This document shows positions 1 through 15,488 of a stretch of DNA of 15,488 bases, one piece after another. Where the stretch lies: assembly GCA_000388065.2 (NCBI GenBank), contig KB932204.1; one strand, written 5' to 3'. The notes under the pieces were generated by a model, which saw only the letters and a list, made by a program, of their open reading frames with translations, did no database searches and had not been told where the DNA came from. The translations under genes were made by a program, and so were the position numbers. Within the stretch, counting starts at the first letter, position 1. Every line of letters begins with the position of its first letter. Source of the DNA: Fonticula alba ATCC 38817 (lineage: Eukaryota > Protista > Nucleariida).

Positions 1-55
1 CCCCCCCCCCCCTCCCTCTCGCCCCCTTCCCTGCGTCTCCTTCTCCAGTTCGGCA

Positions 56-3000
56 ATGTCCTCTGGCCAGGTCCCCGGCGACGTGTACGGGTCGAATCCT
101 CGGCCAGCCGGCGGGGCCTTTCCACCCCCGCCGCCGGGGGTCCCCTACGCCGCCGGGGTGGGCGCCTCGCACCTGGGCGTCTCGGCCCCGGGCAGTGACC
201 CGTACATGCTGTCTCGCGGCCAGCCGGGCGCCGGGTTTGTGCCCGGCCCGGCGGCCGGCGGCCCGGCCGGCGCCTTCCCGCCCGTGGTCTACCCGGGCGG
301 CATGCGCGCCGGCGGCGCCGGCATGGGCGGTGTTCCGGCCGGCCCACCGGCGCCCATCCTGCCCATGGGCGACGCGACCGCAGTTCACGGCCAAGTCCTC
401 CCCCAGCACTTTGCCCTCGCGGCCCAGGGTGCGCGCAGTGTCGCCGTTTGTCCCGCTCGCCCCTTTGGCCCCGTGGCGACTGACGGAAAAAATGCCCGCA
501 TCTATCTGCACACACACACACACACGCACACACACACACACACACGCAGCTGGATATCGCTTCCATCCGCACATGCAGCCCCCGGCCCCGCATGCGGCCC
601 CGCTCATGGGCGGCCACTTCCCGGTCATCCCCCCGGTGCCGGGGTTCCCCGGCGGAGGCATGCTCGGCCATGGGGCAGTAGATCCGGCGGCGGCGGCGGC
701 TGCGGCGGCGGCGGCGGCGGCGGCTGCTGCGGCGGCTGCCGCCGCGGCCGCAGCCTCCTCCCCCCTGCCAAACCCGACGGATGGCTTTGGCGCCACTGGT
801 GGTGCCGCGGCCGCGGCCGCCGCCGCCGCCACCGGGCCGCCGCCCACTCGGCCCCGGCCACGCCTCCGTGTCCTGGATGAGGATTATCACCGGTTCAGCG
901 AGATCGGCAAGGGGACCTTCGGGTGCGGTGCCGCCACCCTCCTGCGCTTCGGCCACCGACCACGTCACACTGACAGCACGCCACCCGCCGCCCATCGCCC
1001 CCGCCCCACTGCCCCCGCCGCGCAGTGTTGTCCGGAGTGCGTACAACCGGCACACCGGCGAAATGGTTGCCATCAAGGAATTCGTCCCGGCCCACTACGA
1101 CGATGGGGTGCGCCTTCGGGCAACACAGCCAGCCCCGCCCGCTGACGGGCCACCATTCGCCCGCCCCTCCCCCCTCTTTTCTTTTCCCGCCGTACCTGGC
1201 CCCGTACTCACGCCGTGTGTGCCTGCCGGCCATGTGTCGCCGCAGTTTTCCCAAACATCCATTCGCGAAATCAAGCTGCTCAAATCCCTGAACAATGTGC
1301 CTGGCGTCATCCGCCTCTTGGATGTCGCCATTCGGAGTAGTGCGCTCTCTCTCTCTCTCTCTATCCCTCTCTCGGGCCCATGTGCCGGCTCCGCGTCTCC
1401 TCTGGCTCTCCTTCTTCCCTCTCGCGCCTCCTCTGACCCCCCCGGCTCCACAGACAAGGACAGCACCGTGTGTCTGGTGCTCGAGTACATGGACTACGAT
1501 CTGGCGGATTTGATCCAGTTCAGCGGCAACAAGTTCGAGCTGTCCGATTTGAAGTACTGGTCCAAGCAGCTGCTCGAGGTCATGGAGGCCCTGCACGGCC
1601 GGCGCATTCTCCACCGCGATATGAAGAGTACGTGCGGCCACCCTGTCCCCTCCCCCCCCCCTCCTCCTATCTCATGCGGTGGCGTGACACGGCGCCCAAA
1701 CGCCGCCCTCCGCCTCCCGCCTCCCACGCTGACGCGCTCCCATCACCGCCCCCCTGCCGGCGTAGCCTCCAACATCCTCATCAACTCCCGGGGAGACCTG
1801 CGCCTGGCCGACTTCGGCCTGGCCCGCACCCAGCCCGTCGGCGATGCCAATGCCCAGCTCACCCCGACCGTGGTGACTTCCTGGTACCGGCCGCCGGAGC
1901 TGCTGCTCGGGGCCAAGCGCTACGACACGGCCGTCGACATGTGGGGCGTCGGGTGTGTCATTGGCGAGCTCTTCCTCCGGCAGCCGCTCTTCCGGACGAA
2001 CCTCCACCGGGACCCGACGGCCCTCGAGCAGCTGGACGTCATCGTCAAGATGTGCGGCGTCCCCCAGCGCGAGGAGTGGAACTCCATCATGCACCTGGTG
2101 TCGTCGGAGGTGTGCCCCCACCAGGACCTGGCCCTGCCGATGTCGGCCCCGCTGTGGGTTCCGAAGTCCGTGGCCGGGGCCCTGGAGAGCAGCGGCCCGG
2201 CCGCCGCCGCCACGCACCCCTTCGCCGCCATCGCCACCACCTCCATCCAGTGGTCCTCCAACCGGGTGCTGCGAACCCTGCGCGAGAAGCTCGCCCTGCC
2301 GGACGACCATGTCCTGGCGCTCATTGATCAGATGTGCGCACGCCGCGCGCCCTTCGGCCACCCCCCGCCCCCCCGCCCTCCCTCTCCCTGCACATGCCCG
2401 ACATTGTCCCCCTTCACCTGCTGACGGTGCTCTCTCCCCTCTGCCCTGCTCTCGCCGCCCTGGCTTGCATCGCCGCTCGGCCCCGGTCGGGGGTCCCAGG
2501 CTTTGCTGGGACCCGGCCAAGCGGCTGAGCGCCTCCAAGGCCCTGCGGTCCAGCTGGTTCACCACCGAGCCGCTGCCCACCCAGCCCGGCAAGTACGCAA
2601 TTCTTTCCTCTGGGGTCTCCCCCCCCTGCGGCCAGGGGCCCTCGCCCCGGCTCCTCTCTCTCTCTCTCTCCCCCCCCCCCTCCCTCCCTCTCCCTTCGCC
2701 ACCTGACACCGACATGCCGCAATGTGTAGATTTGTCAATCAGTATACGACGCGACGGCGCGATGCGGCGGCTGCCGCGGCGAATCCCGCAGCCGCTGCCG
2801 CGGCCGCCGCCGTGGCGGCCGCCGCCGCTGGCGTGGTCCTTGCCCCGCAGCCGGGGATGGGTATGCCGGCGGCCGCCGCGGCCGCGGCCGCTGCCGCCGC
2901 CGCCGGCATCCCCCTGCCTGGGCACGTTCCCTTCTCCATGATTCCGCCTGTGGGCCACATGCTGCCGCACGCGCAGCAGGTCCCCTTCATGCAGGGTCAT

Positions 3001-3420
3001 CGCCCTGGAGCCGGGCCCACCGCGGGCCAGATGCCGCCGAATGGTGCCACCGGGGGGCCCGGTGCCGGCGCCGGCCCTCCGACGGGTCTCCCCTTTGCCC
3101 CGTCTTCCAACGCCCACGCCGCTCGGCAGCCCGGTGCCCCCGGCCTGGGCGGCTATGCTACCCACTCCACCTCACAGCAGCTTCACCCGCACCAGCAGTC
3201 GGCGCACCAGCACCCACAGCACAACCCGGCCCAGCACCACCTCCACCAGCAGGCCCAGGCCCATGTCCAGGCCCATGTCCAAGCTCATGTCCAGGCCCAG
3301 CAGGCCCAGCTCCAGCAGCAGCTCCAGCTCCAGCAGCAGCAACTCCAGCTCCAGCAGGCCCAGTTCCAGCAACAGCTTCAAGAGCAGCAGGCCCAGCTCC
3401 AGCAGCAACTCCAACAGCAG

Positions 3421-3479
<59 letters not shown>

Positions 3480-4045
3480 CCAACAGCAGGCCCACGCGAC
3501 TGCCATGCCGACATCCATCGCCGGAGGAGGGAGTAAGCTGCCGCGTCACCCGGCCCCGGGGCAGGTCCCGCACCCTCACCACGCGCGCCCGGTCGACGGC
3601 GGGCCGCGGTCCATCGCCTCCGGCTCGTCCGCCCCCAAGCCCACTTCGATTGCCGGGCCCGGGGGAGGGCCCATGGCCTGGGGCGGCGGGGTTGCCGGGC
3701 CGGGCCGCGGTCCCGGCGGCCAGCCCACGTCCCTGGCCCCGGCAAACAACTACCCGCCGCCAGACCGGCCACAGCTGGCGCGCGAAGTCTCCCGCAAGCG
3801 GGCTCTCGATGAGGTACGCACCGGCTCCCATGACGCTGGTCTTGATCCCCCCCCCCCCCCTCGCGCGCGCGCGCCTTATGATGCCCATGTCTCACCGGCC
3901 CCTCTCCTCCTCGCTGGTGCCTGTCTCGCCTGATGTCATGTGTGTGCGTGTGCGTGTGTGTGTGTGTGTGTGTCCACCGTAAATGCGCGTCCAGTCGAGC
4001 GAAAATTCCTCGCCCGCGAAGCAAACCTACCGGCGCCCGCAGTGA
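56..4045 (+). CDS. Cyclin-dependent kinase, transcriptional CDK9/Bur1-like group, with low-complexity N- and C-terminal extensions (9 exons, ~963 aa)
   Basis: Inferred exons 56-428, 550-922, 1026-1107, 1246-1339, 1454-1627, 1766-2333, 2500-2592, 2730-3813, 3995-4045; all GT-AG and phase-consistent (2892 nt). Spliced motifs: IGKGTFGVV, VAIK, FSQTSIREIKLL (PSTAIRE-equivalent), VLEYMDYDL, HRDMKTSNIL, DFGLAR, VVTSWYRPPELLLG, DMWGVGC, DPAKR. Kinase call is secure; subfamily and terminal exons are less so. Confidence 0.9.
509..545. repeat. (CA)n microsatellite at 3' end of CDK intron 1
   Basis: CA dinucleotide run with one interruption, ending 4 nt before the exon. Confidence 0.95.
687..755 (+). 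repeat. Coding GCN repeat, poly-Ala (23 codons) in CDK exon 2
   Basis: Uninterrupted GCG/GCT/GCC/GCA codons. Confidence 0.9.
3295..3489 (+). repeat. Coding CAG/CAA repeat, poly-Gln region in CDK exon 8
   Basis: Gln-rich segment with a pure 22-Gln run at 3412-3477. Confidence 0.92.
3939..3973. repeat. (TG)n microsatellite in CDK intron 8
   Basis: TG run with two CG interruptions. Confidence 0.93.
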
Positions 4046-4291
4046 CGATGACACCACATTGTTCGGCCGGGCCTGGGCGAAGGCCATACACACCTTTGCA
4101 CTGCCTCTGCCTTCTTTTCCCCTTCCCAAAAATAGATACAATCCCCACCAGAAATACATGCCCTTTGCCGTGGCGGTGGGTGACATATGGACGGCTTTTT
4201 CTTGTTTTGAGGGTATTCCTGCTTCCGACACCTTTCCCTCCCTTCCTGCCTGCCGGAGAGAAGGGGGGCGGGGCGGGGGACAAGGAGGGGC

Positions 4292-6481
4292 TTACGGCGA
4301 GGGGAACCGCGGCTGGGAGTAGTCCGCACTGTGCGGGCGACTGGAGCTGCGCACCACAGGCGAAGCATCAGATGCAAGATCATGGCCGGGGTCGCTGCCC
4401 GTGGCCAGCAGCGGGTCATGGGTGTGCAGGGCCGCCGAGGAGCTCGGCGCGCGGCCGAAGAACCGATACCCCAAGCCGCGGCTTGGGGAGTCACGCTGCT
4501 TGCCGAGCTGGCCAGCACTCGACCCGGCCGGGGACTCGTCCAGCAGAGACTCGCGATCGTCCTCGCGCAGGTTGTGGCGGTCACGATGGGCCCGCCGGCG
4601 CCGGCGCCGCTGCAGCCGGCGGTTGATCACGGCCTCCGGCGGCCACTGGTGCTTCTGAGCATACGGGACCTCCGGGACTGAGGGGGGAAAGGCGCCCCCA
4701 GGGGGGGAGGGGGGGGGGGAGCGAGCAGCGACACAAATCCGGATGGGAGGAGGAGAGAAAAGGGAGGGGACGTGTCAGGAGAGGAAGGACACGCCTCTGG
4801 GCAGGGTGCGATGCGCGCCGTGCACGCACCGACATGGTCGAAGATCGTCTCGAAAGATATGCCCGCGTCCGGGGCATTTTGGTTGATCGGCAACAGCCAG
4901 AGCCACCACCGAGGGCCCATGACCGTTTTGACATTGGCCAAGGGCGACCGGCCAATTTGGGTCAGGTCATAGGGGAACTGCGCCTCCTGGAAGGAGATCT
5001 CCCCGGACCGGAGCATGCGGTCGGTGGCCATCTGGTCCAGCTCCTCGATGCCGGAGTAGTTGCCCCAGAGGCCCATCAGCTGCGATGCCAGCAGGAGGGA
5101 CACGCACATGAGCGCCGTGACCGCCAGGACGAAGGTGTATGCGATGCTGGTCATCTGCCAGCCGGACATCTGCCCGCTGGCGGACTGCGACACCGGGTAA
5201 TGGGTGAGAATTGGCTCGGGGAGAGGAAGAGAGAGGGCATTTCTTCGTGGCCTTTTCTGCCACGCTGCCCCGCACTGATCCCCTGTCGAGGATGAGGATG
5301 TAGTGGACAGGGAGGAAGAGAGAGGGAGAGGGAGAGAGAGGGAGAGGGAGAGGGAGAGAGAGGGAGAGAGGGAGAGAGAGGCAGAGAGAGGCAGAGAGAG
5401 GCAGAGAGAGGCACACGCACGATGCTGTTGAGGGCGGTGGCAGACGCCAGGTGCCGAGCCGCGCGGAAGCCACCGACAGTGGCCCGGCCGGTCAGCATCG
5501 TCCGATCGGCCAGTGTGGCCCGGCCGTCGAATTCCGTGACACTGGCGATGAAATAGTACGCCGCCAGGCGCAGGCAGGAGGCCACAATGTACACCGCCGA
5601 GGCAACGCATGTCCAGATGAGGAAGCGCACGAAGTCGGCGTGGTTGTGCGCGCCGACGCAGTTGCCGATCCACGGGCAATGGTGGTCAAATCGGAGGATG
5701 CATCGCTGGCAGTGCGAGCAATGCCGGGTCCGTGGCGGCCGGAAGATGCTACACCGATCGCAGAAGTTACTGCCGTTGGGGGCCGCCTCGTGGCAGTCAT
5801 CATGCGGGGGGGCTGCCGCGGCCGAGGCCTGGGCGAAGCTGGCCGAGGTGGCCGGCGCGCCGGCCTGCAGAGGGCGCGTCTTGCCGGCCGCCGGCTCATG
5901 GTACCCGGTATAGGTGAGGAACTGGGCGCCGGCGGCACTGTCGGCGGGGTCGGGCTCTGGCGACTTGACGAGCTTGTCCGCGCCCCCGCCGGGGGGGATC
6001 TGCGCCGGCCGACGGAGAGGCAGGCAGACGGCAGGTCAGCGACAGGGGGAGGGCGGGTCAAGCTGCGCCGGGAGGAGGGACGGCCCCCGGCGTGTGCGTG
6101 CATATACGGAGGGCATGAGGAGGGGGAGCGAGGCAGGGAGGGAGCGAGGGAGGGAGGGAGCGAGGGAGGGAGGGCCAAGCGCACCCAGTTGACCGGGACG
6201 GCCCCCGGATCGCGCGTCGAGCAGATGACAAACGTGAGGGCACTCATGAGGCCGGTCACCGCGGCGGGCCACAGACACAGGTGCACCCCGAGCGAGGTGA
6301 AGATCGGCAGCAGGGTGTGCCCCGAGGGGAGGCCCCGCAGCGAGTCGCGCCAGGGAAGCAGCACGCCAAAGATCAGTGCCAAGATGACCGACACAATGAC
6401 CAGGAAAGTGGTCAGGCGAAATGCCTGGCCCCAGAAAGACCGATGGATGTCCCGCCGTCCGTGGCCAGTGGACGAGGTCAT
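4292..6481 (-). CDS. DHHC-type protein S-palmitoyltransferase (4 exons, ~538 aa)
   Basis: Inferred exons (minus) 6481-6185, 5999-5421, 5184-4830, 4677-4292 (1617 nt, in frame). Two N-terminal hydrophobic helices, DPG motif, [37 protein letters not shown] cysteine-rich domain, two more hydrophobic segments, and a PaCCT-like PYDL...[16 protein letters not shown]. Start codon 6481 preferred over in-frame 6844. Confidence 0.9.
5311..5411. repeat. Polypurine GA-rich repeat incl. (GCAGAGAGAG)3 in DHHC intron 2
   Basis: About 100 nt almost purely G/A on + strand (CT-rich on the sense strand), directly after the donor. Confidence 0.9.
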
Positions 6482-6847
6482 GGCGGGGGGAGGAGGGCCA
6501 GCGGGCGCGCGAGCGAGAGATGGAGAGGGGGAGGGGGGAGGGGAGGGGAAAGGCCGAGCGGTGTGCGATTGAGGGGGGGGAGAGAGAGAGAGAGAGGGGG
6601 GGGGGGCTTCCACATTGGCCGTGTCTCCCTCAAGGGCAGGGAGAGGCGGGGTGGGGCGCTGCCAAAAAAAGAGAAAGACCGCCATCTCGCAGGAGTTCCC
6701 GAGGGGGCAATCATCGTCAAGCCGGCCCGGCTCGGTCGACGTCCCGGGCCCGGCGGGGAAAGGACTTGGGCCTGGCGCTGTGTTGAAAGGCGTCCATTGG
6801 CATGTGGGGGAAGTGGATTTGGGCTCGACAATGGGGCTGGACATCGT

Positions 6848-6920
6848 GCTCCTGTGGCTCAGTAGGTAGAGCGTGGGACTGTTAATCCCAAGGTCCGCGG
6901 TTCGATCCCGTGCGGGAGCG
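6848..6920 (+). tRNA. tRNA-Asn (anticodon GTT), intronless
   Basis: Full cloverleaf: acceptor GCTCCTG/CGGGAGC with discriminator G; D arm GCTC-AGTAGGTA-GAGC; anticodon arm TGGGA-CTGTTAA-TCCCA; T arm CGCGG-TTCGATC-CCGTG; 73 nt. Confidence 0.96.
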
Positions 6921-6930
6921 CGTCTCTCTC

Positions 6931-6935
6931 TTTTT
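6931..6935 (+). terminator. RNA polymerase III terminator (T5) of tRNA-Asn
   Basis: TTTTT 10 nt after the discriminator base. Confidence 0.75.
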
Positions 6936-7008
6936 GCTTTTCCGCCCCTGGCCGCGAAAGGCCGGGGGCCACCACCGCAGCAGGGGGAAGGGAGGGGCCC
7001 ACCCAAAC

Positions 7009-7031
7009 GTGTGTGTGTGTGTGTGTGTGTG
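7009..7031. repeat. (GT)n microsatellite, intergenic
   Basis: Perfect GT run between tRNA-Asn and the RAD51 stop. Confidence 0.93.
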
Positions 7032-7362
7032 CGCATGTATGGTTGCATCAAGGACAGGGATCTAGTTTACAGGTGAAGGGGGATGGGTGGTGGGCGCAGA
7101 CACGGCCCCGGGGTGCGCTGTGCGCGAACTCGACCGGGCGCGAAATCAAAAGAGAAGAAGCAGGAGAGGAGAGCAGGGGTACACAGGAGAGTGTGATGCT
7201 GACACGAAGAGGAGGGGCTTGAAGGGGGAAGGAGGGGGAGGAGGTCGACGGACGCATGGGCGAGCACGGGGACACGGGCCGGGCAGGGGGAGGGGGGGAG
7301 AGGCAGGGGGAGGCGGACGCGGCCAGAAGGGGGGGAACAAAAGAAGAAAACGAGAGGACCCA

Positions 7363-7950
7363 TCACTCCTTGGCATCGCCGACACCATCGGGGTTGATGG
7401 CGAAGACGGCCTCCCCCTCGGCCAGGCAGGGGCTGTCGAACACCTTGGCAATGCGGGTCTCCCCGCGGCCCTTGCGCAGGTAGAGGCGCGTGGTGGAGGC
7501 GTGGGCCATGATGTGGCCGCCGACCGGCTTCTTGGGATCGGCATTGAACATGGCCGCGCCGCCGTCCACCGAGGCGACCACCTGATTGGTGATGACGACG
7601 GCGATGCCGAACTCATCGGCCAGGCGCATGAGTGTCCGGAGGAAGCGAGCCAGGTGCATCTGCCGGGCGCTGAGCTCCCCGCGGCCGTGGTAGTCTGTCC
7701 GGTAGAGGTTGGTCGAGCTGTCGACGATCAGCAGGGCATAGCGGGTCTCAATCATCATGGCGCTGGCCTGCAGCAGCAGGGCCGTCTGGTGGTCGGAGTT
7801 GTAGGCCCGCGCGTAGGCCACATTGTCCAGGACCTCGGCTGGGTCCAGGCCGAAGCGCTCGGCCACGCCGACCAGGCGCTCCGGGCGGAAGGTCCCCTCG
7901 GTGTCGACGTACAGGCACTTGCCCTCGCCACCGCCCTGGGAGACGGGCAG
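7363..7950 (-). CDS. RAD51: RAD51 recombinase, 3' exon only (195 aa, equivalent to ~residues 146-339 of human RAD51); 5' exons absent from window
   Basis: [26 protein letters not shown], Walker [29 protein letters not shown] (RAD51- not DMC1-type), [29 protein letters not shown]-terminal DGVGDAKE*. Preceded by acceptor ...catcatgtgcAG at 7952-7951. No HhH domain, FxxA motif or Walker A (GEFRTGKT) found in the window. Confidence 0.9.
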
Positions 7951-8134
7951 CTGCACATGATGGGGGAGCACGTAGGCGGGGGGGGGAGGTGTGGAGGGTC
8001 CGCCGACCCGCCTCGCGCCATGTCCGCGCCCCCCCCCCCCTGCCCGCCCCGCCCCACCCCCCCCCCCCGCCACCCTAGTTTGTCGGTGTAGTACGAGAGA
8101 TTGGGGCGGGGGGGGGGGGGGGGTCGCGGGGCCA

Positions 8135-10703
8135 TCAGTACCGCATGACGGTCGGCCGGCGGGCGGATGTCCGGCGGAGAACCGACGTGCGCGACGGGCC
8201 GGCCGAGTCGCTGCTGCCGTCTAGAGAGGAAGCCAGGGCGGCCTGGATCTCCCGAACACGGGGACTGGCCTCCTCGGCAAGATGAATCTGAACAAGGCGG
8301 GGGCGGCCATCATCATGCGTGTACGCCGAGCAGTAGATCGACCGCCCGGGGTTGGTGTCGACCATGGTGACTAGCCGGACCCCGGGGAGCATGATCACCT
8401 GCACCAGGTCTCCAGTCGACAGGTACCGGACCTCGATGTGATGGTCACAGAAGGCCAGAATGAATGGGCTGGCATGGACTGTTTCCGGGAGACATGCGCG
8501 CACACGCGGGAGGCGCCCCGGCGCGGGTGGGAGAAAGGGTCGACGGTGGTATGAAAGAGCGTCAGATGGGGCAGGGGGAAGGAGAGAGGGAGGAAGAGTA
8601 GGTGGAGAGTGCATGTGCGTAAGACGTACCGAAGGACCGCGGCGCGCTGGCCCACCCAAGAACCAGGTCTCGGGAGAAGGTGCGCGTCTTCTGGTGGAGG
8701 AAGACACAGAACTCCCGGTAACATAGAATGTACTCATTGAGCTCGGCATTGGTGAAGACATCGCGCGGGGTGAGGTTCCGGATGGCGGACATCGTGTCAT
8801 TCGGCGGGACCTGGTAGATGTCCGACACGTCGCCATCCTCGATGCGCACCAGGTCAATCGACCGGGGGGAAATGACACACAGGGCATCCGGCAGGAACTT
8901 CACCGAGGACGCCTCGCCCGAGAGGATGAACTTCTTGACACGCGACATGCGCCAGATGGTCTTGCCATCCTTCTGTGCACTGAAGGGCTTGTACAGCTTC
9001 AGCGACCGGCTGTGCGACAAGCTGGGTGCCTTGGCGAGAGCAACGAAATTGGTGCCGAGGGTCTGGCCACTGTGTGTCGGTGTGTGTCGGTGTGTGTCGG
9101 TGTGTGTCGGTGTGTGTCGGTGTGTGTCGGTGTGTGTCGGTGCATCGGTGTGTCGGTGCATCGGTGTGTCGGTGTGTCGGACGGACGTGAAAGGCAGGAG
9201 AAAGCCGAGGGTAGAGTGTCAGCGAGAGGACCACCGAGCGGAAGGGCCCTCTCCCCGGGAGGGGCGCGGGAGGAGAGGCCACCCAGGCAAAGCCAGCACG
9301 TACATCGAGAAGAACTGCGCCCGGTCGGACTTCTCCACCTTGTGAATGTGCTTTTCCGTGAGCACGGTGCTGGCCTTGGACAGGAGGTAGTCCATGGGGA
9401 TGGTGGCCAGCAGGTTGTTGGCGCCGTAGATGAACAGCAGGAAGTTCTGCGGCGACATGACCGCCACCTGGCGGACATTCTCCAGGGCAATGGCATGGTG
9501 GAAGACCAGTGACCCGGAGGCCGCGTCGGCGGACCCATCCTTGCCCGAGGCGGCCTCCTCCTTGGAGATGAAGATGCCATGGTAGTTGCCGATGATGACA
9601 TATGAGCCGGAGGCGTCGGTGAAGCGGCACGAGCAGGCAATGTCATCGATGCTGGTGGAGGGGTTCTTGGCCTTGGTCTGGGCCGAGGCGGCCACGTCAT
9701 TGTTCGACAGAATCCGATGGGAGAAGGTGTGCGTGTGGGTGGTGATCCGGCCAATGCGCTCGCTGAGGATCTCCTTGAAGGACTTGCAATCATCAGGCGA
9801 GGAGAACTCCAGCGTATGGATGTCCGGCGCGCGGCCACTCACGAAGTACCAGGTGGACGACTCGTCCAGGGAGGCCTTCGACCGGGACATGCCGACCGAG
9901 CGCATGGTGGCGTGGTTCCGCCGGCGGGTGTTGGCCGAGGGGGTCTCCTGGGTCTGCGACCGGGCGCGCGCGCGCGCACACGCACACACACGCACACACA
10001 CACACACACACAAATATGCGGCAGAGTGAGTATGGTGTGGATGGTGAAGTGGGCCGAGGGAGGCACACAAGCAGACGCAAGCAGGCGCCGAGGGGAGGGC
10101 AGCGAGCAAAAATAAGTATAAAAACGCACAGTCGACCCAAGCTGCAGGGCCAGGTGCAGGCCATCCATGTCGGCGGTGGGCTCAAGGGCGGTGAACTCGA
10201 AGGTCGAGGCAAAGCGCAAATCGTGGGTCACATTGTCGCCCTCGTTCTTGGGCTTGACAAGCAGGAAGCAATTGTCGAAGACCAAGACCTTCATGTTCTC
10301 CCGGCTCTCGGAGGTAGAGGAGAAACGGACTGGGAACTCGCACAGGAGCTCGCGGCGGATGTTGCGCAGATCAAGCCACTAGGCGCGGAAGGGAGGAGGG
10401 CGGGGGGGGGGGAGAGAGAGGGTGAGAAAGGGGATCCGAGGGGGCGAGGCGCAGGTAAGTAGATGAGCTGGACGAGTGGCGACATGCGCAAGGAAAGGCG
10501 CAAGCATGGCAAGATAAAGAAGCATACCTCGAAGCGGTTGACATTGCGGAGGCTCTGCTCGAAATCGAAGATCTCCGCCAGGCGGTTGGCATCCTGAGAG
10601 ATCTTGGTAAACTGTGGGAGGAGGCGGGATGAGCATGGGAGGAGAGAGAGAGAGAGAGGTGGGTGAGTGTCAAGAGCACGTGAAGGCCGCATGGCAGGGA
10701 CCC

Positions 10704-10742
<39 letters not shown>

Positions 10743-11758
10743 GCCCAGCACATACAGTCTGATGCGCGGCCTTGAGATCGGGCATGTCCGGATGGTCGGC
10801 CGGCATGCCCTCCATGATGCGCTGAACAATCATGGGGTAGCGACCAAGCCGAGTCCGAGGGCGCGACAGGAAACTCTGCAGCGGCAGACGCTGGAAGACA
10901 TGGAATTCCCGGGCCTTCTTCAGGTACGCCCGAATCATGGGATACGTGCTTTCGGCGGACTTGAGCGTGCTCAAGGAGAGGGTCTCGTTCGGGATGAATG
11001 ACAGGTAGGAGTCGCGCATGTCGTCGGCGATGTCCTTCATGATGTCGCCAATGCGCGACACGACCGGATGCTCCTTCTGGCGCTTGAGCAGCGCGGCGCA
11101 CAGCTTGGAGTTGACCGCCAGGATGCCCTCCCACGAGTCGAAGACCGCGTGGATGAAGCTCTCGCGCGTGGCAATGTCCTTGATGTAGATGTCGGTCTCG
11201 AATTCCTTGAGGAAGCCCTGTACACGTGGGCGTGGCGTGGCGTGGGAGGTGGGAAGGGGGGGGAGGGGGAGGGGGGAGGGGGCATTTGCGTGTGCACGGC
11301 GAAGAAGCGCCCACGATCCGAGACACGGGGACGATGCGCAAAGGCGGGAGGGGACATCGGTCAGAGGGAGGAAAGGGGGGGGGGGGGAGCCATGAGCATG
11401 TGCGCACCTCACACACGAAGTACAGATCGTTGACATACTGCGACTCGGTGCGGATCAGCTCATAGATGATCTCCTGGCGCTTGCGCTCATCCTTGCTGAC
11501 CGACTCGTCCGAGAAGCCGATAGTCTCGCAGTAGGTCTTCCAGTACTCGATCTGTGTATGTGCATGGGAAGAAGATGGGCGCCAGCGAGGGAAGAAAGCC
11601 AGCGGGGGGGGGGGGGGGGGGCGGGGNNNNNNNNNNCCGGACGGGAGGCGAGGCGGCGGGATTCGCACGCCGGAAGGAAGTCCCAGGGGGCTTGACGGGG
11701 GGCCCCGAGTCCAGCCCGAGATCGCCCCGGGTGGGCAGTCCTCTCCGCCCATCGGCAT
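8135..11758 (-). CDS. Rom2-like Rho guanine-nucleotide exchange factor, DH-PH-CNH architecture (at least 8 exons, ~820 aa; 5' end uncertain)
   Basis: Inferred exons (minus) 11758-11669, 11551-11408, 11217-10756, 10611-10528, 10378-10130, 9953-9304, 9069-8630, 8478-8135 (2463 nt, in frame). DH motifs [50 protein letters not shown]; PH-like [15 protein letters not shown]; CNH-like C-terminus [26 protein letters not shown]. The first exon and start codon are tentative and an N gap lies in the following intron. Confidence 0.82.
9071..9180. repeat. Tandem repeat (TGTGTGTCGG)7 plus five 8-mer variants (TGCATCGG/TGTGTCGG) in a RhoGEF intron
   Basis: Seven exact decamers at 9071-9140, then 8-mers to 9180; abuts the 3' splice site on the minus strand. 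Confidence 0.97.
9964..10012. repeat. (GC)n-(CA)n compound alternating repeat in a RhoGEF intron
   Basis: 49 nt of continuous purine-pyrimidine alternation. Confidence 0.9.
10707..10740. repeat. (AG)17 microsatellite in a RhoGEF intron
   Basis: Perfect AG run, (CT)n on the sense strand, 15 nt after the donor. Confidence 0.95.
11627..11636. other. Assembly gap (10 N)
   Basis: Ten Ns next to a long G homopolymer, inside the RhoGEF intron 11668-11552. Confidence 0.99.
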
Positions 11759-12933
11759 CTGGGGCGCCACAGGGCGGCGGGGCAGGACCAAGCAGGGGGA
11801 CAAAAAAGAGGACAGCGCGGGGCCAGACACCGGGGCTGGGCCGCGGTGCATGCAGGCCAGAGGACCCCCCCCTGGGCGGGGGAACGGGGAAAGGGCAGTG
11901 GCGCCATGAGGCGGTGTGCCAAATTCATGGGCGCTGCCGGAAATCTGATCGCCGGGGACCGCCGCTGTGGCGCTACGGGAGTGTGCACACGTGCATTCCG
12001 CATGGTATCACGTTACAGATCAGCGGCTCGACACACGCCCGAGCGCATCGTTGCCTGAGCACACAGGGGGGGGGGGGGATAAGACCCGCTGCGTCCCCCC
12101 CCCCCCTCGCCGGCGGCGTGCTAGCCAGCCAGGGTGGTGGCGGCCTGGCGGCCTCCCGCCGGTGAGTGCGTCCGGATTTCCGGAATAAACAACCGCCCGG
12201 GGCGGGAAGTGGCCGGGGGTCCCGGTCTTCTCGGGCGGGGGCCGGGGGGGGGGGGGAAATTCACGGGCTTGAGCCTGGGCAAAGGACGCGGGGCGCCCGG
12301 GCTGACACGGGCGGTGGCCCGGCCGCCGGGGGCGCGCCAGGGCATCACTTCCTCCCACTCTCCCCCCGGGGGACCGACCAACTCCAGGGCCGAAATACCG
12401 CCACACCCGCAAGGCGTTAAAATCCTCATGTGCGTGGGGGGGGGGGGGGGGCCTGATCCACAATTATGAAGCCCCCCATCCCCTGCGCGGCTGTGCCCTG
12501 TCCCCTGCCGGGGAACTGCGCGAGGGGGTGGGCTGGGGCGTGAAAGGATGGACCAGCCAGACCGGTGTGCTCCCTGTGCTGGCTCTGGCGGGGAGGGCCG
12601 GGGCGCCCATCTGTCCCGAGTGCGCGGATGCGCTCGTTGACAGGGCCATTTTTCCTTCCGCCTCTTTGCCCACGTTGGGGGTCATGCCCGATGTGTTGGG
12701 CGCGGGAGGGGGGGGGGGAGGGGGGGGCGCCGGGGGGGCGGGTGCCGAGTGGGCACAGCCTCAGGCAGGGGCCAGGGGGGGGGGGGGGGGGGGGCCAGGG
12801 CCATTTGGCGGCCCACCGCGCGGCCCGGCCGACCCCCGGGAAGCGCTCACCCACACACCCCACAGGCGCGCCCCCACACTCGCCTCTCCCCTCCCCCCTT
12901 CTCCCCTCCCCCTCCTCAATCGACACAAGCAGC
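11759..12933. promoter_or_regulatory. Divergent intergenic/promoter region between the RhoGEF (-) and spermidine synthase (+)
   Basis: Head-to-head gene orientation; no credible coding ORF; many G/C runs. Transcription start sites are not determinable, and extra RhoGEF 5' exons may lie here. Confidence 0.55.
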
Positions 12934-14091
12934 ATGGACTCCATCCACAAGGGCTGGTTCAGCGAGCGCGGCGAGCTTTGGCCCGGTCAGGTGCGCATCC
13001 ATGGCCCGGCATCCGCCCACCCATTTTCTCCCGCCCCCCTCCGCACATACCTAACACCATGCCTCCCCTTGCCGTGACCGCGTCGGGCCGCGCAGGCCCT
13101 CTCCCTCGAGATCGAGGAGGTCCTGCACGATGTCAAGAGCAAGTACCAGCACATCACCATCTACCAGACCAAGACCTGGGGTCGCATGATGACCATCGAT
13201 GGCAACATCCAGGTATGTCCCTGTCGCCGGTTGACCCCCCCCCGCCCTGTCTCCCCTTGCCGCTGTTGTTTCCCCCCCCCCCCCCCCTCGCACCCCTCGC
13301 AGCCCAACACACGCACGCGCGCGCATTGACCCTCGAAATAGGTGACCGAGCGTGACGAGTTCTCCTACCAGGAGATGATGGCCCATGTGCCGATGTTCCT
13401 GCACCCCTCGCCCAAGCGCGTGCTGGTCATCGGCGGCGGCGATGGCGGCGTCCTGCGAGAGATCGTCAAGCACCCGGAGGTGGAGCAGGTGACCATCTGC
13501 GAGATTGACGACGTGGTGATCGACACCTGCAAGCGCTTCCTGCCCTCGCTGGCGTGCGGCTTTGACCACCCGAAGGTCCGCGTGGAGATCGGCGATGGGT
13601 TCCAGTTCCTGCGCAACCACCCGAACTCCTTCGACGTCATTGTCACCGATGCCCCGGACCCCATCGGCCCCGGGGTGTCGCTCTTCCAGCGGGACTTCTT
13701 CGCCCTGATCCACTCGGCCCTGCGTGAGGGCGGTGTCGTGTGCCAGCAGGCCGAGAGCATTTGGCTGGACCTGCCCCTGATCCGGGACATCGTCGGCTAC
13801 TGCGCGGCCCTCTTCCCGGCCGTCAACTACGGCATTGTCCAGATCCCCACCTACCCGTGCGGGTCCATCGGCCTGCTGGTGTGCTCCAAGACCCCGGGGG
13901 CCGATGTGACGGTGGCCGCCCGCGCGCCGACCCCCGAGCAGCAGGCCCTCCTGCGCTACTACAACCACCCGGTCCACGCCGGTGCCTTTGCCATTCCGCA
14001 GTTTGCTCGCGTCGCTGTCGACGAGGCCATCGCCCATGGTCGCTCGGTCGGCACCGATGGCATCAAGGTGGCCGAGGAGAAGTCCTCCTGA
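12934..14091 (+). CDS. SPE3: Spermidine synthase (putrescine aminopropyltransferase), 3 exons, 307 aa
   Basis: Exons 12934-12990, 13096-13212, 13342-14091 (924 nt). Motifs GWFSE..ELWPGQALSL, KSKYQ, DGNIQVTERDEFSYQEMM, HPSPKRVLVIGGGDGGVLRE, CEID, GDG, FDVIVTDAPDPIGP, IPTYPCGSIG, YYNHPVHAGAF. Confidence 0.96.
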
Positions 14092-14509
14092 GACGTGTCC
14101 CATCCGCCCGCCCCATTTGTCCCCCTTGGGGGGGGGCCTGCAGCCGCGCGGTGCCCATGATAAACCTCCTGTCTCTCTTGATTCGCGCGTTGATGGGCTT
14201 TTGGCTTGTCCGTATGCACTCTGGGGCGCTGCATCGCCGGAGGGCCGGGAGAGGAGAGGAACACAGACGGAAGCCAAGCGCGCTGGGGTATGCACTGGCA
14301 TCCGCGTGCCAAGAGCCTAATGGCCATGGGGGGAAGGAGCGGGAGGGGGGGGGGGACAAGAACGCCTCCGGCGTAGCCCTTGGGGATGTTTGTCTCCACC
14401 CGCGGGCGAGACGCCCCCGCCCGCCGATTGGGGAAGGTGTTGGTTCGGATCCTGCGGGCCTTGGGTTGGCAGGATGATATTTAAGCCCATGAGTAGTGGT
14501 CCCTCCTAA

Positions 14510-14597
14510 CCAACCATAGCTCAATTGGTAGAGCATCAGACTGTAGCGGTAACAAGCAATTATCTGAGGGTCGCTGGTTCGATTCCGGCTGGTTGGA
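14510..14597 (+). tRNA. tRNA-Tyr (anticodon GTA) with 15-nt intron (14547-14561)
   Basis: Acceptor CCAACCA/TGGTTGG with C1-G72 and A73 (eukaryotic Tyr identity); D arm GCTC-AATTGGTA-GAGC; anticodon stem TCAGA/TCTGA with loop CT-GTA-G|A interrupted after position 37; T arm GCTGG-TTCGATT-CCGGC; mature length 73 nt. Confidence 0.96.
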
Positions 14598-14601
14598 CTT
14601 C

Positions 14602-14606
14602 TTTTT
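14602..14606 (+). terminator. RNA polymerase III terminator (T5) of tRNA-Tyr
   Basis: TTTTT 4 nt after the discriminator base. Confidence 0.8.
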
Positions 14607-15488
14607 GAACACCCCGCCGCTCACTTTTTCCGGGATGCCTGGGCCGCCTTTCCTTCTTTTTTTTTCCGCCCCTGTTCACCCGCTGCTTCCATTGCTTCGG
14701 AGGCGAGGCTTGTCGCCGGAGAATGGGAACCCGAGCACACACGCGTACCCACGCATGCACGCATGCACGCGTACACATACACGCCTGCACATGCACGCGC
14801 GCACGATACACTCGGTGAGGGAAGCAACGTCGCCAAGGCCCCACCTCTCGCGCTAGGCGCCTTCCCAGCACCACAGACCCGGTCACTGAAGCAAGGATAC
14901 ACACAGCAAGAGAGGGAGAGAGAGAGAGAGAGAGAGACCCACGTAGAAAGAGGGAGGTAGGACAAAAGGCATGCGTGTATATGTGTATATGTATGAATGC
15001 ATCTACGCATGAACAGAAGGGGGTGGGAGAGAGGGAGAGGGGATAAGGGACACCCACATGCATGCACAAGAGAGGAAAGACGAGGAGTAGGAAGCGGAGG
15101 AGCATGAGGCGCGATGTCAACGTGTGGGGCAAATCACGGGGAAGGAAACAAGACAGGAAGGATGAACTGGGACCGGGAAGAGGAGAGGGAGCCGGCGCAG
15201 GAGGGGACAGGAGACTACCGAGGCTTGAGATGATGACAATGCCTCCTGACAGGCACACGGGGCCACACCTTGGCCCTGGCTTCGCCCCTCCCTCGGGCCC
15301 ATTTTCTCGGCCTCCTGGGGTGCGCCTTTCTTAGCAGCCCCCTTCCTGTCCCAGAGTATGGGGGGGGGGGGAATGGGGGCTGCACGCGCATGCACATGCG
15401 CGCATGTCTGCGCCACATGCCGCCCAAGCGTCGCTACCCGCCCCCGCGCCATCGTGCCCTCTTGTGTACAACATACGGGGGGGGGGGG

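What the first reader, a model, noticed from the sequence alone, without database searches (positions are those of the whole stretch)
7363..8141. Intact but decapitated RAD51: 3' exon with a good acceptor and no room for the 5' half
Seen: a 195-codon RAD51 exon very similar to canonical RAD51, without stops or frameshifts, starting at an AG acceptor. Only 184 nt upstream on the same strand the RhoGEF gene ends (TGA 8137-8135). No sequence for the HhH domain, FxxA polymerisation motif or Walker A is visible on either strand, and no GTRYG donor lies in the gap. From recall (verify), human RAD51 has an intron at this same CQ|LP position, so the acceptor looks ancestral. Conservation argues against an old pseudogene. 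Inferred options: (a) assembly misjoin or collapse at the C/G homopolymers (8030-8123), most likely given the N gap nearby; (b) a recent real deletion; (c) a split gene completed by long-range cis-splicing (>7.5 kb, with the RhoGEF nested in the intron) or by trans-splicing, remarkable where introns are 100-240 nt.
Basis: partly seen in the sequence, partly recalled or inferred. Interest (0 to 1): 0.8.

Follow-up and report, generated by a model that had tools for sequence, protein, structure and literature searches.

The report
RAD51 head missing from assembly only
The DNA-repair gene RAD51 of the amoeba Fonticula alba looks beheaded in the published genome, but a public RNA contig continues past the break by about the length of the missing half, so the gap is most likely an assembly fault that also made annotators fuse RAD51 to its neighbour.

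Summary
On the minus strand, 7950-7366 plus the stop at 7365-7363 is an intact 195-codon RAD51 exon. It matches human RAD51 residues 146-339 and starts at a good CAG acceptor. The neighbouring DH-CNH RhoGEF ends 184 nt upstream (TGA 8137-8135). No RAD51 residues 1-145 are found in the window or in 8.6 kb more of the scaffold.

The genome is Fonticula alba (GCA_000388065.2, KB932204.1). A 1361-nt contig from a 2012 RNA run matches 7055-7953 perfectly. It then continues for 462 nt that lie nowhere in 7000-12900. That length fits 145 codons plus a short leader, so the mRNA is probably whole.

The RhoGEF RNA contig runs unspliced through its stop to 8103. GenBank's 1000-aa RhoGEF+CNH+Rad51 model is therefore an annotation chimera.

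No laid contig confirms the homopolymer-rich segment 7951-8102, and no public run was listed as holding its words. The RhoGEF also lacks 1197 nt of its 5' mRNA at a 10-N gap, and a 4175-N gap abuts the window.

Best reading: assembly loss or misplacement (about 0.75). A truly split, trans-spliced RAD51 is not excluded (about 0.06). Interest is low. This scan has noted scrambled or missing exons in other genes of this genome, but not this RAD51.

The parts
7363..7950 (-). Terminal RAD51 exon: 195 codons plus TGA, equivalent to human RAD51 146-339 (most of the ATPase core after Walker A, and the C-terminus)
   Evidence: Translation. Pfam Rad51 52-244/244, E=2.8e-99. Human RAD51 structures, 343 bits. 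GC3 of 0.92 matches the neighbouring genes.
7055..7362 (-). RAD51 3' UTR, as far as the RNA contig reaches
   Evidence: Run X5 record 1 lies on 7055-7953 with 0 mismatches.
7951..8102 (-). Unconfirmed junction segment. It holds the 3' end of the RAD51 intron (pyrimidine tract plus CAG), G12 and G12 runs on the sense strand, and a C9 run. The suspected assembly collapse or misjoin lies here.
   Evidence: By depth arithmetic, no RNA contig (X5) or independent DNA contig (X7) covers it apart from poly-G matches about 22 nt long. No run was listed for its 14 sampled words, although X1-X4 hold 0.83-0.91 of the words of 7000-9000. 81 of its 122 31-mers carry a homopolymer of 8 or more.
8103..8137 (-). 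RhoGEF stop codon (8137-8135) and the start of its 3' UTR
   Evidence: X5 record 2 (3607 nt) runs unspliced from 8478 to 8103. The ORF ends ...RRPTVMRY*.
8138..11551 (-). RhoGEF (DH ... CNH) coding exons: 11551-11408, 11217-10756, 10611-10528, 10378-10130, 9953-9304, 9069-8630 and 8478-8138. Together they give 790 residues. The gene's own 5' part is absent.
   Evidence: The spliced RNA contig has six GT..AG introns of 144-234 nt. Pfam RhoGEF E=4.9e-25, and CNH from 2 to 252 of 255 spread over three exons. 1197 nt of the contig lie upstream of 11551 and nowhere in 11552-12900.
11627..11636 (.). 10-N assembly gap inside the intron that precedes the first RNA-supported RhoGEF exon
11669..11758 (-). 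First exon of the GenBank gene model (ATG at 11758). It is not covered by the RNA contigs.
   Evidence: The gene range in the record is window 7363-11758. The ATG and a GTGCGA donor were read. X5 depth over 11552-11924 is zero once the 21 nt of the next exon are set aside.

Best explanation
Fonticula alba has an ordinary, complete, expressed RAD51 gene. Its last exon (7950-7363) is correctly assembled. The 5' exon or exons, about 435 nt of coding sequence for the helix-hairpin-helix domain, the polymerisation motif and Walker A, were lost or misplaced by the assembler, together with the promoter and the rest of the last intron. The fault lies in the G/C-homopolymer block between 7954 and about 8102. 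As a result the exon now abuts the 3' end of the upstream RhoGEF gene. The annotation pipeline found a strong Rad51 exon with no head and attached it to the RhoGEF through a non-consensus donor. That produced the 1000-aa RhoGEF-CNH-Rad51 protein in GenBank.

Shown here:
- the exon and its acceptor;
- the RNA contig diverging at the acceptor with 462 further nt;
- the RhoGEF mRNA running unspliced through its stop;
- the fused gene model;
- the lack of any confirmation of 7951-8102.

Inferred:
- that the 462 nt encode RAD51 residues 1-145;
- that they lie next to the exon in the real chromosome.
For: (1) X5 record 1 is 1361 nt long. Its letters 1-899 match 7055-7953 with 0 mismatches, and its other 462 letters lie nowhere in 7000-12900. 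462 nt equals 145 codons plus 27 nt. The match running on to 7953 rather than 7950 is what an upstream exon ending in CAG would give, since Q145 is conserved in P0018 and P0061.

(2) X5 is genuine RNA. Its RhoGEF contig is spliced at six GT..AG introns and gives a clean 790-aa ORF.

(3) That contig reads straight through every in-frame GT and the stop, down to 8103. No RhoGEF-to-RAD51 joint was listed.

(4) The record's gene at window 7363-11758 has a 1000-aa product hitting RhoGEF, CNH and Rad51. No Fonticula RAD51 of 107-413 aa is in the protein database.

(5) 7951-8102 is covered by no X5 or X7 contig, and no run was listed for it.

(6) The assembly is locally poor. The RhoGEF lacks 1197 nt of 5' mRNA at a 10-N gap, and a 4175-N gap abuts the window.

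(7) Other unchecked notes of this scan report scrambled or missing exons in other genes of this genome. One follow-up blamed wrongly ordered assembly pieces.

(8) In an environmental RAD51 with the same CQ|LP phase-0 intron, the upstream exon lies only about 106 nt away.
Against: - I could not read the 462 extra letters, so their identity as the RAD51 5' half rests on length and on the exact break point.
- There is no N gap at the break. The misjoin would have to lie inside a contig.
- I saw no DNA read or contig that holds the missing exons next to 7951.
- The blank for 7951-8102 in public runs may only reflect homopolymer-length errors: 81 of 122 31-mers carry a run of 8 or more.
- X7, the one independent DNA sample laid, is shallow (depth 5-7) and simply breaks there.
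Confidence: 0.75

Rival explanations
1. RAD51 is genuinely split. The 5' exons lie far away, more than 16 kb upstream or on another chromosome. They are joined to the acceptor at 7951 by very long-range cis-splicing or by mRNA trans-splicing of two separate precursors.
For: The mRNA contig is joined exactly at the acceptor to sequence that is absent from 7000-12900. tblastn finds no RAD51 N-terminal half in the window or up to window coordinate 24091. There is no N gap at the break.
Against: All six RNA-supported introns nearby are 144-234 nt. The junction segment is not confirmed by any data seen. The same scaffold has gaps and another gene lacking its 5' part. Other scrambled genes of this assembly were put down to misordered pieces in this scan's notes, which I did not check. 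I did not look for the complementary intron halves that known trans-spliced split genes carry, because the 5' locus is unknown.
Confidence: 0.06
2. The locus really is truncated, by a recent deletion or a partial duplication. The 462 extra letters of the RNA contig are not RAD51. They could be a chimeric contig, or another transcript or leader joined at the acceptor.
For: The letters of the extension were not seen. The exon alone has no in-frame ATG before the internal Met pair.
Against: The exon is intact, about 80% identical to animal and fungal RAD51, and has native codon usage. It is expressed, with a defined 3' UTR, and spliced at the canonical position. No other Fonticula RAD51 appears in the protein searches or in this scan's notes, so the organism would lack a working RAD51. 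The extension length fits the missing half to within a short leader.
Confidence: 0.07
3. The GenBank model is right: a natural RhoGEF-CNH-RAD51 fusion protein of 1000 aa.
For: The record's gene model spans both genes and its product hits RhoGEF, CNH and Rad51.
Against: The RhoGEF RNA contig runs unspliced through all candidate donors and its stop codon to 8103. The RAD51 contig's upstream 462 nt do not lie on any RhoGEF exon, and no such joint was listed. The only in-frame GTs near the end are GTTCTC (8182) and GTCATG (8149), against local donors GTRYGY. The fusion would lack Walker A. The model's first exon also has no RNA cover.
Confidence: 0.02

Closest known systems
Eukaryotic RAD51 recombinase (human RAD51, e.g. 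PDB 5jzc; yeast Rad51)
   Same: The exon aligns over all 195 residues with human RAD51 146-339 at 343 bits, and with Pfam Rad51 52-244/244. It scores far above DMC1, RadA and the RAD51 paralogues.
   Different: Only the C-terminal 57% is present in the assembly. The HhH domain, the polymerisation motif and Walker A are not in the window.
GenBank gene model at KB932204.1 (window 7363-11758), 1000-aa RhoGEF+CNH+Rad51 protein of Fonticula alba
   Same: It uses the same RAD51 exon and the same RhoGEF exons.
   Different: The RNA contigs show two separate mRNAs. By arithmetic (30+775+195 = 1000 aa), the model probably joins them through a GTTCTC donor at 8182. That is my inference. I could not retrieve the protein itself.
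Split genes completed by mRNA trans-splicing (Giardia Hsp90 and dynein heavy chains; cited from my own knowledge, not checked here)
   Same: A conserved gene whose halves are not adjacent in the genome sequence, while the mRNA is whole.
   Different: Here non-adjacency is seen only in a gapped draft assembly, in a segment that nothing confirms. The second locus and any pairing intron halves are unknown.
Environmental eukaryotic RAD51 gene L052 (metagenome contig)
   Same: It has the same phase-0 intron between CQ and LP...TGTCAG|GTACGT...TTAG|CTTCCT.
   Different: Its upstream exons lie directly upstream, with an intron of about 106 nt. It is only 77-81% identical and is not a close relative.
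Rom1/Rom2-type RhoGEF (DH ... CNH)
   Same: The upstream gene has a RhoGEF/DH domain (E=4.9e-25) and a CNH domain reaching 252 of 255, followed by a 77-residue tail and a stop.
   Different: Its N-terminal part is missing from the assembly at the 10-N gap.

Membership tests
RAD51 (eukaryotic RecA-family recombinase) | C-terminal ATPase core matching the Rad51 family profile to its end | tested here: met
   PF08423 positions 52-244 of 244, E=2.8e-99. Human RAD51 146-339 aligned end to end.
RAD51 (eukaryotic RecA-family recombinase) | RAD51 rather than DMC1, RadA or a RAD51 paralogue | tested here: met
   RAD51 chains score 343-345 bits, human DMC1 212-215, RadA 198 or less, and RAD51B/C/XRCC3 52 or less.
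RAD51 (eukaryotic RecA-family recombinase) | Walker A P-loop (GEFRTGKT) | tested here: not met
   It is absent from the window and from the scaffold up to window coordinate 24091. I infer it is on the mRNA's extra 462 nt but did not see it.
RAD51 (eukaryotic RecA-family recombinase) | N-terminal helix-hairpin-helix DNA-binding domain and FxxA polymerisation motif | tested here: not met
   There is no tblastn match to residues 1-145 of ten RAD51 proteins. Whether the mRNA has them could not be read with the remaining tool calls.
Split gene joined by mRNA trans-splicing | Two separately transcribed loci, each confirmed in genomic DNA | not testable with these tools
   The 5' locus is unknown. 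The 3' locus's upstream boundary (7951-8102) is unconfirmed.
Split gene joined by mRNA trans-splicing | Mature mRNA joining the halves at canonical splice sites | tested here: inconclusive
   The RNA contig leaves the genome at the CAG acceptor with 462 more nt. This is equally what ordinary cis-splicing in a mis-assembled region would give.
Natural RhoGEF-RAD51 fusion (as annotated) | Transcript joining a RhoGEF exon to the RAD51 exon | tested here: not met
   No such joint was listed. The RhoGEF contig reads through its stop to 8103, and the RAD51 contig's 5' part does not lie on RhoGEF exons.

The most novel reading that the evidence does not exclude
Fonticula alba's RAD51 is a truly split gene. 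The head is encoded at a distant locus and joined to this exon by trans-splicing or by splicing across more than 16 kb and several genes. This would sit in a genome where other genes also look exon-scrambled, hinting at a wider phenomenon and not only a poor assembly.
Probability: 0.06. Interest if true: 0.85.

Novelty: not a real feature. Interest (0 to 1): 0.15.

Why it matters
As biology it is probably ordinary: a normal, expressed RAD51.

The practical value is a correction. The public Fonticula alba proteome holds no stand-alone RAD51. It holds instead a 1000-aa RhoGEF-CNH-Rad51 chimera. That can mislead surveys of recombination and meiosis genes, domain-fusion (Rosetta-stone) analyses and orthologue sets for this key relative of fungi.

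It also marks one more place where this draft assembly drops or misplaces exons, here and at the RhoGEF's own 5' end.

If the unlikely split-gene reading were true, it would be a rare case of a core DNA-repair gene assembled at the RNA level in a relative of fungi.

Tried and rejected
- tblastn of ten full-length RAD51 proteins against the window and against L081 (window coordinates 2934-24091) found no N-terminal half. The weak hit at 14259-14339(+) is chance.
- Protein database searches with the 195-aa exon and with the 236-aa ORF found no Fonticula RAD51. The top hit P0121 is an unrelated sequence with an internal duplication.
- The search of 50%-identity cluster representatives gave no 100% hit, so the annotated fusion protein could not be fetched.
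- A degenerate DNA pattern for [16 protein letters not shown] found nothing in JGI metagenomes. A related-loci scan found nothing closer than 83%, so no close relative's gene layout is available.
- The raw RNA runs X21 and X22 (organism B) gave only poly-G junk and artefactual joints between G-runs at 8103-8124, 12434-12451 and 12704-12727. They do not carry this organism's transcripts.
- Literature: one paper used the Fonticula proteome in a RAD51 tree. The one part of its supplement that I read did not show Fonticula in the RAD51 tree, and I did not pursue it.
- Searches of this scan's notes for RAD51, DMC1 or recombinase found nothing.
- I considered the GTACTG at 8141 as a fusion donor and rejected it. 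It is out of frame with the RAD51 exon and is not used in the RNA contig.
- ORFs beyond the 4175-N gap, tested as a possible RhoGEF head, had no Pfam match.

Full report
**What is there**

The minus strand 7950-7366 is an uninterrupted 195-codon reading frame, followed by TGA at 7365-7363.
- It matches Pfam Rad51 from profile position 52 to the end (244/244, E=2.8e-99).
- It aligns end to end with human RAD51 residues 146-339 at 343 bits. Human DMC1 scores 212-215 bits and the RAD51 paralogues 52 or less.
- Its codon usage (GC3 0.92, C-rich third positions) matches the neighbouring genes, so it is native.
- It is preceded by a pyrimidine-rich tract and CAG (AG at 7952-7951).
- The frame stays open upstream to 8073 but holds no in-frame ATG and no RAD51-like residues there.

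**Surroundings**

The upstream gene on the same strand is a RhoGEF. Using the splice joints of an RNA contig, I rebuilt exons 11551-11408, 11217-10756, 10611-10528, 10378-10130, 9953-9304, 9069-8630 and 8478-8138.
- They give one clean 790-residue frame ending ...[11 protein letters not shown] at 8137-8135.
- The six introns are GT..AG, 144-234 nt long, with donors GTGCGC, GTATGT, GTATGC, GTGCGT, GTACGT and GTACGT.
- Pfam finds RhoGEF (E=4.9e-25) and a CNH domain running from profile position 2 to 252 of 255 across the last three exons. The RhoGEF therefore has its natural C-terminus.

No GTRYG donor lies on the minus strand between 8478 and 7951.

**The missing half is not nearby**

tblastn with ten full-length RAD51 proteins found nothing for residues 1-145 in the window.

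The spermidine synthase exon at 13345-14088 is 100% identical to the annotated Fonticula alba protein P0144. Looking that protein up returned GCA_000388065.2, scaffold KB932204.1:684467-705624, as locus L081. L081 matches the window with no mismatch over 12,555 bases, with window coordinate = L081 coordinate + 2933.

The scaffold carries 10 N at 11627-11636. It also carries 4175 N starting at the base right after the window's end. The 4.4 kb beyond that gap holds no RAD51 N-terminal half either.

**How the record annotates it**

The record has one gene at window 7363-11758 with a 1000-aa product that hits RhoGEF, CNH and Rad51. This explains why two protein searches limited to 107-413 aa found no Fonticula RAD51.

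The numbers fit a model made of three parts:
- a 30-codon first exon (ATG at 11758, donor GTGCGA);
- 775 RhoGEF codons ending at a GTTCTC donor at 8182;
- the 195 RAD51 codons.

This is my arithmetic. I could not fetch the protein.

**Transcript evidence**

I laid four runs on 7000-12900.

Run X5 is a 2012 RNA library of the same organism as the source DNA runs. Its contigs are spliced, so it is genuine RNA.
- Its record 2 (3607 nt) is the RhoGEF mRNA. It runs unspliced from 8478 through the stop to 8103.
- Its record 1 (1361 nt, depth 8.3) matches 7055-7953 over its letters 1-899 with no mismatch. Its remaining 462 letters lie nowhere in the stretch laid.
- No joint from any RhoGEF exon to 7950 was listed.

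462 nt is 145 codons plus 27 nt, which is the size of the missing head plus a short leader. The match ending at 7953 rather than 7950 is what is expected if the upstream exon ends in CAG, the codon for the conserved Q145 (CQ|LP). The RAD51 mRNA is therefore spliced at the predicted acceptor to about 460 nt of sequence encoded elsewhere. That this sequence is the RAD51 head is an inference from length and break point.

The two raw RNA runs of 'organism B' (X21, X22) gave only poly-G artefacts.

**Is the junction real DNA?**

Depth arithmetic shows that X5 covers nothing between 7954 and 8102. The independent 2025 DNA sample X7 has contigs at 7300-7845 and 8119-9100 and nothing between, apart from a low-complexity match about 22 nt long.

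A run search with 7951-8102 alone (14 sampled words) listed no run at all. Yet the probable source runs X1-X4 hold 0.83-0.91 of the words of 7000-9000.

The caveat is that 81 of the 122 31-mers in this segment carry a homopolymer of 8 or more. Errors in homopolymer length could hide them. The junction is therefore unconfirmed, not disproved.

**More signs of a poor local assembly**

- The RhoGEF contig has 1197 nt upstream of 11551 that lie nowhere in 11552-12900. The RhoGEF is therefore also missing its 5' part, at the 10-N gap.
- The GenBank model's first exon has no RNA cover.
- Other notes of this scan, which I did not check, describe scrambled or missing exons in TMEM120, importin-11, SPT6 and an NSF-like gene of this genome. 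One follow-up attributed this to wrongly ordered assembly pieces.

**Comparison**

No close relative's genomic RAD51 could be found in JGI metagenomes (best 83%).

An environmental eukaryote (L052-L054) has an intron at exactly the same phase-0 position...ACC TGT CAG|GTACGT...TTAG|CTT CCT. Its upstream exons lie directly upstream, with an intron of about 106 nt. The acceptor here therefore sits at a position shared with other lineages, and the normal layout keeps the head within a few hundred bases.

**Verdict**

The 'decapitation' most likely belongs to the assembly and not to the organism. The 5' exons and promoter were probably dropped or misplaced at the G/C-homopolymer block 7954-8102, and the annotation then fused the orphan exon to the RhoGEF. 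My probabilities are:
- about 0.75 for an assembly fault;
- about 0.06 for a truly split gene, joined by trans-splicing or very long-range splicing;
- about 0.07 for a truly truncated locus with a misleading RNA contig;
- about 0.02 for the annotated fusion being real;
- about 0.10 unassigned.

The decisive tests are reading the 462-nt extension, mapping it to the assembly and the raw reads, and PCR or long reads across 7000-9000.

Noticed in passing
window 11552-11758 and the 10-N gap at 11627-11636: The RhoGEF mRNA contig (3607 nt) has 1197 nt upstream of 11551 that lie nowhere in 11552-12900. The RhoGEF's 5' exons are therefore also missing from the assembly here. The GenBank start codon at 11758 and its 30-codon first exon have no RNA cover.
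   Followed up: partly
directly after the window's end (window coordinates 15489-19663; L081 12556-16730): A run of 4175 N starts at the base after the window's last letter, so the window ends at a contig edge. Poly-G/C tracts flank the gap on both sides.
   Followed up: partly
L081 16900-18627 (-), i.e. window coordinates about 19833-21560: Long minus-strand ORFs rich in Ser, Pro and Ala, with the coding-strand GC skew typical of this genome. The record lists no called gene here, and Pfam finds nothing. This could be an unannotated gene, possibly the RhoGEF's missing N-terminal part.
   Followed up: partly
window 14510-14598 (+): A tRNA of 88 nt (Rfam 60.8 bits) for which ARAGORN reports an unassignable anticodon. 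It probably holds an intron. A normal tRNA-Asn(GTT) lies at 6848-6921 (+), between the DHHC gene and the RAD51 3' end.
   Followed up: no
window 10641: The independent 2025 DNA sample X7 carries 8 extra bases (GAGAGAGA) in a GA microsatellite inside a RhoGEF intron. That sample therefore holds a slightly different strain or allele of the same organism.
   Followed up: no
window 8103-8124, 12434-12451, 12704-12727: G-runs attract poly-G reads from unrelated Illumina RNA runs and create false 'joints' between them. This is a trap for anyone laying reads on this genome.
   Followed up: yes
introns of the RhoGEF (e.g. 9070-9303, 9954-10129, 10612-10755): The introns are packed with CA, GA and CG microsatellites and with CACACCGACA-type repeats. 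The six donors read here are GT[AG][CT]G[CT].
   Followed up: partly
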